Source: a phage. Taken from it: DNA of 64,000 bases. Each line of letters opens with the position of its first letter. Position 1 is the stretch's first letter. Positions 1 through 64,000 of this stretch are shown piece by piece. Below the pieces are notes generated by a model. That model was not told the origin of the DNA. It saw nothing but the letters and a program-made list of their open reading frames with translations, and searched no databases. The stretch lies in the sequence record PV730302.1. One strand, 5' to 3'. Both the position numbers and the translations under genes were made by a program.

Positions 1-192
1 TGCACGTCCAGCATAAATCTTAGCCAAACCGATATCTTCAGTAAAGAACACACGATTTAGGTTTTTCTTACGACCGGTTTCAGACAAAACTCCTGTTTCC
101 TCAGGAGGACAAAGCATATTACCAATATTAGCAACACTACAACTTCCGTGATAATACACTTTATATTCTGCTTTACAGTCGATGGTTTTCAT
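1..192 (-). CDS. hypothetical protein, N-terminal part only (gene runs off the window start)
   Basis: ATG at 192-190 with GGAG SD 8 nt upstream; frame open to coordinate 1; N-terminus MKTIDCKAEYKVYYHGSCSV; not recognisable as T4 dmd or gene 61. Confidence 0.5.
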   Translation of the reverse strand, partial: MKTIDCKAEYKVYYHGSCSVANIGNMLCPPEETGVLSETGRKKNLNRVFFTEDIGLAKIYAGRA

Positions 193-209
193 TTTGTTCT
201 CCAAGTTGA

Positions 210-246
210 TAGGTCTATAGTATCACGCCTACAGGAGATGTAAACC
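210..246 (-). promoter_or_regulatory. early-promoter-like element (GTTTAC -35, 17-bp spacer, TACTAT -10, conserved CCTATCAAC leader)
   Basis: Minus-strand sense GTTTACATCTCCTGTAGGCGTGATACTATAGACCTATCAACTTGGAG immediately upstream of the ORF starting at 192. Confidence 0.55.
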
Positions 247-250
247 CTTA

Positions 251-277
251 AAACAAAAAAGGAGCCGAAGCTCCTTA
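251..277 (-). terminator. rho-independent terminator after gene 41
   Basis: Hairpin AAGGAGC-TTCG-GCTCCTT followed on the minus strand by a T-run (plus a-run 255-260); overlaps the gene 41 stop codon. Confidence 0.6.
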
Positions 278-1714
278 AAATTTGATAGATGCTGCTAAAT
301 CGTCCAAATCACTTCTATTAACACGTGTCTGTCGATTGACCTCGGCTTGACGATTCATCTCACCTGTAGCCTCACGAACAGTGTTCACTGGGCCTGGGTT
401 GGAATCATCTTCAACTTCGTACCAACGTTGATTTCCTTTCTTAACGCCAATCTTAAATTTGTTGTAGTAGCTCTTATCACCATAACGAGATTTAAGCTGC
501 TTAACCATCTGCATACCCATCTGAGCAAACTCTTCTGTCTCGACCACACCTAACATGAAGTCTGCAGTATGTGCAATACCAAAGGATTCAGCAATATCAG
601 CCATATCGATTTCGGCCGCAACGTTAGCACCACGAGTAGTCTGGGCTGCTGTCCACAACAATAATTTCTTCTCTACTGCAAGTCCACGTAGTTCTTCGGC
701 TACCATCTTAATCAATCCGTAACTGTTTTCAGAGAAAACTTTCGTACGAGAAGATGCACAGATGGCCAAGTAGTCGACGATAACGACCTGCGGGACAAAG
801 TTTTGTTTGAGCTTGTATTCGTTTAATAATGCACGGAAGGTATCGGCATTAGCACCACCGGTAGGATACTGTTTAATCTTTAATCGACCTAAAGTAGCAG
901 TTGAACGCCATTTATCCATCTTAGCTTTATATTCAGGCCAAGAGACGTGACCATCGTCAATATCGTCTAGTGATACATCCAGAAGGTTGGCATCGATACG
1001 CTTAGCACATACTTCCTCTGCCATCTCCATGGAGATATAAAGAACATCGTAACCAGATTGAAGGTAATCAGCAGCCAATGAACAAAGACCAAGAGACTTA
1101 CCTACGTTTGTTCCTGCCAACAATACGTTTTCAGTACCAAACTCAGCACCACCCTTGGTAATCTTATTCAGAATATTAAGACGGAATGGAACCTTACGTG
1201 CTTTATCGGAATAACTTTTGAATCGTTCTTCATAGTCATCCATCCAGTCATGACCTAATTCAGAATCGAAACAAATCGATAATGCATCACGCATGATATC
1301 CGGAATAGCACCAATACCTGGAAGTTTTCTATTTTGTTGCTCAACCGGAAGGTCGGCATTAGTTTGGATTTCAATGATTTTTGAAGTTGCATTATACATC
1401 GCTGCTTTCTGAACGTATTTCTCCGTCTCTTTAACCAACCATTCTTGGTCTTCAGGTCCGGCATTCAGCGAACTTAAAAGCTCTTTAGCGCCTTGATGTT
1501 CAACTTCTGAAAGCGTACTGTTATCTAATGCAATGCTCAGCGCGTTCTTAGAAGGCACTGCATTATATTCATTGACATGTTTTTTAATTTCTTTGAAAAG
1601 GGTCTTTGCCGGACCCTGGTCAAAATAAGAATCATTCATATAAGGCCAGACCTTAGTGAAATAATCACTATTGCCTAGCAGTTGAGCCAAAATAGTTTCT
1701 ACCACTTCCACCAC
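275..1714 (-). CDS. 41: replicative DNA helicase gp41 (DnaB family)
   Basis: 479 aa; N-terminus MVEVVETIL and Walker A GTNVGKS align with recalled T4 gp41 along the full length; GTG start codon at 1714-1712. Confidence 0.93.
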   Translation of the reverse strand: MVEVVETILAQLLGNSDYFTKVWPYMNDSYFDQGPAKTLFKEIKKHVNEYNAVPSKNALSIALDNSTLSEVEHQGAKELLSSLNAGPEDQEWLVKETEKYVQKAAMYNATSKIIEIQTNADLPVEQQNRKLPGIGAIPDIMRDALSICFDSELGHDWMDDYEERFKSYSDKARKVPFRLNILNKITKGGAEFGTENVLLAGTNVGKSLGLCSLAADYLQSGYDVLYISMEMAEEVCAKRIDANLLDVSLDDIDDGHVSWPEYKAKMDKWRSTATLGRLKIKQYPTGGANADTFRALLNEYKLKQNFVPQVVIVDYLAICASSRTKVFSENSYGLIKMVAEELRGLAVEKKLLLWTAAQTTRGANVAAEIDMADIAESFGIAHTADFMLGVVETEEFAQMGMQMVKQLKSRYGDKSYYNKFKIGVKKGNQRWYEVEDDSNPGPVNTVREATGEMNRQAEVNRQTRVNRSDLDDLAASIKF

Positions 1715-2034
1715 CTCTTAGATTTAATTTTATCCAGTTCTTCTTGTATTTGCATTGTAACACATTTTTCTACATGAAGCGCTAGCTCTTCTTTTCGGTC
1801 TTCGGAAGGTGTTCCGAAATCAACCGACACTTTTCCATCTTTCTCAATAACAATATTCATCACATAAACGATGTGAGCAGTGCCATCGGGTAAAGTAAGC
1901 ATAATTTCCTGCTTAACAGAACCCATTGACTTACGGATTATATCTAATGATTTCTCATAATAACGAGGGTCACTAGGACCCTCTTCGGTATCTTTAACAA
2001 AATTATCTAAATCAGATAAATCAGTCATGGTCAC
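1699..2034 (-). CDS. 40: small protein in the gene 40 position (gp40-like, head vertex assembly)
   Basis: 111-aa ORF between uvsX and 41 as in T4; assignment by synteny only; first ATG is at 2028, the track start at 2034 is GTG. Confidence 0.45.
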   Translation of the reverse strand: MTMTDLSDLDNFVKDTEEGPSDPRYYEKSLDIIRKSMGSVKQEIMLTLPDGTAHIVYVMNIVIEKDGKVSVDFGTPSEDRKEELALHVEKCVTMQIQEELDKIKSKRWWKW

Positions 2035-3202
2035 TCACAAAATTCATATTTTCTAAATCGTTTTCGATATCAGCAGCGCTTTGGGTATTTCCGCTTAATT
2101 TAACAGCAACGTTCTTAGAGACACGAGAGTTAATAAGGTCGTTCACTGCATCGTCAACTTCTTTAATAGAATTAATTGCACCAAGCTTATACTTATTCTC
2201 GATTGCTTCACGGAACGGAGCATGTTTAAACAGCGGTCCCCAGAACTCAACACAATCGGTAGCTTTAGCACGCCATGCTTTTTCTTCTTGAACCATTTCG
2301 CCTGTGGTTTCGTCAAGGAATGCACGATTATACCAACCAGCTTTAGGTTTCACAACAAAACCGATATCAGTAGCCATTTCAAGCAATCCACTGAATGGGT
2401 CAATGCCGCCTTCGAAGTTAACGGTGATAGGGAATGTTGATTTCTCTTTAACCGTACGAGATTTCTCTGCCTTCAGTGTGAAGTCGTAACCTGTGAGCTC
2501 GGTACCATCTTTAACCTGACGTTTAGAGATAAAGAACACGGTAGAAGCAGAGTACAGAATACCAGTACCACCACCCATAATCTCTTTAGGATACATTCCA
2601 CCAATTTCCATAGCCGTATGGTTGATTGCTACGCAAGGAATATCCTTGATGGTCAGATAAGGCGTTACGATACGGAACAGAGATTTCAGTGACTTAGCAC
2701 GAGTCATATCACCTACAACTTTCTCGTTCAAAGCATCTTCGGTTTCTTTCTTAGAAGCGGTGTTACCAATGGAGTCGATAAAGATAATAACCTTTTCGCC
2801 ACGAGTAATTTCTTCTAACTGGTTGGTCATATCAACCTTCAGCTGTTCGACTGACTGGATTGGTGTATGAACCACACGTTCCAAATCAACACCCATCGAA
2901 CGGAAATAAGATTCTGAAGCACCAAACTCAGAGTCATAGAACAAACAAATTGCGTCTGGATATTTCTTCATATATGCCGCAACCATGGTAAGTCCAAACA
3001 ACGTTTTAAAGTGTTTAGATGGAGCAGCAAAGATTGTCAAACCTGATTGTAAGCCTGCATTCAACGCACCACCTAATGCAATATTCAGCATAGGGATACG
3101 AGTAGGAACTTCGTCACGACCATTAAACAATTTAGATTTGGTCAGGTCGGCAGTCATTTTAGAAGTAGAAGCTTTAATCAAACGGGATTTTAAATCAGAC
3201 AT
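2021..3202 (-). CDS. uvsX: UvsX recombinase (RecA/Rad51 family)
   Basis: 393 aa; ATG at 3202; high similarity to recalled T4 UvsX over the whole length. Confidence 0.93.
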   Translation of the reverse strand: MSDLKSRLIKASTSKMTADLTKSKLFNGRDEVPTRIPMLNIALGGALNAGLQSGLTIFAAPSKHFKTLFGLTMVAAYMKKYPDAICLFYDSEFGASESYFRSMGVDLERVVHTPIQSVEQLKVDMTNQLEEITRGEKVIIFIDSIGNTASKKETEDALNEKVVGDMTRAKSLKSLFRIVTPYLTIKDIPCVAINHTAMEIGGMYPKEIMGGGTGILYSASTVFFISKRQVKDGTELTGYDFTLKAEKSRTVKEKSTFPITVNFEGGIDPFSGLLEMATDIGFVVKPKAGWYNRAFLDETTGEMVQEEKAWRAKATDCVEFWGPLFKHAPFREAIENKYKLGAINSIKEVDDAVNDLINSRVSKNVAVKLSGNTQSAADIENDLENMNFVSDHD

Positions 3203-3279
3203 TATATTTTTCCATAGGCATCATTATATTTTACTCACGTTTTAAGATAGGGTAATTATATCACTTCACATTTACAGCG

Positions 3280-3411
3280 TTATTTTATTCCTCGGTTGAT
3301 AGCCTTATCGACTATCTTCCGGACTTCTCGTTTCTCGAGCCAGCATAATAATAACAAGGCTCCGAAAGAGAATAATAACAAACCTATAAAAAGCAATAAA
3401 GGACCTAGCAT
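3280..3411 (-). CDS. small hydrophobic peptide (43 aa), putative
   Basis: ATG 3411-3409 with GAGGA SD 8 nt upstream; translation MLGPLLLFIGLLLFSFGALLLLCWLEKREVRKIVDKAINRGIK; below the ORF-track size cutoff. Confidence 0.3.
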   Translation of the reverse strand: MLGPLLLFIGLLLFSFGALLLLCWLEKREVRKIVDKAINRGIK

Positions 3412-4298
3412 ACTACGTCCTCATAACTTGGCATTTCGTGCTCAGAATGGATATGGGCGCCGAAATAAATGAATTCAGCTAGACCAGGATGGAATACTAA
3501 ACCTGGGTTCTCATGATAAATGATATGAGGTCTTGATTTCAGAATCTGATAATATTCAACCTTACTCGGTTTGAATTTAATAATCTCTACATCAGGACGA
3601 TAGTCTTCACGTTTAAACGAATCATTCGGGTCGGTTATATAAAGACGAGCACCTTCAGCCGCAGCTTGGTCTACAACTCTTTCGAATTGATAACACTTAT
3701 CCGAAATACGGAATGGGTGGAAAATACCATCAATTTTAATAGGCGCTAGGCCTTCAGAGTAACGCTCAATTACTGCCGGATTAATTACCTTTTGGTCTAC
3801 AAAAATCTTATCAGAGGACGCACCTCGTGACACCAGGACGTCTTTCTGACATTGATTCAGGACTGTGGTATAAATCGAACGTTCAACTGAGGACACGTCG
3901 GTATCAATAAACTCGTCGATATAATAACGAGGAACTTCAGGGTCCATTGTAATGTTAAAGTTGAATTGTACAGTCTGAGTGCCATCATAACCTGTGATAT
4001 CGGTTACCAATCCTGAGCAGTCATAGTATTCGATTAACGAATCAACAACGAACTCGTTTTCAGACCAAAAATGTTTACGAGTTTCATAAGCATTTTCTTT
4101 ATACCAAAGCGGTACAAAATTCAGTTCAGGAAATAATTCAATGCATTCTTTGATATCGCTCGAATTTCTAGGATAAGCCAGATAATCACCTGGGCAAGCA
4201 CGGTTTAAATGGAGTTGAAAATTACCGTCCTTAAGGACGGCATATTCACCTGTTTCGTAACTACGCATACTGAAAATAGGAACGATAAACAAACTCAT
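3405..4298 (-). CDS. hypothetical protein (297 aa) occupying the T4 beta-glucosyltransferase slot
   Basis: ATG 4298-4296 overlaps the gene 42 stop (ATGA coupling); no similarity to recalled T4 beta-gt; no obvious motifs. Confidence 0.6.
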   Translation of the reverse strand: MSLFIVPIFSMRSYETGEYAVLKDGNFQLHLNRACPGDYLAYPRNSSDIKECIELFPELNFVPLWYKENAYETRKHFWSENEFVVDSLIEYYDCSGLVTDITGYDGTQTVQFNFNITMDPEVPRYYIDEFIDTDVSSVERSIYTTVLNQCQKDVLVSRGASSDKIFVDQKVINPAVIERYSEGLAPIKIDGIFHPFRISDKCYQFERVVDQAAAEGARLYITDPNDSFKREDYRPDVEIIKFKPSKVEYYQILKSRPHIIYHENPGLVFHPGLAEFIYFGAHIHSEHEMPSYEDVVC

Positions 4299-4993
4299 TT
4301 CAGGAATCCTCGAACGTAGTCAAAATCACGTTCAAATACGTGTGCACTAACCATAGTATGGGAATACGTACCCAGACCAACACCACACTGTTCAGCAATA
4401 AAGGCCATCAGTTTACCCTGCAGATAGAAATCCAGCTGCATAACGATAGCACAGTTCTGTGAACGCATATGAGTATGTGCATACAGACGTCCATCACGAA
4501 TATAATATGTCACCGAATCGGTACATGGGTATTCTAAGGATTCGTCAGAATCAAGGAGGGCCTGGTCTTGTTCTTGGAGAATTTGGAACACAACTCGTCT
4601 TGAGTTAGGCTTCTCTTTAAGCTCTTTAAGTAGGGCCGGGAGTTGGGCCACAATTCGAGGTCCATAGAAAGTGTTGAAGTTTGCAGGCAATACGTCACTT
4701 TTCGGCTTATCAATGAACTTAGCAACATTAGGATATTCCTTAAATGCTTCAGCAGCGTCAGTACCACCAGAAATCATAAACTTCCAAAAGGATTCGGCAT
4801 AATCATAGTTGATACGATTAATACGAGGGTCGGTGAATTTATAGGTGCTTGCATCCAGTACTTCTACCGAAGCAGAACCAATTTCATAACAACGGCCGAT
4901 ACGAGAATCAACTGCAAACTGTGGAGCTTCCAGGATTTCTTCGTTCATTTGCTTAAACGCGTTTTCAAAACTAACAGCGGTAATGTGTTTCAT
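4295..4993 (-). CDS. 42: dCMP hydroxymethylase-like enzyme (thymidylate synthase superfamily, gp42 homolog)
   Basis: 232 aa; KPNSRRVVF, YPCTDSVTYYIRD and MRSQN...QLD align with T4 gp42 NPDSRRGIMIY, CTNTVQYLIRD and RSND...RND; the aspartate that T4 uses for cytosine specificity is conserved; SD AAGGTGA. Confidence 0.85.
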   Translation of the reverse strand: MKHITAVSFENAFKQMNEEILEAPQFAVDSRIGRCYEIGSASVEVLDASTYKFTDPRINRINYDYAESFWKFMISGGTDAAEAFKEYPNVAKFIDKPKSDVLPANFNTFYGPRIVAQLPALLKELKEKPNSRRVVFQILQEQDQALLDSDESLEYPCTDSVTYYIRDGRLYAHTHMRSQNCAIVMQLDFYLQGKLMAFIAEQCGVGLGTYSHTMVSAHVFERDFDYVRGFLK

Positions 4994-5526
4994 TTATTCA
5001 CCTTATTTTCAATATATTCATTCAGACGTTTTAATTCTACCATATCGACGTTAAGCAAGTTATTATGGCCGTCGTGATTTAAGATTTTAAACACGTTTTC
5101 AAAACATGTTTCATATTGCCGGATAGTTAGGTTGAACTCATCTTTGGTTAATTTAATAAGGTCATCTTCAAAGTCTTTATCTAATGGATTACGGGTTAAA
5201 ATAACCTCAATAATATTGAATTCTTTTTTGAAATCAATCCAATCTGCTAATTCTACATAAGGGTCCATTTCACCACGAAGGAATCCCGAGTAAACAATAT
5301 TACTAGGATACCCACGGTCTAAGATGTAGACAAAATTAGGGTCTAAAAACTTATACAACGTCTCGACTAAAGCCTTGTCATTATCAGTCCCTAATGAAAT
5401 GCATTTGCCGTTAATCTTTTTAGGGAAATCGATAAGACGATATTTCTTATCAGATAAAAGTGATTCAATTAAAGTAGACTTCCCGGAATTATCCGGGCCG
5501 TCGATAACAATGATTTTTGGTTTCAC
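4990..5526 (-). CDS. P-loop nucleotide kinase, thymidylate-kinase/deoxynucleoside-kinase-like
   Basis: 178 aa; Walker A IDGPDNSGKST and DRG(Y) motif; GTG start overlapping the HAD stop (GTGA); stop overlaps the gene 42 ATG (ATGA). Confidence 0.7.
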   Translation of the reverse strand: MKPKIIVIDGPDNSGKSTLIESLLSDKKYRLIDFPKKINGKCISLGTDNDKALVETLYKFLDPNFVYILDRGYPSNIVYSGFLRGEMDPYVELADWIDFKKEFNIIEVILTRNPLDKDFEDDLIKLTKDEFNLTIRQYETCFENVFKILNHDGHNNLLNVDMVELKRLNEYIENKVNK

Positions 5527-5882
5527 GGATGATATGCCTTATAGGTTTCAAGAGTTCCTTCACGAACCATTTCTTTAAAGTGGTCAGGACGGATTGCTCG
5601 GTCATCGATGATAAAAGTATAACTCGGCTTATGTGTAAGCAGATTGTGATATTTCAATCCAATCTTTTCAAGGTTCTTAACTAATGCAGGAACTACTTCA
5701 ACCAAGATTCGACCCGGGCCGCATGAAGTCATACCACGGGCAGTGAACAAGGTAATCTCGTACCCTTCATCATAAAGCTTATTAATCATGGACACCATTT
5801 CGGTGTCCGGTTTAAAGTTTTCGTAATCACGGTCATCTTGCCAGTGAGTAATGGTATTATCGATATCAAAACACAGATGCAT
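5523..5882 (-). CDS. HAD-superfamily phosphatase (small)
   Basis: Motif I DIDNT near the N-terminus; start taken at the ATG at 5882-5880 overlapping the upstream stop (TAATG) rather than the track start at 5897. Confidence 0.65.
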   Translation of the reverse strand: MHLCFDIDNTITHWQDDRDYENFKPDTEMVSMINKLYDEGYEITLFTARGMTSCGPGRILVEVVPALVKNLEKIGLKYHNLLTHKPSYTFIIDDRAIRPDHFKEMVREGTLETYKAYHP

Positions 5883-7555
5883 TAAATTTTCTTCCATTGT
5901 TTGTGGAGTTCGGTAGAACCTGTAGGTTTATATTTTACACCAGTTTCTTGGTCAAGCAAAACCCACTTATCAGGACAACGAGTGATAATTTGAGCCGTGA
6001 TAGGGTCACGAACTTCATCAACGAATTCACCTGTGATAAGCTTACGCTTACGAGGATGCCGCTTCAGCAGCACACTCAATTGATATAGACCGTTGTAATA
6101 AGCACCCAGAGCTTTCAGAGGGTTATTTTTAAAGTAACCTGCCAATGCCATCCAGATAACAGCAATCCAGAGCTTGTGCTTAAATGTACACATCGGAATA
6201 TCATCTAAAGGCATAACCTTTTCAATATCAACGAATACACGAGTTCCGTTACGAGTTAAGCCACCCCATAGAGGGTCAGAGTTAAATTTGTCATAACCAT
6301 CGATAGAATAAAGCACCTTAGCTTCATCATAAATCGCAGGGCCTTTAGAACTATTACCAAAATAACCACGTGGGTCGATGATTTTAATATTACCTTCGTC
6401 CGACAACATAATATTACTGTAGTGCGGGTCGCCATGAATAAGTTGGTACGGTTCTTTATGTTCAGACAGAATTTCTAAGGCGTGACGAAGAAGTTTTTCC
6501 GGGTCGCCTACCTTAAAGTCATTGACATGGGTAATGCCCTGTGGAGCAAAGCCTTCAATCAATCCAGCAATAGAAGCATTACGAATAAGGACCTTGTCCA
6601 ATACTTCTTTCTTAACATCAGAATACCATTGCTCATCAGATGGATTATCGATGGTTCCACCAAATGAACGTAATGCACTAATGACCTTATAAACCATGAG
6701 GACTTTAGTTTCTTTAGACATAAACCGGTAGGCATCTGCCATGGTGCGTCCAAAGATACGTTCCATTTTAATGAATTCACCTGGAGCAAAGTCTACAATG
6801 CTCGGAACGAATTCAGAATCAATAGAATTGTACCAATTGATTTCTTTAGATTGGATTTCTTTACCTAATTCGTTAGTTGGTACTTTAATAGCCAGATTCT
6901 CAGTGAACTCTAATTTATTAAATTCACGGTTAATTTCAGAATCTTCATGGGCCTTAGCCAGTTTCAATTTGTCACCGACATCAACCACAAAGTCCAGCTT
7001 ACGTTCAGTCAAATGGACCATCGAATCCAGGTTGTCGGCAAGGTCTTCGCCATAATACAGACCGTTAAAACCTGTCCAATTGGCTACTTGATACAAACCA
7101 ACCACACCGCCACCAGTACCAATTTCACGCAAGTATGGTTCTTCAAATGTAAAACGACAGTCAGTCCCATAGGTATAACAGTAGTCGTTATCCCACTCAA
7201 CCTTATAACCTTCAGGAATAATATCACACCAGTTAAACAAGACATTGTGCCCGATGATATCTTCAGCAATGCAATCGATAGCATGAGCTGAACCATTGGC
7301 CACATCTACGTTACGAATAGTGAATTTAGGCTTATCACTATTAATCATATTAATGGATTTAATATAGCCTTTAACGAGGTCGTTAAATTTGCTGTGAATA
7401 ACCAGAATAATTTCATCCGATTGGTTACTATACAAATCGTACAAATGTTTTAATACGGTATGTTGTTTGTAGTTAACCAGTACCTTCGGGATTTCGTTGG
7501 TAATTGGATACAACCGTGAGCCAAGACCCGCGCCTAAAATAACAACCTTTTTCAT
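5882..7555 (-). CDS. bifunctional sugar-1-phosphate nucleotidyltransferase (N-terminal, RmlA-like) / APH-choline-kinase-like phosphotransferase (C-terminal)
   Basis: N-terminal VVILGAGLGSRLYPITNEIPKVL is a classic NTP-transferase signature; C-terminal HGDPHYSN and IIDPRG resemble the APH/ChoK catalytic loop; start at ATG 7555 with GAGGAA SD. Confidence 0.75.
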   Translation of the reverse strand: MKKVVILGAGLGSRLYPITNEIPKVLVNYKQHTVLKHLYDLYSNQSDEIILVIHSKFNDLVKGYIKSINMINSDKPKFTIRNVDVANGSAHAIDCIAEDIIGHNVLFNWCDIIPEGYKVEWDNDYCYTYGTDCRFTFEEPYLREIGTGGGVVGLYQVANWTGFNGLYYGEDLADNLDSMVHLTERKLDFVVDVGDKLKLAKAHEDSEINREFNKLEFTENLAIKVPTNELGKEIQSKEINWYNSIDSEFVPSIVDFAPGEFIKMERIFGRTMADAYRFMSKETKVLMVYKVISALRSFGGTIDNPSDEQWYSDVKKEVLDKVLIRNASIAGLIEGFAPQGITHVNDFKVGDPEKLLRHALEILSEHKEPYQLIHGDPHYSNIMLSDEGNIKIIDPRGYFGNSSKGPAIYDEAKVLYSIDGYDKFNSDPLWGGLTRNGTRVFVDIEKVMPLDDIPMCTFKHKLWIAVIWMALAGYFKNNPLKALGAYYNGLYQLSVLLKRHPRKRKLITGEFVDEVRDPITAQIITRCPDKWVLLDQETGVKYKPTGSTELHKQWKKI

Positions 7556-7615
7556 TATCTGTTCCTCAAGTGAATGTAGGTACATTATACACTATTTTTA
7601 ATAAATTGGTATTGC

Positions 7616-8116
7616 TTAAATCTTATCTTTACCGATTTCAATACACTGTTCTATTGCCGCCGGTACTTTGGTCTTGAGCTTATCGATTTGTTTCTTATAA
7701 TCACGAGCTTTACCGAAGCTCTCAGTTTCGAGCATTTCGTAATAACGAGCTTCATGGATAGAAATCTGTAGATTGATATGGTTTACGCACATCGCATACA
7801 GTTTCTGCTTTTTGTACAAATCATCTTGGCGCTTCATTTCTGCCTGGTGTTTGGCTAGTACCGCTTCACGCTTGGACTCTTGTTCACGTTGGAATTCGAT
7901 TTCTCGTTGAGCATATTTTGCACAGTTATTACCACATTGATTATTAGCTCGGGTATACACAAGTCCAGAACCAGCACGGAATTTCATTTCGCCATCGAAT
8001 TGTTTCTGTTCAGCCGCGATACGAGCTTTACCAACTTCATCAGCCGAAACTGCATCACCATATTGGACCGCGCAACCTGATAGGAGCATACTCATTGCGA
8101 TAATTAACTTTTTCAT
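7616..8116 (-). CDS. putative lipoprotein (166 aa), function unknown
   Basis: Signal peptide with lipobox MLLSGC; ATG 8116 with GAGGA SD; charged coiled-coil-like body. Confidence 0.65.
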   Translation of the reverse strand: MKKLIIAMSMLLSGCAVQYGDAVSADEVGKARIAAEQKQFDGEMKFRAGSGLVYTRANNQCGNNCAKYAQREIEFQREQESKREAVLAKHQAEMKRQDDLYKKQKLYAMCVNHINLQISIHEARYYEMLETESFGKARDYKKQIDKLKTKVPAAIEQCIEIGKDKI

Positions 8117-8123
8117 AATATCC

Positions 8124-8261
8124 TCAATTAAAACAGTTATACTTAATTTGTGCTATAAGAATAATCCATCCGATGATTAGTGTCGGAATCATTGGCGGGA
8201 TTGCCACTGCCCAATAAATGGTAAAGGCAGCCATTATAAGAAATAAAACAATTATTTTCAT
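8124..8261 (-). CDS. small membrane peptide (45 aa), putative (imm.1 position)
   Basis: ATG 8261-8259 overlaps the imm stop (ATGA); translation MKIIVLFLIMAAFTIYWAVAIPPMIPTLIIGWIILIAQIKYNCFN. Confidence 0.4.
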   Translation of the reverse strand: MKIIVLFLIMAAFTIYWAVAIPPMIPTLIIGWIILIAQIKYNCFN

Positions 8262-8494
8262 TGTTTAACAATAATGATTTGTGCGTTTGATTTACGTTCA
8301 GCGACGATAGCCCAGATTAAAGCCACTACCCAACCAATCATCGTCCAGCCTAACAGGAGATTAAGGAAGAAAATTCCTACATTACTACGAGTGCCTCGCA
8401 GAAGAGCCAGAATCCATGGTAAAAAGTAACCGATGAACATAATAACCAGAGAACCGAATCCTAAAACACCAGCACTAACGATTAAAGCTTCCAT
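8258..8494 (-). CDS. imm: superinfection immunity protein Imm-like small membrane protein
   Basis: 78 aa with two predicted TM helices; position between 43 and 42 as in T4; SD GAGGAAA; early promoter upstream. Confidence 0.7.
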   Translation of the reverse strand: MEALIVSAGVLGFGSLVIMFIGYFLPWILALLRGTRSNVGIFFLNLLLGWTMIGWVVALIWAIVAERKSNAQIIIVKQ

Positions 8495-8497
8495 TGT

Positions 8498-8554
8498 AAT
8501 TTCCTCATGTAGTTGATAGGAAGGATACTACCACGTTCCTTGTGGTATGTAAAC
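8498..8554 (-). promoter_or_regulatory. early-promoter-like element upstream of imm
   Basis: Minus-strand GTTTACATACCACAAGGAACGTGGTAGTATCCTTCCTATCAACTAC; -35 GTTTAC, 17-bp spacer, -10 TAGTAT. Confidence 0.55.
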
Positions 8555-8556
8555 AC

Positions 8557-11268
8557 TTAAAAGTCGAACATGTCAAATAATGTTGCTTTTTTCTCGTAGT
8601 CGATTTTAGCAGACTCGGTAAAACCGGTCAGAGGTTTGATAAAGGTCTTTTGGAACAGTACGTTGTAGTCCATCCAACGGAGGACTTGGTCACGAATCTG
8701 AACCGGAAGTTCAATACCTGACGGCCATGCCATACAAGCTTCACCAAACGGGTTGCCTTCTTTAAGTGGCAGTACATATACCTTTTCACCATCAACGATA
8801 CGAGGCATAGTCAAATCACCTGCAGAAGCACGCATGTAAGCTAAGCAACCTTTGATGTGGTATGGACATTTAGAACCCGGGAATCCACCTTCATTATATT
8901 TCTCGATGTTGTTAGCACTGGATACTGCTGCAATGCTTACATAGTTTAGTTCGTTAAATTCCTTATTAAACTGTTTGAAATATTCTTGCAAAGAGGCCTC
9001 GCCTTCCTGAAGCATACGACGGATACATTCTTTCAGAGCTTTCTGAACTGCTTTAGGTGTACTTGATTTCTGGGTTTCGAGACCCATGATTTTCAAGTGC
9101 GGTTCGGCATAACGAGTACCTTCCATGTCCCAAACGTTCAGTGCATAACGTTTCTTGCCTGTCCAGAATCCACCAAGACCTTTAGAACCAAGTGGAGGAC
9201 CTGCGATAGCTTCTCGGTCCATGAACATCAAGTGTTGTTTGTTGTTCATGTACTCGCACATCTCACGGAAGCCTGCATCAATAGCTGGTTCCATACGTTC
9301 ACGTGCAAATTTATCTAAGAAGTCGACCCAATGGTTAGTATCACGGAATTTATCTTCGCCTACTTTATTGATGATTGCATCTGCCTTAACATAAATGGAG
9401 TCAGTATCACCATAGAGCACGAACTTCTGATTTTCAGTCTTACACACGCTATTCAGATATTCGTTAACCTTACGTTCAATCCATTGGAGGGCCATTTGAC
9501 CAAACAGTGTGATTGCAGTTGCGTTCCTGAGGTCGTAATAACGGAACCATACGTTACCAAGTGCACCATAAAGGGAGTTGATAAGCAACTTACGGTTAAT
9601 CTGAGCAGTCATACCTGCAACTTCGGTACGTTCAGCTCTGAACAACATTTCTCTTAAAGAAGGTGCTGACAGCGTTTTAATCTTGGCTTTGATTTCGTCA
9701 GAGAAGTCAAAACGATAATCGATATCCAGTGGACTATCAGCCGAGAGATTAGGATTTTCTAATGCTTCTTTAATTAACTCACCATTACGTTGAGCTGCAA
9801 GCATATAACCTTTATGTTCTTTACGTTGTAAGAACACCTTAGTGATTTCTGTAGGAATCACACCATCGCGGTCTTTATAGTACATCATGCCGTTAGGAGA
9901 GCAACTGTAGACGTCGCTAGGACGCGGAGCTGTTCCGGCAATATATTCATGTATCGGTGCGTTAGCGAATGTCCCTGCGATGGTCTCTGGGCTTATATTC
10001 ACTTGTCGAATGATACTCGGGTACAGAGATGTAAGGTCGAAACTCATTACGTATTTGTAAGCGTTAGGAATCGGTTCCTTAACGAAAGCGCCAGGATAAG
10101 GTTGGACCACGTGCGAACGAGCTTGTGGAATTACCTTGCCTTGCTCTTTAAGGCTATTAAAGATAATAGCGTCCCAAGTCTTAATTGGACTAAACACCGA
10201 CTGAATCTGCATCTTAGCATAATAACCCATGTCCAAACTCAGAAGAATGAACTGGCGTTTCATATCAATCTGCACTACACGATATACGTCGATAATGTTA
10301 TAGGAAATATATCGTTGGTGGTTCGTCTCACGTAACTTGGAGATTGGACCATCGTATTTCAACTTACCTACTTTCAATTCATATTCAGAAACATAATCCA
10401 GAGAATAAGAAGGCTGGTTGGTGAAGCTGAATTTTTTATAGAGGTCGATATAATCCAGAACAGAGATGCCGAACAAAGTAATGATTTCACGAGCACCGTA
10501 CATGTTCTCGATAACTTTAACACGAGTTTTACGATGTGGGCTTAATCGCTTAGCAGTGTTCTCACCGAACAGATTTTTCAGACGGTTATAAACGTACGGC
10601 ACGTCAAATGATTCAACGTTCCATCCAGTCAAAATCACAGGAGTTTTCTGTTGCCAGAAATTCAAGTACTCAAGCATCATTTCTTCTTCAGAATTAAATG
10701 GAAGATAAACGATTTTGTCAATGATTTCCTGTGGAACTTCGTCACCACCTTCGTCTTGGAGTTTCTCAGCGATTTTAATCGACCACTCTTCAACAGTACC
10801 ATAAGGCGAAACTAAAAGGTCGAATACATAGAATTTATCGTCAATCGAGTCGTAGTGGGTAATGGCATCGATAGGATGTTTAGCCTGAGCTGGTTCAGGG
10901 AATCCATCAGGAGATGTTACCTCGATGTCGAAGTTAGCAATACGAATCTTAGAAGAATCATATTTGATTTCTTTACGATAGGTATCAGACAAATAGGCTA
11001 ATTTATAGTCGTCCATACCCAGGGCTTCGAGGCCCATATCATCCATACGTTTCATCCATTGGGATGCATCACGCATAGAGTCGAATTCTTTCTTAACACA
11101 ACCCTTACCATAGATATCAATGTATTTTACGGCTTGCTCTGGATTAGCATGCATAAACATTGTAGGCTTGTATGGAACTTCACGACTACGTTCGTTACCA
11201 TTTTTATCGATGTAACGTTCGAGAATATTATCACCGATTTGTTCGACTGTCAAATAGAATTCTTGCAT
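8557..11268 (-). CDS. 43: DNA polymerase gp43 (family B)
   Basis: Near-colinear with recalled T4 and especially RB69 gp43; start taken at in-frame ATG 11268 (MQEFYLTVEQ, matching T4 MKEFYISIET) with AGGAAA SD, not the longer track ORF to 11328. Confidence 0.96.
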   Translation of the reverse strand: MQEFYLTVEQIGDNILERYIDKNGNERSREVPYKPTMFMHANPEQAVKYIDIYGKGCVKKEFDSMRDASQWMKRMDDMGLEALGMDDYKLAYLSDTYRKEIKYDSSKIRIANFDIEVTSPDGFPEPAQAKHPIDAITHYDSIDDKFYVFDLLVSPYGTVEEWSIKIAEKLQDEGGDEVPQEIIDKIVYLPFNSEEEMMLEYLNFWQQKTPVILTGWNVESFDVPYVYNRLKNLFGENTAKRLSPHRKTRVKVIENMYGAREIITLFGISVLDYIDLYKKFSFTNQPSYSLDYVSEYELKVGKLKYDGPISKLRETNHQRYISYNIIDVYRVVQIDMKRQFILLSLDMGYYAKMQIQSVFSPIKTWDAIIFNSLKEQGKVIPQARSHVVQPYPGAFVKEPIPNAYKYVMSFDLTSLYPSIIRQVNISPETIAGTFANAPIHEYIAGTAPRPSDVYSCSPNGMMYYKDRDGVIPTEITKVFLQRKEHKGYMLAAQRNGELIKEALENPNLSADSPLDIDYRFDFSDEIKAKIKTLSAPSLREMLFRAERTEVAGMTAQINRKLLINSLYGALGNVWFRYYDLRNATAITLFGQMALQWIERKVNEYLNSVCKTENQKFVLYGDTDSIYVKADAIINKVGEDKFRDTNHWVDFLDKFARERMEPAIDAGFREMCEYMNNKQHLMFMDREAIAGPPLGSKGLGGFWTGKKRYALNVWDMEGTRYAEPHLKIMGLETQKSSTPKAVQKALKECIRRMLQEGEASLQEYFKQFNKEFNELNYVSIAAVSSANNIEKYNEGGFPGSKCPYHIKGCLAYMRASAGDLTMPRIVDGEKVYVLPLKEGNPFGEACMAWPSGIELPVQIRDQVLRWMDYNVLFQKTFIKPLTGFTESAKIDYEKKATLFDMFDF

Positions 11269-11321
11269 TTCATTTCCTTTATAGACGAGTGATTGTCTTT
11301 TGTTTGTTGATGAATTATTAT

Positions 11322-11348
11322 ACTCCAAAAAGGGACCGAAGTCCCTTT
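11322..11348 (-). terminator. terminator-like hairpin upstream of gene 43
   Basis: AAAGGGAC-TTCG-GTCCCTTT followed by a 4-nt T-run on the minus strand. Confidence 0.45.
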
Positions 11349-11350
11349 GC

Positions 11351-11566
11351 TTAAATTTCTATTGTTTGACGTTTAATGGTTGAATTACCATCTTCGTCTT
11401 TAGTTTTAATCATAGCCTGGAAGACTTTCTGACCTGGATGTAGCAACTTATGGAGTTCTTTTTGAAATTCTATTTGGAGCTCTTCGGAAAGGTCAAAAAC
11501 AGTTTGAGTTGGGGAAAGTCCGTATACCTCTTTAAGACGTTCACACATTTCAATTTCAAGAATCAT
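11351..11566 (-). CDS. hypothetical small protein between regA and 43, doubtful
   Basis: Open frame ending just before the terminator; no convincing SD at any candidate ATG. Confidence 0.25.
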   Translation of the reverse strand: MILEIEMCERLKEVYGLSPTQTVFDLSEELQIEFQKELHKLLHPGQKVFQAMIKTKDEDGNSTIKRQTIEI

Positions 11567-11567
11567 A

Positions 11568-11930
11568 TTAATTACCGATGGTATACTTAGACAGTAGTTC
11601 CCAGTCATTTTTCTGCTTAAAGGAAATGACACGGAAATTATTAGTGATTTCGAACAGCTCAGAGTCGTCTACGATATCAATCAGTCCCCACTCCTTAAGA
11701 AGCTGGGCAATTGAATCTCGACGTTGATAGTCTTCACCATCGATATCAACTTGGCGGCCATCCATACGTAACATCTCTTTAAAGTGGACGATATAATATA
11801 GCCCTTGCTTTTGCAGAATGTGGCAGGATTGATATAGTTTCTTTTCTTTATTATTAGCGATACCCATACGAGTTAGGGTCTCTTTCACTTTCAAGAAGTC
11901 TTCAGGTTGTTTCAGAGTAATTTCAATCAT
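11568..11930 (-). CDS. regA: translational repressor RegA
   Basis: 120 aa; MIEITLKQPEDFLKVKETLTRMGIANNK nearly identical to recalled T4 RegA. Confidence 0.9.
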   Translation of the reverse strand: MIEITLKQPEDFLKVKETLTRMGIANNKEKKLYQSCHILQKQGLYYIVHFKEMLRMDGRQVDIDGEDYQRRDSIAQLLKEWGLIDIVDDSELFEITNNFRVISFKQKNDWELLSKYTIGN

Positions 11931-11936
11931 TTTAAT

Positions 11937-12509
11937 TTACCATTCCAATGCTTTCTTTTTCAAGTCTTTTTGTTCTTTAACATTTTTGGTTACGGATTTC
12001 AGGAACTCGTCAGTAACCAGCCCTTTCATCTTCTTAAGAACCGCTGGAAGATGTCCTTTAATTTTATAAGTCTCGAGATAACGATAAGCGTCATCATTAT
12101 TAATTGAATGGTATTTCATCAATAAACGAGTAATAAAAACTACACTAACTTCATCATCATGGGCCTTAGCCCATTTACCAAATCTCTTACCCTTAGGAAC
12201 TGCGTGTAAAAGATAGTTGAAATGACTTTGGTCATCAAGTTTCAAACAGTTAACCATTGCAGCTTGCATAATGCAATCCACATGTTGGCTCAAACTATTA
12301 TCGAGCCAAAATTGATTATAGTTTTCCGATTGAGCCAGGTTACGTTGGTTCTTACCATACGTGATATCGTTCATAATAGCGAACAGTTCGTTTTCAGCCT
12401 TTTCTTTAAATGAATCGGCCAAGGCTTGAATTGCAGCGTCATTACGTGATTTCCAAGCAACTTCATGTTCGTTCAGTTCGACGTCATCATCAAAAAGACT
12501 TATAGCCAT
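11937..12509 (-). CDS. 62: clamp-loader small subunit gp62
   Basis: 190 aa; synteny between 44 and regA; ATG overlaps the gp44 3' end. Confidence 0.8.
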   Translation of the reverse strand: MAISLFDDDVELNEHEVAWKSRNDAAIQALADSFKEKAENELFAIMNDITYGKNQRNLAQSENYNQFWLDNSLSQHVDCIMQAAMVNCLKLDDQSHFNYLLHAVPKGKRFGKWAKAHDDEVSVVFITRLLMKYHSINNDDAYRYLETYKIKGHLPAVLKKMKGLVTDEFLKSVTKNVKEQKDLKKKALEW

Positions 12510-13477
12510 TGGAGCTCCAGAGCAAGTTGGATGAACAGATAAGTCATGTGAATTTCTGGGTTAGCCGCAATACCATGGTATTGGTTATTTTCACCGACAA
12601 TTTCGTACATTCTAACAATGCTTGGCCCAGGCAATTTACCATAGAGTTCGTTAGCCAGCGACATAATAAAGTTGGAATAGTCATTGACATGGCGTGGAGC
12701 TAATGCACGGAGTTCTTTAAAGTTTTTATCTTTAAGTGCAGCCACTACTTCATCGATAGGCGAATTGGTATTCATTACAATACTCAAAATGCCTGTATCG
12801 ATTTTACCACTGGATGAATAACGGTCCAGTTGGTTAACTGTTTTACGGAAGTCAGGAAAGTTTTGCTTAACTAAGGCAGCAATAACTTTAAGGTCTTCGA
12901 CTTCGATATTTTCGTTTTTACAGATTGCTACAGCACGATGAATCATTTCTTTCATCATGGATGTTTGGTCAGCTGGAGTGGCTTCACCAAATTTAATAAC
13001 GCGACAACGGGATTGAAGTGGGCCGATAATACCATCAATATTGTTTGCTGTAATAATTACAGAACAGTTTGAGGAATAGGCTTCTAAGAACGAACGAAGG
13101 TGACGTTGAGCTTCAGCAACACCAGCACGGTCGAATTCGTCGATAACAATTACCTTACGTTTACCTTCGATAGATTTGGAAGATGCAAAACGAGTAAGTT
13201 CATTACGAACGAAATCAATACGGCAGTCGGAACCGTTAACAAAAAGCATATCTGAATTTGTATCAGCACACAATGCTTTAGCTACGGTAGTTTTACCTGT
13301 GCCTGGTGAAGCAGAGACTAGGATAATGTTAGGGATTAGACCCTTATTAACAATGGCTTGGAGGGTTTCTTTATCATGCGCCGGCAGAATACACTCAGAT
13401 AAAGTACCTGGACGATATTTCTGTTCCCACATGAAGTCATTTTCATTAATAGTTAAACCATTTACCACTTTACTCAT
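12500..13477 (-). CDS. 44: clamp-loader ATPase gp44 (AAA+)
   Basis: Walker A SPGTGKTT and DEFD box; start at ATG 13477 (MSKVVNG) with GAGGAAAA SD; track start 13507 is TTG. Confidence 0.92.
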   Translation of the reverse strand: MSKVVNGLTINENDFMWEQKYRPGTLSECILPAHDKETLQAIVNKGLIPNIILVSASPGTGKTTVAKALCADTNSDMLFVNGSDCRIDFVRNELTRFASSKSIEGKRKVIVIDEFDRAGVAEAQRHLRSFLEAYSSNCSVIITANNIDGIIGPLQSRCRVIKFGEATPADQTSMMKEMIHRAVAICKNENIEVEDLKVIAALVKQNFPDFRKTVNQLDRYSSSGKIDTGILSIVMNTNSPIDEVVAALKDKNFKELRALAPRHVNDYSNFIMSLANELYGKLPGPSIVRMYEIVGENNQYHGIAANPEIHMTYLFIQLALELQWL

Positions 13478-14036
13478 TATTATTTTCCTCATTAAAATGT
13501 TTAACAATTTTATTCAATTCGTTTGCAGAATAATTATATCCATAATTTTGTAAAAGCGTACTAAATCTACCCTTTTTAGGCATACCAAGTTCTATCCAAA
13601 TCTTATGGAGCTCTTCATAATTCTGCCATATTTCAGAGCGTTGCCATTTAGAGCAATTAAGCTTATGGCTTTCGGAAAATGTTCTTGATTTTCCGGTTCG
13701 GGTGATAGACATCTTACGTTTAGATTCAGCACTGTGGAAATCTACGCCACCCGGACCGCCGGGAGCTTTATTAACACAAAGTGAACCATACTTGGCAATA
13801 CCTTCTTTAACAAGGGCCTCTTCAATAAGTTTGGCTTCTTTAAATGTATCCGTTTTGTGGACAATCTCAATACTAAACTCCCAAACACCAGGAGTTATAG
13901 CATTTTCTCGTTTGCATTTCTTAACAAATTTACCAGTACCATAATATTCTTCAGGAGTAACACGGTGTCTACCGAAATAATGGTAGACATCCTTAGTTTT
14001 GGTATTTGTTATTGTATTATGATAGCAAATGTACAT
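13470..14036 (-). mobile_element. freestanding homing-endonuclease-like gene (GIY-YIG-like N-terminal module with C-terminal DNA-binding region)
   Basis: 188-aa ORF between 45 and 44 with no T4 counterpart at this position; YICYHNTITNTKTKDVYHYFGRH resembles the GIY-YIG core, followed by EEAL and a basic C-terminus. Confidence 0.5.
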
Positions 14037-14734
14037 TAGAACGAGTGGCTTGAGCCTGCTTCCATAGCCAATACATAAGAAGCTTGTGAACCTTCAAACT
14101 TGGCTGCGAAACGAGCATCCTGACCTTCACCACGAGCCCATAGCAATACATGGTAATCAGCAGGCATCATTTTCATATTGGTTTTGTTGATAATGAATTT
14201 GAATTCAGGGCCATCATGGTCTGCAACCACTAAGGAATACAATGGACGTGCCAGGTCCTTATCATCAACTTGTTTGTAGCCATTGATTACAATTTTACCG
14301 TTGTCTACAGTGATAGCAAATGTATCAATACTCAATCCAGAGGACACACGCATCAACTGTTGGTAATCTTCGGCTTTAAGGTCAAAAATAACTTCAGCCA
14401 CCGGGAATGGAATAGCTTTGCTTGGGAATGCAATTGTACTTGGGTCGGCAATAGGCCATTTAATAGTTGAACGTTGGTCTTTAATAATTAAGGTGGTTTG
14501 GTCTTCACTTACCGAAACTTCAGCACTATCAGATACCAATGACAGAATACTTAAGAAGCCGTTCAAATCATAGATTGCGGCTTCGATATCAAAGGTATCG
14601 CTTACAGTAGCTTCACCATAACTTGCACCCGTTACTGAACGAGTTAGAATAGTGTTACCAGGCTTAAGCATGATACCTGGGTTAATACTGGAGAAGTTTT
14701 TCAGAATGTTCAGAGTTTCTTTAGAGAATTTCAT
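14036..14734 (-). CDS. 45: sliding clamp gp45
   Basis: 232 aa; MKFSKETLNILKNFSSINPGIMLK aligns along the full length with T4 gp45. Confidence 0.95.
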   Translation of the reverse strand: MKFSKETLNILKNFSSINPGIMLKPGNTILTRSVTGASYGEATVSDTFDIEAAIYDLNGFLSILSLVSDSAEVSVSEDQTTLIIKDQRSTIKWPIADPSTIAFPSKAIPFPVAEVIFDLKAEDYQQLMRVSSGLSIDTFAITVDNGKIVINGYKQVDDKDLARPLYSLVVADHDGPEFKFIINKTNMKMMPADYHVLLWARGEGQDARFAAKFEGSQASYVLAMEAGSSHSF

Positions 14735-14758
14735 AATGTTTCCTTATCAAGTCAAAAA

Positions 14759-15172
14759 TTAAGCAATAACGATCATTTGTTTACGAATGGATTCAGGCAG
14801 AGATTCAATATACTCTGGAATCTGGGAAGCAACAATAGCACCGGCTTCAAGCAACTGTTCGTCAAAATCTACGCAATAATCATCTTCGAGACGTTCAGAA
14901 CCATCACGGTCGATAACCAGTTTAGCACCTGCGGCCAGCGAATCGTTATAATGACGACGCATGATTTCTACCCACTTATCAGATACGTCGTTATCAATGA
15001 TACCGTAGAGCATGAACTTAGTTTCTTGTGGAAGAGACTGCAGACGACGTGCAGAGTTGGTATCAATATTCAGTACCCATGATTTACGAATACGATTTTG
15101 ATTGTGCGGGTTGGAATCGGTACGAATGGTTTTAACTTGGATATCTTTAACAGTAATAGCGTTAGCAAACAT
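14759..15172 (-). CDS. rpbA: RNA polymerase-binding protein RpbA-like
   Basis: Synteny next to gene 45; start taken at ATG 15172 (MFANAITVKD); track start is TTG. Confidence 0.5.
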   Translation of the reverse strand: MFANAITVKDIQVKTIRTDSNPHNQNRIRKSWVLNIDTNSARRLQSLPQETKFMLYGIIDNDVSDKWVEIMRRHYNDSLAAGAKLVIDRDGSERLEDDYCVDFDEQLLEAGAIVASQIPEYIESLPESIRKQMIVIA

Positions 15173-15234
15173 AATATTTTCTCTCATTTGGTTGGTAGAT
15201 GTATTATAAATCAATATTTTAAAGCACTTAACGT

Positions 15235-15426
15235 TTAATCAAAGTATTCATAAACGAACCAGGCAGGGTTCCTGTTCGACATGATTTTATCATACTCTGA
15301 CGTAAAAGCATTTCGGAGATAATCTTCAGTAACAAGGTGTTCGTCACCGGAGAAGTTGTTAACTAAAACATATCTCTTTATTTCCGGAGCGGCCAACAAA
15401 TGCTGGCCTGTTATAAAATCACTCAT
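15235..15426 (-). CDS. hypothetical protein (63 aa; T4 45.2 position)
   Basis: Small ORF abutting gene 46. Confidence 0.45.
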   Translation of the reverse strand: MSDFITGQHLLAAPEIKRYVLVNNFSGDEHLVTEDYLRNAFTSEYDKIMSNRNPAWFVYEYFD

Positions 15427-17105
15427 TCCAACACCGTGAATCGTCCAACTTTCTTCATTTGAAGATGTTGGCCATATGCTTGTGGGTCATGGTCTCGGTG
15501 AGAGATAATGAACACGTTCGTATCCTCAAGGCTATTCAAGATGGTTGCAATGGTCTTAACGCCTTCAGCGTCAGTAGCACTGTCAAATACCTCATCAAGA
15601 ATTAACGTGCTGATATTAACACCTGATACCTTAGAAGCAATATCACGCCATGTAAAAAGTAGTGCGATATCAATACGTGCTTTCTCACCCTGTGAAAATG
15701 AAGCATAACTAAAGTCTTCACGTCCACGTGATTTAATCGTCTCATTGAATTCTTCGTCTAGGGTAAAGACGTAGTCGGCTTCCATAATCTTCAAATAAGA
15801 ATTTATCTGCTTATTAAAGATAGGAATGTATTTCTTAATAATGGAACCTTTAATACCTGTATCCTTCAACATTTCTGTCAGAATTCCACGATGGTATTTT
15901 TCCATTACCAAGGACGATTTGGTAGAGACGATTTTATCAAGCTCTGCTTGAAGCGCGGCAATCTCTTCGGCATTACTTACGAACTCAGCAGCGGCTTGGT
16001 CGATTAATACTTTAACCTTTTTAGCTTTCTCTACAGCAGTAATGGCTTGTTGCTTATGAGTAGCTATCTGAGATTTAATAGCCAGCGCTTTATTACGTTG
16101 TTCGGTTACTTGGTCCTTAATGAGCTTGAGTTCTTGGTACTGCTCATTAATCTTATCCAAAGATTTTTGAAGCTCAAAGTTCTTATCCTTAATTTTAGTA
16201 AGGATATTTCCATGCTCTTCCAGTCCTTGCATACATGTAGGACAACTACCACCGGTTTCGTATAATTTCACGACCTTAGTAAAGGTTGCCATATCATTCT
16301 TGATTGCAAATCCTTTATTGCTCAGGTCACTCATAGAGTTGCTAGGGTCATCGTCGACAATGACATTGAGTAATTCATCAGTTAGTTTTTCTATATGGCC
16401 CTTCGCAGTCCTGGCTTCTTTAACGAGCTCGTCATACATTACTTGTAGTCTTGCTGCGTTCTCGCCGGATAATTTACGTTGTCGTTCTTCGTTGTCATTA
16501 TAAATTTTAATCTGTTGGGTAATAGAATCCTGCTTAACGTCTATTACTTGGATTTGGCTATTAGTCTCGCGAATCAAAGATTTGTTCAACTTATCCATAT
16601 CCGCTAATACAGAAACCTCTAAGAGGTCTTCCACCAGCTTTCGACGCGCTGGGGTCGACAAACCCATGAAAGGGGTATACCCTGCTGTACCAAGTACGAC
16701 AATCTGTTTGAAGCTTGCATAGGACATTCCGATAAGCTGTTCAAATTCTGCTTGGAAGTCTTTACTGCTGGCAGATTCATCAAGACGTTCACCGCCACAA
16801 GAGATTTCAAAAACGTTCGGTTTTTGCCCACGTTTGATGTAGTATTCTTTGCCATCATATTCCATCCACAGTTCGACCAAAAGGTCTTTCTTGTTACTTG
16901 AATTAATCAACTGCCCTTTCTTAACATCGCGAAAAGGCTTACCAAACAGAGCAAATGTTACGGCTTCAAGGAATGTTGATTTCCCTGCACCATTTTTACC
17001 GGTGACTAAGGTCTTTTGGACCTTGTCGAGTTGGATTGTAATAGGCTGTTGGCCTACTGACATGATATTTTTATACGTTACTTTCTTTAACTTAAAAGTC
17101 TTCAT
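15423..17105 (-). CDS. 46: recombination endonuclease subunit gp46 (SbcC/Rad50-like ATPase)
   Basis: 560 aa; Walker A GKNGAGKST, coiled-coil middle, CPTC zinc hook, signature/D-loop region; ATG overlaps the upstream stop (ATGA). Confidence 0.93.
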   Translation of the reverse strand: MKTFKLKKVTYKNIMSVGQQPITIQLDKVQKTLVTGKNGAGKSTFLEAVTFALFGKPFRDVKKGQLINSSNKKDLLVELWMEYDGKEYYIKRGQKPNVFEISCGGERLDESASSKDFQAEFEQLIGMSYASFKQIVVLGTAGYTPFMGLSTPARRKLVEDLLEVSVLADMDKLNKSLIRETNSQIQVIDVKQDSITQQIKIYNDNEERQRKLSGENAARLQVMYDELVKEARTAKGHIEKLTDELLNVIVDDDPSNSMSDLSNKGFAIKNDMATFTKVVKLYETGGSCPTCMQGLEEHGNILTKIKDKNFELQKSLDKINEQYQELKLIKDQVTEQRNKALAIKSQIATHKQQAITAVEKAKKVKVLIDQAAAEFVSNAEEIAALQAELDKIVSTKSSLVMEKYHRGILTEMLKDTGIKGSIIKKYIPIFNKQINSYLKIMEADYVFTLDEEFNETIKSRGREDFSYASFSQGEKARIDIALLFTWRDIASKVSGVNISTLILDEVFDSATDAEGVKTIATILNSLEDTNVFIISHRDHDPQAYGQHLQMKKVGRFTVLE

Positions 17106-17326
17106 GTATTGTTCTCACGAATTGTTTGTTCAGCATATTCTAGCATTTCTTCGGAAGAAGCAAACACGTCGTCAAGTTCCATGGCCCATGAAACACCTTC
17201 AGAATATTCAGAAGTGACATACATAGTTCCGGTATACCAAGAACCATCCACGTCCCATTCTACATTACCGAACCAGCCATCGCCAATATGAAAATCATGT
17301 TTATACATTTTCATCATTATAAGCAT
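17102..17326 (-). CDS. hypothetical protein (74 aa; 46.1 position)
   Basis: Small acidic ORF coupled to gene 46 start. Confidence 0.45.
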   Translation of the reverse strand: MLIMMKMYKHDFHIGDGWFGNVEWDVDGSWYTGTMYVTSEYSEGVSWAMELDDVFASSEEMLEYAEQTIRENNT

Positions 17327-17564
17327 CCTTGATGCATGATTCAGCCATATGAATTAATGTTTCTGGAGTATCATCTACCATTACATTAAAGCTAAATTCC
17401 ACAGCCCAATCAGTAGCAACATAAACTTTAATAAGCTCGTTGGTATCGCGAGTGCTCACGGCTTCAAACCAGAACTTAATGATATTCGTTTGGTTATCGT
17501 CATCAATAACTGTACAGTCATGCTCCAGTTCAAGTCCTGATTTTTTGAATTCATCTAAAGTCAT
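17301..17564 (-). CDS. hypothetical protein (87 aa; 46.2 position)
   Basis: Small acidic ORF between 47 and 46. Confidence 0.45.
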   Translation of the reverse strand: MTLDEFKKSGLELEHDCTVIDDDNQTNIIKFWFEAVSTRDTNELIKVYVATDWAVEFSFNVMVDDTPETLIHMAESCIKDAYNDENV

Positions 17565-18583
17565 CGTGTAACCTCATTATAAAGTTGTGCGGCCATAGTC
17601 TTAAGGGCTTTAACATCGTCTTCAGTGTGGCCATCAGGGAGGGCATCGATATAATCATACATCATATCCAAGAGGGACTTAACTTCATCTTCCTCTTCAG
17701 AATCATCGATATCAACACTGTTATCTACCTTAGACACAATACGCAAAGAGTGGACAACCTTTTCAAGCTCTGATTCGAACTTGGTAAGGCCATCATCGAT
17801 TTTATCGACTATAACACGAACCGCAATATTTGTAAAATCTTTGTAATCGATAGTCGCGTTAGGATAATGAATCTTACGGTGCCAACAGGTTTCATTGATG
17901 ACAAAATCCATCTTATGAGTTTCTGTATCGAAAATCCAGAAGCCACGAGGGTCGTTCTCATCACCCGCAGTTAGGGTCCATGGCGTACCAATATACTTAA
18001 CGTTTGCCGCATCAGAAATGGTGTGGAAGTGGCCAGACCATACTTGCTTATACTTCTTAAGGAAATCAGGTTCTAAACCATGTGATTTCATTCCTTTATA
18101 GAAATAGAAACCATTTAATTCCCAGTGGCCAATACAGAAATCTGCTGTAGTATTTTTGATATGGTCCATGATATCGGTTGTGTTTTCTTCACACATCCAT
18201 GGAATCAAATCAATTTCTGTACCATCAAAATTAACCGTAGTAGGTTTCTCAATAACCTTGATATGGTCGTATTTACCCAGAACTTCAGAAGCAGCGTTCG
18301 GTGTCAAGGTATTTTTGTAGTGTGCATCATGGTTACCAACAACAGTATACATGGTAATGCCATTTTCTTTAAGCAAATCTGAAATATGTCTGGCAAATTC
18401 CATGCACTTATGAGTAATTGCTTTACGAACATCAAAAATATCACCATACTGAATCCAGACAGTGATACCATTTGCTTTAGAATAATTGATGGCGTCTTTA
18501 ATGCCTGCCAATTGAATATTTTGCACCCAAGGGTCGTCGTTCTTCACTCCAAGGTGCCAGTCACCTGTGTTTAATATTTTCAT
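17561..18583 (-). CDS. 47: recombination endonuclease subunit gp47 (SbcD/Mre11-like phosphoesterase)
   Basis: Start at ATG 18583 (MKILNTGDWHLG) matching the T4 gp47 N-terminus; metallophosphoesterase motifs GDIFD and GNHD. Confidence 0.93.
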   Translation of the reverse strand: MKILNTGDWHLGVKNDDPWVQNIQLAGIKDAINYSKANGITVWIQYGDIFDVRKAITHKCMEFARHISDLLKENGITMYTVVGNHDAHYKNTLTPNAASEVLGKYDHIKVIEKPTTVNFDGTEIDLIPWMCEENTTDIMDHIKNTTADFCIGHWELNGFYFYKGMKSHGLEPDFLKKYKQVWSGHFHTISDAANVKYIGTPWTLTAGDENDPRGFWIFDTETHKMDFVINETCWHRKIHYPNATIDYKDFTNIAVRVIVDKIDDGLTKFESELEKVVHSLRIVSKVDNSVDIDDSEEEDEVKSLLDMMYDYIDALPDGHTEDDVKALKTMAAQLYNEVTR

Positions 18584-18723
18584 AAGCCAAGCGCCGTTAT
18601 TGCAATGCAAAATAAAATTATTGAAATGAACCCGTCAGGAGTGGAAAAGAATCCTATCCAACAGGCTCGTGTGAATGTGTAGAATGCCATGAATAACACG
18701 ACATATCCTAAAAGTAGTTCCAT
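18580..18723 (-). CDS. small hydrophobic peptide (47 aa), putative
   Basis: ATG 18723 with GAGGAG SD 6 nt upstream; stop overlaps the gene 47 ATG (ATGA); translation MELLLGYVVLFMAFYTFTRACWIGFFSTPDGFISIILFCIAITALGL. Confidence 0.4.
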   Translation of the reverse strand: MELLLGYVVLFMAFYTFTRACWIGFFSTPDGFISIILFCIAITALGL

Positions 18724-18764
18724 ATGTTCTCCTCAGTTGGTTCATTTTATCATCCGAATATAAA

Positions 18765-18790
18765 GCAAAAAAGGAGCCTAAGCTCCTTTA
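18765..18790 (-). terminator. rho-independent terminator
   Basis: AAGGAGC-TTAG-GCTCCTT followed by T6 on the minus strand. Confidence 0.6.
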
Positions 18791-19009
18791 CCAACTAATA
18801 CACCGTACAGAGGTTCGTGATTAGACCTGAACTTGATAGGCTTATAGGTAATAGTACCTTCATTTTCTGCTTTAATACGAGCGGCTTCAAATTGAAGTAT
18901 CATCTCATTTTTGTCAGATTTAATCTTATCAAAATCCATCGAATTCGTCATTCATATAACCTCTTAAACTTTTTCGTATTCGTCATTCATTAGCCTGCAG
19001 TCCATGTTA

Positions 19010-19210
19010 TCATCTCTGCCACCACTTCTTAAGTTGATGAGAATCTACCCAAACCTTGGCTACGGGCTCAATCTGAAAAATACCATCAGAATATTGGCCC
19101 ATCATTTTGTATTCGGTTTCAGACTGCTTAATACAGATATTACCGTATGAGCGAAGTCTAAAGGCGGCTCCAATAAGAAGCCGTTTAAAGGGTTTATTTA
19201 CGAGAGCCAT
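19010..19210 (-). CDS. hypothetical protein (66 aa)
   Basis: ATG 19210 with GGGAAA-type SD. Confidence 0.35.
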   Translation of the reverse strand: MALVNKPFKRLLIGAAFRLRSYGNICIKQSETEYKMMGQYSDGIFQIEPVAKVWVDSHQLKKWWQR

Positions 19211-19505
19211 TGACGATTTCCCAAATTTGTTTGCGGGTAGATTCCCACATCAATTGAACAAGTTCATCAGTAACAGGTTGACGGTAAATACCGCGTAATT
19301 TAATTAAAGCGTACTTATATGCTTCAAAGTTGTTTTCAAGTACAGCGCCTTGGGCATGGAGATTTAAACGACGGATTTCACGAGCATTCTTCTTAAGAAT
19401 CTTAGCCGCTTGAGAATTAGCTTCTTTAATATTGTGCTCTTCTAAACGTTGCTGGGCTTCTTCAATTTGCTCATCGGTCAATTGAGAAATGTCATGGCTT
19501 TGCAT
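19194..19505 (-). CDS. hypothetical protein (103 aa)
   Basis: ORF immediately downstream of the gene 55 region. Confidence 0.5.
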   Translation of the reverse strand: MQSHDISQLTDEQIEEAQQRLEEHNIKEANSQAAKILKKNAREIRRLNLHAQGAVLENNFEAYKYALIKLRGIYRQPVTDELVQLMWESTRKQIWEIVNGSRK

Positions 19506-19506
19506 A

Positions 19507-19737
19507 TTAATCCTTTGGAGTCAATTCAATAGTGAAGTAGAAATTAGCGTTCTCAACATGATAACGATAATCTACGTTATTATCAGGAGAAGTGAATTCA
19601 ATATTCCTGACGTTAAGTGGGTCAATATCAATAGGAAGGCCTTTAACATCCCGTAATATCAATTTAATAAAATAAGGGAGTGCTTCGAAGTCTTCCATTC
19701 CATCTAAAAGTGGAGTGATATTAATCTGATGTTCCAT
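19507..19737 (-). CDS. hypothetical protein (start uncertain)
   Basis: ORF overlapping the gene 55 3' end; first ATG at 19737, track start is GTG; weak SD. Confidence 0.3.
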
Positions 19738-20278
19738 ATAAAAAATCCAATTCACCAACTTTAGGTTCGGCACTCTTATCAGACCCTGGTGCTTTAGTTA
19801 AAGAGGTTTCATACTGAGTCATTTTGTCGTAGATATCTTGGATAAAGGTTTCATCTGCAATACCTACCATATCGTCATCATTACTGTCATAGACATTATG
19901 GACGAAGTAGCTATATTTCTTTGCCATTTCTTTACGTTCTTTTTTGATACGCTGAACGAAGGCATTAAAACAAGCCATAGTGATATATGCATGTGGGTTG
20001 TCGTATTTTGTTTCGTCGAAATTGTGAAGACCTTTAATCGAAGCTTCGATTCCATCAGCAATCATTTCTTGCTTCCAGGATTGGGTATACCCTGAGAAGT
20101 TGAAACGTTTACTTAGTCCTTCAGCAATGAGCATAATAGCCAAGCCAATAACGTCGTTCTGGCGAACTATTTTATTAGGATCGGTATTTTCTCTGAGCTC
20201 TGTTTTCCATTGGGTAATAGCTTTCAGAAGCTCCTTATTATTTACATAGTTATTTTTAGTCAGTTTAATTTCGGTCAT
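19721..20278 (-). CDS. 55: late-transcription sigma factor gp55
   Basis: 185 aa, near-identical over long stretches to recalled T4 gp55 (NYVNNKELL..., [54 protein letters not shown]). Confidence 0.93.
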
Positions 20279-20344
20279 TGTTACCTCAGATAACTCAAAT
20301 CATAGGTCTATTATATCATGGTATTTGAAGACCCGTTTAAAGCA

Positions 20345-20608
20345 TCAACGGAGTAAGCAATAAGCCTGAAATACTGTTTCAAGGATTTTTTTGAACTCTT
20401 CAAAGGAAGGAGCTCCTTCAAACCCTTGGCTTTGAATGTAAAGACAGAATTGTTGGTAAAGGACCAAATATTCTGATTGGTTATATTTGGAAATATGAGA
20501 CTTCCATACTTCAGAAGTCTCTCCACAAATAAACTCAACATTCATATAACTATCTATTAAGAAAATTCCCAGTCCTTCGTACGCGAGGGTAGTGGATACA
20601 GGGGTCAT
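20345..20608 (-). CDS. hypothetical protein (87 aa)
   Basis: ORF in early-gene block. Confidence 0.45.
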   Translation of the reverse strand: MTPVSTTLAYEGLGIFLIDSYMNVEFICGETSEVWKSHISKYNQSEYLVLYQQFCLYIQSQGFEGAPSFEEFKKILETVFQAYCLLR

Positions 20609-20871
20609 TGTAGGAATCGAGCTCCTTCTAGTGCGTCATCAAGATTATCAAACTCATCGATATAATCAACACCGCCAACTTCGTCCTTCGCATAAAGCCA
20701 ATACTGTTTAAATTCGTATTCGATGATAAAGTGGTCGCCTTCAATTTGAAGAGTCCCATCACCGTTAAATTGAACTGCATAACCTGTAAAGCGGACATCA
20801 TTCAAGAGTTCTTCTTTCATAGCAATCATTTCCAAGTTTTTATCATAATTAGAGAGTTTTATTTTAATCAT
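20605..20871 (-). CDS. hypothetical protein (88 aa)
   Basis: ORF with overlapping stop/start. Confidence 0.45.
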   Translation of the reverse strand: MIKIKLSNYDKNLEMIAMKEELLNDVRFTGYAVQFNGDGTLQIEGDHFIIEYEFKQYWLYAKDEVGGVDYIDEFDNLDDALEGARFLQ

Positions 20872-21197
20872 TTCGCTGCCTTAACAATTTTCAGGTCAAC
20901 GAATTTTTTCTTACGTTGGTTTTTCATGCGGCGGATAGTTTTATCCGTAATTTCACCTGGGCACCAAGCTTTGGATTCAACACCAAAGGCAGCGACATCG
21001 AATTCATCAAGGATATATTGAACCAGGATTTCACGAATACCGTTCTTACCAATTTTCTGGTCTTTAGAGTGCATGATTGGCAGCAGTTCAGCAACCCATT
21101 GGTCAAGAATTTCAGGAGTCACAAAACCGGTATTCATCAGTTCGTTTACTTTATCGAAAGCGAAAGAGTTCAGTACGTTTTTAATAGCTTGTGACAT
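20868..21197 (-). CDS. hypothetical protein (109 aa)
   Basis: Start at ATG 21197 with GAGGAAA SD directly downstream of a promoter; track N-terminal extension rejected. Confidence 0.5.
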   Translation of the reverse strand: MSQAIKNVLNSFAFDKVNELMNTGFVTPEILDQWVAELLPIMHSKDQKIGKNGIREILVQYILDEFDVAAFGVESKAWCPGEITDKTIRRMKNQRKKKFVDLKIVKAAK

Positions 21198-21266
21198 AAT
21201 AATTTCCTCAGTTTTAAAGTTATAATCCGTGGGACCATTATACTCTGGTCCCAAGAGTTTGTAAAC
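21198..21266 (-). promoter_or_regulatory. early promoter, sigma70-like (TTTACA-17-TATAAT)
   Basis: Minus-strand GTTTACAAACTCTTGGGACCAGAGTATAATGG. Confidence 0.6.
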
Positions 21267-21466
21267 TATTTTTGACTCATTGCACCTTTCCAGCCTTCGT
21301 ACATAGATGCAGCTGAAATTAATAAAGCGCCTGAACAACTTGAATATTTGTGATTCCAAAACCAGTTCAGAAAAACTTCGTCATCAATACCTTGGGCTAT
21401 CATATTTTCAAAGAACTGACGACGAGCTTCAGCAATTCGCTGTGATAATTTAGATTCAGGATTCAT
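21266..21466 (-). CDS. hypothetical protein (66 aa)
   Basis: ORF ending at the promoter. Confidence 0.4.
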   Translation of the reverse strand: MNPESKLSQRIAEARRQFFENMIAQGIDDEVFLNWFWNHKYSSCSGALLISAASMYEGWKGAMSQK

Positions 21467-21598
21467 TTAAATTTTCCAGTTTCCGTGTTTATCAATGAAT
21501 TTAATCCAGTCATTTACTGACCACGTGGTTGTATCGCCCTTTGGACTAACATTTAAAGTGTATAGTCCTTGCTTAAAAAGCATTCGTTTGATATTCAT
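21467..21598 (-). CDS. hypothetical small protein (43 aa)
   Basis: ATG 21598 with GAGGAAAA SD overlapping the upstream stop. Confidence 0.35.
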   Translation of the reverse strand: MNIKRMLFKQGLYTLNVSPKGDTTTWSVNDWIKFIDKHGNWKI

Positions 21599-21605
21599 AT
21601 TTTCC

Positions 21606-21899
21606 TCAGCTATAACGATAACATTCGTTTGATTTACGTTTTGCAACTTGATGAGAAGTATTGTAATCAGGTTCATCGTCGTTGTAAACATCTTTTTTCA
21701 GCTTTCTCACTTCTTTACGAAGCTGGCGGTTCATTTCATTCTTAACTTCAGAATCAACGCCTCTCATACGTTTCCACTTGTCAGAACGGAAGATATTTTC
21801 TTCAACCAAATCCTGACTTACGCCTTCCGGTGCTTTACGACGTCCGGAATAATAAAAATCTTTTACAGACAATTCTTTACGACGAATAGTTTTACCCAT
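21606..21899 (-). CDS. hypothetical basic protein (97 aa)
   Basis: Lys/Arg-rich ORF. Confidence 0.45.
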   Translation of the reverse strand: MGKTIRRKELSVKDFYYSGRRKAPEGVSQDLVEENIFRSDKWKRMRGVDSEVKNEMNRQLRKEVRKLKKDVYNDDEPDYNTSHQVAKRKSNECYRYS

Positions 21900-21901
21900 A
21901 G

Positions 21902-22156
21902 TTACCTCAGCAGTTTGTATCCAATAAGATTTTTAATGTACTGGATATCTTTGATATCCAAATCCAACTTAATATCTTTCAGACGGTCGCACAGGGTCAA
22001 AAAAGTTACATGTTTCCAATTCTTCACTGGGCAACAATAAGTCTTAGGACCATTTGCAATTTCAATATTCTTATCAGTGACGGTGAGAAAAATCAGGCGC
22101 TCATCATCAAGATTAAGGGTGACGACATTTTTCATTGAATGTAATTTCAGACTCAT
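21902..22156 (-). CDS. hypothetical protein (84 aa)
   Basis: ORF. Confidence 0.45.
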   Translation of the reverse strand: MSLKLHSMKNVVTLNLDDERLIFLTVTDKNIEIANGPKTYCCPVKNWKHVTFLTLCDRLKDIKLDLDIKDIQYIKNLIGYKLLR

Positions 22157-22335
22157 GATTTAATTTCCTTTGCTACTGAACAAAATAAAGAACGGTCGCA
22201 CACCATCAATGGGGCATCAGGGTGAGTCAAAGGTTGATACCATACATCGAGATTTGTTACCTTTGTTACTTGAACAGGGTAGCCATTTACTGAATAATAC
22301 TGGTCGACTTTAATTTCTTTATCTTGGATAGTCAT
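22153..22335 (-). CDS. hypothetical protein (60 aa)
   Basis: ORF directly downstream of an early promoter; SD GAGGAG. Confidence 0.45.
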   Translation of the reverse strand: MTIQDKEIKVDQYYSVNGYPVQVTKVTNLDVWYQPLTHPDAPLMVCDRSLFCSVAKEIKS

Positions 22336-22393
22336 AATGTTCTCCTCATGTGTTGATAGGATAGACTATAACACGTGAGGAGAGGAAGTAAAC
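22336..22393 (-). promoter_or_regulatory. early promoter with SD-complementary spacer arm
   Basis: GTTTAC-TTCCTCTCCTCACGTGT-TATAGT; spacer CTCCTCACGTGT is complementary to leader ACACATGAGGAG. Confidence 0.55.
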
Positions 22394-22394
22394 A

Positions 22395-22712
22395 CTAATC
22401 TTCAATTAAATCTCGGTCATAACCAAGTTCAATCAAAAGCGATTTGAAGGCAGGAATATTTTCTATTTTCTTATTATCGACAAATATGACAGGATAGCGT
22501 ATCGCTAAGCTCTTGAAGCCTGCACGTTTGGCCAATGATACTATAAGAGGCTTGTCATATACTGCGCCTGTCGGCGTCTGATTAATCACAGGATAGAAAG
22601 TATGTGGGATAGAAAGGGAATTTAGGAGCGATAGAACAGCAATGCACCCTGGACAGCGCATGACTGTCTCAGGGATGCCGTAGATTTCGATTTTAGTTAA
22701 CTTTTGGTCCAC
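22395..22712 (-). CDS. glutaredoxin-like protein (NrdH/Grx fold)
   Basis: CPGC active-site motif, cis-Pro YPVIF motif, C-terminal GY; 105 aa. Confidence 0.6.
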   Translation of the reverse strand: MDQKLTKIEIYGIPETVMRCPGCIAVLSLLNSLSIPHTFYPVINQTPTGAVYDKPLIVSLAKRAGFKSLAIRYPVIFVDNKKIENIPAFKSLLIELGYDRDLIED

Positions 22713-22989
22713 AGGAAATAACTCCTTGGTAGTCCCAGGTTTTTAGAACTTCGTCCTCATTAGTTCCATACGGGACGTAAATCTGTACAAGGAAACCTGT
22801 GTCATCAAAAGAGAAATACACGGTAGGTTTAATACCATGAACCTCTGATAGAGCATAGATGTCTTTAAGGTCTTCTTCCTTACCTTTAAAGAATTCCGGG
22901 TTCAGGTCGCAGTCATGGAAGTACCAATCATCACCGAACTTGTCCCAAGCGGTCCAATTCAAAGCTACATACTCTTCAAAACGTTTCAT
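22693..22989 (-). CDS. hypothetical protein (98 aa)
   Basis: ORF. Confidence 0.45.
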   Translation of the reverse strand: MKRFEEYVALNWTAWDKFGDDWYFHDCDLNPEFFKGKEEDLKDIYALSEVHGIKPTVYFSFDDTGFLVQIYVPYGTNEDEVLKTWDYQGVISCGPKVN

Positions 22990-23201
22990 TCTTTCACCTT
23001 CATCATTTTAGAAATAACACTATGAACAGACTGGATTCGTTTTTCGAACTCAGACGCTTCAAGACCTTTTTCAGTACTCAGGGCGCCAATAATCACAAAC
23101 AGCAATCCAAACGGGATGACCAGGATTAAAAGGCACATGATAAACAGGGCAAATGTAATATTGGCCAGGATATCAGAAACAGCATTACGAAATTTGTTCA
23201 T
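22986..23201 (-). CDS. small membrane protein (71 aa)
   Basis: Start at ATG 23201 (MNKFRN); one long hydrophobic helix. Confidence 0.45.
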   Translation of the reverse strand: MNKFRNAVSDILANITFALFIMCLLILVIPFGLLFVIIGALSTEKGLEASEFEKRIQSVHSVISKMMKVKE

Positions 23202-23326
23202 TAAAGAACCCACATGTTAGTTACAACAAATAACCATTGAGCAGGATACTCAACACCCATAATACGAACCGCATCGTTCAGAGATTCGGCTAAAGCATAA
23301 AATGTGTAGCCATAAAAATTAATCAT
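23201..23326 (-). CDS. small peptide (41 aa), putative
   Basis: ATG overlaps the gene 49 stop (ATGA) and its stop overlaps the next ATG (TAATG). Confidence 0.3.
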   Translation of the reverse strand: MINFYGYTFYALAESLNDAVRIMGVEYPAQWLFVVTNMWVL

Positions 23327-23796
23327 TTAAGCGATTTCCTCAGTTGTTTTTTGAATGAATCCACCATTTGTTTCTTAGTGGCAGATTCATTATAAGTCAT
23401 TCCGTGTGAAAGCATTTCAGCAATCATTTCTTCCTTACCCAACCTGCTGAACTCTTTGGTTTTATCAGGAACGAAATTAGGATGAATATTGTTTTCAGTA
23501 TAATCAGCTTTCAGATAGACCAGCAAATTCTCTAACCATTCGAGGTAGTCAACGTTTTGACCTTTAAGACCAGAACGGTTGAACTTATGCTTCATTTGTC
23601 CTTCTGCAGCATTGCACAGGTTACATAGTAAACCACGAACCTTACCGGCTTTTGGCCCGTTTAACTCGTGGTCGTGGTCAAGGTGGTTACTTTGAACATC
23701 AGGGTTTAATTCACGTTTACAAATCAAACACTTACCACATTGTGCATCATAAAGTTTTTGTTTTTCTTCTTTGTATAATTTGCCGGTCAACAACAT
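23323..23796 (-). CDS. 49: endonuclease VII (Holliday-junction resolvase) gp49
   Basis: 157 aa, about 85-90 percent identical to recalled T4 gp49 including the zinc-binding CxxC motifs and HLDHDHELNGPKAGKVRGLLCNLCN. Confidence 0.95.
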   Translation of the reverse strand: MLLTGKLYKEEKQKLYDAQCGKCLICKRELNPDVQSNHLDHDHELNGPKAGKVRGLLCNLCNAAEGQMKHKFNRSGLKGQNVDYLEWLENLLVYLKADYTENNIHPNFVPDKTKEFSRLGKEEMIAEMLSHGMTYNESATKKQMVDSFKKQLRKSLK

Positions 23797-23801
23797 AATA
23801 A

Positions 23802-23833
23802 ACCCTTACCATTATTAGATAAGGGTATTTATT
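23802..23833 (-). promoter_or_regulatory. gene 49 translational-control hairpin (SD sequestered) with late-promoter-like AATAAATA
   Basis: Minus-strand ACCCTTA-TCTAATAATGG-TAAGGGT, perfect 7-bp stem, 3' arm containing the SD AAGGG 5 nt from the ATG; AATAAATA (7/8 of TATAAATA) just upstream. Confidence 0.5.
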
Positions 23834-23925
23834 AATATCCTAATAGTTTAGCAGTGCAACTTAGCACTAACAACAATCCGAATAAAACAACTCCTACCCA
23901 AAATACCGTAATAAGAGCCTCCATA

Positions 23926-24102
23926 TCAGACCCCATAGAATGAACGATGCAAACGTTTAAATTGACGAATCATCTTTTTAGTAGGACGGGTGTATAATCC
24001 TACACAAGTGGCCATAAACTGGTCAGTTGGACTTCCTTTGATAAGAAGTTTCCAGACCTTACCGCCATTTAATTTTTCGGTATAGACTAATACAGTTTTC
24101 AT
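23926..24102 (-). CDS. small hypothetical protein (58 aa)
   Basis: ATG 24102 overlaps the upstream stop (ATGA). Confidence 0.35.
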   Translation of the reverse strand: MKTVLVYTEKLNGGKVWKLLIKGSPTDQFMATCVGLYTRPTKKMIRQFKRLHRSFYGV

Positions 24103-24401
24103 GCGACCTCAAATTCATTATCATCGTTGGTCCAAAAACACCAGAATGAAGCTTTAGTATCTTCAAACATTTCTTTAGTGTATTCGTATACCTTACCATT
24201 GAATTCGATAGCAGTTACGCCGATGATTTCAGGGTCGCCCCATGGAGACATTTCCACCTTAAGGATTTTAACTTCAGCGCCTTCACAGAGCTCACCTGAC
24301 TCAAAACCACGATTACCATTTAATTCAGGCCAGTCAACATAATGGTCGACATCTTCTTCAGTAATACGAACAGTTTTACCTTCAAATTCAAATAAATTCA
24401 T
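24099..24401 (-). CDS. hypothetical acidic protein (100 aa)
   Basis: ORF. Confidence 0.5.
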   Translation of the reverse strand: MNLFEFEGKTVRITEEDVDHYVDWPELNGNRGFESGELCEGAEVKILKVEMSPWGDPEIIGVTAIEFNGKVYEYTKEMFEDTKASFWCFWTNDDNEFEVA

Positions 24402-24574
24402 CAGAACGCCTTATCAGCAAAGCGAAGTTGAGCTTCAAGCCAATGAATATAATCGGCTGCAGATTTAATCAAATCGGATTCTAGGTCAGGTAAAGAACCC
24501 GAATCCGACAATTCATAAAGTGAATGTTCAATCAGACGGCCTTTATGACGGCCAACTTCAATTTTGGTACTCAT
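24401..24574 (-). CDS. small hypothetical protein (57 aa)
   Basis: ATG 24574 with GGAG SD 9 nt upstream; stop overlaps the next ATG; below track size cutoff. Confidence 0.4.
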   Translation of the reverse strand: MSTKIEVGRHKGRLIEHSLYELSDSGSLPDLESDLIKSAADYIHWLEAQLRFADKAF

Positions 24575-24690
24575 ATCCAAACTCCATATCGATTAATTCA
24601 TTGTTTGAAGGTTCATTATACTCTATTTCGGAATCGTTGTAAACCGGTTCCTCTGGCTCGGTAGTTTCCCACCGAGCGACATACCATGGC

Positions 24691-24999
24691 TTAACGGTCA
24701 CACCACCAACTACTTACTTCAAAATCAGGTTCACCGTGTTCCCAGTACCAAGGGCCGACTGGATGCCAATCGCCATGTTCATCTTCTTCAAATTCTTCAG
24801 ATTCAAGCCCAACGTATTGCCATTGAACTTCATAAGCGGTGCCACCGATTACAACGGTGTTCTCGCCATACGGATGAGCTACAACAAAGTCAATACCTTC
24901 TGCTTTGGCTAACCAAACCATATATTCGTATAGTTTATATTCCAGGTCATCTTCGGTGCCATCACCTAGAAAAATGGTTTGTTCGTTTAATTCAATCAT
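24691..24999 (-). CDS. hypothetical acidic Trp-rich protein (102 aa)
   Basis: ORF. Confidence 0.45.
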   Translation of the reverse strand: MIELNEQTIFLGDGTEDDLEYKLYEYMVWLAKAEGIDFVVAHPYGENTVVIGGTAYEVQWQYVGLESEEFEEDEHGDWHPVGPWYWEHGEPDFEVSSWWCDR

Positions 25000-25184
25000 A
25001 ACTCCACCATAAATTCAAATAGCTGGTCACGTACACAGGTATCAGTCCAACCCCATTCGTTGGCTTCTTCTTTTAACCAATCCGGGAGATTTGCCAATAC
25101 GGTTTCTTTACTAGGCGCAGGAGTATTAAACTCACTTGCAAACTCTCTTGCGCAGGTTTCATAAGCTGTATCAAATTCGGTCAT
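24996..25184 (-). CDS. hypothetical protein (62 aa)
   Basis: ORF. Confidence 0.4.
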   Translation of the reverse strand: MTEFDTAYETCAREFASEFNTPAPSKETVLANLPDWLKEEANEWGWTDTCVRDQLFEFMVEL

Positions 25185-25338
25185 TTAAAGTTCCAGAATG
25201 AAGCACCAACCAGAAATAAAGGCCAACAAATCATAGACGTCAGCCACCAACAAAAATCACCGGAATCATCTAATTTAGCTAGGGTCTTAGCATAACCAAT
25301 ACCGATGATAAGATACAAAACAACCAACATTAATTCAA

Positions 25339-25602
25339 TCATTTGAAATACGCTCGCAGTTGGTCAAAGCCACCAATAGAAGTTCCGTCCGGAGCAAATA
25401 CCTGAGGCATAGTCAAACCTACCTGAGATTCACGTCCAAGAGCAGCCAGGAGTTCAGCAATCTTCTCATCATCAAACACACCTTTTTCCGGCATAACGTT
25501 AATGAATTCGTAAGGTTGTTTCTTAACGTCAAGCAGTCGTTTGGCGTTATCACAGAAAACACAACGGTGAATATTTGAATCGTAACCATAAACTTTAAAC
25601 AT
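25339..25602 (-). CDS. nrdC: thioredoxin NrdC
   Basis: 87 aa; MFKVYGYDSNIHRCVFCDNAKRLL near-identical to recalled T4 NrdC. Confidence 0.92.
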   Translation of the reverse strand: MFKVYGYDSNIHRCVFCDNAKRLLDVKKQPYEFINVMPEKGVFDDEKIAELLAALGRESQVGLTMPQVFAPDGTSIGGFDQLRAYFK

Positions 25603-25603
25603 T

Positions 25604-25840
25604 TTAAATTCCTAATATTTGTTTGAATGCTTCAGAACGGTCAAGTTCTGTTCCATATTTTTCCATATGCTCATATTTTAAATCATACACATCAGATAGT
25701 ATATTATTATACGAGCGAGTTAAAGCAGATTTCAATACTGAATAACTGTCCGGGAATTTACCATGCTCTTTATAATAAGCTACGGTGAGTTCGCGGACTG
25801 CCTTATCGGCAGCCTCTACATATTCTTTACGCTTTGCCAT
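25604..25840 (-). CDS. hypothetical protein (78 aa)
   Basis: Start at ATG 25840 overlapping the upstream gene end; weak SD. Confidence 0.35.
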
Positions 25841-26138
25841 TTTCGTCTCGCTCAAATTTGTGTTTACAATGGCGGCATTTGTAACGAAGATTACTAGTCT
25901 GCCAATGGACCAATTGAACCTGTTCTGTACCACACTCAGGACAGTTTGGTACATTCTTAGAAGCTTGTTCTCGTCGTGCGACCATAGCCATTACAGCATC
26001 CCAATTAACGGCATCACTATATTCATCACAGCCATGAATTTTACCAACCAATTCAACTTCAACATCCTCGGCTTTAATAAATTTCAATAAACCGGTATTG
26101 GTTGTTGAAGCAATATCTTCAGCTAAACGTTGTTTCAT
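25827..26138 (-). CDS. zinc-ribbon protein (103 aa)
   Basis: CPECG...C..C four-cysteine motif. Confidence 0.5.
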
Positions 26139-27145
26139 TTCAACAGCTCCAGAGCTTGTTCAAGACGGTCTAAACGATTGGTAGACTCTTCCCAAAGTTT
26201 CTTGGCAGCAGTATATTGCCCAGTCAGTTTTTTGTTAATAGCAAGGGCATCTTTATACGCTTTTTCTAAGGCAACGACTTCTGGTAACTTGGATTTAGTA
26301 ATTGGTGTAGGGGCCATGATAGGGTTGTTCAAGTCGTTAATCAAGTCTTCTAATGTAGCAGGCTCTTTATCAGTGTTCACAATTTCCTCACATTTTTCTT
26401 GGTAAATTTCAGCATCAGTTTTTGGAACAGGGCATTTGATTTCACGGACTGTTACTAAGACCTCGTATCCTTTCCAACCATAGAAATGTTTAACTTCTTG
26501 AGTCTCGTATTTCTCTACGGTATCCATCAGAGCTAAAGCTTGTTCGATAGTATTCAAGGTGTCGTAAGCAATATCTTGATACTTTACAACTTCCGCATCA
26601 TCTTTAGGTTTCCTATTAGGCGACCAAATAACAGAAATAATAGCTTTTCCTTTATAACTATTTGTTTTAATCATGCAATTAGCCATAGGGTGAATAGTAC
26701 GACAATCACCGGAAACTATAGTTTTAGAGGCCGCTTTGAGAATTAATGCAGAGTTAGCCTTGAATTCGCTAACCCAACGTTGCGGAAATAAACTACTAGG
26801 GTCCATACCTTTAATTTTGATATAACTTTTTATGGTATCACCAAACCATTTGTAGTTAACAACATGGCTGGAACCTGGATGTTTCTCTTTGCCAAACTCT
26901 GAAAGGATGTCCTTATTGACCAGTCGCGAAAGCAGTCGAGAACCTTTAAATGTTTTAATGATATCATGAATGCACAAACGGCCTGCAATCTTTTCGATTT
27001 CAGCTTTGAAACAGCGCGATAATGCATCATCAATTTGGTCGACCCATTTATTGATATTAGAAACTATTACCACATATGGGGTTAATGGAGGGGTGTTGGC
27101 AGTGATATACGTAGTAAAGGCATTAATGTATTCAGTACGAGTCAT
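26135..27145 (-). CDS. hypothetical protein (336 aa)
   Basis: ATG 27145 directly downstream of a TTTACA-18-TATAAT promoter. Confidence 0.6.
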   Translation of the reverse strand: MTRTEYINAFTTYITANTPPLTPYVVIVSNINKWVDQIDDALSRCFKAEIEKIAGRLCIHDIIKTFKGSRLLSRLVNKDILSEFGKEKHPGSSHVVNYKWFGDTIKSYIKIKGMDPSSLFPQRWVSEFKANSALILKAASKTIVSGDCRTIHPMANCMIKTNSYKGKAIISVIWSPNRKPKDDAEVVKYQDIAYDTLNTIEQALALMDTVEKYETQEVKHFYGWKGYEVLVTVREIKCPVPKTDAEIYQEKCEEIVNTDKEPATLEDLINDLNNPIMAPTPITKSKLPEVVALEKAYKDALAINKKLTGQYTAAKKLWEESTNRLDRLEQALELLK

Positions 27146-27201
27146 GATATTCTCCTCAAGTTGATAGAAAGATTATACTCCATCCATCCTTGGATGTAAA
27201 C
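27146..27201 (-). promoter_or_regulatory. early promoter (GTTTAC-18-TATAAT)
   Basis: Minus-strand GTTTACATCCAAGGATGGATGGAGTATAAT. Confidence 0.6.
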
Positions 27202-27202
27202 A

Positions 27203-28096
27203 TTATTTTAGAGCTAATACTGCCGCGCGGAGCTTGTCACGCTGGAGTTCCATGTTCTTGATGCGGATCAATACGTCTTGAATACTCTTTTTCTCATCTT
27301 CGATCTGACCATTTAAACGGTGGATTGATTCCTGGAGGTGGTCCTCATGATACTTCTCGATAGGTTTCATCGTAGGGTTAGTAACCACCAAAGAATTCTC
27401 GGGTTTAATTTTCCAATGATACGGTTCAGAATTGAATGGACTAGGCACGGCTGTGGTTTTGAATTTGTCATAGGCTGCATACTGGCCTACACTGTCACAT
27501 GATACTGAAGAGATACGACGTTCCATTTGTGGTTCCTTTTGTTGGGGTTGATAAGGGGCATAAGACAAAAGATATTCGCGAGTTAGTTTAATATTAAAAT
27601 AAACTGCATCAGCCCGCTCAAAACAATCAGCGTATTCATCGGTCGTAACCTTATATGATTCTACAGCCTTAATACGAGTCATTGCTTCTCTGAATAAGGT
27701 TTCAAATGCACCACGAAGGGCCTTATTGCCTTTTGAGGTGGGACGGAAACGAACTTGAATACCGTCAGGCAGAATATTAATGACTAGGTTACGAGCCGTA
27801 AAATTAATATTCTTGATATTGACAGGAACCGTAGAAATACGTCCTGCGGTAGCCAAGAGGTCTTTGATATTAGCTCGCAGTGTTGCACCAAATAAATGAG
27901 CAGGGCAACGGCAATAATCGTTCAAAGAACTAATATAAGTCCCTTTACGACCTACACCATAAGTATAATTACCATTACAAATATGGCCGAAGTCGGCCAG
28001 CCGATCGATAGCGATACGACGAGTCGTGTCATGGTCATAGATGGAATATTCTTTACGCGTTTTAATGTTCATATCAGAGTCCAAATAATTTTTCAT
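27203..28096 (-). CDS. hypothetical protein (297 aa)
   Basis: ORF. Confidence 0.6.
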   Translation of the reverse strand: MKNYLDSDMNIKTRKEYSIYDHDTTRRIAIDRLADFGHICNGNYTYGVGRKGTYISSLNDYCRCPAHLFGATLRANIKDLLATAGRISTVPVNIKNINFTARNLVINILPDGIQVRFRPTSKGNKALRGAFETLFREAMTRIKAVESYKVTTDEYADCFERADAVYFNIKLTREYLLSYAPYQPQQKEPQMERRISSVSCDSVGQYAAYDKFKTTAVPSPFNSEPYHWKIKPENSLVVTNPTMKPIEKYHEDHLQESIHRLNGQIEDEKKSIQDVLIRIKNMELQRDKLRAAVLALK

Positions 28097-28289
28097 AGAG
28101 TTTAGCGATAGGCCACAGAATTAGCATACATAACCAGGCAAAGCAAAATACTGGCCATACAAATGTAATGAATACTGCATCATAGCTTGATTCAATTTCA
28201 ACCGGGTTCCATGCACCGGACTTATGAACAAATAATGCAGTAATAAATCCTATCACAAGATATCCAATAATAAAACTGATAATTTCCAT
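28074..28289 (-). CDS. small membrane protein (71 aa)
   Basis: Two hydrophobic helices. Confidence 0.45.
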   Translation of the reverse strand: MEIISFIIGYLVIGFITALFVHKSGAWNPVEIESSYDAVFITFVWPVFCFAWLCMLILWPIAKLYEKLFGL

Positions 28290-28291
28290 AA

Positions 28292-29134
28292 TTAATCCTT
28301 AAGAAGATTTAGGATATCGATATATTTTTGACGTTCAGCCTTGGCTTTAGCATTCAGACCAGAGAGTCGGAAAATCTCATCATCTTGTTGTTGAATTGTA
28401 ACATTCAAGCAAGTAAGCAAATTACTAAAATATTCAATCTGGGCTTGATGCTTCTCATTGCTGCGCACTGGCACAGGTTCCGGTTTAGGAGCTTGTTCTG
28501 AATGCTCTTCAGCCAGGTCTTTAATTTTATAAAGTTTAATACGCTGACCCACTCCAGTTTCGGCATCACCAAAACTAAGAACACCGTGCTGTTCTAATTC
28601 AGACAAGGCCAATCGGAGATGGAACTTCCAGTTGTCATATTGACAACCACTGTAATGGGAAATGGTATACTCATTTTCATTTCCGGGGTGGTTAACAATA
28701 CTAAAGATAATCCAATCACCTGAGCCATTAGTCTTAAATGGCATTTGCTTATCAAGACCTTTTGCAAGGCGAGCGCCAAGAGCCAGTAGACGTCGTTGGT
28801 TGGCATGAAGGTCTTGAACAACTTCGTCAAATGACAACGCCGGGATTAAACGACCATAAAGGTCGTAGCCTTTGTTATAATTTTTAAGAATAATTTTGGC
28901 ATTAGCACGAGACAACATACCTGTTTTACGAAGAGTTTTCATGACCCGGTCTTCTAAGGTAAAAGACCTGGTCTTATCAAAGATTTTAGTGAAGTCATCT
29001 TTAACAGTACAAACATTGAACTTGTCCCACATCATATATAGAACCTTTTCAACCACTTCTTTAGAACTCGGAATACGACCAAATTTAATAACTTTTTTAA
29101 CTTCAGAACGAATTTGATTAATTGCCTGTGACAT
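28292..29134 (-). CDS. hypothetical protein (280 aa)
   Basis: ORF. Confidence 0.6.
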   Translation of the reverse strand: MSQAINQIRSEVKKVIKFGRIPSSKEVVEKVLYMMWDKFNVCTVKDDFTKIFDKTRSFTLEDRVMKTLRKTGMLSRANAKIILKNYNKGYDLYGRLIPALSFDEVVQDLHANQRRLLALGARLAKGLDKQMPFKTNGSGDWIIFSIVNHPGNENEYTISHYSGCQYDNWKFHLRLALSELEQHGVLSFGDAETGVGQRIKLYKIKDLAEEHSEQAPKPEPVPVRSNEKHQAQIEYFSNLLTCLNVTIQQQDDEIFRLSGLNAKAKAERQKYIDILNLLKD

Positions 29135-29197
29135 AATAATTTCCTCAGTAAGTAATTAAGAACCTAGAACCATTATACCATCCTTGGTATAAAGCGT
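29135..29197 (-). promoter_or_regulatory. promoter-like element with TATAAT -10 and MotA-box-like CGCTTTA 12 bp upstream (possible middle promoter)
   Basis: Minus-strand AAACGCTTTATACCAAGGATGGTATAATGG; no GTTTAC -35. Confidence 0.3.
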
Positions 29198-29722
29198 TTA
29201 TGCGAGAACCGTCTTTAAACGCTCTTCAAATTTCTGAAGCAGAGCTTGGCGTTCAGCTCGTTGTGATTTGTACTGCTCGATACGACCTGAAGTGAGGGCG
29301 TACTGTTCGTTTACTGATTCCCGCATAAATTCAGGAATCTCTTTACAAGCTTTGATTTCGTCAAACTTATCAATAACAGCTTGTTGTTCAGCAATCAGAT
29401 TATCGAAATAAGCGATATCAGATTTAACGTTTGCCAGGTCAGATTCGGTAGGCATTAAACGTTTGTTACGTTCAGCTTGATAAGCTTGATTGTTTTCACG
29501 ACTCCAGTGAAGAGTACGTTTTTTGTTAGTGTTTTTATAGAGCTCTACAATACCAACTGAATCGATGACTGCAATCCAGTTCCAACGGCTTTTGTAAATC
29601 TCTCCTCCAGATACGGTAATCTCATTACCACAAGCAACGTCGTTAAAGAACTTGCTTTGTTTTTCAGATTTGAAATTACCGTTGTTGAAATTAATCAGTG
29701 AAAAAATATCTTTAGCGTTCAT
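29198..29722 (-). CDS. hypothetical protein (174 aa)
   Basis: ATG 29722 downstream of an early promoter; SD GGAGG. Confidence 0.55.
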   Translation of the reverse strand: MNAKDIFSLINFNNGNFKSEKQSKFFNDVACGNEITVSGGEIYKSRWNWIAVIDSVGIVELYKNTNKKRTLHWSRENNQAYQAERNKRLMPTESDLANVKSDIAYFDNLIAEQQAVIDKFDEIKACKEIPEFMRESVNEQYALTSGRIEQYKSQRAERQALLQKFEERLKTVLA

Positions 29723-29777
29723 GATAACCTCCAGTAGTTGATAGGTCTATAGTATCATTTCTACTGGAGATGTAAAC
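29723..29777 (-). promoter_or_regulatory. early promoter with SD-complementary spacer arm
   Basis: GTTTAC-ATCTCCAGTAGAAATGA-TACTAT-AGACCTATCAACTACTGGAGG; CTCCAGTAG in the spacer pairs with CTACTGGAG in the leader. Confidence 0.6.
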
Positions 29778-29779
29778 AA

Positions 29780-30121
29780 CTAATAGAAACTTTTTTCACC
29801 TGCTTGTCCACTAAACCATGCGGATTGAGTGTTCTCTTTCCGTTGGTGTTCAATACGAATGCGATATTCATTCCTGATGGCGCAGAGTTCATCTCGGAAG
29901 TCGCCTGCCAACTTTACCTGCTTACGGTCTAGATTTATTAAGGCCTGGGTGTTAACGGCCAAGCGCAGTCTCCTGAAGTCTCCTCCACTACACGGATTTT
30001 TATAGAATTTCTCAGAAAACTTAGTACTACATTCATTAATATAGTCTTCAACAGACTGTTTCATAGCTTTGGAAAAAGTCTGACCTGCGTTATAAAGATT
30101 GTAAATAAATTGTTCGAACAT
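29780..30121 (-). CDS. hypothetical protein (113 aa)
   Basis: ORF. Confidence 0.5.
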   Translation of the reverse strand: MFEQFIYNLYNAGQTFSKAMKQSVEDYINECSTKFSEKFYKNPCSGGDFRRLRLAVNTQALINLDRKQVKLAGDFRDELCAIRNEYRIRIEHQRKENTQSAWFSGQAGEKSFY

Positions 30122-30131
30122 AATTTCACCT

Positions 30132-31112
30132 TTATTTCAGAAGTGTAACTTCAGCGATTTCGCTCCAGTCATTTTTATCGGTGGCAATGAAGTCCGCCAG
30201 ATAAAGAGCTGTACGTAATGATACGTTACGAAGACGAGATACATTAGCCTTCATCCAGGACAGTGCTTGATAAGTCTCGGCATCAGTCAGACCACGGTTT
30301 TGCATCATATCAGTGGACAGGATAACGTCTTCAACACGGACCATAATCTCTTCGTTAGAGTGAACTCCGAGGTCTAAGTAAACTGAACGAGATACTAAAG
30401 CCTGGAGGTGTGGAGCAAGTTTAGTTCCACGCTCTAATTCACGGTCAATATCAACGTTGGTGATGAACACGATGGTGCCTTCGTATTCGAATTCTTTATC
30501 GATATTTTTATCATCAAGGTAAGAACTTGAAGTGCTCCAGCACACCTTACGTTTTTCACCGGTATCCAATGCTGCTTTTAACAGGTTCAGGATATCCATA
30601 TCAGAGAATACATCAACATCATCAATAAGAAGAACACTATTAGGGCCGCGGTTATTCCAAAGCTGCTCGTAAAGACCGATTCCACTAATCTTTCCGTTGA
30701 TTGATTTATATTCGATAGTTTCATTTTCGTGGGCATTCTGTAATGCTTTATCTAAAGAATATGTTTTACCAATACCTGCGGCACCAGAGATGATAAGGGA
30801 ACGAATTTTACCATCGATGATTCCGTTGGTCATCATGTTCATTACTTTAAAACGTTTGTTGATGCGATGTTTCATTTCTTCAGCGGATTCAGTAACAACT
30901 GCAGGAGCTTCGGCACCTTCCATTTCAACGTCACATTTGAACACCCATACACCACGTTCAACACCATCAATCTGTACAAATACCTTACCATCACCGAGGT
31001 GAGCTTCAGATTCATGAATTTTATTAGGGAACCAGGTTTTACCTGAACTCATGAACGTACCAGAGATTTCATTACCGCGATAGATACCTTTGTTGATTTT
31101 GATAGTTAACAT
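30132..31112 (-). CDS. P-loop ATPase with about 110-aa N-terminal domain (AAA-like)
   Basis: Walker A SGAAGIGKT and Walker B VLLIDDVD; start at ATG 31112 with GGAG SD; track N-terminal extension rejected. Confidence 0.6.
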   Translation of the reverse strand: MLTIKINKGIYRGNEISGTFMSSGKTWFPNKIHESEAHLGDGKVFVQIDGVERGVWVFKCDVEMEGAEAPAVVTESAEEMKHRINKRFKVMNMMTNGIIDGKIRSLIISGAAGIGKTYSLDKALQNAHENETIEYKSINGKISGIGLYEQLWNNRGPNSVLLIDDVDVFSDMDILNLLKAALDTGEKRKVCWSTSSSYLDDKNIDKEFEYEGTIVFITNVDIDRELERGTKLAPHLQALVSRSVYLDLGVHSNEEIMVRVEDVILSTDMMQNRGLTDAETYQALSWMKANVSRLRNVSLRTALYLADFIATDKNDWSEIAEVTLLK

Positions 31113-31178
31113 TATATTCTCCATTTCACTCAGTAGATTTGATAGGTCCATAATAACATGCTCTACGAGGTTGTAAAC
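31113..31178 (-). promoter_or_regulatory. early promoter (GTTTAC-17-TATTAT)
   Basis: Minus-strand GTTTACAACCTCGTAGAGCATGTTATTATGGACCTATCAA. Confidence 0.55.
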
Positions 31179-31195
31179 ACTTTTTTGCACTAAAC

Positions 31196-31222
31196 CCAAA
31201 AAAGGAACCCGAAGGTTCCTAA
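31196..31222 (-). terminator. rho-independent terminator
   Basis: GGAACC-TTCG-GGTTCC followed by T6 on the minus strand. Confidence 0.55.
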
Positions 31223-31407
31223 ATCGCATTCCAATAATTATGGAAGCGGATATTATTAATGGCCCACTCAACAAATCGTCTTATCTGTTTAGGCGTTGGT
31301 TTACATACGTACTTGATATTGCCTCGGCGTCCAGTTTCTTTACATACTGCTTCAAGATACCATCGGCGGGTTTTATGAGGCCTTCCATATGATAAAAAGA
31401 CCTTCAT
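31219..31407 (-). CDS. hypothetical basic protein (start uncertain)
   Basis: ORF ending in the terminator hairpin; first ATG at 31407; track start is TTG. Confidence 0.35.
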   Translation of the reverse strand: MKVFLSYGRPHKTRRWYLEAVCKETGRRGNIKYVCKPTPKQIRRFVEWAINNIRFHNYWNAI

Positions 31408-31414
31408 TTCTTCG

Positions 31415-32425
31415 TTATCGATAATAAGAGTTGTGGTTGTCAAGGTATACCTCTTCGACGAACTTGTCCCGGAACTTCATGTCCACCTTATCAGGCATAC
31501 CGTTCTTGGCTGCCCAGATGGCATTGGTTTCGACTTCATCTACAATAGCTTCAAGTTCAGCCTGCACATCTTTAAAAGCATGTAATCCTTGTTTGATTTC
31601 AAGAATGAATGGAGCGGTACGTAAAGGGTATTTGAGATCGCCAGTTTGATAGATTTCCTTCAACTGGTATCCAGCACGATAAGCATGACTCAGCGCTTTC
31701 CAATCGATACCTTCATTGGCTTCAGCCTTACGAGCACGTTCACCATATTCAGCATCAAGCTTATTCAGAGATTGCTTGAGCTCGATTAAAGACAAAGTGG
31801 TTTGGTACTTACGTCCGAGAACAGTATAGAACGTTTGAGGACCTGTTTTCTCATGATTATGGAATACCCATTCACAGAACTCGTTTTCAGGGAGTCGATG
31901 TTTAATATCTTCTACCTTAGTACGACGTTGTTTAGTCGAACCATCTTCTTGGTAATCAATCCACTGTTCAGGAATCTGGTTGACTATTGCCAATACACCA
32001 CGCAGAGCAGCCAGACGAGAACCTTTAACACCATATTTAGAAGCTTGCTTACGGACGTACCCTAAATAGGCTTTCATGTTGGTTGTATAGAACCGAGAAC
32101 GATTGTCTTGGATAAATTTCCATACATCAGGTAAATCAGATTTAACCACCAGTTCAGGTGGAGTGTGGAGCATATCCAGAGCAACGGTTTCGCCTTCAGC
32201 CGCCAGTTTAAAGAAATATTTCAGGCTATAAAGCTCGTGGTCAACATCATCTTTAGTGTTTTTGGAAGCAGTGTTATTCGTATTCAGGTTGGTATGGTTC
32301 ATAGCCGTACCTAACAGAATATCACGCGGATGTGGAACAAAGATTTCTTTAAAATCAACATCAGATTCTGGAGTACTTGTTCCATAAAGGTGGCTACCGA
32401 AGTAGCCTTTCATAACTGTTCTCAT
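31415..32425 (-). CDS. Pol-beta-superfamily nucleotidyltransferase-like protein with long helical C-terminal domain
   Basis: GSHLYGTSTPESDVDF matches the GS-x(9-13)-DxD minimal-NTase motif; 336 aa; ATG overlaps the upstream stop (ATGA); SD GAGGA. Confidence 0.55.
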   Translation of the reverse strand: MRTVMKGYFGSHLYGTSTPESDVDFKEIFVPHPRDILLGTAMNHTNLNTNNTASKNTKDDVDHELYSLKYFFKLAAEGETVALDMLHTPPELVVKSDLPDVWKFIQDNRSRFYTTNMKAYLGYVRKQASKYGVKGSRLAALRGVLAIVNQIPEQWIDYQEDGSTKQRRTKVEDIKHRLPENEFCEWVFHNHEKTGPQTFYTVLGRKYQTTLSLIELKQSLNKLDAEYGERARKAEANEGIDWKALSHAYRAGYQLKEIYQTGDLKYPLRTAPFILEIKQGLHAFKDVQAELEAIVDEVETNAIWAAKNGMPDKVDMKFRDKFVEEVYLDNHNSYYR

Positions 32426-32880
32426 TCTTTGTCCTCGAAGTGGATTACCGGACAGACCTTAGATTTACGAGCTTTAATGTATTGAATAACGATATTTTCT
32501 TTAGTTTCTCGGCCTTCACGCTCAGCTTGAATACGTTGCCATTCCTTTTCTTCTCTACGGGCATCATACCATGCGTGTAAATTCATCGCACCGAATGCCA
32601 AACCAATGGATAGCGCAATAATAAGAGCTATTGCAACCAATCCTAAAACAAACCCTAGACTCAACAGAACAGGGGTACTTAATACAAAGAAATGCTCTAA
32701 TACACCAACACCTGCAACAGTTAATCCAAAAAGCGTACTACCTGCAACAACAGCACAAGCAAAACAAGCCCAAACCATTTTCCAGAAGTAAGCACATAAA
32801 GAGTGCGGTCGAGAATGACTGTCATAAAAACGGTCATGAAGTTTAGCGTGCCAAGAGTTTGCATTGATAATCATAATCAT
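32422..32880 (-). CDS. membrane protein (152 aa)
   Basis: Several hydrophobic helices. Confidence 0.5.
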   Translation of the reverse strand: MIMIINANSWHAKLHDRFYDSHSRPHSLCAYFWKMVWACFACAVVAGSTLFGLTVAGVGVLEHFFVLSTPVLLSLGFVLGLVAIALIIALSIGLAFGAMNLHAWYDARREEKEWQRIQAEREGRETKENIVIQYIKARKSKVCPVIHFEDKE

Positions 32881-32890
32881 AATATTTTCC

Positions 32891-33451
32891 TTAAGAGTTC
32901 ATAGTTGGGATAACAGAGTTCAGATAAGAGACTAAAACTTTTAGTTCGTCTTTAGTAAATACCACTTCACTTTCACCATCGTGTCTTTGGGTCAAGGATA
33001 ACAAATCACGGCCCTGATGTTGATACACGGTTAATTCAGTATCATAATTCAGTTCTTCTTCATCACCTTCAAAGGTTTCACTAGAACGAATCACGGCATC
33101 TTGGCCAGGGACTTTCCATTCAACTTCCGGCTTGCATTCTTCCTGGAACAGTTTGAAAATACAATCAAAGAATTTATCAGAATCGCTGATGCTCAGACAT
33201 TCCCCGTCTGTTTCCAAATTAAACCCGTTGTCATGGTTATAAATCTGGGCCCACATATCATCGTTAATATCAAATACACCTCTAAAACTACCATTAAGAT
33301 ATTCGTGTTTATCCAAAACCTTTAAATCGTAAAGTGGTTTGATATCTTGGATAGTCAGTACGATTTTATCGTCTTCTTGTGAAAGCACAATCGCATTATC
33401 AACTACTTCAGCGGTCAGGTCACCAAACAACCCAGATGTTTCAATAATCAT
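32891..33451 (-). CDS. hypothetical acidic protein (186 aa)
   Basis: ORF. Confidence 0.55.
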   Translation of the reverse strand: MIIETSGLFGDLTAEVVDNAIVLSQEDDKIVLTIQDIKPLYDLKVLDKHEYLNGSFRGVFDINDDMWAQIYNHDNGFNLETDGECLSISDSDKFFDCIFKLFQEECKPEVEWKVPGQDAVIRSSETFEGDEEELNYDTELTVYQHQGRDLLSLTQRHDGESEVVFTKDELKVLVSYLNSVIPTMNS

Positions 33452-33461
33452 TTTCCGTTCC

Positions 33462-33644
33462 TCATTTCACATTTTGTTTAATAAAATTTAACAACTCATT
33501 AAGAGCTTTATCTTCTTCTTTGGAAAGCCTAGTACAATCATCAACCGAGTAATGGTTGCAAAATGCTGTTTCGAATCTAGCAACTGTACCTGCATAGGCC
33601 TCGATAAGCTCTTCAAGCTTTAAGTGCTTTTCTTTAGTTTTCAT
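33462..33644 (-). CDS. hypothetical protein (60 aa)
   Basis: ORF. Confidence 0.4.
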   Translation of the reverse strand: MKTKEKHLKLEELIEAYAGTVARFETAFCNHYSVDDCTRLSKEEDKALNELLNFIKQNVK

Positions 33645-33647
33645 AAA

Positions 33648-33857
33648 TCACCGGTTATGTTTTAAAATACTATAAAGCTCTTCAACTTGGCTTGCATCCA
33701 GATAAATGACCTCGTCATCTTGTTCCAGAACAATCCCACCTTTAATGAGGTTCCATTCCACCACTTCAACAGTCATATCATCACCGGAACCGGCTAATGT
33801 TTCTGGTTCTAAAACGATAACGCCATTTTCGGAATTACCACTCGGGTCATATAACAT
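33648..33857 (-). CDS. hypothetical protein (69 aa)
   Basis: Start at ATG 33857 with GAGGAAA SD. Confidence 0.4.
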   Translation of the reverse strand: MLYDPSGNSENGVIVLEPETLAGSGDDMTVEVVEWNLIKGGIVLEQDDEVIYLDASQVEELYSILKHNR

Positions 33858-33977
33858 TACAGTTTCCTCGCTAACCGTGAAAAGAATAAACCAATTAAAA
33901 CAGGCCCTACAACCATTGTTAACCAAGCCCAAGGTTCAAGATAGTAAATCATCTTCATGCTCCTATGCCACCAGCCA

Positions 33978-34160
33978 TTAGGCTTTCAATTCTTCTAAAT
34001 AATCAACCAAAGCCTGTTTTGATTTAGCCAAATCTCGTTTACACCGTTCTATTCCGGAATATGAATAACCTTCACACATCTCAACCGCAAGGTCGTTAGA
34101 ATCTCTTTCAATTTCAATAGCTAATTTAAGAATTTTTGCACACTGTTCAGCAGTTAACAT
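33978..34160 (-). CDS. hypothetical protein (60 aa)
   Basis: ORF. Confidence 0.4.
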   Translation of the reverse strand: MLTAEQCAKILKLAIEIERDSNDLAVEMCEGYSYSGIERCKRDLAKSKQALVDYLEELKA

Positions 34161-34164
34161 ATCA

Positions 34165-34401
34165 TCACCAATATTTGTTAATGTTAGAAATCAATTCCTG
34201 GACCTGGGTAGTCTTCAGCTTACACCCACAACCCTTTAATGTATCTTTAAGGAGCCATGGCTCCTTGAGCTCGTCCTTTTCTAGACGAATTCTGTATCCT
34301 CGATAATCGGCGAAGATGCTTCGGTCGTCGAATATCTTAATCTCAAGGAGGCGGTTATTGATTTCATATTCTAATGAAACCGTAGTACTTGTAAGTTTCA
34401 T
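34165..34401 (-). CDS. hypothetical protein (78 aa)
   Basis: ATG 34401 directly downstream of an early promoter. Confidence 0.5.
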   Translation of the reverse strand: MKLTSTTVSLEYEINNRLLEIKIFDDRSIFADYRGYRIRLEKDELKEPWLLKDTLKGCGCKLKTTQVQELISNINKYW

Positions 34402-34458
34402 ACTGTTCTCCTCATTAGTTGATAAGTCTATAGTATCATGTTCCTAGAGGATGTAAAC
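34402..34458 (-). promoter_or_regulatory. early promoter (GTTTAC-17-TACTAT)
   Basis: Minus-strand GTTTACATCCTCTAGGAACATGATACTATAGACTTATCAACTAATGAGGAG. Confidence 0.55.
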
Positions 34459-34464
34459 ACCTAA

Positions 34465-34497
34465 ACGAAAAAAGGTCCCACCGAAGTGAGACCTTTG
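34465..34497 (-). terminator. rho-independent terminator
   Basis: GGTCTCAC-TTCG-GTGGGACC with T6 on the minus strand, right after the stop at 34499. Confidence 0.6.
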
Positions 34498-34498
34498 A

Positions 34499-34882
34499 TT
34501 ATTCTAACGTCAGCAAATACTTAGTCTGGTAAAAGACGCCAGTGATATCGTCCAAAGTCGACTGGATGGCCTTGGGAAGGGTATCATAGATTTTATCAGA
34601 TGCTTTAAGAAGCTCGTCAAGGAAATCTACAGGGTCCTTAGGCAAGTCTGAAGCAGACGGTAATGATGCTTTATATTCTTTGCCACTGAATCCAAGATAT
34701 TGCTCACTAAATTGGTCCAATGGGCCTTGAACTTCTACATAATAGAAGTCATACGCTTTGTGTCTTGCATAGCTTTTGGTTTCTAAATGGGCTGACTTAA
34801 AATAGGCTAAAGAAACCAGTAGCCAACCAATATAAGAATCCACTTCAGACCCTCGACCGGGTACGAAATCATTGAACTTCAT
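34499..34882 (-). CDS. hypothetical protein (127 aa)
   Basis: ORF. Confidence 0.5.
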   Translation of the reverse strand: MKFNDFVPGRGSEVDSYIGWLLVSLAYFKSAHLETKSYARHKAYDFYYVEVQGPLDQFSEQYLGFSGKEYKASLPSASDLPKDPVDFLDELLKASDKIYDTLPKAIQSTLDDITGVFYQTKYLLTLE

Positions 34883-35162
34883 CTTCCACCTTCATTAGTT
34901 TTACATAACGCTCTCCGATGGCACGACCTTCAATTGAGCACGCTTCTATAGTCCGACAACTTGACATCTTCCAAGAAGCCGTAACATAGGCCCAATAGTC
35001 TTCAGAGGCCTTTACGCTGGGTCTACTCATTTGTGCATAAACAGGCATCGCACTACTAGCAAATGCATCCATCAATTTATCGTTGGTGTTATTTGCTAGT
35101 GAAACTGTAGGGCTTAAACATCCCGCCATAAGGATACAAGCCGCTGTACGGAAAATATCCAT
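34869..35162 (-). CDS. rI: lysis-inhibition regulator RI-like periplasmic protein
   Basis: Signal-anchor N-terminus ending LSPT; C-terminal SSCRTIEACSIEGRAIGERYVKLM resembles recalled T4 RI CSSDFECIERGAEMAQSYARIM; next to tk as in T4. Confidence 0.5.
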   Translation of the reverse strand: MDIFRTAACILMAGCLSPTVSLANNTNDKLMDAFASSAMPVYAQMSRPSVKASEDYWAYVTASWKMSSCRTIEACSIEGRAIGERYVKLMKVEDEVQ

Positions 35163-35254
35163 ACAAAAGTCCTTTGTTGTTTTATACTATTTGCCTTTCG
35201 GCCTTAACCGATAGCGATTACCAAAAGCTAAAGCTCTACGGTTAGTATTATTAT

Positions 35255-35533
35255 TTATAGCTTTTTAAGCTTACGACAATAAGAATAGAACACGTCGTTA
35301 AAATTATGCTCAACCCAATTCCTCTGTATAGGCGAGGTAATGGAAAGCATATAATGAGCTTTAATTAAATCCATCCCATTTTTATTAGGACATTCTTTAT
35401 TATTAGCATTATACGTCGCTGCTACAACCTCTATCTCTCTTTTGTAAGCCACATCATCCATGATAGGCGAAAGAACAATATAAGAAATAGCCACAGCGAA
35501 CGCTAGAATTAAAATCTTTGAATTTAGGTCCAT
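35255..35533 (-). CDS. signal-anchored small protein (92 aa)
   Basis: N-terminal hydrophobic helix. Confidence 0.45.
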   Translation of the reverse strand: MDLNSKILILAFAVAISYIVLSPIMDDVAYKREIEVVAATYNANNKECPNKNGMDLIKAHYMLSITSPIQRNWVEHNFNDVFYSYCRKLKKL

Positions 35534-35540
35534 AGTACCC

Positions 35541-36113
35541 TCAACTCGTTATTTCTATCCAGTGCTTCCTGCACAATGACACGTAAGAATCGTTGCCACC
35601 TATAGAAACTTGGGCTCCGTCCTTAATTGCAATACCATCTTGGATACGAGCCGTCATAGTAGCTTTACGGCCGCAATGGCACACACCTTTGTACTCAACG
35701 AGTTTATCTGCTGTAGCGAGTAATTCAGCAGAGCCAGGAAACAGTTTACCCTGAAAATCAGTTCTTAGCCCATAGCACATAACTGGAACATTATAATTGT
35801 CTACTATCTTTGCCAGTTGTTTTATCTGTGCAGGTTCTAAGAACTGTGCTTCATCCACAAATACACAGTGGATATCTTTTTGAGATTCAGCCCAACGATA
35901 GAACTCGTATAGGTCCATATCCGGAGTCACGGCATTAGCCTCTTGACTAATCCCTATACGAGACGAAATGCTATGGCTTGATTCTCTATTGTCTATCGCA
36001 GGCTTTAAAAGGAGTACGCCCATACCGCGTTCTTTGTAGTTATGAGCCGCTGTTAGCAATGAAGCGGTCTTCCCAGAATTCATCGCCGCATAGTGAAAAT
36101 AAAGTTGAGCCAT
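35541..36113 (-). CDS. tk: thymidine kinase
   Basis: P-loop AAMNSGKT and C-terminal CxxC zinc ribbon; high similarity to recalled T4 Tk. Confidence 0.92.
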   Translation of the reverse strand: MAQLYFHYAAMNSGKTASLLTAAHNYKERGMGVLLLKPAIDNRESSHSISSRIGISQEANAVTPDMDLYEFYRWAESQKDIHCVFVDEAQFLEPAQIKQLAKIVDNYNVPVMCYGLRTDFQGKLFPGSAELLATADKLVEYKGVCHCGRKATMTARIQDGIAIKDGAQVSIGGNDSYVSLCRKHWIEITS

Positions 36114-36122
36114 ATTACCTTC

Positions 36123-36329
36123 TTAAAGACTATTTACATAAGCAATTAATTCATTTTCTTTCTCATCAAATCGATTAGCAAATTCTTCCAGATGGTCGGC
36201 ATCTATAGGGCCATATTCATCATAAAAAGAATTTGCTTCTGCATGCTCATCTAGAAGTTCATGGATAAGCTCAAACAATTTATCTTTCTGCTCTTTACTC
36301 AGACTCATAACCATTGTACCTTTAAGCAA
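36123..36329 (-). CDS. hypothetical acidic protein (68 aa)
   Basis: ORF. Confidence 0.4.
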   Translation of the reverse strand: MLKGTMVMSLSKEQKDKLFELIHELLDEHAEANSFYDEYGPIDADHLEEFANRFDEKENELIAYVNSL

Positions 36330-36517
36330 TATTCTTCAACATGCTGTTTGCGTTTATTTTTATCTATAAAAGTATATTCAACATATTCACCAATATACCA
36401 TTTATCGGTGTTATGTTGACTTTTTATAGGGCATTTAGTTACTCGGGTTTCGGACCAGTGTCGAATAATTTCCGCTTTATTTTTAGGGTCAAACGGATGC
36501 GGGTAATGGGCTTTCAT
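36305..36517 (-). CDS. hypothetical protein (70 aa)
   Basis: ORF. Confidence 0.4.
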   Translation of the reverse strand: MKAHYPHPFDPKNKAEIIRHWSETRVTKCPIKSQHNTDKWYIGEYVEYTFIDKNKRKQHVEEYCLKVQWL

Positions 36518-36956
36518 AATCTACCACCACTAAATTAATATCAGGAGTAAACAAATTAATCAATTGATAAACCTTGTCCCAATCACCACCAGCAATACCA
36601 CAACCGATGCGAGGGATATAAATTCTTGGTTTAAACAAAAGACCCTTTGCGGTACGGTTTAATTCTATCATACAGTTTACTAAAGCACCGTAATCAAGAT
36701 TAGGGCCCGGTTCGTATTGGGTGTATAAATTATAGCAAATTTGGCCCTTATTACCTGTGGCTTGAGTAAACGTGCCAAGTTTTTCCAAATGGCCTAAATA
36801 AGTGGTTTTATCGATAGCGAGAATAGGCGGATAAGCCTTAGCCAATTGCCCAGCTACACCTGAACCCATTGTATGGAAACAGTTACACCCGTGAGCAACA
36901 TTATTACCTTGAAGAAACAGGGCGACGATATCGCCCTTAATATAATCAATAATCAT
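36489..36956 (-). CDS. macrodomain protein (ADP-ribose-binding/processing fold)
   Basis: GDIVALF...NVAHGCNCFHTMGSGVAGQ and IYIPRIGCGIAGGDW match macrodomain signature blocks; ATG overlaps the upstream stop (ATGA). Confidence 0.7.
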   Translation of the reverse strand: MIIDYIKGDIVALFLQGNNVAHGCNCFHTMGSGVAGQLAKAYPPILAIDKTTYLGHLEKLGTFTQATGNKGQICYNLYTQYEPGPNLDYGALVNCMIELNRTAKGLLFKPRIYIPRIGCGIAGGDWDKVYQLINLFTPDINLVVVDYESPLPASV

Positions 36957-37309
36957 TTAGAGTTTAGTCCTCGGTTGTAAGAGTCAACGAGTCTGTCTAC
37001 CATAGACGCGCACATTTCTTTGTACTTTTTATCAGATGGAATACATTCAGTAACGTTTAGACGTTGCTCGTATCTTTTAGAAAGAGTTTTCTCTTTCATT
37101 CGGCGATGCTCTACGTCATTCTGGCCATCTTTAAAAGCAGCTGTGATTTTTGAACTGAATTCGATAATGCATTCAGTATTACTCGGATGACAATAATCTT
37201 TTGCTGTACGGGTAGCATACTCGACAATTGAATTATTACTATCATAAACTTGTGACGCTAATACTCCCGGAGCAATCAACATAAGCGCTATAGTCATCTG
37301 CTTAATCAT
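36953..37309 (-). CDS. secreted/periplasmic protein (118 aa)
   Basis: N-terminal signal peptide; four cysteines. Confidence 0.5.
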   Translation of the reverse strand: MIKQMTIALMLIAPGVLASQVYDSNNSIVEYATRTAKDYCHPSNTECIIEFSSKITAAFKDGQNDVEHRRMKEKTLSKRYEQRLNVTECIPSDKKYKEMCASMVDRLVDSYNRGLNSK

Positions 37310-37849
37310 TTAATATACCGCCTCAAACATCTTTTTAGATTTTAGATAATTGGCCTTTTCTAGAACTTCAGAAGCATATTTACTGCCTACTTTGACGTTC
37401 CAGCCCGCATTATAAGAAGCAATCGCTTTTCTCAGGTCACCTTTGTGAACATCAATCCAATAAGACAGTTCAATGTAGGCCCAAGAGGCACTGTTCTGTC
37501 GTTTTTGGACCATACGGATTATTTCTTTATCAGACATCTTCCAACCTACCTGTTGAACACGACTTCTTAACGTAGGCAAGTAATTTTGGAACATGCCATA
37601 AGCATGGTGCTTATCTTTATTTAAACCCTGATTAATTCCGGCGGATGATTCCTGCCATAGTAATCCGGCCATGATATATCCTAATCCTTTTTGATTAGGG
37701 TTTTCTTTGAACTTTCCCGACTTTTGGTATTGTTCACCGAAAGCATACGCATAATGTAAATTATCGAGTTGTTCATTACTGAAAGTAGGCTCTACGCTAT
37801 GGGCAGACATACTAACTGTCAATAGTAAAGTGGCTAATACTTTTTTCAT
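37310..37849 (-). CDS. secreted lytic-transglycosylase-like protein (SLT domain)
   Basis: Signal peptide; LLWQESSAG catalytic-Glu block and AYNAG motif. Confidence 0.5.
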   Translation of the reverse strand: MKKVLATLLLTVSMSAHSVEPTFSNEQLDNLHYAYAFGEQYQKSGKFKENPNQKGLGYIMAGLLWQESSAGINQGLNKDKHHAYGMFQNYLPTLRSRVQQVGWKMSDKEIIRMVQKRQNSASWAYIELSYWIDVHKGDLRKAIASYNAGWNVKVGSKYASEVLEKANYLKSKKMFEAVY

Positions 37850-37861
37850 GAGACCTCATTA

Positions 37862-38320
37862 TTAAAGATAGATTACTTTCGTGCTGGTTTTACCTTCTAA
37901 ACGTTTAGAGTTAACAAATGCCATACGACATTTAAGGGAATATCCTTTATCAGGATGCTTACGGTCTACTGTCATACCCAACCATAAGGTTTTATCGGTA
38001 ATTTCTAGACGCAATGGGCGATACACTTTACCAGGGACAATTTCGGATTCTACATCAGGCAGAGGTTCCTGGATTAAAAATTCATGGATTTCTTTAACAT
38101 GGTTATGGAGTTGCTTGAATAAAGCAAAAACGTATTTTTCGTCGATTTCACGTTGGATAGCACGGTCCAACAAGTGATTAGAGTACTTAATAAAGAAGGC
38201 TGGGACTCCGCTCTTGATGGCGGCTTTTTTGATGGACGTATTCAGTTCACGGAATTCGGTTTCGAACTGACGACGTAATTTATTGCGGCGGATGAATACT
38301 TCTGAATTAATTTCTGACAT
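37862..38320 (-). CDS. regB: endoribonuclease RegB
   Basis: 152 aa; EVFIRRNKLRR and HLLDRAIQREIDE blocks match recalled T4 RegB; leader carries GGAG SD. Confidence 0.8.
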   Translation of the reverse strand: MSEINSEVFIRRNKLRRQFETEFRELNTSIKKAAIKSGVPAFFIKYSNHLLDRAIQREIDEKYVFALFKQLHNHVKEIHEFLIQEPLPDVESEIVPGKVYRPLRLEITDKTLWLGMTVDRKHPDKGYSLKCRMAFVNSKRLEGKTSTKVIYL

Positions 38321-38377
38321 TTTGTAATCTCCTGTAGTTGATAGGTCTATAGTACCACGTCTACAGGAGATGTAAAC
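38321..38377 (-). promoter_or_regulatory. early promoter with SD-complementary spacer arm (regB)
   Basis: GTTTAC-ATCTCCTGTAGACGTGG-TACTAT-AGACCTATCAACTACAGGAGATT; TCTCCTGTAG pairs with CTACAGGAGA. Confidence 0.6.
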
Positions 38378-38381
38378 TGCT

Positions 38382-38591
38382 TTATTCTTGGAATGGGGTA
38401 AGTTTTCCAGCAGCTGAACAAATTTCTACCAGTACAGGGTAAAACTCTTTCACTTGTTCAAGGCGTTGGGCTGCATACTGTACTTCACCTTCTTCGAGAC
38501 AAGCCATTTGGTCGTCAAGCAAGTATTTGTGGTAGCCAGTACAGGCTTCACCGATGATACGCTGGAAATCTTGTAAACTTTCAATTTTCAT
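38382..38591 (-). CDS. hypothetical protein (69 aa)
   Basis: Start at ATG 38591 with GAGGAAAAA SD overlapping the upstream stop. Confidence 0.4.
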   Translation of the reverse strand: MKIESLQDFQRIIGEACTGYHKYLLDDQMACLEEGEVQYAAQRLEQVKEFYPVLVEICSAAGKLTPFQE

Positions 38592-38869
38592 CAGTATTTT
38601 TCCTCGGGTTGGAAAACGGAACGACACGCCCACATGCTTGCTTCTTTCAGACGGTCAATTGCATTACGAATCTGGGTGATGCGTTCATGAGCCTGGTCTA
38701 GTTCTTGTTCAGAAACCTCTTCGGTATCTAAGTTCATATAATGAGTAACATGTTCTTCTTCCAGAGCTTTAAACATTAACCCAAGACGAACTTCAGCATC
38801 TTTGATAGCGTTTACTTTACCGATTTTATCGTCGGTATGCGGCTTATAACCCTTGATATCTTCAATCAT
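38591..38869 (-). CDS. hypothetical protein (92 aa)
   Basis: ORF. Confidence 0.45.
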   Translation of the reverse strand: MIEDIKGYKPHTDDKIGKVNAIKDAEVRLGLMFKALEEEHVTHYMNLDTEEVSEQELDQAHERITQIRNAIDRLKEASMWACRSVFQPEEKY

Positions 38870-39084
38870 TTCACTTCCTCGCCAGTTGCGATATCATATT
38901 CTACCAAACGAAGGCCTTCAGTCCAACCTTGCACGGAGATATAGGTAGTCGGGTAAATCATTTCTTTACCATTCCACCGACCGCCATCCCAGACTTCCAG
39001 AAAGTCTTGTTCACCTGGTCCATTAAGCCATTCAACAAATCTTTTCAGAGCTTCTTCAGAACCTTCAATTGTCAATTTAGACAT
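38866..39084 (-). CDS. hypothetical protein (72 aa)
   Basis: ORF. Confidence 0.45.
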   Translation of the reverse strand: MSKLTIEGSEEALKRFVEWLNGPGEQDFLEVWDGGRWNGKEMIYPTTYISVQGWTEGLRLVEYDIATGEEVK

Positions 39085-39373
39085 ATTTTTTCCAATCAGA
39101 AATCATATGAATCTCTTGGTCATAAGTCAAGAGACTACGAGCAATAATACCCTTACAAGGCCCTGAGATGAACTCGAGAGTGAAGTAAGGAACCTGTTTC
39201 ATTAATCGGATACTAGGAGCATGACATCTAAAACGAGAGCCCTTAAAGGGCCCTGTCATGAATACATATTCCAATGGGTAGAAATAAGCATATTCGAAAT
39301 TTGCAGTAAGGTCCTCTCTTCGAACCTTACGTGAGAAATAACAGAACTCAAAAAGTTCTTCATCAGTCATCAT
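39077..39373 (-). CDS. hypothetical protein (98 aa)
   Basis: Start at ATG 39373 overlapping the upstream stop (ATGA); SD AGGAAT. Confidence 0.45.
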   Translation of the reverse strand: MMTDEELFEFCYFSRKVRREDLTANFEYAYFYPLEYVFMTGPFKGSRFRCHAPSIRLMKQVPYFTLEFISGPCKGIIARSLLTYDQEIHMISDWKKYV

Positions 39374-39897
39374 TGCATTCCTATCACAAAGAACAGAGGC
39401 AAAGGCTTGTCGCCTTGGCACATAAATTTATTAATCATTACCTGGTAAGCTTCATAGAACTTATCCATCGCTGGAAGGCGCATTGGCTCTTCGATAATAA
39501 TCAATAATCGAGTAACAGATAGTCCACGATACTTATGGAAATTGTCTTCATCAAGGAAACTGCGCACAGTATCATAGACAACAAAACCAGGACCTTCGAC
39601 TTGGAGATGTGGGTGTGCCTTAGAAACCTGTTTTATTACATTACAAATTTCTCGCGAGCGATGCGAAGAACTCGACATAACAATCACATCATTACCCTTG
39701 GAAACCCAATCAGCGGCGAACTGAGCAAGGGCACTTGTTTTACCTGTTTGGCGTCCGCCATCAAGTCGAAGAGTACCAAACTCTTGCATTCTTGAAGCAG
39801 GTTCATACCATGTGTATTGGTCTGAGTCTAAACGTTCAATGGCGCGTTCAGCGAAGGCGTGCATTAAGGTTAGATAAATGGGAGTTAAAAATTTCAT
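39370..39897 (-). CDS. small P-loop NTPase-like protein (175 aa)
   Basis: Walker A GGRQTGKTS and hydrophobic-acidic LLIIIEEP Walker-B-like strand. Confidence 0.5.
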   Translation of the reverse strand: MKFLTPIYLTLMHAFAERAIERLDSDQYTWYEPASRMQEFGTLRLDGGRQTGKTSALAQFAADWVSKGNDVIVMSSSSHRSREICNVIKQVSKAHPHLQVEGPGFVVYDTVRSFLDEDNFHKYRGLSVTRLLIIIEEPMRLPAMDKFYEAYQVMINKFMCQGDKPLPLFFVIGMQ

Positions 39898-40057
39898 AGT
39901 AGTCTCTTAGTGGTGGGGCCATTCCTTGGCACATAATTCGTCCATGTATCCGTATGTAAACCCTTTACCGCACTTGGGCTCGACCTTATTACAGGTAGGG
40001 AAAGGTCCATCACTCAGAGGACGCGACGTTCATGAGGAGAGGGCCGGCTTGCCTTTA

Positions 40058-40357
40058 TTAGAAAGAACCAGAACCTCTAATTGTGTTCTGGCGACCTTTA
40101 TTTTCTAATTCATAGTCGTCGATTTCGTAGGCTTGTGCTACACCAAAAGCCTTTTTAACTTTAGCTAAAGAGCCTTTAGACGTAACAATATTAAAAGTAT
40201 TACCTTTGGTAAAATCAACCAAATCCACTTGTACACCCTGTTTACCGAGGCTTGCTACAATAGCATCAACATATTCCTGGTCTAAATTGCCTTGAACTCC
40301 AATTTGAAATACTTTAGGAGCTTTGGCTTCTGTAATAAATTCTTGGTAAGTTTTCAT
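40058..40357 (-). CDS. internal-protein-like capsid cargo (CTS-tagged, 99 aa)
   Basis: N-terminus MKTYQEFITE matches the T4 internal-protein capsid targeting sequence; body unrelated to the other copies. Confidence 0.65.
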   Translation of the reverse strand: MKTYQEFITEAKAPKVFQIGVQGNLDQEYVDAIVASLGKQGVQVDLVDFTKGNTFNIVTSKGSLAKVKKAFGVAQAYEIDDYELENKGRQNTIRGSGSF

Positions 40358-40399
40358 ATTATTCCTTAAGTTGGTAGAAGTATTCTATCACGGATTTAA

Positions 40400-40816
40400 T
40401 TAAGCGTAAATCGCCTTACCATAATGTTTGTACCAGGTAGGGCGTTGTGCAATTTTTTCGTCCAAACGGGCTTGTGAAATGGCGATAGAAGCTTCGTGAG
40501 GAACATAATCATCACGGAATTCCTGAGGAATGTCACTAATGTCCTGGACAGTAGTATCCTTGATATTAAAACCACGTTTTAAACATTCGGCTATAAGCTC
40601 AATTTGTCGCTTACGTAAAAATTCAAGCTTATCGTAAAAGAATGTAACATGGCCTGTGCCAAGGATAAAAGTAGGACTGATTTTGAAATCACGGACACGT
40701 TTACCATTAGCAACATGCTTACGAACTGCACCGAAAACACGTGGTAATTCACGATATTCAGCCATTAAGTGTTGGTCAGCCAATTCAGATACTAAGGTAA
40801 GGTTGATACGAGTCAT
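40400..40816 (-). CDS. denV: endonuclease V (pyrimidine-dimer DNA glycosylase) DenV
   Basis: 138 aa; only a handful of differences from recalled T4 endonuclease V. Confidence 0.95.
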
Positions 40817-40872
40817 TTTTAATCTCCTGTAGTTGATAGGTCTATAGTATCATGACTACAGGAGATGTAAAC
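40817..40872 (-). promoter_or_regulatory. early promoter with SD-complementary spacer arm (denV)
   Basis: GTTTAC-ATCTCCTGTAGTCATGA-TACTAT-AGACCTATCAACTACAGGAGATTAAAAATG; 11-nt perfect inverted repeat TCTCCTGTAGT / ACTACAGGAGA. Confidence 0.6.
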
Positions 40873-40896
40873 AACTTTTATCAAGTATCGGCTTTA

Positions 40897-41493
40897 TTAA
40901 TTACCACGGGCTGCATTAGCAACGGCGTAAGCGTACTGAATATTAGCGTCTTTAAACGTACCTTTAGAGGTATCTATTTCTGCCTTAAAGCCGCCTTTAG
41001 CCATAACATCGGCAAATTCTTTACGGAAAGTCATTGCATCAAGACCTTTCCATGTTGATTTGTGCTTGGCAAATTCAAGACCAGCGAAGTTGACAGCCTT
41101 AGCCAATTTATTATCAATAGTCCATTTACCTGCTTTAGGTACAAACACCGGGCCTTTCTGTTTAGAGAACAGTTTTAAATTCCAGCGACGAAGGTCACCG
41201 TCAGCTTTAACAAAAGCTGCGTCCAAGTTACTAGCAACAACATCTTGGATATGGGCAAATTTAAGTCCATCAGCTTCAATATTTAGGTCGTTACGCCAGC
41301 GAAGTCCTTCCCAGGCGAAAGCTTTAAAGTCGGAAGCTTTTGTAGCCAAGTACCGTTCAATAGGAGCTGTTTTAGCGTCAAAACCGTTTCCTGGGTTGTC
41401 AACGCCGTTTCCTTTGTAAGTCCACTCATCTTTATTAATGCCTTGGACCTTTCCTACAGAAGCTTCGGCGATAAATTCTTTATACGTTTTCAT
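40897..41493 (-). CDS. internal-protein-like capsid cargo (CTS-tagged, 198 aa)
   Basis: N-terminus MKTYKEFIAE; Lys/Ala-rich body. Confidence 0.65.
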   Translation of the reverse strand: MKTYKEFIAEASVGKVQGINKDEWTYKGNGVDNPGNGFDAKTAPIERYLATKASDFKAFAWEGLRWRNDLNIEADGLKFAHIQDVVASNLDAAFVKADGDLRRWNLKLFSKQKGPVFVPKAGKWTIDNKLAKAVNFAGLEFAKHKSTWKGLDAMTFRKEFADVMAKGGFKAEIDTSKGTFKDANIQYAYAVANAARGN

Positions 41494-41575
41494 ACGGGTT
41501 CCTTAAAGGTAAATATTTTAATTGGTCTGTTCAAGTAACTGTAGATATACTATCACAATTCTAGGAGATGTAAAC
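41494..41575 (-). promoter_or_regulatory. early promoter (GTTTAC-17-TAGTAT)
   Basis: Minus-strand GTTTACATCTCCTAGAATTGTGATAGTAT. Confidence 0.5.
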
Positions 41576-41974
41576 TTATTTGTAGGTCTTCATCCAATTC
41601 TTGAACAAAGCCGCGACGTCTTTCTCTTTAACGTTCAGTTTAATGTCCAACATTTTACCACCGGCAGCACGTGTCTGACGAATCTTAGCAGTACCGGTTT
41701 CGCCATTCCACTCAACATAATACTGCCCAGTGTTCATTGCAATACCATCGCCGTAGTCTTCATTTTTAGAAGTTGTGAAGGCCAGCTTCATAGTCTTAGA
41801 TACACGAGCCTGCATGCCAGTCTGAAGGGCATTACGAACGCGAATAACTTGAGGAGTGGCCTGGGTCAGGTTCTCATTCAGTTCTTCAGTGAACTCTTCA
41901 GATTCAAACATCGCCAAAAGTTCTTTAGATGCAGGAATTACATTCTCTGCGATAAATTCATTATAAGTTTTCAT
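41576..41974 (-). CDS. internal-protein-like capsid cargo (CTS-tagged, 132 aa)
   Basis: N-terminus [10 protein letters not shown]. Confidence 0.65.
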
Positions 41975-42455
41975 ATGCTTTCCAAGTACCTGTTTTAAAT
42001 GTTGAAATCACGCGCTTAGCACGATTAGGAGTTTGTTTATACCAACGGGATTGAGCCAGGTTAACTGCCGCATCGTTCCAACGTTTCTGTTGGAGCATAC
42101 GTAAAGAGTTAGTGAACCCTGCTACGCCTGCTTCACCCATTTGGAAGACCATGTTAATTAAAGCACAACGACGAACTTCGTCCAGTACATCATAAACAGG
42201 TTTCAATTTAGGATTACGCAGAATAGCTCTACGAGCATTTTCAACCGATCGGTTAAAGAGTTGTTCAGCTTCAGCCATAGTAATACGACCATTACAAACT
42301 CGACCCATAAGCTTATCAAGTTCAGCACGAGCAACATCTTTAGAAGGGTTCTTAGTAATCAATTGGCCAATACCAATAGTCCAATAACCTTCAGTGTCTT
42401 TATAAAGATTTAAATCAAGACCTTCGTCTTGACGTAACATATCAAAAATATCCAT
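41961..42455 (-). CDS. e: lysozyme (endolysin) gene e
   Basis: 164 aa, about 80 percent identical to recalled T4 lysozyme; catalytic E11 and D20 conserved. Confidence 0.95.
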
Positions 42456-42480
42456 AATACCTCCTGAGTATAGGAGGTAT
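42456..42480 (-). promoter_or_regulatory. gene e translational-control hairpin sequestering the SD
   Basis: Minus-strand ATACCTCCT-ATACTC-AGGAGGTAT, perfect 9-bp stem, with AGGAGG 4 nt upstream of the ATG. Confidence 0.55.
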
Positions 42481-42485
42481 TTATA

Positions 42486-42935
42486 TCAAAAGAGCGAATC
42501 TAAAACCTTAAACATCGACGGGCCCATGACATATTCCCATTGCGGACGTTTAATCAAAGCGAACGCATCGAATTCAGGAATAGTACGACCATCAGGGAAC
42601 GTATGGTAAGCCGTACATTTGCAATCCTTGAACTGCTCGTGTTCCACAGGCACTGTATATAAGAACAGATGTAGATTCTTATTGCTTGAATATTTGAACT
42701 CACCCAGGTCTTTCAGGAATGCAGGATCGTATGCTGTGAATCCAATCTCTTCTTCGGTTTCGCGCATTGCCGCTTGAATAGGCTCTTCGCCTGGTTCGAC
42801 ATGGCCTTTAGGAATGTCCCATTTATGACGCATGTTCTCTGGATTACGAGAGCCTGTTACACGACCCATGACCAGTTCTTTATCAACGGTCATGAACAAA
42901 ATACCTGCCGATAATTCCTTAGCTTTCTTACCCAT
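42486..42935 (-). CDS. nudE: Nudix hydrolase NudE-like
   Basis: Nudix box GHVEPGEEPIQAAMRETEEEIG; start at ATG 42935; track N-terminal extension rejected. Confidence 0.8.
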   Translation of the reverse strand: MGKKAKELSAGILFMTVDKELVMGRVTGSRNPENMRHKWDIPKGHVEPGEEPIQAAMRETEEEIGFTAYDPAFLKDLGEFKYSSNKNLHLFLYTVPVEHEQFKDCKCTAYHTFPDGRTIPEFDAFALIKRPQWEYVMGPSMFKVLDSLF

Positions 42936-43164
42936 CGTCTCGTTCCCATGATTGTTTAAAAATATCTTGCATAATAATTTGAAGTCTATTTTCTGATGAT
43001 GGACTTTCACTATCAGACACTTGAAGCATATAGTCACCAATAGGACAGAACATATCCATATCGCTTTCTAAGTCTTCTTTAATTTTCTCTTCTGATGTTC
43101 CGGTATCATAGGAATACAGATAAGAATCACATGACTCAGATTTAATATAAATTGCAATACTCAT
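42928..43164 (-). CDS. hypothetical acidic protein (78 aa)
   Basis: ORF; ATG overlaps the upstream stop. Confidence 0.45.
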   Translation of the reverse strand: MSIAIYIKSESCDSYLYSYDTGTSEEKIKEDLESDMDMFCPIGDYMLQVSDSESPSSENRLQIIMQDIFKQSWERDDG

Positions 43165-43748
43165 TTACGGCATTCCTTAATAAAAGAGTTTAATGTATTT
43201 TTCTTAGTGATATCGTCATATACCTTTTTAACTTTAGAAATACGAAAAGGTACTTCGATAACAGAGGTCCATAAAAATGATGCGATAAGACCCAAGATAG
43301 CAGCAGACATCGCTGAAGCGAATACACAAATAGGCAGGTCATTATCTGTTGTCAGGAAAAACCATAGGAGTGGGAAAAATAATATACCCATCCAAACATA
43401 GAATCTAGAACTCACCAATTTGTCGTATTCATCACTCCATGCACGGAAGCCGTATTTTTTGCTATAACAAATCAATGGGTCTGGAGTCTGTTCTTTATGT
43501 GGTTCCGCTTGCCAGCCGTTTACGATATAGCCCATTTTATATTCCTCAATTAAAAGCTGTTTCATTTCGGCAGTACAACCTGACCAATCTATTGTACTGG
43601 CTGAAATTCCTTCATCACCGTCATCGATATTTCGCCAGGACTTTTTAATAATCATAGTCTCACCACTTGGGATAATAATTCCAGCATTTTCCGACCGACG
43701 GATGAAGTTTGTATCAATACCCATACAACCAGGTTCATAAAGGGCCAT
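43161..43748 (-). CDS. membrane protein (195 aa)
   Basis: Soluble N-terminal domain plus C-terminal TM helices; C-terminus FIKECRK. Confidence 0.5.
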   Translation of the reverse strand: MALYEPGCMGIDTNFIRRSENAGIIIPSGETMIIKKSWRNIDDGDEGISASTIDWSGCTAEMKQLLIEEYKMGYIVNGWQAEPHKEQTPDPLICYSKKYGFRAWSDEYDKLVSSRFYVWMGILFFPLLWFFLTTDNDLPICVFASAMSAAILGLIASFLWTSVIEVPFRISKVKKVYDDITKKNTLNSFIKECRK

Positions 43749-44437
43749 TACCAGCCCTCCATAGGGAATTCCAGATATACTTGAGCATTAACGCGGATTT
43801 CATTTGTAATCTTTTTAACACGGTCTGTATTACGAGACACACGACCAAACCAGCGCCACCCATTACTTACTGCACGAGAACCTGTATGCCATGTCTGCCA
43901 ATCAAACTGGAGCAACGTGCGGTCAGGAGCATCCCACTTGGTTAATTCATTGGACTCAATTTTTTCCAGAACTTCTTTATGCCACTGGCGATAGATAAGT
44001 TCGCCTTCAGGAATCTGACTGAACTGTGCAGTTCCGGTTGCAAAATGAGTAGGACACACATCAGCATTAACAAGACCAAGAATATGTTCAGAATGGTATC
44101 GAGGATTATCATAATCAGGTTGCCCTGCGGTAATAAAGTGTTGACCCACCGGAATATCCGGGCGTGGTACATCATCATGGTGGAAGCCTGGAATTGCAGG
44201 GTACCAGCCAGGCATTAACATGTGTACACGGGAATCAAATACAATATCAGGGCCACATTGCCAATCTTCAGGCAGGTTTTCAATAAAGCTACGAGTAATA
44301 GGACCACCGTGTTTATGAGCAAAATAAGCATCGCAATTAAAGAACATAGGCTCATTTTTAATCATATCATTACTGATATCTTGAGCAAAACCACCGACTG
44401 CACGAGCTTGAGAATTAAAAGTTTTCGGGCCGTTCAT
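43748..44437 (-). CDS. hypothetical His-rich protein (229 aa), possible metal-dependent enzyme
   Basis: HMLMPGWYPAIPGFHHDD and PTHFATG histidine clusters; no firm fold assignment. Confidence 0.5.
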   Translation of the reverse strand: MNGPKTFNSQARAVGGFAQDISNDMIKNEPMFFNCDAYFAHKHGGPITRSFIENLPEDWQCGPDIVFDSRVHMLMPGWYPAIPGFHHDDVPRPDIPVGQHFITAGQPDYDNPRYHSEHILGLVNADVCPTHFATGTAQFSQIPEGELIYRQWHKEVLEKIESNELTKWDAPDRTLLQFDWQTWHTGSRAVSNGWRWFGRVSRNTDRVKKITNEIRVNAQVYLEFPMEGW

Positions 44438-44451
44438 AATATTTTCCTCAC

Positions 44452-44664
44452 TTACTTTTTGTTGAAAAAGTACATTTTACCTTTAGGGGATAAGGATACA
44501 CGAAGTGCGTTACCAATACCAACTGAACATTTAACCAGGTCAGCAGATTTCAATTCACCAAATGCTTGACGAAGGTCACCGTCACGAGTGTTAACCATCA
44601 GGCATTTAGCACCAGCTGCACGAACTTCGTTTAACATGTTGATTGCTTGGTTAGAAAGTTTCAT
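44452..44664 (-). CDS. hypothetical protein (70 aa)
   Basis: Start at ATG 44664 with GGAG SD. Confidence 0.45.
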   Translation of the reverse strand: MKLSNQAINMLNEVRAAGAKCLMVNTRDGDLRQAFGELKSADLVKCSVGIGNALRVSLSPKGKMYFFNKK

Positions 44665-44729
44665 TTTATTCTCCATTTCACTCTGTTGTTTTGATAGGTC
44701 TATAGTATCACACCTATAGACCTTGTACA
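44665..44729 (-). promoter_or_regulatory. early-promoter-like element (GTGTAC -35 variant, TACTAT -10)
   Basis: Minus-strand GTGTACAAGGTCTATAGGTGTGATACTATAGACCTATCAA; inverted repeat AGGTCTATAG / CTATAGACCT spans the -10. Confidence 0.45.
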
Positions 44730-44742
44730 CTGTTTTGTGTAA

Positions 44743-45702
44743 TTATTTTTCGAAAGGACGAATTAAATGTTGGTTATCTTGGAAACGCTTGATGTAGTCG
44801 TTTTCACCTAAAGTCTTGTACATATTAACCACCGCTTGGTAGTTTTCCCAGGCGTACTCGCGGAACCAACCTGAAGTGATTGAGGTGCACACTTTCTCAA
44901 GAGCCATATAGAAACTTAATGATGGCGAAATATTAAAGTCATTAGGAACCTGTGAACGTTCTAGTGCCAGGACACAAGTTTCTTCATACACACCGGCCAA
45001 TTTAATAGCTTCAGGCAAAGCTTCAAACTTCTCACGAGAGGTCATGACTTCAGAACCATCCTTCATATAAAAGGTATATGCAGGGCGGCCTGCCAATGCT
45101 ACTGCTTCGTGGATGGAGTCATGGTCCAGCGTATAAATGGTATCATTAAAGAATGATGATTTGTTAACGTCTAATTTAGGGTGAGAATAGCTCAACGTTT
45201 CTTTTTGACGTTGCAGCATAATTTCCTGGAGTTCTTCGTTCAGGGTCACGCCTTTATTACGAAGGTATTTGATGTGGGACATAGTTTTCAAGAAGAACGG
45301 ATTATTCTTAAGGAAACGATGAGAGGTTTTGATAGCCAGACAGATATCAGGGGTTGCCCAATAGAAACCAGTAAGACGGTCCTTTTTAATATGATTTTCA
45401 GCATATTTCAGGAGACGATAGCTTGAAGTGAAATCTTCGTCTTGAAGCTCACCGGTAATTTCTCGTACGTTAGTCAGAGCACGAACGATATAAGCTTCAA
45501 AATAGGTTTCTTTACCATTATGCATACATTTGAAAGCCTGGACATCAGGATTGTCAACGTGTACATGGGCACCAAACATCCGAGCTTTAAAGTGATTCCA
45601 TGAGCCTTGGTCGGCAATGAAATCCCAATCAGAATTTTCGATATGCTTACTTTCAATCAGACCAGCGTGGTGCAGTGCACGAGAACCAATAACTAACATC
45701 AT
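44743..45702 (-). CDS. hypothetical protein (319 aa), possible nucleotidyltransferase-fold
   Basis: N-terminal IGSRALHHAGLIESKHIENSDWDF resembles a GS...DxD motif with a long spacer; weak. Confidence 0.5.
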   Translation of the reverse strand: MMLVIGSRALHHAGLIESKHIENSDWDFIADQGSWNHFKARMFGAHVHVDNPDVQAFKCMHNGKETYFEAYIVRALTNVREITGELQDEDFTSSYRLLKYAENHIKKDRLTGFYWATPDICLAIKTSHRFLKNNPFFLKTMSHIKYLRNKGVTLNEELQEIMLQRQKETLSYSHPKLDVNKSSFFNDTIYTLDHDSIHEAVALAGRPAYTFYMKDGSEVMTSREKFEALPEAIKLAGVYEETCVLALERSQVPNDFNISPSLSFYMALEKVCTSITSGWFREYAWENYQAVVNMYKTLGENDYIKRFQDNQHLIRPFEK

Positions 45703-45715
45703 AATATTTTCCTCA

Positions 45716-45883
45716 TTAGTAGAGACGAGTTACTTCATATTTACCTAGTTCAGATTTTTTTGCTTCAATACGCGTGGCGGCGAGATTAGCGGCCTCTAGT
45801 GAAGAAAATTGAACCACTTGTGAAGTATTCTGCCTTACGCCACCTTGTGGGTGAGTAACAAAAACAATAAGAACATTATACAT
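45716..45883 (-). CDS. small hypothetical protein (55 aa)
   Basis: Start at ATG 45883 with GAGGAAAA SD. Confidence 0.4.
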   Translation of the reverse strand: MYNVLIVFVTHPQGGVRQNTSQVVQFSSLEAANLAATRIEAKKSELGKYEVTRLY

Positions 45884-45902
45884 AATATTTTCCTCAGATA
45901 AC

Positions 45903-46142
45903 TTAAATTTCGGCAACGTAAGTGTTATGCAATTCCCACATATCATCAGAATTGCTCTTAATGATAGGGATTATCTCATTAGAGATTTCTTCAGCATAAG
46001 GGTCATTGATACAGTGGGCATCTTCAAAACGAACACCGTAATCAGACTTCTTATAGGCAAAGCCATAAATCTTTTTAAACTTGGCACGGGTAATGCGTAC
46101 CGGTTCATTAGACTTATCAGACAACGGAGAGTAATACCACAT
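45903..46142 (-). CDS. hypothetical protein (79 aa)
   Basis: ORF with SD GAGGAG. Confidence 0.45.
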   Translation of the reverse strand: MWYYSPLSDKSNEPVRITRAKFKKIYGFAYKKSDYGVRFEDAHCINDPYAEEISNEIIPIIKSNSDDMWELHNTYVAEI

Positions 46143-46185
46143 ATGTTCTCCTCATGTTTGTGTAGGGTAATAGTAACACGTATTT

Positions 46186-46515
46186 TTAGAGTTGTACATC
46201 ACTTCTGCAATATTCTAAAAATAATTTATCGTTGTCTACCGTATCCCAACGACGCCAAGATGGATTCCAGACCAAAGCGTTGTCACCACAATCATTGAGC
46301 TTAAAATGGTCGTAGTACATAGCTATACGTCTAGTTTCGTCACCAGAGAACCCCAGTATAGGCTCGCCGTGGGTGTGATACATATGATGGTGCATTGAGA
46401 GGTCGCATTTGTAAAACATCTCACGTTTACCACGAACGAACAAGAAGGCTTGCCCATTCATATAGAATTCTTTATCTGTTTTCAAAAGATATTTGAATAC
46501 TGAATCTTTATGCAT
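46186..46515 (-). CDS. hypothetical His-rich protein (109 aa)
   Basis: Start at ATG 46515 with AGGAGG SD. Confidence 0.5.
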   Translation of the reverse strand: MHKDSVFKYLLKTDKEFYMNGQAFLFVRGKREMFYKCDLSMHHHMYHTHGEPILGFSGDETRRIAMYYDHFKLNDCGDNALVWNPSWRRWDTVDNDKLFLEYCRSDVQL

Positions 46516-46545
46516 AAGTCCTCCTACCACATCCATGTGGTTAAA

Positions 46546-46773
46546 TTATTTTCCTAACGAAACACGAGTAGGTTTTTTACCAAAATAGTCTTCGTAAGAA
46601 CCATCTAAACGGCCTGCTTTAGACCGACAATACGAATCATACTTTTTGTAATAAGTCATCTCGGTATTATAACGTGGGTGTCTATCAGCCATAATAATAC
46701 TTAACGGCCAACCTTTGGCATAATCGCGAAGACCATTTATTTTACGAATGTATCTTTTCTTTAATTTTAGCAT
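46546..46773 (-). CDS. hypothetical basic protein (75 aa)
   Basis: ORF. Confidence 0.4.
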   Translation of the reverse strand: MLKLKKRYIRKINGLRDYAKGWPLSIIMADRHPRYNTEMTYYKKYDSYCRSKAGRLDGSYEDYFGKKPTRVSLGK

Positions 46774-46991
46774 GAGCTCGGATACCAGATTTTACCATCG
46801 GCCTGAGCAACGAAGGTGCGACCAGCTTCTTCACCATAACAAGAGCTATTCAGCCAATCTTCGAGACGAACTTCACCGTCATAATCATCGAGCTCAACAC
46901 CGAAATCCTGGGCAGAAGCCATATCTTTTACTTTCTTATACAGTGCAGCCAGTTCAAGAGCAGCTTTTTCTAATTCATTAATATCAGACAT
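46767..46991 (-). CDS. tandem-paralog family member 4 (74 aa, C-terminal ...WYPSSC)
   Basis: Start at ATG 46991 with AAGGAAAT SD; shares acidic helical N-terminus, Y-x-P block and terminal SS-x-C with the three upstream paralogs. Confidence 0.5.
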   Translation of the reverse strand: MSDINELEKAALELAALYKKVKDMASAQDFGVELDDYDGEVRLEDWLNSSCYGEEAGRTFVAQADGKIWYPSSC

Positions 46992-47001
46992 TTTTATTTC
47001 C

Positions 47002-47214
47002 TTAGCAAGACATAGAAGAAGTAAACCAGAAACCATCACCATCAGGAATGCCGTAATCATCACGGACCCATTCATAATCATCATATTCCGGGTTCTTTGG
47101 AGAAATGTATTGTCCACGACCAGAAACATGGAACTCTTCACCCGTTTCGTCAGCCACAGACTGGCCTTTACGTACTAATTCACGGATTTGGTTTTCAATT
47201 TCATCAATAGTCAT
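47002..47214 (-). CDS. tandem-paralog family member 3 (70 aa, C-terminal ...TSSMSC)
   Basis: Same architecture as neighbours. Confidence 0.5.
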   Translation of the reverse strand: MTIDEIENQIRELVRKGQSVADETGEEFHVSGRGQYISPKNPEYDDYEWVRDDYGIPDGDGFWFTSSMSC

Positions 47215-47223
47215 TTTATTTCC

Positions 47224-47505
47224 TTAACATTCAGAAGAAGAGGACACCCAACCACCATTTTCTAGGCTGGTAGTGTAATCATGTTGGTTTACAATAGCGT
47301 ACTGAGCTTCACCGTATTCTTCCCAGTGGGCAAGGTCGGCTTTCAAGGCGCCAGGAGAATAATAGTCACCGCCCATACCGCGAGCAGGGTATATATTAAA
47401 ATGAGTCTCATATTTGTTTGCAATTTCCTCGGCACGACGAATAGCTTTATGGATATCATTTACTGCTTCAGCCAATTCTTTATTTTTATGGTAATCATTC
47501 ATCAT
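47224..47505 (-). CDS. tandem-paralog family member 2 (93 aa, C-terminal ...WVSSSSEC)
   Basis: Same architecture as neighbours. Confidence 0.5.
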   Translation of the reverse strand: MMNDYHKNKELAEAVNDIHKAIRRAEEIANKYETHFNIYPARGMGGDYYSPGALKADLAHWEEYGEAQYAIVNQHDYTTSLENGGWVSSSSEC

Positions 47506-47514
47506 AGCGTTTCC

Positions 47515-47805
47515 TTAGCACATTGCCGAAGAGGAGATCCAAGCACCAACTGTAACGACGCCATTTTCAACTTCACCACCGTTGTTTTCAATTTCATCTT
47601 TAAACCACTGGGAGCATTCATAACCGACAGGATAATATGTACGGCCTGAACCATAATCACCGGTACCGAATTGGATACCATACTTATCGGCAATAGCTTC
47701 ACATTCATGTTCGATGGTATTCACTTTATTCAGAAGAGCATAGATAGCCTTTTCTGCAGATTTCTCGTCATTGTGTTCCGGGATTTCAATTTCAATTTTA
47801 TTCAT
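47515..47805 (-). CDS. tandem-paralog family member 1 (96 aa, C-terminal ...WISSSAMC)
   Basis: Same architecture as neighbours; ATG overlaps the upstream stop. Confidence 0.5.
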   Translation of the reverse strand: MNKIEIEIPEHNDEKSAEKAIYALLNKVNTIEHECEAIADKYGIQFGTGDYGSGRTYYPVGYECSQWFKDEIENNGGEVENGVVTVGAWISSSAMC

Positions 47806-48155
47806 GATTTACATTCCTTAATAAAGGTTTCAAGGTCATTACGTTTAGTTTGTTTTACATACTCATTATAATTAGCCATAGCTAAAGCATATCTCTTTTT
47901 ACGTGGCTTGTTTATTTTATTAGTTTGGGCAATATCAAAGACCCATGGGATAAAAAATCCTATTAAAGCCGGAACCCAAATCCATGCAAGGCTCATATCT
48001 TCAAACGGATGGCGAGGCATACCATTAATAATCCCACCGACAAGAAATCCAATTATCCCTGCAGTCATACTAGTAGCAATGCCGAGGAATAAGGAAATAG
48101 CTATATCATAATCTGCTAATGCGTAACCAGGGTCGGTTTTACTAGGCTTATGCAT
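47802..48155 (-). CDS. membrane protein (117 aa)
   Basis: Start at ATG 48155 with AGAGG SD; two TM helices; C-terminus FIKECKS. Confidence 0.5.
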   Translation of the reverse strand: MHKPSKTDPGYALADYDIAISLFLGIATSMTAGIIGFLVGGIINGMPRHPFEDMSLAWIWVPALIGFFIPWVFDIAQTNKINKPRKKRYALAMANYNEYVKQTKRNDLETFIKECKS

Positions 48156-48684
48156 TTTGAACCTCTTTAGCGTATTCGCGACATTCAGCAATAAAACGAT
48201 TAAGCTTACGTTGTTGTTTACGACTTTCTAATGTGTACTCATTAGCCAAAATAATAAGCTCATCTTTATCGTAATTTTTAATATCAGAGTAAGATGGGCG
48301 ACGGTCAACCATTCCAAATACATCACCATTTTCTAAAGCTACATAACATACTAAATGGTAATCATCGTCTGCCATATTAAGAAGCACACAATCAGCGCTC
48401 TCGTTTAAAGAATATACCGAATAACGTAGTCCAGCGAATTCCACTCGTTGAATAGCCAGATTTACGTCAATAATTTCCAAAGCATCTTCAAAAGAAAGGT
48501 CTTCAGCTAAAGCAAAAATAAAAGGTAATTTGGTAGTATCGCCACGGCTAGATGTTCTGCTTAAGAAATCGTTTGAATAGCCTAGGTCTTGGCGAATTCT
48601 ATAAAGAACTGAATTAGTTTCATGTGAAAGACCACTATGCTTAAACCAATCAATATTTGATATCAGGTCGTCATATAAACTCAT
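48148..48684 (-). CDS. hypothetical protein (178 aa)
   Basis: ORF; C-terminal region FIAECREY. Confidence 0.5.
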   Translation of the reverse strand: MSLYDDLISNIDWFKHSGLSHETNSVLYRIRQDLGYSNDFLSRTSSRGDTTKLPFIFALAEDLSFEDALEIIDVNLAIQRVEFAGLRYSVYSLNESADCVLLNMADDDYHLVCYVALENGDVFGMVDRRPSYSDIKNYDKDELIILANEYTLESRKQQRKLNRFIAECREYAKEVQNA

Positions 48685-48705
48685 AATATTCTCCTCTCCT
48701 CCAAA

Positions 48706-48727
48706 TAGGGAGACCGAAGTCTCCCAG
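48706..48727 (-). terminator. terminator-like hairpin (weak U-tract)
   Basis: GGGAGAC-TTCG-GTCTCCC downstream of the stop at 48733. Confidence 0.35.
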
Positions 48728-48732
48728 TAACA

Positions 48733-49326
48733 TTACTTAAGTGAATTAATGTAGTCTTCGATATCAGCAGAAGTCGTATCCATTCCAACTTGTGGGCCTT
48801 TAAACGTTTCTACACGAAGCAGGGTGTCTTCAATATCAATCTTAGTCAATGCAGCGATTTCAACAACATCATCGGCAGTAGCAATACCCAGGGCAGCCAT
48901 ATTACGAGTTTCACGAATGTACTCAAGCTTAACCGCTAGTTCCTGGCGAGAGTCATCAAGTTCCTTGACCTTAAGCTTAATTTCATTACGCATTTCAACA
49001 TAATCATCGGCTTTCTTACGAAGTTGAGTAGCCGTACGACGATAAAGGAGGCCGAGTTTAGCATGTACCTGGACATCGGCACCTTCTTTAATCAGTTTAC
49101 GAATTTCGCGTTCTTTGGAACTAGCCAGTTGGTCCTTTTCGTTAGCGAGTTCACGAATACGTTTTTCTTCATTCACAGACTTAACATGGGCAGTCTGGAG
49201 CTCAGTGATTTTATCAATCAGAGTAGAAGCAGCTTTGGTGTATTGGTCTTCGATTGACAGGTTCTGAGCCATTGCAGTACCCAATTTGGAACGGATGAAT
49301 TCAACGATTTTCTTTAAAGTGTTCAT
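48733..49326 (-). CDS. hypothetical coiled-coil protein (197 aa)
   Basis: Heptad-rich charged sequence. Confidence 0.55.
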
Positions 49327-49398
49327 AGTATTTCCTTCAGTTGGTTAAGATTTATAATCCATGAGGACATTATACCCTGTCCTCTGAGGGTTGTAAAC
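49327..49398 (-). promoter_or_regulatory. early promoter (GTTTAC-18-TATAAT)
   Basis: Minus-strand GTTTACAACCCTCAGAGGACAGGGTATAAT. Confidence 0.6.
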
Positions 49399-49402
49399 AT
49401 TT

Positions 49403-49801
49403 TTATTTCATTTTTGCGAGGCAAATTTCATTGGCTTCCCATTGAGCTTGCTTAATAATAGCTTTGGATACAGGAGCCCTTTGGCCATAAGTTTTTGACG
49501 TTGAGAGAACAATACATTTGTTTGCTTCATTATGCCAGCCCCATGATTTTTCGCCATGGGTACCTTTAATTACAGCAGACACCTCAACAGAGCAACCACC
49601 ATCAGAAATCTTGGTTTCGACAATCCATTCATTTCTCTCAGCAGCTTCAAGTTCTAATCTAGTTTTTTCTTCATACATCGCGGCCCAATCAGTTTTTGCC
49701 AAGTTGAAAGCAAGGGCTTTCTCTAATTCTTTGGCATATTTTTGTTGTTCAGGTGTTAATGAATTATACAACTCTTGCATTTCTTTATCTTCGATATTCA
49801 T
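49403..49801 (-). CDS. hypothetical protein (132 aa)
   Basis: ORF downstream of an early promoter. Confidence 0.5.
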   Translation of the reverse strand: MNIEDKEMQELYNSLTPEQQKYAKELEKALAFNLAKTDWAAMYEEKTRLELEAAERNEWIVETKISDGGCSVEVSAVIKGTHGEKSWGWHNEANKCIVLSTSKTYGQRAPVSKAIIKQAQWEANEICLAKMK

Positions 49802-49856
49802 TATGTTCTCCTCAAATTATGGGCTCATAATATCTTAATCATGAGCCCGTGTAAAC
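49802..49856 (-). promoter_or_regulatory. early promoter (GTTTAC-18-TATTAT) with inverted repeat flanking the -10
   Basis: Minus-strand GTTTACACGGGCTCATGATTAAGATATTATGAGCCCATAA. Confidence 0.55.
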
Positions 49857-49859
49857 ATT

Positions 49860-50123
49860 TTATTTCATATTATTGAAATAATCTTCCGCATCAAAATCGT
49901 TATCATGGTAAACTTTGGTAGACGATTTGGCGTAGCCTTCAGCTGAGAACATATTAATCACAACTTTAATTGTATACCACTGTCCATCTTCATTACCCAT
50001 TACTGCATAGGTTTCATACACTGGGTGTTCAGGACCGATAACTTTAATATCGTTAACTGTAGCACCAAATTCTTCCGGAACACATTTCATAAAGAAATTA
50101 AACACTTCACCATAATTATCCAT
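49860..50123 (-). CDS. hypothetical protein (87 aa)
   Basis: Start at ATG 50123 with AAGGAGAG SD; track start is GTG. Confidence 0.45.
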   Translation of the reverse strand: MDNYGEVFNFFMKCVPEEFGATVNDIKVIGPEHPVYETYAVMGNEDGQWYTIKVVINMFSAEGYAKSSTKVYHDNDFDAEDYFNNMK

Positions 50124-50138
50124 TTTACTCTCCTTCAC

Positions 50139-50187
50139 ACTGTTGTTTTGATAGGTCTATAGTATCATGTTCTACGAAAGAGTAAAC
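50139..50187 (-). promoter_or_regulatory. early promoter (GTTTAC-17-TACTAT)
   Basis: Minus-strand GTTTACTCTTTCGTAGAACATGATACTATAGACCTATCAAAAC. Confidence 0.55.
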
Positions 50188-50209
50188 ATCTTTTTTAAAC
50201 TTTTTAGAA

Positions 50210-50240
50210 ACAAAAAAGGCCCAACCTTTCGGAAGGGCCT
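50210..50240 (-). terminator. rho-independent terminator
   Basis: GGCCCTTCC-GAAA-GGTTGGGCC followed by T6 on the minus strand. Confidence 0.6.
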
Positions 50241-50244
50241 AGAA

Positions 50245-50799
50245 TCAGTTCTTGTAGAACCGGAACGGGTTTACATGGAAGGCTAACATGGCCTTAGGGA
50301 TTTTACGAGACAAAAGGCTCTTAAGCTTCCAACCACAGTACACGCGAAGGTAAAAGGTAATCCCACCAACCTTAAGATATGGAACTGAAGCAAATACACC
50401 CCAGGCGTCGTCATTCCACATCCATAACCACCCGTGATGAGCTTTATCAGGAGAACCGGATTCAACGTCAGGATTACCACGATAATGGAATTCTGAGCTA
50501 CAATCACGACCGAGTTTATGGTAAGCAAAGTTATAAGCTTTATTTCGCCATAGCCAAGCTACTCTCTGGAGATAAACACCACCTGGCATTTTCCTGATTT
50601 TAGCCCAACGTTTAATGTGACCTTTGTCACCGTCAATTGGATTATCGTATGTCATCATCCAATCAAAGCCATAAGGCAATTTACCGGTCTTTTTATTGTG
50701 GAAAGGAACTACAAAAGGCGCAAGGATAACAGCCAGAACCATAGAGATAAAATCCAGTGGAACCAACAGAACCCAACTCAAATATTTTAAAAGTTTCAT
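50245..50799 (-). CDS. membrane-anchored protein (184 aa)
   Basis: Start at first ATG 50799; N-terminal TM helices. Confidence 0.5.
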   Translation of the reverse strand: MKLLKYLSWVLLVPLDFISMVLAVILAPFVVPFHNKKTGKLPYGFDWMMTYDNPIDGDKGHIKRWAKIRKMPGGVYLQRVAWLWRNKAYNFAYHKLGRDCSSEFHYRGNPDVESGSPDKAHHGWLWMWNDDAWGVFASVPYLKVGGITFYLRVYCGWKLKSLLSRKIPKAMLAFHVNPFRFYKN

Positions 50800-50816
50800 A
50801 TATTTCTCTAATTTAA

Positions 50817-50842
50817 CCAAAAAAGCCCCAGATGGGGCTTTC
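50817..50842 (-). terminator. rho-independent terminator
   Basis: AAGCCCC-ATCT-GGGGCTT followed by T6 on the minus strand, just after the stop at 50844. Confidence 0.6.
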
Positions 50843-50843
50843 G

Positions 50844-51308
50844 TTATTTGATTTGTTTAGCAGACCAGATACGGTCTTTGATGATTTTCTGAATATCTTC
50901 AACATACTCTAAGTCGTGAGCATGCGGATTATCTTTGAAGCTATGTGCTCGTGCTAGTTTCTGGCCTTCTGTTTTGATTACTAAAAGCTCTTTAAGAATT
51001 GCTTCATACTTAGAAATAATTCCTTTGGCGATATTTTTTTCTTGAGCGGCTTTAGGGTCTGCTTTTGTAGCAGGTGCTTTACCTGTAGCTTTCTGGAACA
51101 ATTCACCTGATGCAGCTAGGCTTTTAAAAACTCGGCTAACAGTATTAGCATTAGTAAAACCTTCGGCTTTAAAATCTCTAATAAAACGGAAACGTTCTTC
51201 ATCAGAGGCGTCTTTGTAAGAATATTTACCTGCTTGAATTGCTGCAATCGCAGCGGCTTTTACATCTGAACTAGATTGTTCAGTCAAAAATTCATTGTAA
51301 GTTTTCAT
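50844..51308 (-). CDS. internal-protein-like capsid cargo (CTS-tagged, 154 aa)
   Basis: N-terminus MKTYNEFLTE; Lys/Ala-rich body. Confidence 0.6.
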   Translation of the reverse strand: MKTYNEFLTEQSSSDVKAAAIAAIQAGKYSYKDASDEERFRFIRDFKAEGFTNANTVSRVFKSLAASGELFQKATGKAPATKADPKAAQEKNIAKGIISKYEAILKELLVIKTEGQKLARAHSFKDNPHAHDLEYVEDIQKIIKDRIWSAKQIK

Positions 51309-51348
51309 TATTATTTCCTAAGTTAATTAACTTATCTATTTATTATGC

Positions 51349-51378
51349 CAAAAAGCCCCAACCTTTCGGAAGGGGCTA
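51349..51378 (-). terminator. rho-independent terminator downstream of the tRNA/sRNA region
   Basis: AGCCCCTTCC-GAAA-GGTTGGGGCT followed by T5 on the minus strand. Confidence 0.55.
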
Positions 51379-51420
51379 TGCCTTGCGGCAACCTTGTCGG
51401 GGTTCCACCTGCTAGGCAAG

Positions 51421-51757
51421 TGTTTGTACGAAACGCCGGGATTCGAACCCGGTTATTAAGTAGTTGACGCTACTCAATATTTTTAAAAGGCCATATCTCG
51501 ACCATATCCGAACGTTCCGTCAAAAACGCTACTCGGCTTACGGCAAAGATATTTCCTCGAATCGATAATTCGGTGCGCCGTTTCTGCTGTGATGTAAGGG
51601 GACGTTAACAGATCGTAAAGATTTGTTAATGTCAGTCCTTATTCAGGGAACATCAGTCCGACGACTTACCGGTAGCGACCCGGTTTCTTGTTTGGTGCGC
51701 CGGTGAATGCTGGTAATCAGTCTTCATACGACGGCTTGACTATATAATAGTCTTCAT
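51421..51757 (-). ncRNA. putative small stable RNA region (tRNA-like 3' element; possible species-1/species-2-type RNAs)
   Basis: ORF-free 340 bp next to the tRNAs; perfect T-arm CCGGG-TTCGAAT-CCCGG at 51436-51452 without a foldable canonical cloverleaf; CGGCGCACC repeated about 115 nt apart; 6-bp hairpin GACTAT-TAT-ATAGTC just 3' of tRNA-Arg. Confidence 0.3.
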
Positions 51758-51758
51758 T

Positions 51759-51833
51759 TGGTATCCCGCCCTGGGATCGAACCAGGACCGCAAACTTAGA
51801 AGGATCGTATGCTATCCATTACACCAGCGGGAC
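51759..51833 (-). tRNA. tRNA-Arg (anticodon TCT), CCA encoded
   Basis: Manual cloverleaf: acceptor GTCCCGC/GCGGGAT, D-arm GTGT-AATGGATA-GCAT, anticodon loop CTTCTAA, T-arm CCTGG-TTCGATC-CCAGG. Confidence 0.8.
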
Positions 51834-51838
51834 ATAGT

Positions 51839-51915
51839 TGGTGACCCGGACCAGATTTGAACTGGTAACCTTTCCCTTATGAGGGGACTGCTTCTAACCA
51901 TTGAGCTACAGGGCC
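51839..51915 (-). tRNA. tRNA with anticodon CAT (Ile2/Met type), CCA encoded
   Basis: Manual cloverleaf: acceptor GGCCCTG/CCGGGTC (one mismatch), anticodon loop CTCATAA, T-arm ACCAG-TTCAAAT-CTGGT; three stem mismatches in total. Confidence 0.65.
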
Positions 51916-51920
51916 TTAAT

Positions 51921-52187
51921 TTAAATTACAAATCCAGCAGGAGCATTATCATCTTTAGCCATGTGCTGAATTGTATGATAAGTCATTTCTTCAGGAGCAA
52001 CCAGATAAGCCGCAACGTTAACTAGTGGAATTATTTTTGGTTTAGCGAACGTGCTATCAGAAATTGCCATAAAGGGCTCGCCGTCTCGTTCAACTTCGCC
52101 AAATTGGCATTCATATGAAATAGAACAACGTTTGGTAGTTGTTGTCTTGGTTTTAGGGTCATAAAAAGCTAATTTTAATACTAACAT
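51921..52187 (-). CDS. hypothetical protein (88 aa)
   Basis: ORF ending 6 nt before the tRNA 5' end. Confidence 0.45.
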   Translation of the reverse strand: MLVLKLAFYDPKTKTTTTKRCSISYECQFGEVERDGEPFMAISDSTFAKPKIIPLVNVAAYLVAPEEMTYHTIQHMAKDDNAPAGFVI

Positions 52188-52315
52188 AACACCTCAAATA
52201 AAATTAAGTAAAGTAAGTTTAATTAATAGACCTTGTCTATTATGAAAGGTTCTTTGAGGGAAGAACCTTTGGTAATAGAGGGTATTAATGATAGAGTAAT
52301 AATATCACATAATTC

Positions 52316-52600
52316 TTAAAGCATATTAATGTAATCAAGTTTAATAGAAGCAATCTTCAAAGGATTTTTAAAGATGTCGTATTCGACCAATCCGTTTTCA
52401 GTTGCGGTATAAAAAGTAAAGTTAACAGAATTATAACGTTGGCTGTTAACTTTGAGTTTAACGTCGCTTGAACTACGGCCAATATTAACCTGTTGGACAT
52501 CAAGCACGGCATCTTTGCCAAAGTTGCGAATCAGTAGCTCTGCTGCAACCTGGTCTGAATTATATCCATTCTCTGGATTAGTAACCTTAACGTATAGCAT
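52316..52600 (-). CDS. hypothetical protein (94 aa)
   Basis: ORF. Confidence 0.45.
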   Translation of the reverse strand: MLYVKVTNPENGYNSDQVAAELLIRNFGKDAVLDVQQVNIGRSSSDVKLKVNSQRYNSVNFTFYTATENGLVEYDIFKNPLKIASIKLDYINML

Positions 52601-53002
52601 TTAACCCTCGTCTACAATAGTATGGGTATTAGCATTAACAATCTGCCACCAGTCAAAACGATCGGAGCCGTAAAGAAACTTATTCTCGTTTTCTTTAACA
52701 ATTTCACGTAGTTCATCTTCAGTGGCAGCTTTAGCGATTAAATCGGTATAGCCACCACGTGGATAGTAGTTATCACCCGCGAACAGAAGGAAATTTACTT
52801 TACCAGAAGGAACATATGCTTCCTTAGGATACTTGTTTCCTGCTTGGTCTACCACTTCAATATAACGGTAAGGAATATCGGTACTTTCAACCCATTGCCA
52901 AGCTGCAGCAGGGGATTCAAAAGCATCTACACCTAAACGGTTATCTTCATCTTTAGACGGATTATTTTCATAATCCGCATATGCATAATATTCAACGTTC
53001 AT
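52601..53002 (-). CDS. hypothetical protein (133 aa)
   Basis: ORF. Confidence 0.5.
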   Translation of the reverse strand: MNVEYYAYADYENNPSKDEDNRLGVDAFESPAAAWQWVESTDIPYRYIEVVDQAGNKYPKEAYVPSGKVNFLLFAGDNYYPRGGYTDLIAKAATEDELREIVKENENKFLYGSDRFDWWQIVNANTHTIVDEG

Positions 53003-53187
53003 TATTCACCTTTAGAGATTTTATCCATAACGATAGCGATTAAGCCGATTAGAAATGCTACTACCAATGAGATAGAATTTTCTGTTGTTGTCAGTAGTCC
53101 ACAAATGAATCCTACAAACATCGAAAAACTAAAAGCCATTGAAGCAATTACTACAGCAACATTACGAATCAGTTCAGCGCGTTTCAT
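53002..53187 (-). CDS. small membrane protein (61 aa)
   Basis: Two hydrophobic helices; downstream of an early promoter. Confidence 0.45.
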   Translation of the reverse strand: MKRAELIRNVAVVIASMAFSFSMFVGFICGLLTTTENSISLVVAFLIGLIAIVMDKISKGE

Positions 53188-53245
53188 TTTATTCTCCTCA
53201 GTAGTTGATAGGGTAATAGTATCACTACCCTATCTAAAAGTAAAC
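53188..53245 (-). promoter_or_regulatory. early promoter (GTTTAC-18-TACTAT)
   Basis: Minus-strand GTTTACTTTTAGATAGGGTAGTGATACTATTACCCTATCAACTAC. Confidence 0.55.
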
Positions 53246-53256
53246 GGTTTTATAAA

Positions 53257-53565
53257 CTATTTTATTCCGCGTGATGCAATCGTATTCTGCCGTTTAACGC
53301 CAGTTTGTTTAAAGTTATGATTGTCGAGTTGATCGGTACGAGCAACTCCGAATGATGATTTAATCTTAGCTTTAGATCCTTTAGTTATAGAAATAAACAT
53401 CTCGGGAGCCCCTTTCTTAAAGTCCGAAGCAATTACTTCAACACCGTTCTTAGCAAGTGACCTCAGAATTGCTTCCACATACTCATCATCAAGACCCGCT
53501 TGAGTATGAATAACGAATGTCTTTGGTGCAGCCGCTTCATTGATAAATTCTTTATAGGTTTTCAT
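53257..53565 (-). CDS. internal-protein-like capsid cargo (CTS-tagged, 102 aa)
   Basis: N-terminus MKTYKEFINE; ipI-locus position next to 57B. Confidence 0.6.
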   Translation of the reverse strand: MKTYKEFINEAAAPKTFVIHTQAGLDDEYVEAILRSLAKNGVEVIASDFKKGAPEMFISITKGSKAKIKSSFGVARTDQLDNHNFKQTGVKRQNTIASRGIK

Positions 53566-53625
53566 TTTATGTTCCTAATTAATTTTGATGAGATAATAGT
53601 ACCACAACCCTATTTAAAAGTAAAC
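53566..53625 (-). promoter_or_regulatory. early promoter (GTTTAC-18-TACTAT)
   Basis: Minus-strand GTTTACTTTTAAATAGGGTTGTGGTACTAT. Confidence 0.55.
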
Positions 53626-53898
53626 TCATTTTAAATAAATTGCATACTTTTTATAACCGGCCGTTTCGTGACGCAGCCCTTTTTCATTAGCAAAACGTTC
53701 AATATTGTTAATTTGATTCTGGTCGAGTTCTGAAGTATCAAATACAAAAAAGTTTCGCTTATTGCCTAAAGTTACGTGATTAGTCAAATCGATGTTATAG
53801 AGATGATTTATATCATCAATCATAGTCTTAACAGATTTGTTAATTTTTACTTCCTCATTAAGAATAGATTCAGCGATAAATTCTTGATAAGTTTTCAT
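53626..53898 (-). CDS. internal-protein-like capsid cargo (CTS-tagged, 90 aa)
   Basis: N-terminus MKTYQEFIAE identical to the T4 CTS. Confidence 0.6.
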   Translation of the reverse strand: MKTYQEFIAESILNEEVKINKSVKTMIDDINHLYNIDLTNHVTLGNKRNFFVFDTSELDQNQINNIERFANEKGLRHETAGYKKYAIYLK

Positions 53899-53964
53899 TT
53901 TGATTTCCGTGCGGTTAGTTTGTTTTGATAGGTCTATAGTATCATGCCTATAGACCTTGTAAAC
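53899..53964 (-). promoter_or_regulatory. early promoter (GTTTAC -35, TACTAT -10)
   Basis: Minus-strand GTTTACAAGGTCTATAGGCATGATACTATAGACCTATCAAAAC. Confidence 0.55.
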
Positions 53965-53975
53965 ACCTTTTTAAA

Positions 53976-54653
<678 letters not shown>

Positions 54654-54661
<8 letters not shown>

Positions 54662-55415
54662 TTTTATTTCCTAATAATTTATCAATAGTAGTGTATAGTT
54701 CAGAAAGAGTGCCGTTATTTTCAACAACAACGTCACCAGGTAAAATTGGTAGACCCGCTTCAGTGATGTGCGAGTCTTGTACTTGACCGGTTTCAGAGCG
54801 AACTACATGAATAATCGTAGCACCCATCGCTCTGAGCGAATCAATTTCGTGTGTTTGACGAACATCAGGTACGACATAGTATTTCGCGTCAGAGTATATT
54901 TTATCAAAATAGTCTAAAGCGAACAACTTAACCCAATACATCTTATCAAATTGGTTAACAATAATATCAGTCCCAAGGGTCTGCATGAGACGACGTACTG
55001 ACCAATTGTTATTTTTATTTATTACTTCAAACAGTTGGTCTTTTGTTTCTTCAGACAGATACTGGACTGGGGTAAGACCATAATGATATGCGGTACGAAC
55101 ATCCATTCCTGGAATAGGAAGGATATTATTCAGTTTGACAATAGCATTTTCAAAGATATCAATAACGTCATATGGTTTTAAAGGAATGATTTCTTCACGG
55201 TCGTAACCGATACCTTCAAAACAGTTGAAATCCAGTTTAGGCATATAACTACGGTCGAATACAGGGTCATCAGAGATGTATTCATAGGCTTCAGCCAGAT
55301 ACTTTTTAATAGGACCTGCGAGCTGAAATTTTACCGAATCCATATTTTCGATTACATAGTTAGCAACGGTATCCTTACCGCTACGTTTGATTCCTACAAT
55401 TGATATTAGTTTCAT
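54654..55415 (-). CDS. 1: deoxynucleoside monophosphate kinase gp1
   Basis: 253 aa; P-loop GIKRSGKDT and WSVRRLMQTLGTDIIVNQFDKMYWVKLFALDY blocks match recalled T4 gp1. Confidence 0.93.
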
Positions 55416-56005
55416 TATTTTCTCATAGATGGATGCATAGACATACGAGCCACACGTTGTTCGGCATACGAATCAATTTGTGGACGACCTGTAACTATTG
55501 TACCATCTATTTCTACAGCAAACGATTTGAAGTTGAATGTTGCTGTAGCGATTATCGCAGGGTCAGAATCCTCTTTATAAGAGTACTGGATTTCCGAGAG
55601 GTCGGATGGCCAACCACCGTAGTAATGAATGCTCATTACGATTTTCTGTTTGTTATTATCAAGGATGTGGAGCGTAATTGCTTCAGGTAAGCCTTTAGGA
55701 TGCCAGGCTTCTGAATCATGGGTTACGTAGTTGTTTAATGACAACATCCACTTATAAACGTCAAGCCATGATTTCAATTCTTTGTCCACAAGAAAGTTCA
55801 CGACCAATGGGTCGAATTCTACAGTAGAACCTGGCAGCTTAGCACGATGTATGCCCTGGGTCGATCCTGGGACGTCTGAGATCGGAATATGGATACCAGG
55901 TAGTGTTACATCTTGTACGTTCAATTTGAATGCCTGGGTCATTCCTGCGTCACTAACCTCTAAGATAAAGTTGGTGGTGTTAGTTTGGTTAAATAAACCG
56001 TTCAT
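55415..56005 (-). CDS. 3: tail completion / sheath stabiliser gp3-like
   Basis: 196 aa between 1 and 2 as in T4; assignment mainly by synteny. Confidence 0.65.
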   Translation of the reverse strand: MNGLFNQTNTTNFILEVSDAGMTQAFKLNVQDVTLPGIHIPISDVPGSTQGIHRAKLPGSTVEFDPLVVNFLVDKELKSWLDVYKWMLSLNNYVTHDSEAWHPKGLPEAITLHILDNNKQKIVMSIHYYGGWPSDLSEIQYSYKEDSDPAIIATATFNFKSFAVEIDGTIVTGRPQIDSYAEQRVARMSMHPSMRK

Positions 56006-56087
56006 AGGATTCCTATATTGCTTAAGTCCCAGACAGTGTATAATGGTCCTAGGTCTGTTCCATTCAATAACTGGCTGGGATAATAGA

Positions 56088-56915
56088 TTATGAATTCTTC
56101 CATACTTTCTGAGCTGAATAACGCTTGCCTTTAGACATGAACTGTTGGAGAGGCATCATGACCACATTAGCCCAATCAGCAGGTTTTATCTCTACTAAAG
56201 GGCCCTTGATATTTCCAGGGATATAAGCCTTAATCATAACGTCTGCGCCGGCGAATCCTTTTACCTTACTCCAATCGATTTTTAATTTAGTCGAGTTAGT
56301 AATGGTAGGCGTACTCGCGTATTGCTTCAGCAATTCTTCCAGAAATTGTTGACGTGCTTTAGGTGGGATATAGTGTAAGTTCAGCCCGTACATTAAATTA
56401 TGCTTACCTAACCCAAGATAAATGATTAAAGGATATTTGTCCCAATACGGTAGAGTATCCTTGTGCTTGGCGTCATAGATATAAGCATAAAGCTTACCAG
56501 GAGATGGTTTAGATACCTGGTGTCCACGAATTCCTTTCTTTAATGTTTCTGTAAACCATTTAGCTGATTTATTGTTTACAGCGGCGCCTTCGTTAGCAAT
56601 CTTATCACGAATACTCTTTCTAAAACTATTCACCAAAATTAATTGACGTTCGGCTTTGGTTAATTTATTGCCAGGTTTCTTCTGAAGTTTTTCAACCTGT
56701 ACAGCAGTTTTAATTCGACTCGAGTATCGAGACATCGCAGATGTAAAGCTAGAATACTTGATGCCTTTATCTTCAGCGAATTTCTTAGCCGAGACACCTT
56801 TAGCCTTGGCATTGGCATATTCAACGCCTAAAGTTATCCATTGTTGTTCTGAACGGGTGGGCTTGGAACCCTTTGTGGTTTCAGTAGCCTCATTGATGTA
56901 GGAAAATATACTCAT
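56088..56915 (-). CDS. 2: DNA end-protector protein gp2-like
   Basis: Basic 275-aa protein between 3 and 4; start at ATG 56915 overlapping the gene 4 stop (ATGA). Confidence 0.7.
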
Positions 56916-57361
56916 CCTTTCCATCCTAATTTTTTCAGTGAATGTTCGGTAATCAATCTAAAGGTGATACCCATTTTATCTGCTGTAGCTTTAGCTGCTT
57001 TCCACTTATCAGTATTAACAGACCAAGTATAGTGTTCGTTGATATATCTCTTTTTAGCAGCCGTAGTCATTTTAACAGGCACCGCAGGAGCATGGGTTTC
57101 TTTAAAAGGTTTGACTTCAAAAAAGAATTGTTGGCCCGTATCAAATTTAACCCAGAAGTCCATAAAATATCGTCTTTTCTTTCCTTCGGCATTGCAAAAG
57201 TAAGGAATGACCACCTCTTCTGAATTCCACTGGACTACATTAGGATGGTTGTCAAGCCAACGCATAAACCATGCTTCCCAAGAGGAACGATATTGGATTT
57301 TCTTCCAGTCACCTTTATATTTTTGTAAGTTTGTAGGTTTAAATTTCCCTGAGTAAGCCAT
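56912..57361 (-). CDS. 4: head completion protein gp4
   Basis: Start at ATG 57361 (MAYSGKF, matching T4 gp4) with AAGGAGG SD and an upstream late-promoter motif. Confidence 0.8.
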
Positions 57362-57372
57362 AGTTGCCTCCT

Positions 57373-57380
57373 TATAAATA
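57373..57380 (+). promoter_or_regulatory. late promoter TATAAATA for gene 53
   Basis: Exact TATAAATA on the plus strand 28 nt upstream of the gene 53 ATG; divergent from the gene 4 promoter. Confidence 0.65.
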
Positions 57381-57387
57381 TTAATAT

Positions 57388-57395
57388 TATTTATA
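57388..57395 (-). promoter_or_regulatory. late promoter TATAAATA for gene 4
   Basis: Exact TATAAATA on the minus strand 27 nt upstream of the gene 4 ATG. Confidence 0.65.
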
Positions 57396-57407
57396 CTCGG
57401 AGGCCCT

Positions 57408-58010
57408 ATGCTCTTCTCATTTTTCGATCCCATCGATTACGAATCAAAAACAGTCAAGCCGGATTCGGGCTCATTAACAAATGCCGATGTACTGAGCGTG
57501 CCGATGACTGATATATTTAGAAATTATAAAGAATATTTTGATAAAGTGGCTAAAAACTATACACTAAAGACTTATTATATCAACGGGGCCCCTCGTCCAG
57601 AAGAATTGGCCAATCAACTTTACGGTAACGTTCAGTTATACTGGGTTTTATTGATGTGCAATAACGTATATGACCCATATTACGGCTGGATTACAGGCCA
57701 AGAAGTCGCATATCAAGCAGCAATCCAAAGATATTCTACTGCAGGTGGCAATCAAGTTCTTTATCATGTTAATGAAAAGGGTGAGAAATTCTGGAATCTT
57801 GTTAATACTCCAGAAAACCCATATACTTGGTATGATAAAGGTGATACAGAAAAACGTTATCCTCAATATGAGGGCCCTTTGGCTGCAGTAGATATTTACG
57901 AGGATGCTATTCGTAAAAATGAATATAAGCGCGAAATAAAGATTGTAGACCCTAATGATATTGAGTCCTTTATTTCTGCCCTTATTCGCGAAATGGAGAA
58001 AGCCCTCTAA
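57408..58010 (+). CDS. 53: baseplate wedge protein gp53
   Basis: 200 aa; SD GGAGG; T4 gene order 4|53-5 with divergent late promoters. Confidence 0.85.
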   Translation: MLFSFFDPIDYESKTVKPDSGSLTNADVLSVPMTDIFRNYKEYFDKVAKNYTLKTYYINGAPRPEELANQLYGNVQLYWVLLMCNNVYDPYYGWITGQEVAYQAAIQRYSTAGGNQVLYHVNEKGEKFWNLVNTPENPYTWYDKGDTEKRYPQYEGPLAAVDIYEDAIRKNEYKREIKIVDPNDIESFISALIREMEKAL

Positions 58011-59797
58011 TGATTAACATGTCTGATAATGTAAGTTGGTTCGTCGGTGTAGTTGAAGACCGAATGGACCCGCTCAAACAAGGCCGAGTACGCGTGCGCG
58101 TATGGGGTATGCATCCCTATGAAAAGGTACAAGGCCCTGTAAAAGGTCTTCGTACAGAAGATTTACCATGGATGTCGGTATTAATGCCTACATCTTCGGC
58201 CTCTGTTTCAGGTATACAAACCGCTATGACAGGTATGGTCCCAGGTACACAAGTTTATGGCCACTTTCTTGATAAGTGGAAATTAAACGGACTTGTCCTT
58301 GGTACATACGGTTCCGCTTCAAGACAAAAGGCTAACCCTAATGAAGGTTTTAGCGACCCAACAGGCCAATACCCACTTTATTTAGGTAATGATGCCGCGG
58401 CTTTAAACCGAGGTGGTGAAGTTGGATATGATGCCACTTCTAACGTAATCCAGGATTCTAATCTAGATTTGGGTCTTAATCCTGATGGTTTAGATTTAAG
58501 TCAAGTCAAACCTGACGATAATCCTAATTTCACAATAGAAAACATGCTTCACCGTGATGAAGGGCTTAGACTGAAGGTATATTGGGACACCGAAGGATAC
58601 CCTACTATAGGTATAGGTCACCTTATTACGCCACAACCTATTAGAGATATGAACCAAATAAACAAAATATTGTCTAAACAAATAGGTCGAGAAGTTAAAG
58701 GTAACCCTGGTGCAATATCAATGGATGAGGCTTCTAAATTATTCCAAGAAGACCTTAAAAAAGTCCAAAGCGATATAGGTCGACATAGTGTTGTGGGTCC
58801 GGTTTACAATAAAGAAAACCGTTCAAGACAAATGGCTCTTGAAAACATGGCTTTCCAAATGGGATTGGGTGGACTGGCTAAATTTAGAACCATGCTCGCT
58901 GCAATGTTAGCCGGAGATTATAAGAAAGCATTTGATGCCGCTCGTGATTCTGTGTGGTTTAACCAAACTAAAGGTCGTGCATCAAGGGTATCAATGATTA
59001 TCCTTACAGGTAACATGGAATCATACGGTATTATGGCCCCTAAAGAAAGGTCATTTAAAGGGCGTTCGTATAGAATGATTCAAACTTTTGCCGCACCTGC
59101 AAATTCAGACCCAGCCGACCCATGGACCCCAGAAGATACAAGGATTCTGTTTAAAGAACCCGAATCAAGTTATAAGGGCGAATATCCTTATGTGCAGACA
59201 ATGCAAACTGAAGGTGGGCATATCCAAGAATTCGATAACACCCCAGGGCAAGAACGTTATCGTTTAATCCATCCTACAGGTAGTTATGAAGAAGTTGCTC
59301 CTGATGGACGTAAAACTTCTAAGACGGTAGCCGACGGATATTATATGACCCAAGGCGATTCTAATACTTATGTCGGCGGTAATAATAAAGTCAACATAGG
59401 CGGTGATGAAACCTATTATAATATGGCAAACGTGCGCCGTCAAACTGACGGGTCCGAAAGCATCCATATTCGTGGTAATGAAACCAAAACAGTAGAAGGT
59501 GATGGAACTCTGCTTGTTAAAGGAAATGTTAAAATAGTTATTATGGGTACTGCTGATATAACTGTTGAACAAGAAGCATATATTACGGTTGAAAAAGATA
59601 CAACAGTTAATGTCAACCAGAATGCAGATATAAGCGTTAAACAAAAGGCCACAATCAATGCTCAAAATATGGATGTAAATGTCGAACAAGATTTAAATTT
59701 TGCAGCGACGAACATTAATTTAAACGCATCAAATACTGTGCATATGGATGGCGGTTCATTAGCTAAAGTATCTGGTGGCAACGTACAGGTCGGTTAA
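58010..59797 (+). CDS. 5: baseplate hub/cell-puncturing protein gp5 with lysozyme domain
   Basis: 595 aa; N-terminal NVSWFVGVVEDRMDPLKQGRVRVRVWG, central T4-lysozyme-like domain, C-terminal V-x-G-x repeat beta-helix. Confidence 0.93.
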   Translation: MINMSDNVSWFVGVVEDRMDPLKQGRVRVRVWGMHPYEKVQGPVKGLRTEDLPWMSVLMPTSSASVSGIQTAMTGMVPGTQVYGHFLDKWKLNGLVLGTYGSASRQKANPNEGFSDPTGQYPLYLGNDAAALNRGGEVGYDATSNVIQDSNLDLGLNPDGLDLSQVKPDDNPNFTIENMLHRDEGLRLKVYWDTEGYPTIGIGHLITPQPIRDMNQINKILSKQIGREVKGNPGAISMDEASKLFQEDLKKVQSDIGRHSVVGPVYNKENRSRQMALENMAFQMGLGGLAKFRTMLAAMLAGDYKKAFDAARDSVWFNQTKGRASRVSMIILTGNMESYGIMAPKERSFKGRSYRMIQTFAAPANSDPADPWTPEDTRILFKEPESSYKGEYPYVQTMQTEGGHIQEFDNTPGQERYRLIHPTGSYEEVAPDGRKTSKTVADGYYMTQGDSNTYVGGNNKVNIGGDETYYNMANVRRQTDGSESIHIRGNETKTVEGDGTLLVKGNVKIVIMGTADITVEQEAYITVEKDTTVNVNQNADISVKQKATINAQNMDVNVEQDLNFAATNINLNASNTVHMDGGSLAKVSGGNVQVG

Positions 59798-59798
59798 T

Positions 59799-61862
59799 AT
59801 GAATTACTACGATAAAGTTGATGAAGTGGTAGGGACTGTAACAAGTCCCTGTGATGACGCAGTAGGACCTGGTGAATATCGCCGGGTTAAATGGGAATTA
59901 TATAACCCAACAGGTGCTTTTATTCAACCTGGGAATGGCGTTGAATGGGATACCGAGATTATTCCACTAGCTACACATTTATACACACAAAATCCATTTG
60001 GTAATAAGTCCGAAACTTTTCCTGCACCTCCCCCACCGGAAGATGGAACAAGTCAAGGTATCTGGTGTGCTAAACTCGGAATATTCTTTATTACGCAATT
60101 GGATTTAGAAAATTATGTAGAATCGATTGGTGCAACTCTTTTGCCCGGTAATGATTGGTACGGCGCTGATTTATCAAAATCTGTATTGTATAAAACATCT
60201 ATTGAATATGATATGTATCGCATCGAAAACTGTGGCGGTGTATGGACGTCACAGGGCCCCAGAATGGACCCCAGGACGATGATTGCAGTTACGGCTGATT
60301 ATCATATGTATGTCAACTTTAACGGCCTTGGTGACTCCCGCAGGGCTTATTTGAAGTACTATGAGACAAAACCTTGTACTTATGTTGGACTGGTATTAAA
60401 TCTAGATGTCGATATGAGTATCCCAGGAACTCCGATTCCGGGACCGGTATCCATCGGGTCTTTACCGCCAGAAATAACCGGGCGAGCCAGGACAATAAGC
60501 TGTGTTCCTTTTACAGCGGAATTCCCTTACAACGGATTGACTAATGCGATTATGGCTTCATGGAATACATCTAGGAATTCATTCAAATTATATTGGGATA
60601 TGCTCCCTGGATGGCCATCATCTGGTGGAACCGATTGGGAAAAATTCTTCGATTCCGGTTATAGTAAGCTATCGGTCGCAATGGAAGAGCTAGGCAACTC
60701 AGCTGTTGCTATGTGTCAATATGTTCAGCAAATGGCTTTTCTTGCATTTAAAGATGCCATATCACAGGTCTTGAATATTGTTGGCGGTGGGTGGGACTTA
60801 CTTAAAAGCTTTTTACCCTCGATTACTATTATGGGCATGACTATTGACCTGGAAGACCTCTGCACTTCAGGTGATGGTGTACAGAAATTAAAAGAAGCAT
60901 GGAAAAACTTTAATTTAGAAGAAACCATCCAATCGATTTATTCTGCCATTGGGTCGGCATACGATTATTCGGTTGAACGCGTCAAGATGTATTCGCGTGA
61001 CCTTATTGATGCAATTACAGACTTGTATGACTGGGCCTGGTCTCAATTGCTTATGGCTGGTGTTGCATTATCAAAACTGTGTGTAGACCTCGCTCAAATA
61101 TGGAGTATGCCTCCTATAGTTCCGAACCCAGTTTGGAGCGTTATTACTGCGGTCAAGGAAATGATGAAGCAAGTTAAACCACTGGACATGATAATGAGCG
61201 GTAACTTTCCAGGATTCACAGCATCAGATGTTTATCAAATGGTTATGGAAAAGGTAGACCAGAAAATAGACGAAGCTTATGCAATGATTGAGGCTCTTAA
61301 AACCCAGGCACTCAATCTGTGGAATGAGATTAAGCTCAAAAAGCAAGAAGTACAAAAACAAGCTATTGAATTTAAACAATATCTTTCAGGAATGTACGAA
61401 AAAGTTACAGACGAGCTAACTGCTCAGAAGGAAGCCGCATTAGCACAAGCTGAAGCTGCACTTGAACTTTTAAAGAATAAATATAATCAGATTAAGAACT
61501 CTATTACCGAAAGTCAAACCTCCGTTTCTGATGTATTAGATATGGCTTTAGAAGAATTCAAAAAACTTCCTATTGTGGCTCAAATGGAAGAACTTCTCGG
61601 TATGCTCGGAGCTACTGTAGATGATATCATGGTTATATACGAGAACTCAGTAACTAAAGCAAAATCTTTATATCACGAATTTACTGATGGTTCCAGGTCA
61701 ATGAAAGACTTGTGCAAATCAATGTATAACCAAATATCAACATTATCCTTAAGTAAGGTGGTACAATGGATTAATAAGATGCTGGGAATATTCGGTTTAA
61801 CGATTACATTTCCATCCCTTTCCATTTGCATACCTTGTTTAGAATCTCCTACTAGGAATTAA
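59799..61862 (+). CDS. hypothetical large protein (687 aa) between genes 5 and 6
   Basis: ATG 59799 two nt after the gene 5 stop; Pro-rich N-terminal region, long coiled-coil segment, hydrophobic C-terminus; track start 59775 is GTG. Confidence 0.6.
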   Translation: MNYYDKVDEVVGTVTSPCDDAVGPGEYRRVKWELYNPTGAFIQPGNGVEWDTEIIPLATHLYTQNPFGNKSETFPAPPPPEDGTSQGIWCAKLGIFFITQLDLENYVESIGATLLPGNDWYGADLSKSVLYKTSIEYDMYRIENCGGVWTSQGPRMDPRTMIAVTADYHMYVNFNGLGDSRRAYLKYYETKPCTYVGLVLNLDVDMSIPGTPIPGPVSIGSLPPEITGRARTISCVPFTAEFPYNGLTNAIMASWNTSRNSFKLYWDMLPGWPSSGGTDWEKFFDSGYSKLSVAMEELGNSAVAMCQYVQQMAFLAFKDAISQVLNIVGGGWDLLKSFLPSITIMGMTIDLEDLCTSGDGVQKLKEAWKNFNLEETIQSIYSAIGSAYDYSVERVKMYSRDLIDAITDLYDWAWSQLLMAGVALSKLCVDLAQIWSMPPIVPNPVWSVITAVKEMMKQVKPLDMIMSGNFPGFTASDVYQMVMEKVDQKIDEAYAMIEALKTQALNLWNEIKLKKQEVQKQAIEFKQYLSGMYEKVTDELTAQKEAALAQAEAALELLKNKYNQIKNSITESQTSVSDVLDMALEEFKKLPIVAQMEELLGMLGATVDDIMVIYENSVTKAKSLYHEFTDGSRSMKDLCKSMYNQISTLSLSKVVQWINKMLGIFGLTITFPSLSICIPCLESPTRN

Positions 61863-61863
61863 A

Positions 61864-63822
61864 ATGGCTACTCCTACGAATTACCAATTAACAAGAACCG
61901 TTAACGCTATCCCAAAAGTATTTGTGGGAGCTACGTTTGAAGAAATTAAAAAGAATATTATAGACTGGCTTTCTAGCCAGGACGAATTTAAGGATTATGA
62001 TTTCGTTGGTTCTCGAATGAATATCCTTATTGATATGCTTGCTTATAATACCCTTTATATGCAGCAATTTGCTAACACTGCTTTATACGAATCTTTTATA
62101 GGAACTGCAAACCTTCGTTCTTCGGTTGTCCAGGCTGCACAAGATAATGGATATCTTCCTAGTTCTAAATCCGCGGCAAAAACTACTGTAATGCTTACGT
62201 GTACTCAAGCCCTTAATGAAAAGAATATTCGTATTCCGAGAGGTACTAAATTCCTGGCTTATGCTCGTGATACTTCAGCCGATCCATATGCCTTTGTGAC
62301 CACTGATAACGTTATTGCAGTGCGTGACGTTAATAACCGGTATTGGCCTATTGTTTCTCTGGCTCAAGGACGTATTATTCGTACCGAACTTAAATACGAC
62401 CCTAAAACTCCTATTCTTATTCGTGACCCGGATATTGATAGACAAGAAGTTAAACTTTATGTTGATGGGGCAGAATGGATTAACTGGACCGATAAATCAA
62501 TGGTTCACGCTGGTAGCACCTCGACAATTTACTATATGCGCGAAACCGTAGATGGTAATACCGAATTCTTCTTTGGTGAAGGTGAAGCCGAGAAATCTGT
62601 TGCAGGTGGAGTATTAGAAGCTAATTATATCGGCGGTCTAAAACCTGTTAAAGATTCTACCATTGTTATAGAATACCTTCGTACAGACGGTGAAGTTGCA
62701 AACGGTGCTGTCGACTTCAGTTATGCCGACTCCTTGGCTTATATCACTGTAGAAAAAATTACTGAAAACTATAACGACGACCCTGATTATGTGGGTGCCG
62801 ATGGTGGTGGTGACCCTGAAGATATTGAACGTATTCGCGAATTGGCTGTAGTTAAGCGCGAAGCCCAGATGCGTGCTGTAACAGGAACCGACTACGATAC
62901 ATTCGTGTCCGAGCGTTTTGGTTCTATTGTACAAGCAGTACAAACCTTTACGGACCCAAATAAACCTGGTTATGCTTTTGTCACCATTAAACCCAAATCA
63001 GGGCTATATTTGACGGCAGTCCAACGTGAAGATATCCAAGGCTATCTAAAAGAATTTAACTTAGCCCCTATTACCGCTTCTGTTATTTCTCCTGATTATT
63101 TGTTCTTAAAGCATAAAATTAAGGTATCATATGCCTTGAATAAATTACAGGAATCTGAACAGTGGCTATCGGCTCAAATTCTTTCTCAGATAGACCGCTA
63201 TTATATTAACGAAGTAGAAATTTTTAACCACGGATTCGCTAAGTCAAAAATGCTGACTTATATTGATAATGCTGACCATAGTATTTTAGGCTCCTCTGCT
63301 ACCATAACAATGGTTCGTGAGGTATTGAACTTTTTCAAAACCCCTGAATCAGGTATTAAATACTATAATCAATACACTAACCGTTCTGTGGTTTCTAGTG
63401 AATTTGAGTTTGTCCCTACTATCGTTTCTGAAGACAGTCCGGCGTATAATGTCAGAATTGCCGCTACAGATAAAGACGGCCGTGGTGATGGTAAAATGGT
63501 TATTGGGCCTTTCCGTCCAGGAGATGTAATTGAAAACCAATACATTAAACCATATACAGGAAATGACTTTGACAAAATGCCTGCTCCTGCAGACCAATCC
63601 GTTTATTACGTTATAGGTGAAATTGATTATTATTCAGATTTCATTTTCTGGGACATTGCGGCTATCGGTTTAACGTCCGATCGTTTTGAAGTTCAATCTA
63701 TAGAACTTTATGCGGGACCTGACCAAGACAACATCTTTACAAAAGACGGTTCGTTAATCGTATTTGAAGATGACCTCCGCCCTCAATACACGACCATTGA
63801 ATTAGAACCTATTACAATATAA
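61864..63822 (+). CDS. 6: baseplate wedge protein gp6
   Basis: 652 aa; colinear with recalled T4 gp6 from the N-terminus (MATPTNYQLTRTVNAIP) to the C-terminus (RPQYTTIELEPI). Confidence 0.93.
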   Translation: MATPTNYQLTRTVNAIPKVFVGATFEEIKKNIIDWLSSQDEFKDYDFVGSRMNILIDMLAYNTLYMQQFANTALYESFIGTANLRSSVVQAAQDNGYLPSSKSAAKTTVMLTCTQALNEKNIRIPRGTKFLAYARDTSADPYAFVTTDNVIAVRDVNNRYWPIVSLAQGRIIRTELKYDPKTPILIRDPDIDRQEVKLYVDGAEWINWTDKSMVHAGSTSTIYYMRETVDGNTEFFFGEGEAEKSVAGGVLEANYIGGLKPVKDSTIVIEYLRTDGEVANGAVDFSYADSLAYITVEKITENYNDDPDYVGADGGGDPEDIERIRELAVVKREAQMRAVTGTDYDTFVSERFGSIVQAVQTFTDPNKPGYAFVTIKPKSGLYLTAVQREDIQGYLKEFNLAPITASVISPDYLFLKHKIKVSYALNKLQESEQWLSAQILSQIDRYYINEVEIFNHGFAKSKMLTYIDNADHSILGSSATITMVREVLNFFKTPESGIKYYNQYTNRSVVSSEFEFVPTIVSEDSPAYNVRIAATDKDGRGDGKMVIGPFRPGDVIENQYIKPYTGNDFDKMPAPADQSVYYVIGEIDYYSDFIFWDIAAIGLTSDRFEVQSIELYAGPDQDNIFTKDGSLIVFEDDLRPQYTTIELEPITI

Positions 63823-63850
63823 GCCTCTTAGGAGGCTTTGAGGAGATTTA

Positions 63851-64000
63851 ATGTCTGTGCAAGCGCCTTCCGTTACTAGTTTGAGAATTGATAAACTCTC
63901 GGCTAACCATGTAAGTATTCTTTGGGATGACGTAGGCGCCAATTTCTATTATTTCGTAGAACTGGCCCAAACCAAGGATGCGGGTGAATCTATACCCGAT
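63851..64000 (+). CDS. 7: baseplate wedge protein gp7, N-terminal 50 aa only (continues beyond window)
   Basis: MSVQAPSVTSLRIDKLSANHVSILWDDVGANFYYFVELAQTK matches the T4 gp7 N-terminus; SD GAGGAG. Confidence 0.85.
   Translation, partial: MSVQAPSVTSLRIDKLSANHVSILWDDVGANFYYFVELAQTKDAGESIPD

Follow-up and report, generated by a model that had tools for sequence, protein, structure and literature searches.

The question raised by this locus is what is made by a cassette of genes that T4 does not possess. The window, that is, the whole stretch of 64,000 nucleotides analysed (PV730302.1), comes from a Dhakavirus, a T4-type coliphage of the JS98/IME341 kind (DNA identity 96-98%; 96% to IME341 across the cassette region). 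Five genes run in a chain on the minus strand at 3405-7555, and a re-check of the open reading frames and overlaps bore out both this arrangement and the motifs quoted in the preliminary description. The cassette lies between uvsX on the one side and gene 43 on the other, and its genes overlap that for the modified-dCMP synthase. That it holds genes additional to those of T4 was correct; the placing of imm.1 between gene 42 and imm was mistaken, the T4 order being 42 - imm - imm.1 - 43. All four stop/start overlaps previously named were found (TAATG at 5880-5884, GTGA at 5523-5526 and ATGA at 4990-4993 and 4295-4298), and a fifth (ATGCTAG, 3405-3411) joins the 297-aa gene to a 43-aa ORF. These junctions had been taken to define a single stoichiometric unit. 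They are real and compatible with co-expression, but because such overlaps are common across the genome (gp41, gp40 and uvsX overlap likewise, this being routine in the phage) they carry no special weight as evidence. Within the cassette, a search for promoter and terminator signals gave none exceeding chance.

The cassette very probably represents the form taken in Dhakaviruses by the arabinosyl-5-hydroxycytosine (ara-5hoC) DNA hypermodification pathway. This module was proposed in 2018 (Thomas, 2018, PMC6024577) and worked out in 2025-2026 (Lee, 2026, PMC13326640), and arabosylated 5hoC has been reported in the virion DNA of RB69, HY126, 92A1, DLP3 and Bas47 (PMC13326640, PMC12923530). The RB69, HY126, 92A1 and DLP3 clusters each contain a full-length homolog of every one of the five proteins; E-values lie at approximately 1e-26 to 1e-34 in the case of the kinase, and the remaining four proteins all score 1e-44 or better. 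Annotation gives Bas47 this gene set too. Dhakaviruses are named in the literature among the genera with the cluster; nucleoside chemistry for any Dhakavirus was not found in the searchable literature. The activities given here for all five proteins are those that we infer from published work on homologs. In the nucleotide arm, the thymidylate synthase (ThyA) homolog would use flavin and O2 to hydroxylate dCMP at C5. The resulting 5-hydroxy-dCMP would be carried to the triphosphate by the gp1 dNMP kinase, possibly also by the Tmk-like kinase, together with host NDP kinase, and the phage polymerase would use this triphosphate instead of dCTP. In the donor arm, D-arabinose-5-phosphate would come from host KdsD/GutQ rather than from a phage isomerase, the C-terminal kinase domain of a fusion protein would phosphorylate it at C1, the HAD phosphatase would take off the 5-phosphate, and the N-terminal nucleotidyltransferase of the fusion would convert arabinofuranose-1-P and UTP to UDP-arabinofuranose. 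A 297-aa GT-B enzyme would then place the arabinose on the 5-hydroxyl.

The HY126 Afh cluster (He et al., Nat Chem Biol 2026, as described in PMC13326640; PDB 9iqc/9iqu/9ir2, 9iqw, 9iqz) contains five homologous proteins, with identities to those of the window of 43% for the fusion, 62% for the HAD phosphatase, 36% for the Tmk-like kinase, 79% for the synthase and 67% for the 299-aa transferase. Domain architecture, catalytic motifs and the TAATG fusion/HAD junction are held in common, and this junction is also kept in RB69 and DLP3. The kinase gene of HY126 follows the transferase gene, beside uvsX, whereas in the window it lies between the HAD and synthase genes. HY126 differs further in having an arabinose-5-P isomerase, a U32-peptidase-like gene and a 366-aa glycosyltransferase that was crystallised (9iqz); neither the window nor the IME341 genome contains a homolog of any of the three. 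RB69, whose gene order is of the same type as that of HY126 and whose proteins are 97-100% identical to it, shares with the window both the location of its gp45-gp55 module, between uvsX and gene 43, and the five core proteins. Both mono- and di-arabinosylation occur in RB69 DNA, and besides the isomerase gp55 and gp50 that phage encodes two transferases (gp46:47 and gp3), as against a single transferase and no isomerase in the window. Acinetobacter phage DLP3 (gp76-gp83) has the fusion, HAD phosphatase, synthase, compact transferase and Tmk-like kinase at 44-71% identity and, with two extra transferases (three in total), makes tri-arabinosyl-5hoC. The Dhakavirus cassette is a minimal version, without a phage arabinose-5-phosphate isomerase and without a second transferase. 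In the complete IME341 genome no homolog of the second or third transferases, the U32-like protein or T4 beta-gt was found at E<0.1. A Pfam scan, which is insensitive in that the first transferase itself has no Pfam match, gave no further transferase, so that a cryptic second one may have been missed.

The 297-aa protein (minus strand, 3405-4298) is a compact GT-B glycosyltransferase, 67% identical to the HY126 299-aa transferase and 65-69% identical to both halves of RB69 gp46:47, which rules out its earlier designation as an unrelated orphan in the beta-gt slot. Its gene is syntenic with that of the synthase, as in ara-5hoC clusters. By analogy with these homologs it is predicted to be the first, and here the only, arabinosyltransferase, acting on the cytosine 5-hydroxyl, and a lone transferase would be expected to yield mono-arabinosyl-5hoC. 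Judged by its published description, the closest precedent for this prediction of one transferase and one arabinose is Shewanella phage Thanatos, reported to be mono-arabosylated with a single syntenic transferase. One study reported that the homolog of this protein in Thanatos had a different activity in vitro, as a UDP-xylose pyrophosphorylase, and Lee et al. did not reconstitute the first arabosyl transfer on DNA in vitro.

The stage at which arabinose is transferred may bear on the role of the Tmk-like P-loop nucleotide kinase (minus strand, 4990-5526; 178 aa, GTG start; GPDNSGKST, DRGYPSN). Its assignment is supported by the P-loop, the DR(Y/G)xxS motif and a thymidylate-kinase three-dimensional fold, with 36-38% identity to characterised or near-characterised homologs. 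It had been counted as a member of the donor-synthesis arm. However, the fold is that of a nucleotide kinase and in phage RL38J1, which is without the arabinose genes, the kinase still accompanies the synthase and transferase, so that it probably belongs to the nucleotide arm. Its substrate is, in our view, most likely a modified dCMP, either 5-hydroxy-dCMP or the arabinosylated form, with dTMP as a further candidate. Outside the cassette a gp1-type dNMP kinase (minus strand, 54657-55415; 98% identical to IME341 gp129, 'deoxynucleoside monophosphate kinase') would also act in the pathway. Its RB69 ortholog, gp159, converts 5-hydroxy-dCMP to the diphosphate (PMC13326640). It is conceivable, if unlikely, that transfer is pre-replicative, such that the transferase arabinosylates the mononucleotide, the Tmk-like kinase phosphorylates arabinosyl-5-hydroxy-dCMP and the polymerase incorporates a glycosylated dCTP analogue. 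Such a route would account for the retention of a second pyrimidine-nucleotide kinase beside the synthase and transferase even in RL38J1, and for the lack of activity of single transferases on 5hoC-DNA in the work of Lee et al. It would likewise account for those authors' statement that transfer at the nucleotide level and transfer after replication are not distinguished by their data, and for the acidity of the first-transferase family (median pI 5.3, against a pI of 4.8 and a net charge of -19 for the window protein).

In the donor arm, the 557-aa fusion (minus strand, 5882-7555) is AfhE-like, with full-length homology and with both the nucleotidyltransferase and the APH-like kinase that had been proposed matched by Pfam (NTP_transferase, 2.6e-8; APH, 9e-6). 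The N-terminus is a sugar-1-phosphate nucleotidyltransferase with the motif GAGLGSRLYPIT..IPKVL and the C-terminus an APH-like kinase with IHGDPHYSN and IIDPRGYFG. The ORF extends mechanically to 7585; a GAGG ribosome-binding site belongs to the start at 7555, with a TATAAT box at 7584-7589. Full-length identity is 47% to Serratia phage 92A1, 43% to HY126, 44% to DLP3 gp82 and 41-43% to RB69 ORF052c/053c, and the catalytic motifs GxGxxxRL..PK and HGDxxxxN / IDPRG are invariant across genera. Matches to PDB sequences are weak and of the RmlA/LicC type (e.g. LicC 1jyk, E 9e-4), and MurU is among the nearest structures reported for the N-terminal domains of the RB69 and DLP3 fusions. The AmgK/MurU and LicA/LicC pairs belong to the same two enzyme superfamilies, a likeness that goes no further than the superfamily (E 1e-3 to 1e-4); the window enzyme, by contrast, is one polypeptide with the nucleotidyltransferase N-terminal, and the reported kinase substrate in fusion systems is, unlike theirs, a sugar 5-phosphate, which is why an extra HAD step is needed. 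The AfhF-like HAD phosphatase (minus strand, 5523-5882; 119 aa, with an alternative upstream ATG at 5897) carries DIDNT as motif I, TARG, K and IIDD. The original call is upheld by matches to PDB 9iqw (E 1.6e-51) and 1xpj (E 3.5e-12), though the Pfam match is weak (0.025), and identity is 62-67% to RB69 gp51 and the HY126, DLP3 gp81 and 92A1 homologs. HY126 AfhE and AfhF have been described as producing UDP-arabinofuranose from arabinose-5-phosphate (He, 2026, as described in PMC13326640). By analogy the fusion is predicted to be an arabinose-5-P 1-kinase and UDP-arabinofuranose pyrophosphorylase, and the HAD protein an arabinose-1,5-bisphosphate 5-phosphatase yielding arabinofuranose-1-P. The proposal of a donor supply line holds to the extent that fusion and phosphatase point to a phage-made, non-glucose NDP-sugar for modified cytosine, of which the Tmk-like kinase is probably not part. 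The proposed order of phosphatase, kinase acting on free sugar and transferase differs from the published one, namely kinase acting on arabinose-5-P, 5-phosphate removal by HAD and uridylyl transfer.

Arabinose-5-phosphate isomerase gave no tblastn match at E<0.1 in the window or the whole IME341 genome, and is present in 276 phage records as against 369 for the fusion. KdsD makes arabinose-5-P constitutively in the host for Kdo synthesis and GutQ is a second source. Because the host makes this compound, the isomerase looks like an accessory rather than a core feature of the cluster, and we predict that the Dhakavirus lineage depends on KdsD/GutQ. Sugar specificity could nevertheless differ from that of the homologs, given identities of 42-47% for the fusion and 36-38% for the kinase. 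It is quite improbable that the same enzymology serves another sugar, the isomerase-less clade (Dhakavirus, Marfa-like Klebsiella phages and Proteus/Providencia relatives) activating for example another pentose-5-phosphate for a non-arabinose decoration of 5hoC. The phage isomerase is absent from the whole clade, chemistry for its members was not found in the searchable literature, and the fusion is 70-80% identical inside the clade against 42-47% to isomerase-carrying lineages. Yet the two types of fusion share approximately 170 unchanged positions, among them both catalytic motifs and the greater part of the kinase core, the HAD and transferase proteins are 62-69% identical to those of arabinose systems, and host arabinose-5-P makes the isomerase dispensable.

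The acceptor base is indicated by the ThyA homolog (minus strand, 4295-4993; 232 aa), which matches PDB 9iqu/9iqc/9ir2 at E ~1e-125 and is 79% identical to RB69 gp48 and the HY126 enzyme, 81% to that of 92A1 and 71% to DLP3 gp80. Experiments have shown RB69 gp48 to be a flavin-bound 5-hydroxy-dCMP synthase. Aligned with E. coli ThyA, the window protein has Asn at D169, Asp at N177 and Glu at L143 and keeps the catalytic Cys, whereas T4 gp42 retains Asp at the D169 position; D169N is a published diagnostic of 5-hydroxy-dCMP synthase (PMC13326640). T4 gp42 is 25% identical over 159 residues (E 2e-9). A T4-type dCMP hydroxymethylase is improbable given D169N and an E-value of only 4.7e-6 to gp42 (PDB 1b49), as against ~1e-125 for the hydroxylase. 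The alignment suggests that the protein is a flavin/O2-dependent 5-hydroxy-dCMP synthase and unlikely to be a hydroxymethylase, and that the base is most likely 5-hydroxycytosine rather than the 5-hydroxymethylcytosine first put forward. We consider it highly improbable that a true dCMP hydroxymethylase is present and that the three extra genes (phosphatase, kinase and nucleotidyltransferase) salvage a free sugar or amino-alcohol for decoration of 5-hydroxymethylcytosine. The cytosine-specifying aspartate, correctly reported as retained (N177D), and the acidic residue at L143 are as in T4 gp42, and AmgK/MurU-type kinase and nucleotidyltransferase pairs do act on free sugars; against this stand D169N, the 79% identity to characterised hydroxylases compared with 25% to gp42, and published steps that start from arabinose-5-P. 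RB69 was first reported to carry arabinosyl-hmC (PMC6024577), an assignment since corrected to an ether link via 5-hydroxycytosine, so that this lead was right as to the arabinose and wrong as to the base. A role unrelated to DNA, in modification of host surface glycans or in CDP-choline/ethanolamine synthesis as in LicA/LicC, is extremely improbable, for while the fusion folds are APH/choline-kinase-like and LicC-like and database relatives are named 'capsule biosynthesis protein' and 'phosphoheptose isomerase', these names are automatic transfers, the genes sit between uvsX and gene 43 overlapping the modified-dCMP synthase gene, and all phages with demonstrated ara-5hoC DNA carry this gene set.

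The ara-5hoC pathway differs from T4 glucosylation (gp42, alpha-gt, beta-gt) in that C5 would receive a hydroxyl via flavin/O2 rather than a hydroxymethyl via folate, the sugar being joined by an ether link straight to the ring. T4 takes host UDP-glucose, whereas the window phage would make its own donor, and the window GT-B enzyme has no sequence similarity to T4 beta-gt. The system is real but already described, the pathway having been published between 2018 and 2026. If the pre-replicative route were true, a dedicated kinase would handle the bulky arabinosyl-5-hydroxy-dCMP beyond the general gp1 kinase.

The cassette of five chained genes lies on the minus strand of the window between gene 43 (8557-11328) and uvsX (2021-3202). 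In order of transcription the genes encode a 557-aa fusion of a nucleotidyltransferase to an APH-like kinase (7555-5882), a 119-aa HAD phosphatase (5882-5523), a 178-aa P-loop kinase (5526-4990), a 232-aa ThyA homolog (4993-4295) and a 297-aa compact GT-B glycosyltransferase (4298-3405). Each of the five proteins is homologous over its full length to a member of the gene set that phages RB69, HY126, 92A1 and DLP3 have between uvsX and gene 43, and Bas47 carries the same set by annotation. Identity to the proteins of the first four phages is 42-47% for the fusion, 62-67% for the HAD protein, 36-38% for the kinase and 71-81% for the ThyA homolog. The 297-aa protein, which occupies the beta-glucosyltransferase slot and had been taken for an orphan, likewise has full-length homologs there at 45-69% identity. 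In Pfam the fusion matched NTP_transferase (2.6e-8) and APH (9e-6), and the kinase and HAD matches were weak; the HAD protein matched PDB entry 9iqw at 1.6e-51.

The RB69 module has been proposed as a source of UDP-arabinose (Thomas et al., 2018, PMC6024577). The DNA of RB69 and DLP3 was subsequently shown to contain mono- to tri-arabinosylated 5-hydroxycytosine with the ether link made directly to C5, and Dhakaviruses were named among the genera with a cluster for arabinosyl-5-hydroxycytosine (ara-5hoC) (Lee et al., 2026, PMC13326640). The system is one previously described, with the Dhakavirus genus included. The preliminary description of this DNA had read the cassette as a phage-encoded supply line for a sugar donor used to decorate 5-hydroxymethylcytosine (hmC). 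The full-length homology to the ara-5hoC clusters bears out a phage-made donor of arabinose type, whereas the base, the supposed orphan gene, the order of steps and the place given to the kinase all have to be revised.

With regard to the base, the enzyme described as a hydroxymethylase matches PDB entries 9iqu, 9iqc and 9ir2 at ~1e-125 and T4 gp42 at only 4.7e-6. Aligned with E. coli ThyA and T4 gp42, it carries Asn at the D169 position, where T4 retains Asp, as well as the cytosine-specifying N177D together with L143E. D169N is diagnostic of 5-hydroxy-dCMP synthases, as validated on nine diverse homologs, and the ThyA homolog studied by Lee et al. makes 5-hydroxy-dCMP using O2 and binds flavin (PMC13326640). 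D169N and the structure matches together predict that the acceptor base is 5-hydroxycytosine and not hmC. In the literature searched, no nucleoside chemistry was found for any Dhakavirus; the coliphages studied by experiment that could be placed (RB69, Bas47/AlbertHofmann and NP) are Mosigviruses, and HY126 has the RB69 gene order and proteins 97-100% identical to those of RB69.

The donor arm is represented by the fusion and the HAD protein. According to the work of He et al. (2026) as cited by Lee et al. (PMC13326640), HY126 AfhE, the counterpart of the fusion, is both an arabinose-5-phosphate kinase and a UDP-arabinose pyrophosphorylase, and AfhF, the counterpart of the HAD protein, is a Mg-dependent phosphatase acting on arabinose-1,5-bisphosphate to yield arabinose-1-phosphate. 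The route as presented there begins at a sugar 5-phosphate, not at a free sugar. Distant full-length homologs of the fusion (27-28% identity) are also present in jumbo phages outside the Straboviridae, namely Sphingomonas phage PAU (155467-157197), where an arabinose-5-phosphate isomerase is encoded two genes away, and Vibrio phage D486 (168915-170222). No kinase, synthase, HAD protein or compact transferase was detectable within 12 kb of the fusion in either phage, which at such distance is weak evidence.

The Tmk-like kinase, which had also been assigned to the donor arm, folds like a pyrimidine nucleotide kinase, and in Rhizobium phage RL38J1, which has hexosyl-5hoC DNA and no arabinose genes, a Tmk-like kinase adjoins the first transferase and the synthase (published Table 1). 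Taken with the kinase-less fusion neighbourhoods of PAU and D486, this suggests that the kinase tracks the nucleotide arm. Co-occurrence was dropped as a means of assigning the kinase to an arm; the phage collection holds 344 records with the kinase and 369 with the fusion, counts that are uninformative because the two are almost co-extensive in Straboviridae. The gp1-type kinase of RB69 already phosphorylates 5-hydroxy-dCMP (PMC13326640), and a gp1-type kinase is present in the window at 54657-55415.

Lee et al. were unsuccessful in reconstituting the first arabinosyl transfer on 5hoC-DNA, and by their own account the data do not distinguish transfer at the mononucleotide level from post-replicative transfer (PMC13326640). 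The conserved synthase-transferase-kinase trio, a kinase redundant with that of gp1 type and the acidic character of the first-transferase family leave some room for pre-replicative arabinosylation, which we nevertheless regard as improbable. The first-transferase family is acidic by net charge and pI, a proxy for DNA binding that is suggestive only, since T4 alpha-gt is mildly acidic too. A 300-aa GT-B-like protein of phage Thanatos, TH1_063, which belongs to the homolog class of 3405-4298, is reported in one study to have UDP-xylose pyrophosphorylase activity in vitro (PMC12838424). This conflicts with the transferase role drawn from homology and fold, and the two are not reconciled in the literature searched. 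The number of transferases equals the number of arabinoses, at one in Thanatos, two in RB69 and three in DLP3 (PMC13326640). As the counts match where both are known, this phage should make mono-arabinosyl-5hoC.

The window belongs to a T4-like phage. Over 3200-8600 it shares 96-98% identity with the Dhakavirus genomes IME341, LQ5, QL01, WG01 and Bp7 and 93% with JS98 and JS10. The full genome of IME341 (Straboviridae, Tevenvirinae, Dhakavirus) was assembled and searched by tblastn with RB69, HY126, DLP3, 92A1 and T4 proteins. At E<0.1 it contained no homolog of the arabinose-5-phosphate isomerase, the U32-peptidase-like protein, the second and third transferases (RB69 gp3, DLP3 gp76/77) or T4 beta-gt. 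A Pfam scan of ten large IME341 hypothetical proteins found no glycosyltransferase domain, but its sensitivity is low, given that even the first transferase goes unmatched in Pfam. The JS98-like Dhakaviruses have a stripped-down five-gene version of the system, with a single transferase and without a phage isomerase or U32-like gene. In E. coli, KdsD and GutQ are the host source of arabinose-5-phosphate, and the cassette would draw on these. In the phage collection 276 records carry the isomerase and 212 the gp3-type transferase, against 369 with the fusion. None of the isomerase matches falls in the fusion-carrying Klebsiella (Marfa-like) or Proteus/Providencia groups, and the gp3-type transferase occurs only in Mosigvirus-type Escherichia/Shigella phages and Acinetobacter phages. 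The kinase gene lies between those for the HAD protein and the synthase here, whereas it follows the transferase gene in RB69, HY126, Bas47, 92A1 and DLP3. The isomerase position of RB69, HY126, 92A1 and DLP3 is taken in the window by a minus-strand 166-aa ORF (7616-8116), which has the imm region on one side and the fusion gene on the other. This ORF has a lipoprotein signal, MKKLIIAMSMLLSGC, and belongs to PHROG 1754 (function unknown).

The fusion, HAD and kinase genes are indeed absent from T4, as the preliminary description had it, although its placing of imm.1 in T4 was slightly off. The stop/start overlaps that it quoted (TAATG, GTGA, ATGA and ATGA) are all found in the sequence and indicate co-expression, but such overlaps are common elsewhere in the genome and those of the cassette are unremarkable. 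The TAATG junction of fusion and HAD genes is kept in HY126, RB69 and DLP3, which places the HAD start at 5882 and argues for translational coupling between the two enzymes of the donor arm. At 7555 the start of the fusion gene has a GAGG ribosome-binding site; an earlier ATG at 7585 falls within a TATAAT box (7584-7589). Longer starts for the fusion (7585) and HAD protein (5897) were ruled out by the position of the ribosome-binding site and the conserved junction. A scan of 3000-8700 for sigma-70 promoters and terminators performed no better than on shuffles, and the TATAAT box was the one promoter-like element noted for the cassette. A MotA-box-like middle-promoter pattern (TGCTTYA, 10-14 nt, TANNNT) is enriched in the whole window, at 12 sites where 2.7 would be expected (for example 15203-15226 and 47865-47889). 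Most of the sites are on the minus strand, and none is within 3000-8600.

Two further small ORFs lie on the minus strand near the cassette. A strongly hydrophobic 43-aa ORF (3280-3411), the ATG of which overlaps the transferase stop codon (ATGCTAG), is a clean presence/absence polymorphism of ~125 bp. The window has it, as does IME341, whose RefSeq record leaves it unannotated, and it is precisely absent from QL01; JS98-type records align across the region in one piece (100% coverage), and two-piece matches (98% coverage) make the same gap likely in LQ5, WG01 and Bp7. A membrane-like 45-aa ORF (8124-8261) has 58% identity to RB69 ORF054c, annotated as 'similar to T4 42-imm intercistronic region'.

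In IME341 (NC_055742.1) and other relatives the transferase is named 'RNA polymerase binding protein', the HAD phosphatase 'phosphoheptose isomerase' (PHROG 1238) or 'capsule biosynthesis protein', and the synthase 'thymidylate synthase' or 'dCMP hydroxymethylase'. These names are misleading, and the first given for each needs correcting in RefSeq. The window adds nothing new in kind to ara-5hoC systems. Ara-5hoC DNA alters the fate of a phage facing restriction, CRISPR and type IV defence, so identifying its carriers among therapeutic or model coliphages is of practical use. The minimal Dhakavirus cassette leads to two predictions, that arabinosylation would be mono- only and that it would depend on host KdsD/GutQ, and the lineage offers a convenient minimal system in which to work out the role of the Tmk-like kinase.

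Follow-up and report, generated by a model that had tools for sequence, protein, structure and literature searches.

The open reading frame (ORF) of 188 codons located between genes 45 and 44 of the window probably encodes a homing endonuclease of the T4 Seg type, as a free-standing ("intronless") gene carried in a cassette that would have spread by homing. The window, that is, the whole stretch of 64,000 nucleotides analysed here (PV730302.1), comes from a Dhakavirus (JS98-like), a T4-like coliphage. The assignment was based on the gene itself, the identity of its domains, its homology to characterised Seg enzymes, purifying selection, a site-specific polymorphism and the existence of decayed copies. 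The protein consists of a SegE-like GIY-YIG domain, followed by a basic NUMOD3-like linker and then by a helical, presumably DNA-binding module of the MobD kind.

Gene Arrangement at the 45/44 Junction

The sequence-only reading had placed at this junction a 188-aa ORF whose start overlaps the stop of gene 45 and whose 3' end overlaps the start of gene 44, in a position where T4 has no gene. The ORF is real and lies on the minus strand, which that reading had not given; both overlaps are seen in the sequence, and in T4 there is only a 50-nt spacer between genes 45 and 44. The features of the region are the following:

13470..14036, minus strand: probable free-standing endonuclease gene, with an ATG start and 188 codons plus TAA.
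14036..14734, minus strand: gene 45 (sliding clamp), upstream neighbour of the endonuclease ORF.
12500..13477, minus strand: gene 44 (clamp-loader large subunit), downstream neighbour, whose N-terminus is the long, cassette-linked variant.
14034..14038, minus strand: TAATG, in which the stop of gene 45 and the start of the ORF overlap, read from the sequence.
13470..13490, minus strand: gene 44 translation initiation region, embedded in the last codons of the ORF.

The ATG of the ORF (14036-14034) shares bases with the TAA of gene 45 (14038-14036), as TAATG. At the other end, the TAA of the ORF (13472-13470) is located 5 nt beyond the ATG of gene 44 (13477-13475), in ATGAGTAA, which gives an 8-nt overlap, and the Shine-Dalgarno sequence of gene 44, GAGG (13490-13487), falls within the last codons of the ORF. 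The motif found here, AATGAGGAAAAT, also serves natively for translation initiation of gene 44 in T4 and in the empty Gaprivervirus alleles. A mechanical ORF list had given an upstream TTG as the start of gene 44, which we rejected in favour of the ATG at 13477. The GC content of the ORF is 35% versus 40% in the flanks, and its counterparts are labelled "hypothetical protein" in the annotations of MX01, Bp7, SHP1, PSD2002 and VR20.

No Shine-Dalgarno sequence was found upstream of the ATG of the ORF, and therefore its expression would presumably take place through termination-reinitiation on the gene 45 message. The T4 late promoter TATAAATA was not found near the ORF, and the sigma-70-like matches given by a promoter scan of the same region were unconvincing. 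In VR20, a hairpin and a GGAG are kept ahead of the ATG of its ORF. A further hairpin, in codons 16-25, is conserved and has one compensatory pair, with a regional z-score of -1.5; it falls on invariant codons and we do not claim it as an RNA feature. Two other readings of the ORF were dropped: as part of a defence system, since PADLOC gave no defence-family match, and as an intron-encoded gene, since neither a group I intron nor any other RNA was found with Rfam.

The GIY-YIG Domain and Its Kinship with Seg Enzymes

13761..14036, minus strand: GIY-YIG catalytic domain, aa 1-92, with key residues Y5 (GIY), Y20-F21-G22 (YIG), E72 and N89.

A GIY-YIG-like N-terminal core had been proposed from the peptide YICYHNTITNTKTKDVYHYFGRH and an acidic EEAL; both are present, the latter containing E72 and E73, and the core itself is borne out by the profile matches and by the Pfam matches among relatives described below. 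The AF2 model of the protein (pLDDT 86.8) presents an N-terminal domain with beta-beta-alpha-beta-alpha topology, made up of strands 2-11 and 17-25, helix 36-47, strand 52-62 and helix 65-86, which is the fold of the superfamily (about 100 aa, a three-stranded sheet and flanking helices in this same order). Both motifs are present with their tyrosines, as Y-I-C-Y5-H and Y18-H-Y20-F-G22, and they align to Y6 and Y17-V-G of I-TevI and to SegE. In 70 aligned relatives, Y5, Y20 and E72 are conserved in at least 90% and G22 and N89 are invariant; in the profile alignment E72 and N89 match E75 and N90 of I-TevI. For R27 of I-TevI there is no column that aligns unambiguously in the profile of the ORF family. 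All five orthologues have R23 and R25, but across the clade conservation is limited to H24, and the active T4 SegE likewise has no alignable central Arg.

Among 1.8 billion proteins, 498 were recognised as relatives by a profile search (E<=1e-3), and PHROG 314, "homing endonuclease", matched the ORF with E=6.5e-16. Among the 70 aligned relatives, Pfam detected PF19835 (SegE_GIY-YIG) in 29, PF01541 in 17 and NUMOD3 in 43. The ten closest non-orthologous relatives showed NUMOD3 only, and GIY-YIG was detected in 2 of the next ten. The link through relatives therefore needed a comparison with T4 SegE and SegD, which was carried out with two HMMs: A1, built from the five 45/44-junction orthologues only, and the broader A2. 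A1 matched T4 SegE (E=2.5e-10) and T4 SegD (1.4e-6) over the N-terminal domain, and these were its sole significant matches among 193 T4 ORFs. A2 matched SegE and SegD at about 1e-40, I-TevI at 1e-6 and SegG at 0.03. In BLASTP, the protein was 27% identical to aa 2-92 of T4 SegE (E=1e-4), the alignment covering aa 5-98.

PF01541 and PF19835 were not reported for the ORF protein itself, even at E<=10, and so its membership rests on the family HMM, transitive matches and fold. An NCBIfam search of the protein and a phmmer search against PDB sequences gave no match, hhalign of a shallow 5-sequence profile against the single I-TevI sequence was not significant, and Foldseek against the PDB gave nothing for the pLDDT 86.8 model. 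A first AlphaFold run, with 5 sequences, reached a pLDDT of 60, and Foldseek on that model was meaningless. As regards endonuclease families in general, Seg/GIY-YIG kinship was recovered through the family HMM, and no HNH motif was found in the ORF with Pfam.

Linker and C-Terminal Module

13689..13739, minus strand: basic linker with NUMOD3-like motif, aa 100-116, FHSAESKRKMSITRTGK; Pfam NUMOD3, 13.5 bits.
13479..13640, minus strand: C-terminal three-helix module, aa 133-186, common to the tail of MobD (T4/RB3) and belonging to no Pfam family.

The C-terminal region had been described as basic. This holds for residues 99-135 (pI 10.2), whereas residues 136-188 are near neutral (pI 6.1). The NUMOD3 score of the ORF (E=0.068) is under the cut-off of 20.4 bits, and the orthologues reach 16.5-17 bits. 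A second helix resembling the NUMOD3-like one is located at aa 120-131, and with the A2 profile the linker aligns to the DNA-binding domain of I-TevI, 1I3J (E=0.03). The three-helix module that follows is presumed to be a DNA-binding domain.

Distribution of the ORF

Among the matches listed, the ORF is carried by 9 rows, corresponding to 6 Dhakavirus phages, and is lacking in the 31 other rows (H10-H40). In Gaprivervirus, it was found only in the two records of VR20, out of 34 records (1 of about 30 phages), and the 45/44 junction is also filled in the metagenomic T4-like contigs L015, L016 and L019. The insertion site is the same in five lineages. Identity of the orthologues to the ORF is 97-98% in MX01, SHP1 and LQ5, 78% in Bp7 and PSD2002, and 65% in VR20. 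At least 7 phages and, in addition, 2 metagenomic contigs have kept the frame intact, and dN/dS among intact copies is 0.06-0.33, nuclease domain included. Decayed copies were found in vB_EcoM_005, where the ORF is 3'-truncated and fused to gene 44, and in L019, where it is frameshifted.

The junction is empty in T4 and in most Dhakavirus and Gaprivervirus genomes, with a 45-44 spacer of 50-61 nt in T4 and JS98. The sequence-only reading had taken the ORF as an insertion between conserved genes, of a kind typical of mobile endonuclease genes, which agrees with these empty junctions, with the presence or absence of the ORF between near-identical genomes, with the common site of five lineages and with the decayed copies. 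The comparison of the junction in related phages thus revealed a true presence/absence polymorphism; the opposite outcome, an ORF found in all relatives and devoid of endonuclease motifs, was not observed.

Filled and Empty Alleles

13436..14035, minus strand: cassette by which filled and empty alleles differ, 600 nt, comprising the ORF and the variant gene 44 5' end (MSKVVNGLTINEND).

In junction alignments, the cassette stands in place of 84 nt of the ORF-less Dhakaviruses, which comprise the 60-61-nt 45-44 spacer, hairpin included, and the eight codons with which gene 44 begins there (MLTVNNNE). The hairpin so replaced is kept from T4 to JS98. The cassette version of gene 44 comprises its first 14 codons and makes gp44 six residues longer. 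When 7 filled and 6 empty alleles were compared, no fixed differences were found outside 13436..14035. With respect to the ORF-less phage ABTNLS3, the flanks of the window show full identity over 174 nt on the gene 45 side and over 308 nt on the gene 44 side. In MX01 the ORF is 98% identical to that of the window and the flanks only 87-97%, while the window and Bp7 show the reverse situation, the ORF having 80% aa identity and a dS of 0.84 and gp45 and gp44 being 99% identical (99.1% aa identity for gp45). The UPEC01-type Gapriverviruses lack the ORF and nevertheless have a gene 44 5' end of the cassette type, which complicates the idea that this 5' segment is a strict part of the mobile unit. 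Ordinary homologous recombination of co-infecting phages, free of any nuclease-driven bias, could also give this pattern of filled and empty alleles.

Proposed Mechanism

The catalytic activity of the protein, the position of its target site, its mode of expression and the directionality of homing are presented here as we infer them. The gene would be a promoter-less cassette within the 45-44-62 transcription unit, with low-level translation by ribosomes that reinitiate where gene 45 ends (TAATG). When a cell is infected at once by a carrier and by an ORF-less relative, the enzyme would produce a double-strand break in or near the 45/44 junction of the latter, and repair from the ORF-carrying genome would transfer the cassette to the recipient. 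Indirect evidence for such inheritance comes from the mosaic flanks and from the variant gene 44 5' end linked to the ORF. The essential clamp loader would remain expressed because the cassette brings its own version of the ribosome-binding region of gene 44 and of its first 14 codons, and this version of the gene 44 5' end probably abolishes the target of the enzyme in the carrier genome. T4 seg genes are intergenic and co-oriented with the genes around them; many are cassettes without a promoter, and many bear the expression signals of the downstream gene (PMC2988022); the ORF matches these properties, which we count in favour of the homing endonuclease reading.

A more specific proposal, which we regard as possible but rather doubtful, is that the enzyme targets the gene 44 translation-initiation region (the conserved 45-44 spacer and/or the first codons) and that the cassette spreads by swapping in a resistant, functionally different 5' end for an essential replication gene. 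The target is placed inside the 84 replaced nucleotides only because fixed flanking differences are absent, and the cleavage sites of characterised Seg enzymes are usually hundreds of bp away from the enzyme gene (PMC2988022). If the proposal were true, gene 44 translation would be coupled to the endonuclease ORF, a selfish element thereby re-wiring the expression of the clamp loader, and the UPEC01-type ORF-less Gapriverviruses would have alleles that are immune "footprints", or else the allele that was originally the recipient.

Alternative Explanations

The protein might be a GIY-YIG relic, no longer active and either domesticated for DNA binding or regulation or on its way to decay, and kept because the ribosome-binding site and start of gene 44 are embedded in its gene. 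The gene 44 Shine-Dalgarno sequence and ATG do lie within the 3' end of the ORF, and embedded signals of a downstream gene are known to favour the retention of seg genes (PMC2988022). The canonical Arg that is not alignable, the Pfam GIY-YIG models that miss the protein, the decayed copies in vB_EcoM_005 and L019 and the Shine-Dalgarno sequence and promoter of its own that were not found would also be in keeping with a relic. We nevertheless consider it unlikely, given that Y5, Y20/G22, E72 and N89 are all intact and that the low dN/dS extends over the whole protein, the nuclease domain included. Moreover, a recent transfer is suggested by the flanks, identical to those of a phage that lacks the ORF, and the motif variant is shared by SegE, whose activity is established (Table 1, PMC2988022).

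It is very improbable that the replication cluster ancestrally contained the ORF as a non-mobile accessory gene and then lost it repeatedly, the patchiness of the ORF coming from deletions instead of gains. The empty alleles are not deletions: they contain a conserved 60-nt spacer with its hairpin, and their gene 44 begins differently, which indicates that filled and empty junctions are alternative alleles that recombination exchanges. The locus is always the same, and across genera the divergence of the ORF roughly tracks that of gp45 and gp44 (66% versus 73% and 82% in VR20), the corresponding values in L015 being 57%, 64% and 67%; on the other hand, among Dhakavirus genomes with 99% identical flanks the ORF differs by 20%, and flank haplotype is uncoupled from ORF presence up to the boundary. 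The homology to homing endonucleases and not to replication factors, and a GC content below that of the flanks, also speak against an ancestral gene.

A chance ORF or annotation artefact, for which the absence of a Shine-Dalgarno sequence and promoter of its own could be adduced, is effectively refuted by the relatives recovered in the profile search, by the frame kept intact among the orthologues, by the strong profile and fold matches, those of the HMM to SegE and SegD among them, and by a dN/dS well under 1.

Significance

Literature searches found no described endonuclease at the 45/44 junction. The ORF, which had not been labelled as such before, belongs to a class of mobile genes that is well known and is no new kind of element, and it leaves the general understanding of homing endonucleases unchanged. 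With the homing endonuclease reading, a gene annotated only as "hypothetical protein" in at least 7 sequenced phages receives a function, several of these phages being used or proposed for phage therapy, and the 45/44 junction, in the core replication cluster, is added as a new insertion site among Seg-type elements. The window phage and ABTNLS3 constitute a natural, near-isogenic filled/empty pair, in which homing, the choice of target site and any influence on the expression of the clamp loader are directly testable. The combination of a GIY-YIG domain with a MobD-type tail could give a new specificity for engineering.

Comparison with Known Systems

SegE belongs to the same GIY-YIG sub-type, Y-x-G-x-H ... 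(D/E)-x-Y-x-G-(S/T)-G ... E ... N-x-x-P-G-G-x-G-G. Like the ORF, it is free-standing, intergenic, co-oriented with its neighbours and of about 200 aa, and both carry expression signals of the downstream gene. They differ in the insertion site, which is 45/44 for the ORF and between inh and uvsW for T4 SegE; in expression, since the ORF abuts its upstream gene translationally whereas SegE has its own promoter and translation initiation region; and in the C-terminal half, that of the ORF being unrelated to that of SegE and resembling that of MobD.

With SegD, SegG and I-TevI the ORF has in common the two-domain architecture of nuclease, linker and DNA-binding region, with NUMOD3-like helices, which in the ORF score under the Pfam cut-off. 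Unlike I-TevI, it is not intron-encoded, it lacks a zinc finger and an I-TevI-type HTH, and it has one helix between beta2 and beta3 instead of two.

MobD (T4/RB3) is a free-standing HNH endonuclease. Its C-terminal portion is homologous to the C-terminal ~110 residues of the ORF protein (34% identity, E=3e-12), with the common motif W-x-x-Y-x-x-L-x-K-(I/L)-W-I-x-L-x-x-P-K-(K/R)-G-x-F. The similarity is limited to aa 152-256 of MobD, outside its HNH region (aa 28-50), so that the catalytic domains are different, GIY-YIG in the ORF and HNH in MobD, and the presumed DNA-binding tail alone is in common. Shuffling of nuclease and DNA-binding domains is already known among phage homing endonucleases and, judging by its sequence, the union of a GIY-YIG nuclease with a MobD-type tail is a further case of it.

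Genomic Context of the ORF

The window carries a T4-type replication cluster on its minus strand in the order 43, regA, 62, 44, ORF, 45, rpbA, 45.2, and 46, in which the ORF separates gene 45 (sliding clamp) from gene 44 (clamp-loader large subunit):

13470..14036, minus strand, endonuclease-like ORF of 188 codons

The ATG of the ORF shares bases with the gene 45 stop (TAATG, 14034-14038). At the other end, the gene 44 ATG (13477-13475) is followed 5 nt on by the ORF TAA, so that the GAGG Shine-Dalgarno of gene 44 lies within the last ORF codons. An ORF overlapping both neighbours, at a junction where T4 has no gene, was what the sequence-only reading had described; the ORF listing and the sequence agree with both points, the T4 junction being a 50-nt spacer only. 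By megablast the window was placed in Dhakavirus, the JS98-like coliphages, with LQ5 (99%), SHP1, and MX01 as top matches. The GC content was 35% in the ORF and 40% in the neighbouring genes. Elsewhere in the cluster, a 93-aa ORF that starts with GTG (11351..11632, minus strand) lies between gene 43 and regA, overlapping the regA 3′ end; its counterpart is a 71-75-aa hypothetical protein in JS98, Bp7, and SHP1 ("similar to RB32 ORF047c") and has no annotation in T4, MX01, and ABTNLS3.

Nuclease Domain and Family Membership

The ORF protein matched PHROG 314, "homing endonuclease" (E=6.5e-16); the Pfam scan returned NUMOD3 alone, below threshold, and the NCBIfam scan gave no match. A profile of five orthologues from the junction (A1) was searched against 1.8 billion representative proteins and retrieved 498 relatives at E<=1e-3. 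Since the nearest nonorthologous relatives themselves fell below the Pfam GIY-YIG models, A1 was tested directly on 193 ORFs from 50 kb of T4, where the sole significant matches were SegE (E=2.5e-10) and SegD (1.4e-6); the N-domain by itself scored 31 bits against SegE. The broader profile A2, built from a 70-sequence alignment, matched SegE and SegD at about 1e-40, I-TevI at 1e-6, and SegG at 0.03. Among these 70 proteins, NUMOD3 passed in 43, SegE_GIY-YIG in 29, and GIY-YIG in 17. By BLASTP, the ORF protein was 27% identical to SegE over aa 5-98.

The published definition of the GIY-YIG superfamily (PMC1564403) names the two motifs GIY and YIG, an Arg in the centre, a Glu, and in most cases an Asn. 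The GIY, YIG, Glu, and Asn elements were all present and conserved in the ORF family, G22, Y31, G33, G35, and N89 being invariant in the A2 alignment and Y5, Y20, S34, E72, G93, and G94 at least 90% conserved. The central Arg could not be aligned, as is likewise the case in SegE, an active enzyme. The AlphaFold model from the 70-sequence alignment (pLDDT 86.8, above 90 throughout the N-domain) had a beta-beta-alpha-beta-alpha topology; Foldseek with the models found no structural match. The GIY-YIG-like core proposed at the outset is supported by the SegE and SegD matches, the motif residues, and the modelled topology. By sequence and predicted fold, the product is one of the SegE-like GIY-YIG free-standing homing endonucleases and is predicted to work as they do.

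It was also possible to see an 11-bp stem hairpin (GAUGUCUACC...GGUAGACACC) at 13964..13991 in the minus-strand mRNA, in ORF codons 16-25. It covers the codons of the invariant DVYHYFGRH motif and is retained in all five lineages; with one compensatory pair only and a regional z-score of -1.5, it is inseparable from amino-acid conservation.

Distribution, Filled and Empty Alleles

At a threshold of at least 60% identity, the orthologue family was found in 11 of 50,697 phage records, representing seven phages (MX01, SHP1, LQ5, Bp7, PSD2002, vB_EcoM_005, and VR20), and the 45/44 junction was its sole locus in them. All 31 other Dhakavirus records among the matches listed (H10-H40) were ORF-less, their flanks aligning as two pieces, and VR20 was the sole carrier among 34 Gaprivervirus records. 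Three metagenomic T4-like contigs also had an occupied junction: L015 (55% identical, GTG start abutting the gene 45 TAA), L016 (VR20-like), and L019.

The empty Dhakavirus allele has a conserved 60-61-nt spacer with a hairpin, and its gp44 begins MLTVNNNEF; T4 and the Gapriverviruses also have a spacer hairpin. In the filled allele, 600 nt (13436..14035) stand in place of the spacer and of gene 44 codons 1-8. Besides the ORF, this cassette includes a gene 44 5′ end that is different and longer (MSKVVNGLTINEND), and homology restarts at TTCATGTGGGAACAG. Outside it, no fixed difference was found over 2.5 kb between 7 filled and 6 empty Dhakavirus alleles. Against ABTNLS3, an ORF-less phage, the window's flanks show full identity over 174 nt on the gene 45 side and 308 nt on the gene 44 side. 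MX01 has a 98% identical ORF with flanks of only 87-97%, while gp45 and gp44 of Bp7 are 99% identical to those of the window and the ORFs just 80% (dS 0.84). Since flank and ORF identities are uncoupled in these comparisons, we conclude from the alignments that the cassette moves independently of its flanks. The most useful outcome is a natural filled/empty pair, the window and ABTNLS3, with which homing at an essential replication-gene junction could be tested.

The spacer hairpin takes the forms GGGAGGA..TCCTCCC (JS98-type), GGGGCTTCGGCCCC (Gaprivervirus), and AGGGCTTCGGCCTT (T4). It lies in the empty alleles of JS98 (L002:2561-2621) and T4 (L017:2368-2417), compared with window 14039-14100, is followed by a TATAAT-like element in T4 and JS98-type phages, and is deleted from the window-type filled allele. 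A further gene annotated as a homing endonuclease occurs in MX01 (L001:4575-5291) and Bp7 (L006:4588-5304), where it runs on the opposite strand in the interval from rpbA/45.2 to gene 46. In the window 45.2 abuts gene 46 directly (around 15400-15430) and this gene is missing, which makes it another presence/absence polymorphism, at most 1.5 kb from the ORF.

Origin, Selection, and Decay

VR20 carries the ORF as a clean insertion within the spacer, downstream of the hairpin, with its own GGAG Shine-Dalgarno and 18 nt replaced; the gp44 N-terminus (MATVINGLTVNESDF) resembles the cassette-linked one of Dhakavirus. The Dhakavirus left joint coincides exactly with the stop codon of gene 45, which removes the hairpin and costs the ORF its own Shine-Dalgarno. 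Sequence comparison suggests that the Dhakavirus cassette came from a VR20-like arrangement, joined illegitimately on the left and by homology on the right, within the conserved FMWEQKYRP codons. ORF-less Gapriverviruses of the UPEC01 type have the same long gp44 N-terminus as VR20 and those of the P479 type a short one (MLTVNDKEF), with identical spacers (L013:960-1140, L014:960-1140). The long 5′ end without the ORF may be a footprint left by a cassette since lost, the allele that first received the cassette, or a variant immune to it.

Intact copies gave dN/dS of 0.06-0.33, indicating purifying selection, and two copies were decayed. In vB_EcoM_005, a deletion running from the 3′ part of the ORF through codon 6 of gene 44 joins ORF residues 1-156 in frame to gp44, and the fusion is annotated as a 478-aa "clamp loader" CDS (L004:1101-2537; NC_055783.1 105632-107068). 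The fusion either arose naturally, as a stage of decay, or comes from misassembly; free gp44 could still be made from an internal ATG (MLLNGLTINENDF...). The copy at L019:2860-3465 (Logan SRR28261677 contig) is frameshifted after codon ~7 (MYNCYH..., then another frame), so that the product as called begins only at an internal Met and the GIY motif is missing from it; unless there is an assembly error, it is probably a pseudogene. Such a course of gain, constraint, and decay is what one expects of a homing endonuclease gene over its life cycle. The mobile insertion first proposed, for which presence/absence polymorphism was the suggested check, is supported: both states occur in Dhakavirus and Gaprivervirus, with patchy distribution, alternative alleles, uncoupled flanks, and decayed copies.

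Expression and Proposed Homing

Around the ORF there was no late promoter, no convincing sigma-70-type promoter, and no Shine-Dalgarno upstream of the ATG; therefore it would most likely be translated at a low level by reinitiation at the gene 45 stop. Considering that the replaced segment is the sole consistent difference between filled and empty alleles, the simplest model would place the target in the 84 nt that empty alleles have there, made up of the spacer and the gene 44 5′ end; the cassette would destroy it. Two facts weaken this model: the cut sites of characterised Seg enzymes usually lie hundreds of bp away from the enzyme's gene, and some of these enzymes cut their own genome too.

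Comparison with Known Endonucleases

In the searchable literature, no account of an endonuclease gene at the 45/44 junction was found, and the function table of the LQ5 genome paper, in its accessible part, gives no function for a gene placed after the sliding clamp and before the following clamp-loader entry. The annotated records fetched call the ORF "hypothetical protein" or "unknown", except vB_EcoM_005, whose truncated copy forms part of the CDS annotated for gene 44. The Seg-type class is already known; the gene at this junction is without earlier description in that literature. A mobile GIY-YIG endonuclease gene at 45/44 is supported, with activity and homing predicted.

In the C-terminal half, a basic NUMOD3-like linker precedes three helices (residues 133-186). 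The basic C-terminal region of the sequence-only reading holds in part: residues 99-135 are strongly basic (pI 10.2), but the last 53 residues are near neutral. The C-terminal module matches no Pfam family, and was 34% identical (E=3e-12) to the tail of MobD, an HNH endonuclease of T4/RB3, outside the MobD HNH region. Given a SegE-like N-domain and a MobD-like tail, the protein is, as judged from these similarities, a chimera of a SegE-type nuclease and a MobD-type presumed DNA-binding tail. The module (window 13479..13640; T4/RB3 MobD aa ~200-256) is helical, with the conserved motif W-x-x-Y-x-x-L-x-K-I-W-I-x-L-x-x-P-K-R-G-x-F...G-Y-N-Y, and is common to GIY-YIG and HNH phage endonucleases and to proteins whose N-domains are unassigned. 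Defining it as a new NUMOD-like DNA-binding domain may be warranted.

The T4 seg genes are intergenic, lie in the same orientation as their neighbours, and are often promoter-less cassettes with the downstream gene's expression signals embedded; their enzymes cut ORF-less relatives, and the genes are copied in via double-strand-break repair with co-conversion (PMC2988022). The ORF fits all their structural points. It differs from SegE in its C-terminal module and in its insertion site at 45/44, and it has the tail in common with MobD, although its product is nonetheless not an HNH/Mob enzyme.

Follow-up and report, generated by a model that had tools for sequence, protein, structure and literature searches.

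The open reading frame (ORF) at positions 18580-18723 on the minus strand is gene 47.1, a small membrane-protein gene that was annotated earlier in phage T4. It is very probably a translated early gene that encodes a membrane peptide, is coupled to gene 47 and acts as a dispensable accessory factor, with translation, membrane insertion, reinitiation and a host-directed role being predicted. The 64,000-nucleotide stretch of phage DNA analysed here (PV730302.1, called the window below) is that of a JS98-like T-even phage (Dhakavirus) with its genes on the minus strand. A preliminary description of the window had listed six micro-ORFs, and all six (A to F, A being gene 47.1) are present on the minus strand at the coordinates given below, each abutting its neighbours. 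The five ORFs other than 47.1 are also real and were catalogued before in related phages, so that the finding is correct but ordinary; they are unrelated small T-even genes in the usual overlapping packing. The ORFs had been called unannotated, which is incorrect, since A is annotated in T4 and JS98, and B, D, E and F appear in public records as phrog_3610, phrog_3350, DUF7279 and Pin-like proteins, respectively.

Identification and Conservation of Gene 47.1

18580-18723, minus strand: gene 47.1 (ORF A), a predicted two-helix hydrophobic peptide of 47 aa; its stop (TGA) and the gene 47 start (ATG) overlap as ATGA
17561-18583, minus strand: gene 47, SbcD/Mre11-like nuclease subunit; ATG at 18583-18581, without a usable Shine-Dalgarno sequence (SD)

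The sequence comparisons showed the integrity of the ORF, its homology, purifying selection and the correlation between the presence of 47.1 and the absence of an SD ahead of gene 47. The peptide matched phrog_6693 with residues 1-47 on profile positions 1-47 (E = 1.5e-30), and was 98% identical to gp47.1 of JS10 and JS98 and 78% identical to gp47.1 of T4 (over 45 aa). The gene is annotated with the same 4-nt overlap in T4 (NP_813808.1) and in JS98, and the T4 coordinates of 47.1 and gene 47 are 36444-36584 and 35428-36447, respectively. Gene 47.1 is unannotated in C6, IME341, VR5, ESCO10, IME08 and SP18. The T4 and window proteins are homologous over their full length, both genes lie directly upstream of gene 47 with the 4-nt ATGA, and both products have the same hydrophobic two-segment build, with a core that is identical over window residues 17-40 (FTRACWIGFFSTPDGFISIILFCI). 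The window protein is one residue longer at its N-terminus, and the upstream neighbour is an a-gt.2-like gene in the window and a-gt in T4.

An intact 47.1 frame was found with tblastn in 602 phage records; among the 40 of these that were sampled, the match overlapped an annotated gene 47 in nearly all annotated records. In 8/8 carriers examined, 47.1 adjoined gene 47 on the upstream side with a stop/start overlap of 4 nt. The dN/dS ratio was 0.04-0.18, even at dS values of up to 1.1-1.5, and 25 of the 47 alignment columns were invariant, including A-C-W-I-G-F-F (positions 20-26), T28, P29 and G31. Gene 47.1 is absent in RB69 and PEi20, and in IME08 its place is taken by a homing-endonuclease-like ORF that terminates at the start of gene 47; RB69, PEi20 and the IME08-type Dhakaviruses have genes 46 and 47 without 47.1. 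A compensated double frameshift in Tequatrovirus L14 scrambles the conserved core of 47.1 and keeps a 45-codon ORF with the ATGA end. A copy of gp47.1 with 66% identity is encoded by an unrelated phage of the Vequintavirinae, where it does not lie next to a gene 47.

The GRAVY value of gp47.1 was 1.60, and its two hydrophobic segments flank an STPDG turn. The AF2 model placed helices at residues 2-22 and 29-44 (pLDDT 72), which is a model of moderate confidence from a shallow alignment of seven sequences that is silent on membrane topology. Gene 47.1 therefore encodes a predicted membrane peptide, and insertion into the membrane is the most likely fate of gp47.1. The preliminary description had regarded A, B and C as hydrophobic single-helix peptides; all three are of the membrane type, and A is predicted to form two helices instead of one. 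An exhaustive profile search with the 47.1 alignment (1.84 billion representatives) returned only its own cluster and one spurious repetitive match, and a word-indexed search gave matches only among T-even phage proteins. Because the family has no relatives outside the T-even phages in those searches, a function for gp47.1 is not transferable from other proteins. A literature search on gp47.1 and T4 47.1 returned nothing relevant.

Upstream Signals and Coupling to Gene 47

18729-18734, minus strand: SD of 47.1, GAGGAG, 5 nt ahead of the 47.1 ATG
18744-18767, minus strand: promoter-like TGCTTTA-N11-TAAAAT (MotA-box-like element plus -10), read by eye, with a putative function
18770-18789, minus strand: terminator-like hairpin AAAGGAGC-TTAG-GCTCCTTT plus T-run, with an 8-bp stem, closing the upstream a-gt.2-like gene

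The SD of 47.1 formed an anti-SD duplex of -9.2 kcal/mol, the strongest among 18 starts tested, and the start of gene 47 gave only -1.7 kcal/mol. The TGCTTTA/TAAAAT motif was present with equal spacing directly ahead of gene 47 in RB69 and was also found ahead of 47.1 in JS98, VR5, ESCO10 and SP18. Two terminator-like sites were observed in the region against 0.2 expected, and T4, RB69 and IME08 each have a hairpin equivalent to the one at 18770-18789. In the window, 47.1 sits behind a terminator, a promoter-like element and an SD that serve gene 47 directly in RB69 and PEi20, and it would fill the slot between gene 47 and this unit with its strong SD. In T4, a -10-like TATAAT overlaps the ATG of 47.1, and a transcript starting from there would therefore not encode 47.1. 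In contrast, the distance from the -10-like element to the ATG is about 20 nt longer in the window than in T4, and transcription from the promoter-like element could therefore yield an RNA that carries the SD of 47.1.

The coupling of 47.1 to gene 47 proposed in the preliminary description was supported by a comparison of ten phages, eight with 47.1 and two without. In the phages with 47.1, gene 47 had no SD (-1.7 to -3.0 kcal/mol) and showed the ATGA overlap (8/8), and in the phages without it (RB69 and PEi20), gene 47 had a strong SD of -6.3 and -7.1 kcal/mol, respectively, at a spacing of 5 (2/2). Since gene 47 is without its own SD in all eight carriers examined, coupled reinitiation is likely. 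The coupling is thus backed by a natural control, and the comparison of start regions suggests that reinitiation itself is a likely route. Ribosomes would load at the SD of 47.1 and read its 47 codons; after stopping at the UGA of AUGA, they would start again on gene 47, which lacks an SD.

Termination-reinitiation at AUGA in coupled overlapping cistrons is widely described in T4 and in bacterial operons. The window likewise has AUGA as stop and start, with a downstream cistron that lacks an SD (gene 47 after 47.1, and B after imm), and the SD is back on gene 47 where 47.1 is absent upstream. Unlike in typical coupled cistrons, the upstream cistron here encodes a conserved peptide under its own selection.

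Expression, Dispensability and Proposed Function of Gene 47.1

The early transcript class and the dispensability of 47.1 come from published T4 data. The RNA class of T4 47.1 is 'early' (PMC9697503). In the same T4 omics table, 47.1 has no protein class and no UniProt entry (PMC9697503), and it was therefore perhaps not searchable as a protein. A literature search for ribosome profiling of small T4 proteins found no dataset. In CRISPRi-ART, T4 47.1 was scored as 'Not Fit', and dCas13d guides on the 47.1 ribosome-binding site caused no fitness loss (PMC11879866). In the HIDEN-SEQ study of T4, 47.1 was classed as 'Non-essential', with insertions in 10/12 TA sites, and gp47 as 'Essential', with insertions in 3/75 TA sites; genes 46 and 47 were both essential in this screen, in which disruption of 47.1 was tolerated, and the log2FC of 47.1 was 0.01 in the one condition comparison considered, so that 47.1 might still have a conditional phenotype in one of the hosts used there (10.1101/2025.11.20.689424). 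Since blocking of the 47.1 ribosome-binding site and insertions are tolerated in T4, gene 47 is translated well enough without translation of 47.1, and reinitiation is at most one route to it. The system also differs in this respect from typical coupled cistrons, as the T4 screens show that the downstream essential gene is functional with the upstream cistron blocked or interrupted. Coupling would add to the expression of gene 47, yet it would not be indispensable.

Most likely, the 47-residue gp47.1 inserts into the inner membrane of the host, where it would form two short helices connected by the invariant GFFSTPDG turn. The protein would be a dispensable accessory with a sequence-specific membrane target, probably directed at the host or at a competitor.

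It is very unlikely that 47.1 is a leader ORF only, with a functionless peptide, which serves gene 47 solely because its translation brings ribosomes to a start that lacks an SD. This would fit the SD pattern of gene 47 with and without 47.1, the retained 45-codon ORF and ATGA end in L14, and the IME08 homing endonuclease ORF, which takes the upstream slot and also ends at the start of gene 47. However, the constraint on the amino acids is strong (dN/dS as above, p=6e-6), and the 25 invariant columns persist at saturating synonymous divergence. Because strong purifying selection and invariant columns are unexpected for a pure leader, this explanation was rejected. It also does not account for the Vequintavirinae copy, which has no gene 47 downstream, and T4 in which 47.1 is blocked or interrupted does not show the phenotype of gene 47 loss.

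It is decidedly unlikely that gp47.1 serves the gp46/gp47 (Rad50/Mre11-like) nuclease as a dedicated membrane partner, made in cis by coupling and tethering or regulating the nuclease at the inner membrane. The coupled position of 47.1 directly upstream of gene 47 in all eight carriers examined and its overlap with gene 47 in nearly all annotated records among the 40 of 602 sampled are in keeping with such a role, and a report from around 1981 reportedly described a DNase activity that is associated with the membrane and requires T4 genes 46 and 47. However, RB69, PEi20 and the IME08-type Dhakaviruses keep genes 46 and 47 without 47.1, T4 tolerates disruption of 47.1 in a screen in which genes 46 and 47 are essential, and a copy of 47.1 occurs in an unrelated phage outside the context of gene 47. 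There is a small chance that the invariant core of gp47.1 binds an inner-membrane partner and that its co-translation with gp47 is functional, with gp47.1 recruiting or gating gp46/gp47 or linking production of the nuclease to a membrane event. If so, a membrane role of gp47.1 could explain the DNase said to depend on genes 46 and 47.

ORF B and imm

8124-8261, minus strand: ORF B, a 45-aa hydrophobic peptide of the 42.1/RB69 ORF054c family; its start (ATG) and the imm stop (TGA) overlap as ATGA, without an SD
8258-8494, minus strand: imm, for superinfection immunity (78 aa), which is the partner of B on the upstream side (PF14373, phrog_1039, JS98 annotation)

ORF B lies in the interval from gene 43 to gene 42, and its stop is 7 nt ahead of the next ATG and forms part of the SD of that gene (TGAGGA). 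B matched phrog_3610 over its full length (E = 8.6e-22) and corresponds to JS98 orf44, RB69 ORF054c and VR7 42.1; PF26865 is listed for relatives of B as a precomputed assignment in a protein database. Homologues of B were found in 763 phage records; the one in T4 is a 49-aa ORF that is not annotated. The identity to the T4, RB69 and VR5 copies was 46-59%, and the C-terminal motif of the family (MIPTL..GW....Q.KY.C.N) is conserved in B. In RB69 and JS98, the annotated family members lack part of the N-terminus (36 aa), and the intact 49-aa copy of T4 is omitted from its reference. As the 42.1-type gene is absent from the T4 reference annotation, annotation-based genome-wide T4 screens never scored it.

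The ATG of the family overlapped the upstream stop as ATGA in 9/9 phages, with imm or an arabinose-5-P isomerase gene upstream; the upstream partner is imm in the window and in T4 and a sugar isomerase gene in RB69 and PEi20. B is probably a second membrane micro-protein that would be translated only by reinitiation after whatever gene lies upstream. Imm supplied from a plasmid is by itself able to exclude T4, through its binding to the tape-measure protein (10.64898/2026.03.06.709160). Because Imm alone is sufficient and the gene ahead of B is another one in RB69 and PEi20, B as an obligate partner of Imm was rejected.

ORF C

3280-3411, minus strand: ORF C, 43 aa, with one transmembrane (TM) segment and a cationic tail, on a segment of about 125 nt that is present or absent among Dhakaviruses

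The start of C overlaps the stop of a 297-aa ORF (ATGCTAG), and a 77-nt gap separates C from uvsX, so that there is no downstream overlap. C had been described as almost entirely hydrophobic; instead, it has a single TM segment, an N-terminal helix formed by hydrophobic residues 1-25, followed by an amphipathic tail with a net charge of +4. The segment with C was found in 22 records with blastn. MX01, VR5 and ESCO10 lack it, and T4 has it in a frameshifted form. C was called in three GenBank records (NC-G, EcWhh-1 and CLB_P2). The variable sites of C comprised 6 synonymous and 5 non-synonymous sites (p=0.024), and no PHROG or Pfam family matched it. C is a probable coding sequence, and its product would be a dispensable peptide with a TM helix and a cationic tail. 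This peptide resembles the small membrane peptides of the type I toxin kind only in its TM helix and charged tail; unlike these, C has no sequence family match and is missing from many close relatives.

ORFs around Gene 49

23201-23326, minus strand: ORF D, a non-membrane peptide of 41 aa; overlaps the gene 49 stop as ATGA and the start of a 55.8-like gene as TAATG
23926-24102, minus strand: ORF E, a 58-aa basic (+10) protein of the DUF7279/RB69 ORF087c family; ATGA with the stop of an upstream 100-aa ORF
24401-24574, minus strand: ORF F, a 57-aa acidic protein with a match to the C-terminal part of the PinA family only; TGATG with the start of the 100-aa ORF
23832-23936, minus strand: ORF G, a 34-aa hydrophobic ORF (or 30 aa with the second ATG, at 23924, as start), on a present/absent segment of about 94 nt between E and gene 49

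The products of D, E and F are soluble. D matched phrog_3350 (VR7 gp080-like, E = 1.2e-22), had a GRAVY value of 0.63 without a TM segment, and is annotated in IME341, MX01 and VR5. It lies directly after gene 49, whose stop it overlaps as ATGA in six Dhakaviruses, with dN/dS values of 0.14-0.27 (p about 1e-4) for D. E is orf76 of JS98 and matched PF23945 (DUF7279) with 59.7 bits against a cut-off of 24.5 (E = 2.5e-16) and phrog_3272 (E = 1.2e-33), with dN/dS values of 0.02-0.42. F is orf78 of JS98 and matched phrog_9092, a short Pin-like family (E = 1.2e-40).

T4 PinA is an inhibitor of the host Lon protease (PF10465), and F, at the pin locus next to gene 49, matches its C-terminal part. The match to PF10465 reached 28.0 bits against a cut-off of 27 and covered profile positions 88-136 of 136 only, the N-terminal part being absent; F has 57 aa and T4 PinA 161 aa, with the N-terminal two-thirds missing in F. 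The 100-aa ORF downstream of F had a weak match to the N-terminal part of the PinA PHROG. As the two ORFs resemble the C-terminal and N-terminal parts of PinA, respectively, the pin locus looks split and reordered.

ORF G is a seventh hydrophobic ORF, which the preliminary description had omitted, and its coding status is doubtful. Its first ATG is lost in SP18 and P8, and its variable sites were 1 synonymous and 4 non-synonymous. It is annotated with 30 aa in YenP8 and UPEC01. A high identity between genera that is specific to G was rejected, as G is part of a larger mosaic block, in which E and the 5' portion of gene 49 are also included. C and G were also considered as mobile cassettes, but neither direct nor inverted repeats were convincingly present at their flanks.

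Coding Potential and Packing of the Small ORFs

Purifying selection was strong for A, B, D, E and F, with dN/dS values of 0.02-0.5, and weak for C. For A (p=6e-6), B (p=2e-6 to 8e-3) and D (p about 1e-4), synonymous changes were enriched in no frame but the proposed one, and both alternative frames of A, B and D contained stops. The local copy of Pfam, without PF26865, had no family for A, B, C, D or G. That the micro-ORFs are genuine small coding genes is upheld by conserved frames and by purifying selection out to T4 and RB69, more weakly for C. The frames were kept in close relatives for A, B, D, E and F. The refuting outcome named in the preliminary description, a lack of frame conservation in close relatives, applies in part to C, as described above.

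That the micro-ORFs arose by chance as open frames between genes in AT-rich DNA, conserved as regulatory RNA or DNA elements and not for their proteins, is exceedingly improbable and already refuted for A, B, D, E and F, for which the pattern of changes by codon position and the synonymous enrichment specific to the frame decide the matter and where the frame of B is kept at a protein identity of only 46-59% across T4, RB69, PEi20 and VR5. This explanation may fit G, with its excess of non-synonymous sites, its first ATG lost in two genomes and its position in the gene 49 leader beside a fully conserved hairpin. It may partly fit C, which has few variants and lies on a segment absent in many relatives and degraded in T4; however, the charged tail of C is invariant in the protein despite three silent changes (p=0.024).

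The good SDs ascribed to the six ORFs were confirmed for A, C, D, E and F; B has none. A stop codon that overlaps the start of the next gene was found for A, D and F, for E only with the doubtful ORF G, and not for B and C; B and C, and also D and E, overlap a neighbour at their own start. Of the neighbouring genes described as essential, genes 47 and 49 are so and imm is not. ATGA overlaps are routine junctions in T-even phages (13/54 junctions in JS98), and the overlap as a special feature of micro-ORFs was rejected.

Implications

As a discovery, the micro-ORFs carry little weight, since the genes are already in curated T-even annotations and in PHROG and Pfam families. Their annotation is inconsistent among T-even phages. 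The phages with and without 47.1 provide a clean natural case in which a gene lost its own ribosome-binding site after an upstream ORF captured the initiation region. Genes 47.1 and 42.1 might belong to a class of phage membrane micro-proteins, each with a host inner-membrane protein as its target, a weaker variant of the membrane-partner idea set out for gp47.1. If this is true, such proteins would be relevant only on hosts or in competition settings outside those assayed so far. The peptides are in any case cheap targets for host-range or defence-conditional screens.

Small ORFs and their junctions

By DNA similarity, the window belongs to a JS98-like T-even phage of the genus Dhakavirus, and C6, WG01, IME341, JS98 and other phages shared 92-97% DNA identity with it. 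The genes under discussion are on the minus strand and follow the T4 order uvsX ... imm, 43 ... 46, 47, 55 ... 49. The six small ORFs of the preliminary description (A to F) were all found at their reported positions, together with a seventh hydrophobic ORF missing from it (G); the junctions of A to F were read directly from the sequence:

A (gene 47.1): 18580-18723, minus strand, 47 aa; terminal TGA overlaps the gene 47 ATG
B: 8124-8261, minus strand, 45 aa; initial ATG overlaps the imm TGA
C: 3280-3411, minus strand, 43 aa; starts inside the last codons of a 297-aa ORF, 77 nt from its end to uvsX
D: 23201-23326, minus strand, 41 aa; ATGA with the gene 49 stop, TAATG with the next gene
E: 23926-24102, minus strand, 58 aa; ATGA with the stop of an upstream 100-aa ORF
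F: 24401-24574, minus strand, 57 aa; TGATG with the start of the 100-aa ORF upstream of E
G: 23832-23936, minus strand; hydrophobic ORF

The stop codons had been described as overlapping the start of the next gene, as those of A, D and F do, but B and C overlap at their own starts and C stops short of uvsX. In predicted anti-SD (Shine-Dalgarno) pairing, A was strong and ranked first among 18 starts tested (-9.2 kcal/mol); C, D, E and F paired moderately and B showed no pairing, so that the claim of good SDs did not hold for B. According to hydropathy, A and B are nearly all hydrophobic (GRAVY 1.6), as had been claimed for A to C; C has a single TM segment followed by a +4 tail, and none of D, E and F is a membrane peptide. 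Nor is A a single helix: hydropathy gave two hydrophobic segments flanking an STPDG turn, and AF2 gave helices 2-22 and 29-44 (pLDDT 72).

Families or public annotations exist for all six ORFs, which had been called unannotated. A, annotated as 47.1 in T4 and JS98, is a member of phrog_6693, and its frame is present in 602 phage records. B is a member of phrog_3610 with homologues in 763 records; its counterparts are JS98 orf44 and RB69 ORF054c, whose annotated versions are truncated, and VR7 "42.1", and PF26865 is assigned to its relatives in the protein database. D is phrog_3350 (annotated in IME341, MX01 and VR5), E is DUF7279/RB69 ORF087c, and F (57 aa) matches PinA in the C-terminal part only. 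C has no family and is nevertheless called in NC-G, EcWhh-1 and CLB_P2. Automated annotations of these small genes are patchy, and 47.1 was left out of those of C6, IME341, VR5, ESCO10 and SP18. The annotation of ESCO10 (L008, OM386655.1) is untrustworthy because its GenBank product names are clearly shifted or misassigned, DNA polymerase being "hypothetical" and small ORFs being named tail fibre, RNase H, rIIA and rIIB. ATGA overlaps are not a special trait of the micro-ORFs, since in the corresponding JS98 block 4-nt overlaps make up 13 of the 54 annotated junctions. The observation was largely correct and the ORFs are real genes, but a reading of them as unannotated and noteworthy found no support: they belong to the known small genes of T-even phages and show the usual close packing.

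Coding evidence

Frames were traced in relatives by local tblastn with low-complexity masking off, and dN/dS ranges were obtained by codon-based comparison. The frames of A, B, D, E and F were found in related phages, a check that the preliminary description had proposed, with dN/dS of 0.04-0.18 (A; dS as high as 1.5 versus T4, JoYop and LTH01), 0.09-0.53 (B), 0.14-0.27 (D), 0.02-0.42 (E) and 0.08-0.48 (F). Synonymous enrichment in the proposed frame gave p=6e-6 for A versus T4, p=2e-6 to 8e-3 for B and p of about 1e-4 for D, while the two alternative frames of the identical alignments, read as a control, contained stops and lacked synonymous enrichment. These substitution patterns leave no reasonable doubt that A, B, D, E and F encode proteins. 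C is probably coding, with 6 synonymous and 5 non-synonymous changes at 11 variable sites (p=0.024) and a protein-invariant charged tail among six copies. Coding is doubtful for G (34 aa, or 30 aa from a second ATG at 23924), which had 1 synonymous versus 4 non-synonymous variable sites, no coding signal in substitutions, and no first ATG in two genomes.

C and G lie on present/absent segments, and neither had flanking repeats pointing to mobility. About 20 records carry the C segment (~125 nt), which other Dhakaviruses cleanly lack. The G segment (~94 nt) occurs in 21 records of Dhakavirus and Gaprivervirus phages and is likewise cleanly missing elsewhere in Dhakavirus, as in JS98, VR5 and ESCO10; the high identity of G between the two genera reflects a larger mosaic block that includes it. 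Between b-gt and segA, T4 has a 24-aa ORF, MLGPLLLIIGLGLFAFWDFFCYID (L009 4276-4350), a frameshifted and stop-interrupted trace of C, and this remnant shows that the C gene predates Dhakavirus and decayed in T4.

Gene 47.1 and the translation of gene 47

Upstream of 47.1 are, in order, a terminator-like hairpin, TGCTTTA-N11-TAAAAT (a putative MotA-box-like middle promoter), GAGGAG and the ATG. RB69 lacks 47.1, and there a matching hairpin, TGCTTTA, TAAAAT and a GAGGA SD run directly into gene 47. The SD at gene 47 was compared in ten phages. All eight 47.1 carriers (the window, JS98, IME341, MX01, VR5, ESCO10, SP18 and T4) shared the ATGA overlap and lacked a usable SD at gene 47 (-1.7 to -3.0 kcal/mol), whereas the two phages without 47.1, RB69 and PEi20, had a strong SD at spacing 5 (-6.3 and -7.1 kcal/mol). 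This pattern without exception, together with the RB69 layout, indicates that 47.1 separates gene 47 from its ancestral initiation region. Since gene 47 has no usable SD in any of the eight carriers, it is most likely translated by termination-reinitiation after 47.1.

In IME08, the 47.1 slot holds a 205-aa homing-endonuclease-like ORF whose stop lies 11 nt beyond the gene 47 ATG, which marks the position as a hot spot for insertion and indicates that phages of the genus can do without 47.1. This ORF (L003 2071-2688) is preceded by the same hairpin and promoter-like element and also occurs in QL01-type genomes; in the IME08 record, gene 47 is annotated with an N-terminal extension reading through the junction.

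The coupling cannot be obligatory, given published T4 data. CRISPRi-ART guides against the 47.1 RBS were scored "Not Fit" and gene 47 "Semi-Fit" (PMC11879866 supplement), and in the HIDEN-SEQ supplement (10.1101/2025.11.20.689424) insertions hit 10/12 TA sites of 47.1 ("Non-essential") and 3/75 sites of gp47 ("Essential"). Furthermore, a -10-like TATAAT overlaps the T4 47.1 ATG, so a transcript begun there would not encode 47.1. The PMC9697503 supplement lists the T4 47.1 transcript as "early", with no protein-level class recorded there.

ORF B and the imm region

The ATG of B overlapped the stop of the upstream gene in 9/9 phages checked, this gene being imm in Dhakavirus and T4 and an arabinose-5-P isomerase in RB69 and PEi20. 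Anti-SD pairing was nil to weak in six imm-coupled Dhakaviruses (0 to -2.2 kcal/mol) and -2.8 kcal/mol in PEi20. The T4 homologue has AGAGAAGGA directly against the ATG (spacing 0), and the RB69 homologue has a moderate, well-spaced SD (-5.9 kcal/mol at spacing 5). From the constant overlap and mostly weak pairing, reinitiation appears to be the main route of B translation. Imm expressed alone from a plasmid excludes T4 through binding to the tape-measure protein (10.64898/2026.03.06.709160), which rules out B as an obligate Imm partner.

Between imm and gene 42, T4 carries an intact 49-aa ORF (NC_000866 26227-26376, minus strand; L009 6228-6377) homologous to B and RB69 ORF054c. Its start codon shares ATGA with the imm stop, and its TGA lies within the gene 42 SD; it is absent from the T4 RefSeq annotation and from the annotation behind HIDEN-SEQ. 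The VR5 copy of B (L007 7020-7160) has 59% protein identity to that of the window, in a block of about 90% DNA identity, and is probably a divergent allele brought in by recombination. The gene after B (7616-8116, minus strand) encodes a 166-aa phrog_1754 protein with the lipoprotein signal MKKLIIAMSMLLSGC; imm, B and this gene seem to be a run of envelope-directed genes.

The pin locus and the gene 49 leader

The pin locus (24099-24574, minus strand) looks split and reordered in the window. F matches PinA in the family's C-terminal part, the downstream 100-aa ORF (phrog_16960) has a weak match to the N-terminal part (phrog_2167 positions 5-75, E=2e-6), and the C-terminus of E is similar to the final 14 residues of T4 PinA. 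Directly upstream of gene 49 (23797-23831, minus strand), a hairpin, ACCCTTA-N11-TAAGGGT, is preceded by TAATAAATA, similar to a T4 late promoter. The hairpin is 100% conserved in all aligned relatives, and the arrangement probably represents the known stem-loop/late-promoter control of T4 gene 49.

Role of the 47.1 peptide

In the alignment of gp47.1, the 47.1 peptide, 25 of 47 columns were invariant, including A-C-W-I-G-F-F at 20-26, T28, P29 and G31. Such strong amino-acid constraint is incompatible with a pure leader-ORF role and suggests a specific interaction. The family occurs only in T-even phages, with one exception, Escherichia phage LTH01 of the unrelated Vequintavirinae, in which a 66%-identical frame of 47 codons (L013 401-544) has no canonical start codon and lies among hypothetical genes with no gene 47 adjacent, which suggests horizontal transfer and possible decay. 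In Tequatrovirus L14 (L014 375-512), a compensated double frameshift scrambles the conserved core and leaves both termini and the ATGA overlap with gene 47; this could be a real variant or paired sequencing errors.

A role dedicated to the gp46/gp47 nuclease is disfavoured by the LTH01 copy and by the absence of 47.1 from RB69, PEi20 and IME08. The same distribution favours, with moderate confidence, an autonomous, dispensable accessory membrane function of gp47.1, the membrane mechanism being a putative one. Useful by-products are an annotation gap in the T4 reference, where the 42.1-type ORF is missing, and a natural control supporting the view that gene 47 is translationally coupled to 47.1.
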